DNA of 6,583 nt. Origin: a virus (Duplodnaviria; Heunggongvirae; Uroviricota; Caudoviricetes). Location of the stretch: the IMG/VR virus record IMGVR_UViG_2671180921_000006; one strand, 5' to 3'. A program made the position numbers and the translations under genes. How positions within the stretch are numbered: the first letter of the stretch is position 1; the number at the start of each line of letters is the position of its first letter. Shown in pieces: positions 1 through 6,583 of this stretch. The notes beneath the pieces were generated by a model. It saw nothing but the letters and a program-made list of their open reading frames with translations, did not search any database and was not told the origin of the DNA.

Positions 1-114
1 CACGTCCGGCTGCGCCGCGCTGGCGTTCTCGCCCTCCGTCGCTTGCACCACGCCAGTAACGTCAGCCTGCGAAGCAGTGGCTGAAACAGTTGTTGATTGA
101 GTCTCTTTGGTCAT
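1..114 (-). CDS. nu3: Nested in-frame scaffold protein (Nu3-like) sharing the C-terminal reading frame of gpC; partial
   Basis: In-frame ATG at 114-112 is preceded in phage sense by TCTCAGGAGGGCGAATG, i.e. an AGGAGG Shine-Dalgarno 4 nt upstream. A second in-frame ATG at 324-322 (MDATRRMFAQ...) has no recognisable SD. In lambda, Nu3 is translated from an internal start within C (established knowledge); which of the two ATGs is used cannot be settled from sequence, so the 5' boundary could instead be 324. Confidence 0.5.
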   Translation of the reverse strand, partial: MTKETQSTTVSATASQADVTGVVQATEGENASAAQPDV

Positions 115-1018
115 TCGCCCTCCTGAGAGACGGGATTTACGTGTATCCAGTGCATCACGCATAACGGTGATCGCATCGGTACTGTTAACAAGTTCATCAG
201 CCAGTCCGGCATCAATGGCCTCCTGACCGCTGTACACTGCAGCCTCGGTATCCAGCACAGCCTGCACGGACAGGCCGGTATATGCCGACACCTTCTGTGC
301 AAACATCCGGCGGGTTGCATCCATCCGGGACTGCAGTGTTTCCCGGACATCATCCGGTAGATGGCTGTAGGGGTTGCCATCCACCTTATGGCTGCCGCTG
401 TAAATCAGCGTGATTTCCACACCCTGTTTCTCCAGCGCAGCACCGTAATTACTGTGAGCCATCATGACGCCGATGGAGCCTGTCCGGGCGGTCTGCGTGA
501 CCAGACGCCGGGAGGCGGCGCTGGCAAGCAGCTGACCTGCACTGCAGTTCATGTCGTTGGCCAGCGCCCATACCGGCTTTATGTCACGCACACGGGCGAT
601 GATGTCAGCACAGTCAAATGCTCCCGCCACCATCCCGCCCGGTGTGTCCATATCGAGCAGAATGCCGTCCACCATCGGATCGCTGGCAGCCTGTTGCAGA
701 CGGGCGATAATGCCGTTGTAACCGGTCATCCCCGAATACGGCTGCAGCGCCCGCGTCCGGCTGACCAGCGTGCCGGACACCGGCAGCACGGCGATGCCGT
801 TCATGACCTGATAACTGCGGGCCTGTCGTGGCCCGCCATCATCACCGGATAACGCCAGCGTCGCGGGTGCCTCTCCGGCAGTCAGGCTGTCGCCGGACAC
901 CGCATCCGTCAGGCGGCTGATCCCAAGCTGGCCTGCAAGCGCACAAAAGAAAACCCGCGCATAGGCGGGTTCAAGCATCAGCGGCTCATTAAAGGCCATA
1001 CTGGCAATATGCGGGAGA

Positions 1019-1038
<20 letters not shown>
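1..1038 (-). CDS. C: Prohead (capsid maturation) protease gpC, S49/ClpP-like family; partial, the 3' end lies beyond the window start
   Basis: Minus-strand frame opens with GTG at 1038-1036 (phage sense GTGACAGCAGAGCTGCGT = V/M-T-A-E-L-R...) and stays open to position 1, where it includes the in-frame codons at 324 and 114. The start overlaps the end of the portal gene by 20 nt. The translation matches my memory of lambda gpC; the ORF track omits it only because it runs off the window edge. Confidence 0.85.
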
Positions 1039-4719
<3,681 letters not shown>

Positions 4720-4745
<26 letters not shown>

Positions 4746-5265
4746 TCAGCAACCCCGGTATCAGTTCATCCAGCGCGGCTGCTTTGTTCATGGCTTTGAT
4801 GATATCCCGTTTCAGGAAATCAACATGTCGGTTTTCCAGTTCCGGAAAACGCCGCTGCACCGACAGGGGGATCCCGTCGAGAATACTGGCAATTTCACCT
4901 GCGATCCGCGACAGCACGAAAGTACAGAATGCGGTTTCCACCACTTCAGCGGAGTCTCTGGCATTCTTCAGCTCCTGTGCGTCGGCCTGCGCACGCGTAA
5001 GTCGATGGCGTTCGTACTCAATAGTCCCTGGCTGGAGATCTGCCTCGCTGGCCTGCCGCAGTTCTTCAACTTCCCGGCGCAGCTTTTCGTTCTCAATTTC
5101 AGCATCCCTTTCGGCATACCATTTTATGACGGCGGCAGAGTCATAAAGCACCTCATTACCCTTCCCACCGCCTCGCAGAACGGGCATTCCCTGCTCCTGC
5201 CAGTTCTGAATGGTACGGATACTCGCACCGAAAATGTCAGCCAGCTGCTTTTTGTTGACTTCCAT
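4720..5265 (-). CDS. nu1: Terminase small subunit gpNu1 (181 aa), cosB-binding winged-HTH protein
   Basis: ORF MEVNKKQLADIFGASIRTIQNWQEQGMPVLRGGGKGNEVLYDSAAVIKWYAERDAEIENEKLRREVEELRQ... recognised as lambda gpNu1. ATG at 5265-5263 sits immediately downstream (phage sense) of cosB. Confidence 0.95.
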
Positions 5266-5287
5266 TGTTCATTCCACGGACAAAAAC

Positions 5288-5303
5288 AGAGAAAGGAAAC
5301 GAC
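5288..5303 (-). promoter_or_regulatory. cosB R1 element
   Basis: Plus strand agagaaaggaaacgac; phage sense GTCGTTTCCTTTCTCT. Confidence 0.75.
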
Positions 5304-5330
5304 AAAGGCCAAAAAGCCCGTTTTCAGCAT

Positions 5331-5348
5331 CTGTCGTTTCCTTTCTTT
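5331..5348 (-). promoter_or_regulatory. cosB R2 element (inverted relative to R1/R3)
   Basis: Plus strand ctgtcgtttcctttcttt; phage sense AAAGAAAGGAAACGACAG. Confidence 0.75.
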
Positions 5349-5384
5349 TCAGGGGGTGTTTTAAATAAAAACATGAAGTTACAG

Positions 5385-5404
5385 CGAAGAAGAACGGAAA
5401 CGCC
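5385..5404 (-). promoter_or_regulatory. cosB R3 element
   Basis: Plus strand cgaagaagaacggaaacgcc; phage sense GGCGTTTCCGTTCTTCTTCG. Confidence 0.75.
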
Positions 5405-5436
5405 TTAAACCGGAAAATTTTCATAAATAGCGAAAA

Positions 5437-5460
5437 CCCGCGCGCCTTCCGCCCCGTAAC
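5437..5460 (-). other. cosN (terminase nicking site); cohesive-end 12-mer equivalent at 5443-5454, divergent from canonical lambda
   Basis: Phage-sense sequence is GTTACG-GGGCGGAAGGCG-CGCGGGTTTTCGC. Canonical lambda, as I recall it, is GTTACG-GGGCGGCGACCT-CGCGGGTTTTCGC. The flanks match exactly and six consecutive bases of the 12-mer differ. Confidence 0.65.
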
Positions 5461-5495
5461 GTTCTGGATTGCCGGAAAGGACCCGCCAGCCATTC
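5461..5495 (-). other. Right-end cos flank where cosQ would be expected
   Basis: Phage sense CGGGTCCTTTCCGGCAATCCAGAACGTTACG resembles the lambda right-end terminal sequence (CGGGTCCTTTCCGGTGATCCGACAGGTTACG, from memory) with several substitutions. The exact cosQ element was not pinned down. Confidence 0.35.
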
Positions 5496-5758
5496 GGGTT
5501 TACTTCGCAATGGGATTTAATATCTGAACGACCAAAGTCGTGCGACCACGGTCGCACAGACCTGAATACATGCCCTGTTTCTTCCACCCCCGCACAGGAC
5601 TGGCGAGCATGAGGGACAAACCCGCGAATCATAAACGCGGTAAAAACCCGGTGTGCATCGTTTTTGATTATTCCCGCACACTCGCGCAGAAGGAATTCCC
5701 CGTCGGGCTACGGTCATGGTTAATGCGGAAATACGGCGACGATACAGCGCATGATGTG

Positions 5759-6376
5759 TCAGGCTTGAATACCTTTATCGAATCCCGGTAATAAAAACTG
5801 TCCCTGTCTCTCCAGACGTTCCAGCTTTGCAAGCAATTGAGGTTTTTTCGTTCTCCCCCAGCGATTGAGCAGACGGCCTGACATGCTGGCGACATCCTTC
5901 TCTTTCATGTACTCCAGCATTACGGCGTTACGTTCTGCTTCATAACTTTCGCTGTACTTACGGAGTTCTGCTGACATCCAGTTAAACGCATTGATATAGG
6001 CTTCTTTAACAGCATCGGCTTTTGCCCCGTTAAATCCCATAACCAGCATAACGAAGCCACTAAAGTCCATGCGGTAGTAAATCTGTTTCTTGTCAAAAAT
6101 ACCTAAGTCATTGATTTTCTCGACGGCCCAAAAATGGGTTGTCGAGAATTCCTCAGAACATCTCAAACATTTAATAGCCCTAATCACATGCTGATGGCGT
6201 TTACCAAATGCCCTGGCAATCTGGAAGGTGTCAGTTACCGGTTGACCTTCTGCTGCGGTAACTAACTGGCGAAAGTCGAAGTCATGATTCGCAATTAATT
6301 CATTCATGGCGTTGCCTGCTTCTTTGAAATGAACCTTTGCCGCATAGGAAACCAGCCCACCGAGGCTCGCCAGCAC
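5759..6376 (-). CDS. Rha-family phage regulatory protein (Phage_pRha domain-like), encoded at the distal end of the right arm just upstream of cos
   Basis: 205-aa ORF with a GTG start at 6376; an alternative ATG at 6307-6305 (MNELIANHDFDF...) is possible. The segment FGKRHQHVIRAI...FSGFVMLVMGFNGAKADAVKEAYINAFNWMSAELRK fits the pattern I recall for Rha domains (FGKRHDNVLRDI ... GF.LL.MGF.GKKA...KEAYI.AFN). Same orientation as the packaging genes. Sampled lines of the gene are much more AT-rich than the head genes. Confidence 0.6.
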   Translation of the reverse strand: MLASLGGLVSYAAKVHFKEAGNAMNELIANHDFDFRQLVTAAEGQPVTDTFQIARAFGKRHQHVIRAIKCLRCSEEFSTTHFWAVEKINDLGIFDKKQIYYRMDFSGFVMLVMGFNGAKADAVKEAYINAFNWMSAELRKYSESYEAERNAVMLEYMKEKDVASMSGRLLNRWGRTKKPQLLAKLERLERQGQFLLPGFDKGIQA

Positions 6377-6455
6377 TAACTGGTATCCTCAAAGGCCCAT
6401 TCCAAAGGGTCAGGTTCGGTGTTTATTGTGCGCTGCGGTGCGCGGTGAAATACCG

Positions 6456-6490
6456 GTACAAAAATGCCCCGCATCTGCGAGGCATTTTCC
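6456..6490 (-). terminator. Rho-independent terminator-like hairpin (strongest reading on the minus strand) upstream of the Rha-family gene
   Basis: Plus strand acaaaaaTGCCCCGCatctGCGAGGCAttttcc. The minus-strand RNA has a 7-bp GC-rich stem GCCUCGC/GCGGGGC (one G-U wobble), loop AGAU, then AUUUUUGU. The plus-strand version has a C-A mismatch in the stem and only a UUUU-CC tail. Confidence 0.55.
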
Positions 6491-6583
6491 TGAAAGTCAC
6501 TTGTTAAATTTCAGTGAAATTAAAATTATTTTAAGCACTGCGTCCTGATGTATTCCTGCAGGTAGTTAACCTGCGCGGTTATC

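Follow-up and report, generated by a model that had tools for sequence, protein, structure and literature searches.

The minus strand of the window (the whole stretch of 6,583 nucleotides analysed here, from the Caudoviricetes record IMGVR_UViG_2671180921_000006 of IMG/VR) carries at positions 5265-5490 a complete lambda-type cos in the order cosQ, cosN, I2 and cosB (R3-I1-R2-R1), directly upstream of Nu1-A-W-B genes whose proteins are ~99% identical to those of lambda. Comparison with lambda and with related loci indicates that this cos is very probably a natural lambda-type allele, with cosB differences that represent standing polymorphisms at weakly constrained spacer positions, and that it most likely has the packaging specificity of lambda and would function near-normally. 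It is a known system and an ordinary natural allele, and the observation originally made in the first-pass annotation is correct but unremarkable. The only mildly new item is a widespread allele of the cohesive end that differs from that of lambda at five positions.

Local alignment of the minus strand of the window to lambda (NC_001416, with the right end of lambda joined to its left end) shows that the window covers, in reverse-complement orientation, the left end of a lambda-like prophage. Homology extends from lambda 48472 (cosQ) through Nu1, A and W and into B, to the end of the lambda segment that was aligned, and identity is 98.2% over lambda 138-3000 and ~90% over the cos segment. The coding changes relative to lambda are mostly synonymous, such that 23/435 four-fold sites (5.3%) differ as compared with 4/1780 positions at codon positions 1 and 2. 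The sole change in gpNu1 (Table 1) leaves the winged-helix DNA-binding domain identical to that of lambda, and the recognition helix (residues 17-24, E24) and wing (K35) named in PMC9026076 are those of a TerS cognate to lambda cos. Because the mapped contacts within cos are intact and the terminase is that of lambda, lambda packaging specificity and 12-base GGGCGGAAGGCG ends are most likely for this element.

Relative to the lambda cos (NC_001416 bp 48473-48502 joined to 1-190), the order of cosQ, cosN, I2, R3, I1, inverted R2 and R1 and their spacing are the same, with no change in R3 or R2 and 99% identity of the terminase subunits; what differs is 10 changes in cosB, bp 7, 8, 9, 10 and 12 of the cohesive end, the spacer between cosQ and cosN, and the region upstream of cosQ. 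In that upstream region the window is unrelated to the lambda right end and carries a gene for a Rha-like regulator at 5759-6376. A perfect 8-bp inverted repeat (GTGCGACC-AC-GGTCGCAC, window 5540-5557) lies between the Rha-like gene and cosQ and is present, with changes, in the right end of phage 2B8. An Rfam scan of the whole window returned no family above its threshold.

Table 1 Genes and cos elements located in the window.
Feature	Window position	Strand	Lambda position	Remarks
B	1019-2620	(-)		Intact
W	2617-2823	(-)		Intact
A, terminase large subunit (nuclease and ATPase)	2820-4745	(-)		637/641 residues identical to lambda gpA
Nu1, terminase small subunit reading the R sites	4720-5265	(-)		180/181 residues identical to lambda gpNu1 (L132I)
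R1, accessory gpNu1 site	5290-5305	(-)	151-166	TTGTCGTTTCCTTTCT; 15/16 relative to lambda, C151T at outer edge
R2, gpNu1 site, inverted relative to R3 and R1	5331-5346	(+)	109-124	16/16 relative to lambda
I1, predicted IHF site and intrinsic bend	5365-5390	(-)	65-90	Differs from lambda at 71, 72, 73 and 80
Likely 13-bp IHF core	5369-5381	bottom strand	74-86	AAACATGAAGTTA; consensus scan
R3, critical gpNu1 binding site	5390-5405	(-)	50-65	AGGCGTTTCCGTTCTT; 16/16 relative to lambda
I2 segment, cosN to R3	5405-5437	(-)	18-50	Identical to lambda; cosN-to-R3 spacing kept
cosN, cohesive end and flanking CG	5441-5456; 12-base GGGCGGAAGGCG at 5454-5443	(-)		Located by alignment to lambda
cosQ, packaging-termination signal	5478-5484	(-)	48473-48479	GGGTCCT; located by alignment

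The distance from cosQ to the first base of the cohesive end is 23 bp as in lambda, and it is kept by a spacer whose sequence is unrelated to that of lambda. A copy resembling R4 (phage sense TGGCGGGTCCTTTC) overlaps cosQ at window 5475-5488, and an R4 box is annotated at the corresponding position in a phage 21 record. Among 94 unique cos sequences, cosQ itself is nearly invariant.

The interval 5285-5405 addressed in the first-pass annotation corresponds to lambda bp 50-171, i.e. cosB, and the claim made there, that the cores of R3, R2 and R1 are lambda-like with R2 inverted, is borne out by alignment. Across the 6583 bp of the window there are exactly three copies of the R core CGTTTCCNTTCT, at 5391-5402(-) in R3, 5335-5346(+) in R2 and 5290-5301(-) in R1; 200 shuffles produced 0 copies. 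All three R sequences are lambda-type (CGTTTCC type), and their positions and orientations are those of lambda. Previous work placed R3 at bp 50-65, with bp 56, 58 and 59 critical and NMR contacts at bp 55-63 (Murialdo and Feiss, PMC9026076). In the window the contact zone at 55-63, critical base pairs included, and the distance from cosN to R3 are unchanged, and lambda bp 13-70 are matched at 100% identity with no indel. The I2 segment, which falls within this stretch, has been reported to be essential and conserved (PMC4856287). R2 and R1 have an identical 16-mer in common (PMC9026076), which we located in lambda at the coordinates listed for them in Table 1, and the role of R1 is accessory (PMC4669245). 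Since R1 is bounded here by that 16-mer identity, C151T counts as an R1 change; it lies outside the R1 equivalent of the NMR contact zone, and lambda bp 152-190 are again identical in the window.

The differences quoted earlier for the spacers are likewise real. The two pairs of sequences given, CGCTGTAACTTCATG against lambda 69-83 CGTCATAACTTAATG and GATGCTGAAAACGGGC against lambda 124-140 GGTGCTGAAAGCGAGGC, are exact on alignment, and the pairwise comparison with lambda that had been proposed as a check finds the R cores unaltered, C151T being at the edge of the 16-bp R1. The complete set of cosB differences from lambda comprises positions 71, 72, 73, 80, 97, 102, 125, 134, a 1-bp length difference at 137/138, and 151; of these, T97C, T102C and C151T had been absent from the earlier account.

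By analogy with the lambda literature, gpNu1 dimers would dock on R3 and the inverted R2 across an I1 bend sharpened by IHF, and the docked gpNu1 would anchor gpA such that cosN is nicked 12 bp apart. R1 would be accessory to this arrangement, I2 would contribute spacing and a static bend, and cosQ would be used at termination, when the next cos is cut.

How are the differences in cosB to be read? A search with an exact 26-mer at the Nu1 start retrieved 120 IMG/VR stretches, from which, together with lambda and the window, 118 sequences were extracted, 94 of them unique. Several alleles of the window are frequent among these 94 sequences, namely 73G (69/94), 102C (64/94), 134A (59/94), 137G (32/94), 97C (30/94), 71C (25/94) and 151T (14/94), while 72T (3/94), 125A (3/94) and 80C (2/94) make up the remainder. 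At positions 73, 102 and 134 it is lambda that holds the minority state. Moreover, the G of lambda at bp 138 (GCGAGGC) is absent from 93/93 other unique lambda-type cos sequences, so the apparent deletion in the window is an insertion specific to lambda. A conserved hairpin between R2 and R1 (GAGGC-TTTTTG-GCCTC in lambda) was considered and rejected on the same account; its perfect stem needs the unique G138 and is not kept elsewhere. A terminator-like match between R2 and R1 was also set aside, as it is within chance expectation.

All cosB alleles of the window except 72T are shared with many other loci. The alleles 80C, 125A and 151T are linked in a sub-lineage found at about a dozen further IMG/VR loci, and a second linked haplotype joins 71C, 97C and 137G with the variant cosN. 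Lambda is itself atypical at several spacer positions of cosB, so a difference from lambda does not by itself mean that the other sequence has changed. The earlier reading of the spacer differences as substitutions of this particular sequence does not hold up for this reason; they are mostly common polymorphisms for which lambda often has the minority state. Lambda-type cosB is also found on two records of 46.7 and 47.6 kb from E. coli assemblies (NZ_CP165740.1 and NZ_CP145143.1), which probably represent circular phage genomes that were assembled as replicons outside the chromosome.

A close relative in cosB is phage 2B8 (Lambda_2B8, NC_049952), with 98.1% identity across a 213-bp stretch that begins at lambda bp 13, spans cosB and reaches into Nu1. 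It shares 71C, 73G, 80C, 97C, 102C, 134A, 137G and 151T with the window and has a similar Rha-like right arm; it differs in carrying 72C, 125G, 145G and 176G, and its cohesive end, read across the joined ends of the record, is GGGCGGTGACCT, lambda-like with C7T. In the study from which the name Lambda_2B8 derives, the temperate phages that were sequenced had been purified from plaques and amplified on indicator strains (PMC6969025).

The first-pass annotation had further proposed that the pattern reflects selection on the gpNu1 binding sites. From the window and lambda by themselves, conservation of the R cores beyond chance can hardly be claimed; the 48 R positions out of 117 contain at most 1 of 10 differences (p=0.034, or 0.088 if 71-73 are counted as one event), and at the 5.3% divergence of four-fold sites the R elements should hold only ~2.5 differences in any case. 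What is notable in this pair is the high divergence of the spacers, which differ from lambda at 9/69 positions (13%) as against 5.3% at four-fold sites. The population data are more informative. For the 73 unique sequences that cover cos together with an intact Nu1, nucleotide diversity (π) is 0.049 at four-fold sites of Nu1 and 0.010 at its codon positions 1 and 2, and the value of 0.005 in the R contact zones is ten times below that of the four-fold sites. Similarly low values are obtained for the I1 core (0.008, scored as 79-91), cosN 1-6 (0.009) and I2 (bp 13-49, 0.014), and higher ones for the R3-R2 spacer (0.058), the R2-R1 spacer (0.074) and cosN 7-12 (0.146). Counts of polymorphic sites give the same picture: 1/27 in the R contact zones (Fisher p=0.002) and 4/48 in the R 16-mers (p=0.001) as compared with 28/84 at Nu1 four-fold sites, while the 16/69 observed in spacers are indistinguishable from the four-fold sites (p=0.21); most spacer positions are invariant. 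These p-values are approximate, as the sequences are related and recombining.

Within the 94 unique sequences, R3 is essentially invariant over positions 55-65, with a single sequence departing at 56, positions 53 and 54 are polymorphic, and R2 is invariant but for A118G in 4/94. Rare R-core variants seen in IMG/VR haplotypes are this A118G in R2, and G156A (TGTCATTTCC) and C155T (TTGTTGTTTCC) in R1; these may be decaying copies or variants tolerated in accessory sites. Judged from the diversity data, purifying selection acts on the gpNu1 contact zones, on the I1 core and I2, and on the left half of cosN, and the spacers look near-neutral. Selection on the gpNu1 sites, as first proposed, is thus upheld once the population data are added, while the notion that it is particular to the R sites is not, as I2, the I1 core and cosN 1-6 are equally constrained.

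A possible but rather unlikely alternative is that the pattern arose by mosaic recombination and not by selection, with bp 71-151 derived from a deeper cosB haplotype than the flanks. The excess of spacer divergence over that of four-fold sites would be explained in this way, and both the linkage of variants in the two haplotypes described above and the shuffling of cosN alleles among three types of cosB (see below) are in keeping with it. However, the R contact zones, the I1 core and I2 are depleted of polymorphic sites across the 73 to 94 unique sequences and in both haplotype classes, which recombination by itself cannot explain. The two processes are compatible, and both probably contribute.

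A separate claim was that the substitutions in I1 may alter the dependence of packaging on IHF. The I1 segment corresponds to bp 65-90 in work of the Feiss laboratory (PMC4856287), and a scan with the IHF consensus WATCAANNNNTTR gives two possible bottom-strand registers in lambda I1, one at 86-74 with 2 mismatches and one at 91-79 (AATAAAAACATTA) with 1 mismatch. The choice between them matters for A80C, the only change in the I1 core. In the register 79-91 it turns the conserved TT of TTR into TG; at the site predicted in the register 74-86 it falls in the unspecified NNNN, and the IHF-site scoring that had been suggested as a check gives 11/13 for both the window and lambda. We favor the register 74-86, since the GenBank records of phage 21 place I1 at cos bp 72-86 (M81255) and 75-85 (X02501), the best consensus match of 21-type cos (1 mismatch) lies exactly at 74-86, the register sits within the bp 65-90 segment, and polymorphic sites 78 and 80 are both N positions in it. 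The register 79-91 is judged less likely on the first, second and last of these grounds.

It follows from the other register that I1 substitutions, above all A80C, could weaken IHF binding and make packaging less IHF-dependent or less efficient than in lambda. This appears very unlikely. The better single-mismatch score of 91-79, the strong conservation of positions 79-91 and the rarity of 80C in a sample that was not selected by cosN would speak for it. Against it stand the phage 21 evidence, by which A80C changes an unspecified base, the other polymorphic site of the core at 78, which is also an N, and the T/A tracts at 84-96, which are unchanged; furthermore, 80C is carried by the plaque-forming phage 2B8 as well as by the ~12 further IMG/VR loci, and even total loss of IHF lowers the yield of lambda only to ~30% (PMC4856287). 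Altered IHF dependence is therefore not supported.

A further departure from lambda lies just outside the range covered by the first-pass annotation. The cohesive end is GGGCGGAAGGCG as compared with GGGCGGCGACCT in lambda, and cosN reads CG|GGGCGGAAGGCG|CG, such that bases 1-6 and both CG flanks, at the predicted nick sites, are identical to lambda. Previous work reported that mutations in bp 7-12 of cosN are tolerated and that natural variation occurs there, with conserved CG flanks (Feiss et al. 2015, PMC4669245), and explained this tolerance by gpNu1 at R3 anchoring gpA for bottom-strand nicking (PMC4669245). Natural variants have been described at 9 and 12 in both N15 and phiD326 and at 8, 9 and 11 in Gifsy-1 (PMC4669245). 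Variation in the window is likewise confined to the right half, with the left half and CG flanks conserved; in contrast to those phages, which have 2 or 3 differences from lambda and their own TerS and cosB, the window has changes at 5/6 of these positions with an essentially lambda terminase. The variant end fits the published rule for bp 7-12 but goes further, in that 5/6 changes exceed anything tested experimentally (2 for N15, 3 for Gifsy-1).

This allele is not confined to the window. In the IMG/VR sample not selected by cosN it accounts for ~8% of loci, and it was found in 82 IMG/VR stretches, in at most 196/5426 complete E. coli genomes and in one species-representative genome, Escherichia sp. 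E1V33. A 50-mer starting at cohesive-end base 1 also found it in the phage records PhiR46_1 (PV340565) and YDC107_1 (CP025712), the status of the PhiR phages as propagated phages being taken from the record host field only; a 40-mer that included the cosQ-cosN spacer of the window, too narrow a query, matched no phage. Both records combine the GGGCGGAAGGCG end with a lambda-type cosB and intact Nu1 and A. They differ from the window in the cosQ-cosN spacer, in the right arm and, within cosB, at 70T, 72C, 80A, 125G, 151C and the stretch 136-141 (AACAGGCCTTTT against AACGGGCTTTTT). The variant cosN stands behind many different right arms. Co-adaptation of gpA to it was considered and rejected, as no residue is specific to carriers and I459V is also present at 22/43 loci with lambda-type cosN. 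No mention of GGGCGGAAGGCG in a phage context was found in the literature searched.

Only 6.6 kb of the prophage are visible, and the prophage as a whole may be defective. Could cos then be a decaying site that is no longer used, its substitutions, with the five cohesive-end changes among them, being neutral drift? We consider this highly unlikely. The exact cosB haplotype, with 72T, is unique, being found in 0 species-representative genomes and having no full-length identical copy in complete E. coli genomes (best match 2 mismatches in 121 bp). One genome with the same cos allele and Nu1 start, E. coli M18 (NZ_CP010219 970171-988210), contains only a prophage remnant that has lost the head genes and most of the tail genes, with cos joined directly to a lom-like gene from ~170 bp past cosN. 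Among the loci with the variant cosN that have coverage of the gene, Nu1 is broken in 2/50 but intact in 48/50, and A is intact in 33/35. In the window itself Nu1, A, W and B are intact with overwhelmingly synonymous changes, and every functionally mapped position is unchanged (cosQ, cosN 1-6, the CG flanks, I2 and the R contact zones), whereas decay would not spare precisely the mapped contacts. The wide sharing of every allele but 72T, with 80C and 151T present in the isolated phage 2B8, argues in the same direction.

The variant end is also joined to cosB of other types. At 18 loci it adjoins a cosB of the phage 21 type (L131, 12069-12420, and 17 similar), where variant end and I2 precede R boxes of the CATGTCGG type in a sequence ~86% identical to M81255. 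The cos of phage 21 (M81255, X02501) has nearly the same coordinates as that of the window (R3 50-65, I1 72-86, R2 107-122, R1 150-165) and shares the I2 segment, but its R sequences differ, and the recognition helix of its TerS differs such that packaging specificity is different (PMC4669245). Assignment of the window itself to the 21 type was rejected, its CGTTTCC-type R boxes being unrelated to those of L131 and M81255. The occurrence of the variant end on 21-type cosB indicates that cosN alleles are shuffled between packaging-specificity types. A third type of cosB follows the variant end at 5 loci (L133, 2060-6254, with cos at 4113-4140, and 4 similar). These are flanked by genes for an E-like capsid protein, a D-like decoration protein and an AlpA-like protein. 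Next come a Nu1-like protein, matched by Pfam from profile position 34 onward, and an Abi_C abortive-infection-like gene; no large-terminase gene was found among the adjacent ORFs tested. On its gene content this locus looks like a phage satellite with its own cos.

Taken as a whole, the population data confirm a picture already established by lambda genetics, in which constraint acts on the gpNu1 contacts, the I1 core, I2 and the left half of cosN, and both the spacer positions and bp 7-12 of cosN can vary freely. A cohesive end with five changes, common in Escherichia prophages alongside a lambda-identical terminase, extends the known tolerance of cosN. It seems quite unlikely, if conceivable, that GGGCGGAAGGCG, rather than being a neutral curiosity, represents a second class of cohesive end among lambda-like elements that had not been described before. 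If this were true, GGGCGGAAGGCG and lambda-class ends should not anneal to each other, and carriers of the allele could form a compatibility group, with end-joining or co-packaging restricted between co-resident lambdoid phages and satellites; it would also provide natural evidence for almost sequence-independent bottom-strand nicking by gpA.

Follow-up and report, generated by a model that had tools for sequence, protein, structure and literature searches.

A probable functional natural allele of the cosN right half in a lambda-type cos site of an Escherichia coli lambdoid prophage

The stretch of viral DNA analyzed here (hereafter the window; 6,583 nucleotides of IMG/VR record IMGVR_UViG_2671180921_000006) carries a lambda-type cos site in which the right half of cosN, at window positions 5443-5448, reads AAGGCG in place of the lambda CGACCT, and we regard this block as, very probably, a natural and functional allele carried by an E. 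coli lambdoid prophage. It is an ordinary and fairly common variant, a further allele of a known polymorphism, and neither a sequencing error nor a new mechanism. The novelty implied in a preliminary description of the same DNA was overstated, since Feiss et al. (2015; PMC4669245) had already called variation at bp 7-12 of the cohesive end common and without measurable effect on cos cleavage.

The minus strand of the window corresponds to the phage sense, in which the junction reads GTTACG/GGGCGGAAGGCG/CGCGGG, within the short context ...CAGAACGTTACG/GGGCGGAAGGCG/CGCGGGTTTTCGC... and the longer context ...GGGTCCTTTCCGGCAATCCAGAACGTTACG/GGGCGGAAGGCG/CGCGGGTTTTCGCTATTTATG.... The variant 12-mer GGGCGGAAGGCG occupies 5443-5454, its bases being numbered 1 to 12 from 5454 down to 5443, and lies within the 16-bp nicking site cosN (CGGGGCGGAAGGCGCG; 5441-5456, minus strand, string checked), which is composed of CG, the 12-bp cohesive-end sequence, and a second CG. 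Reading this strand confirmed the junction as first described, including the placement of bases 7-12 at 5448-5443. The left half of cosN (bp 1-6, GGGCGG; 5449-5454, minus strand), as aligned to lambda, was identical across all ten aligned cos sites (those of E. coli M18 and of nine phage records), and a 5'-CG-3' was retained beside each of the two nick positions, which lie 12 bp apart. Lambda-like phages are described as conserving these nick-flanking CG pairs along with the left half and cosQ (PMC4669245). Alignment of the right half (bp 7-12; 5443-5448, minus strand) to lambda revealed the changes 7 C>A, 8 G>A, 9 A>G, 10 C>G, and 12 T>G, with C11 kept. Of the six consecutive differences announced in the preliminary description, the replacement of CGACCT by AAGGCG therefore stands, but only five of the six bases differ, C11 being shared. 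The lambda 12-mer GGGCGGCGACCT given in that description is correct: the lambda derivative DE3 has it as its annotated 'cos site', and PMC12315714 cites the same sequence; the window carries GGGCGGAAGGCG at this position, which differs from it at 5 of 12 bases. The AAGGCG block is likewise distinct from the right halves of the N15/phiD326 type (CGTCCG) and the Gifsy-1 type (CAGCGT). The twofold symmetry of cosN amounts to 8/16 in the variant versus 10/16 in lambda.

The sequences around the altered block follow lambda closely. In the alignment, the GTTACG upstream of the 12-mer and lambda bp 13-70 downstream of it were 100% identical. The packaging-termination subsite cosQ (GGGTCCT; 5478-5484, minus strand, string checked) was found 24-30 bp upstream of the top-strand nick, that is, at the lambda position -30 to -24, and inside a GGGTCCTTTCCG block common to the same ten cos sites. 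Within cosB, the critical TerS binding site R3 (AGGCGTTTCCGTTCTT; 5390-5405, minus strand) corresponds to lambda bp 50-65, its extent being as given in PMC9026076, and is identical to lambda with the same spacing to cosN. It is followed by R2 (AGAAAGGAAACGACAG; 5331-5346, minus strand), which is inverted relative to R1 and R3, identical to lambda, and an arm of the R1/R2 inverted repeat, and by R1 (TTGTCGTTTCCTTTCT; 5290-5305, minus strand), which bears one change relative to lambda at its first base. The window thus holds a complex cosB, with R3, inverted R2, and R1 in order. Between R3 and R2, the IHF site I1 may be placed approximately at 5369-5383 (minus strand), a position assigned purely by analogy with phage 21, in whose record (M81255) I1 is annotated at bp 72-86 from the left end. 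The earlier claim that flanks and cosB are conserved is accordingly sustained for GTTACG, bp 13-70, R3, and R2, with one change in R1. Set against the cos of lambda, the window shares cosQ, the nick-flanking CG pairs, bp 1-6, bp 11, bp 13-70, R2, and the spacing, and differs in bp 7-10 and 12 of the cohesive end (AAGG.G in the window, CGAC.T in lambda). Across bp 13-200, ten mismatches to lambda were counted in 188 positions (~5%), and by our own arithmetic the chance of 5/6 mismatches at that rate is ~2e-6 per 6-bp window. Five changes within one 6-bp block hence point to allele replacement and not to scattered drift.

The genes adjoining this site, ordered from Pfam matches and from the annotation of close relatives, are in the phage sense the end of a lysis gene, Rha/ORF11CD3, cos, Nu1, A, W, B (portal), and the start of C. 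Nu1, the terminase small subunit (TerS; 181 aa; 4720-5265, minus strand), matched Phage_Nu1 (PF07471) with E = 9e-101, and the adjacent A, the terminase large subunit (TerL; 641 aa; 2820-4745, minus strand), contains an ATPase and an endonuclease domain (GpA_ATPase and GpA_nuclease; PF05876, PF20454). Both subunits are >99% identical to those of lambda: a single residue of 181 differs in Nu1 when compared with DE3 (180/181 identical) and four of 641 differ in gpA (637/641 identical), with no differences in W and five in the 533 residues of B. The assertion that the changed bases sit in the cosB-proximal half of cosN, beside a near-lambda Nu1/A terminase and a lambda-type cosB, is thus borne out. 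The sequence upstream of cosQ is unrelated to the lambda right end, so that the window has a mosaic structure in which the resemblance to lambda starts at cosQ. Within this upstream part, between the lysis genes and cos, a regulator with a Rha/ORF11CD3 domain is encoded at 5759-6376 (minus strand), which the annotation of relatives describes as an anti-repressor. Two further minus-strand open reading frames, at 5405-5632 (75 aa) and 5269-5493 (74 aa), run across cosQ, cosN, and cosB and showed no Pfam match, and the former was treated as spurious. A 'hypothetical protein' is annotated over the equivalent cos region in several deposited phage records, among them IdasGreatGrand, Kati, and Turner, and such cos-overlapping frames look like an annotation artefact.

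We then address whether the altered block is real. The ends of cos phages are often mis-assembled and the altered bases fall exactly on part of the overhang, which would agree with an assembly or sequencing artefact at the physical ends of the phage, the true sequence being the lambda 12-mer; no further supporting evidence for such an artefact was found. To determine how often the site occurs, we used a 36-mer across the variant, chosen to deny lambda-type sites any megablast seed. At 100% identity, this query was found in 155 of 5426 complete E. coli genomes, at 166 places (150 chromosomal and 16 on plasmids), the carriers including ETEC H10407 and E24377A. The corresponding lambda-type 36-mer was found at 7405 places in 4097 E. 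coli genomes, and the variant hence represents ~2% of the E. coli cos sites with the same flank. The variant was also present in two deposited phage genomes, YDC107_1 (CP025712; classified as Ravinvirus) and PhiR46_1 (PV340565), in 52 IMG/VR contigs whose flanks are of many kinds, and in a single species representative of Escherichia, Escherichia sp. E1V33, which is ~98% identical to the window over part of its length. In a chromosomal case that was inspected, the cos site lay inside an integrated prophage, away from any physical DNA end, and the same presumably holds for most chromosomal copies. The recurrence of an identical 36-mer in so many independently assembled complete genomes, mostly at chromosomal places, together with the two phage records and the differently flanked contigs, refutes the assembly error that the preliminary description had held out as an alternative, and leaves an artefact with practically no probability.

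A second reading in which the allele would have no function, namely that the window holds the decayed cos site of a defective prophage and that the changes are mutational erosion, draws on the fact that many E. coli lambdoid prophages are defective and on one of the carriers. In E. coli M18 (NZ_CP010219.1; 7001-7141 of the extracted locus L001), a defective prophage keeps a cos region 98.6% identical to the window, and its cosB is directly followed by lom and tail-fibre genes, Nu1 through J being missing. An intact-looking cos can therefore outlast the ability of a prophage to package itself, and the genome counts given above include dead copies. In the window, however, Nu1, A, W, and B are all full-length and 99-100% identical to the lambda proteins, and erosion would not alter five of six adjacent bases yet spare the 58 bp downstream and cosQ. 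The allele is also carried by deposited phage genomes such as PhiR46_1, presumably viable given that its GenBank record names a separate laboratory host (ECOR13), and by N15-like phage-plasmids with complete morphogenetic modules. We consequently judge decay to be very improbable, and a functional allele remains the preferred reading.

The AAGGCG block was found in association with diverse flanking sequences, comprising about 20 downstream and about 30 upstream haplotypes. Most copies adjoin a lambda-type cosB with a TerL 98-100% identical to that of the window, one copy adjoins a phage-21-type cosB, and four or five adjoin a third, unrelated cosB type, after which comes a Nu1-family protein of 183 aa but no neighboring gpA. 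The same haplotypes of the spacer between cosQ and cosN were observed with both AAGGCG and CGACCT, and the full-length relatives nearest to the window, at 98.4% and 98.1% identity, have a lambda-type cosN. The shared spacer haplotypes and the lambda-type closest relatives together indicate that the 6-bp block assorts independently of its flanks.

To place AAGGCG among other alleles, IMG/VR was scanned with the pattern GGGTCCTTTCCG-N16-CGGGGCGG-N6-CG, in which the left-half bases are fixed, so that the resulting census gives no test of left-half conservation. The first 120 matches, taken as an unbiased sample, comprised CGACCT in 98 cases (~82%), CAGCGT in eight, CGTCCG, AAGGCG, and CGTCCT in three each, and a few others. 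Six complementary scans, each excluding the lambda allele at a different position, provided the complete list of non-lambda alleles, which totaled 20 at bp 7-12 in 205 IMG/VR contigs. Within these contigs, AAGGCG was the commonest (52), followed by the Gifsy-1-type CAGCGT (50) and the N15/HK225-type CGTCCG (47). The intermediates AAGGCT, CAGGCG, and CAGGCT were also present, and GAGCGG lies, like AAGGCG, five positions away from lambda. The G/C content of the overhang was 9-11 of 12 in every census allele, with a nearest-neighbor duplex stability of -17 to -20 kcal/mol in the ten alleles computed. In the unbiased sample, the mean per-site entropy was 0.45 bit at bp 7-12, 0.72 in the cosQ-cosN spacer, and 1.1-1.4 in cosB. 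Hypervariability of bp 7-12, as expected under diversifying selection, was thus ruled out, these positions being less variable than the adjacent spacer, and the constraint on them is hence relaxed but not absent. In the non-lambda alleles, bp 11 was C except in those with CG at bp 10-11 and in CGAACC. These sequence patterns suggest that end stability, or a C/G at bp 11, is what is constrained, and not the precise sequence.

The exact 12-mer GGGCGGAAGGCG and its complement were absent from the searchable literature, in which only unrelated plant and Streptomyces papers were retrieved; outside that scope stands Vahanian et al. 2017 (Virology 509:140-145), reportedly a dedicated survey and the most likely place for AAGGCG to be listed. 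The allele is of the same kind as the natural alleles of N15, phiD326, Gifsy-1, and LLS/mEp213 (GGGCGGCGCGCT; PMC12315714), in all of which the changes are limited to bp 7-12. The differences from lambda fall at bp 9 and 12 in N15 and phiD326 and at bp 8, 9, and 11 in Gifsy-1 (PMC4669245), while the cohesive ends of phages 21, 4A7, and PhiR5_1 are identical to those of lambda. In contrast to the two or three changes of these described alleles, AAGGCG is five changes away from lambda, and, unlike them, it adjoins in the window what are essentially lambda's own cosB and terminase. The half changed in the window is the one shown to be tolerated by the engineered lambda cosN mutants (G2C versus C11G), which reveal a functional asymmetry of cosN and supply the mechanistic rationale that TerS at R3 anchors TerL (PMC4669245), but those mutants are single-base and laboratory-made; the window keeps C11 and changes five other bases in a naturally circulating site, whereas the C11G mutant changes C11 itself.

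The functional consequences of these mutants and hybrids support the tolerance of the right half. The C11G change is silent, the symmetric G2C change cuts the yield 10-fold, and lambda carrying the N15 cosN gives the same yield as the wild type (PMC4669245). Right-half changes have minimal effect because of the proximity of cosB, as the anchored terminase nicks without needing the local sequence (PMC4669245), in line with the TerL anchoring model, in which the top-strand nick is made by another TerL (Murialdo and Feiss 2022; PMC9026076). Applied to the window, Nu1 would bind R3, R2, and R1 of an essentially lambda cosB and would thereby hold one gpA endonuclease on the right half-site, its distance from R3 being fixed. 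This anchored gpA would nick the bottom strand between bp 12 and 13 largely whatever the local sequence, and a second gpA would read the conserved left half (CG/GGGCGG) and nick the top strand, so that virion DNA would bear 12-nt 5' overhangs of GGGCGGAAGGCG and its complement in place of those of lambda. In this proposal, the sequence, frequency, and contexts of the allele and the near-identity of the terminase come from our analysis, and the right-half tolerance and the anchoring model come from the literature, in which tolerance has been measured for single changes and for the 2-bp N15 allele rather than for a 5-bp block. We infer the nick positions, the overhang, and the efficient cutting of the AAGGCG allele, the first two because both deposited phage records are in prophage order. 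In this view, weak sequence constraint on bp 7-12 lets several alleles circulate among lambda-like phages, N15-like phage-plasmids, and satellites, with recombination shuffling the right-half alleles between backgrounds, and all alleles retain a G+C-rich, similarly stable overhang.

The terminase comparison is in agreement with this tolerance. No residues of gpA or Nu1 were found to co-vary with the cosN allele among lambda and the related phages compared. None of the four gpA differences of the window is common to PhiR46_1, which has the same cosN, and PhiR30_1, which has a lambda-type cosN, is as close to the window in the gpA comparison as PhiR46_1. Near-identical terminases hence adjoin both alleles, and there is no terminase co-adaptation to the AAGGCG cosN.

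Another consideration concerns the position of the bottom-strand nick. The variant creates a CGCGCG run at bp 11-16, and the extra CG repeats in GGCGCGCGGG offer other CG-flanked positions at which the nick could be shifted, with an altered overhang length. Such a shift would be favored by the low intrinsic specificity of the TerL endonuclease, which nicks inaccurately when anchoring is disturbed (PMC9026076). The spacing from R3 to cosN, reported to set the nick position, is nevertheless the same as in lambda, and the CG at bp 13-14 is conserved. Moreover, the alleles of N15 and HK225 likewise end in G12 and share the CGCG context, and the cohesive ends of N15 are treated as 12 bases, 2/12 of them differing from lambda (PMC4669245). 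A shifted nick therefore has only a slight probability, and cleavage at the lambda positions continues to be the expected outcome.

If cleavage occurs at those positions, the phage would likely produce a different 12-nt overhang annealing poorly with lambda ends, as the preliminary description had anticipated. One lambda-type and one variant end would pair at 7/12 positions (bp 1-6 and bp 11), leaving the base beside the bottom-strand nick without its partner. When 2/12 of the end bases are mismatched, chromosomes stay viable with a reduced yield (PMC4669245), and cyclization and ligation of chromosomes with mixed lambda and variant ends would probably be poor. The further claim that the phage would not co-package with lambda-type cos is, by contrast, unsupported. 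Packaging by a lambda-type terminase should not be blocked, because specificity lies in cosB and TerS, which are lambda-type here, and right-half changes have no measurable effect on cleavage or yield (PMC4669245).

The mismatch between ends nonetheless raises the question of whether cohesive-end alleles are kept by selection as compatibility types giving partial genetic isolation. Were this so, a phage with its own overhang would escape fruitless end-joining to lambda-type phage or satellite genomes in the same cell, recombinants cut from mixed concatemers would be purged, cosN would act as a small speciation-like barrier among recombining lambdoids, and the alleles would offer a simple handle on the genetic isolation of lambdoid phages. 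Five mismatches in 12 would leave only the 6-bp GGGCGG duplex, with the nick-adjacent base unpaired, and even two in 12 lower the yield (PMC4669245); in addition, many alleles coexist with their G+C content kept, and AAGGCG occurs in backgrounds otherwise ~98% identical to phages with a lambda-type cosN. The census speaks against such types in that bp 7-12 are not hypervariable relative to the spacer and cosB and that the lambda allele dominates the unbiased sample, and the free reshuffling across backgrounds is unlike the expectation under strong isolation. The published neutral explanation is, furthermore, sufficient (PMC4669245). We therefore hold selection for compatibility types to be unlikely, and favor a functional allele under relaxed constraint.

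The allele has some practical implications. AAGGCG, although of little consequence for the mechanism, constitutes a natural five-base test of the published view that the cosB-proximal half of cosN can vary almost freely because TerS anchoring, and not the local sequence, positions the nuclease. Searches with the lambda 12-mer GGGCGGCGACCT miss about 2-3% of the E. coli lambda-type cos sites, including those of the H10407 and E24377A prophages, and the proportion missed is larger in N15-like phage-plasmids and satellites. If variant phages are mixed with lambda in cosmid or in vitro packaging work, chromosomes with unmatched ends could result.

Additional observations concern the mobile elements in which the allele was encountered. 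Among the variant-bearing plasmids listed, which range from 46 to 68 kb, the 46-kb pEC21Z151-46K (NZ_CP101200.1; positions 19801-19836 of the extracted locus L186) is an N15-like protelomerase phage-plasmid that encodes a protelomerase and a CyRepA1 replication protein together with a lambda-type Nu1/A/head/tail module. Its cosB is of the lambda type, in contrast to the simple cosB of N15. A satellite-like element (locus L109; cos at 4086-4129, genes at 23-7641) also carries the AAGGCG cosN, and the same context was found in three further loci (L134, L165, and L170). Upstream of cos, this element encodes a D5-like primase, an SSB, homologs of capsid protein E and of gpD, and AlpA. After cos come a 'cosB' of unrelated sequence (GGTGGTGGTTTTGTTG) and a Nu1-family protein of 183 aa; gpA is lacking within 3 kb, and further on lie an Abi_C gene and then a truncated lambda E/FI/tail module. 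The Nu1-like protein of this context had no match in a PDB sequence search. At least eight distinct right-half alleles occur at sites whose downstream sequence is of the GGTGGTGG type.
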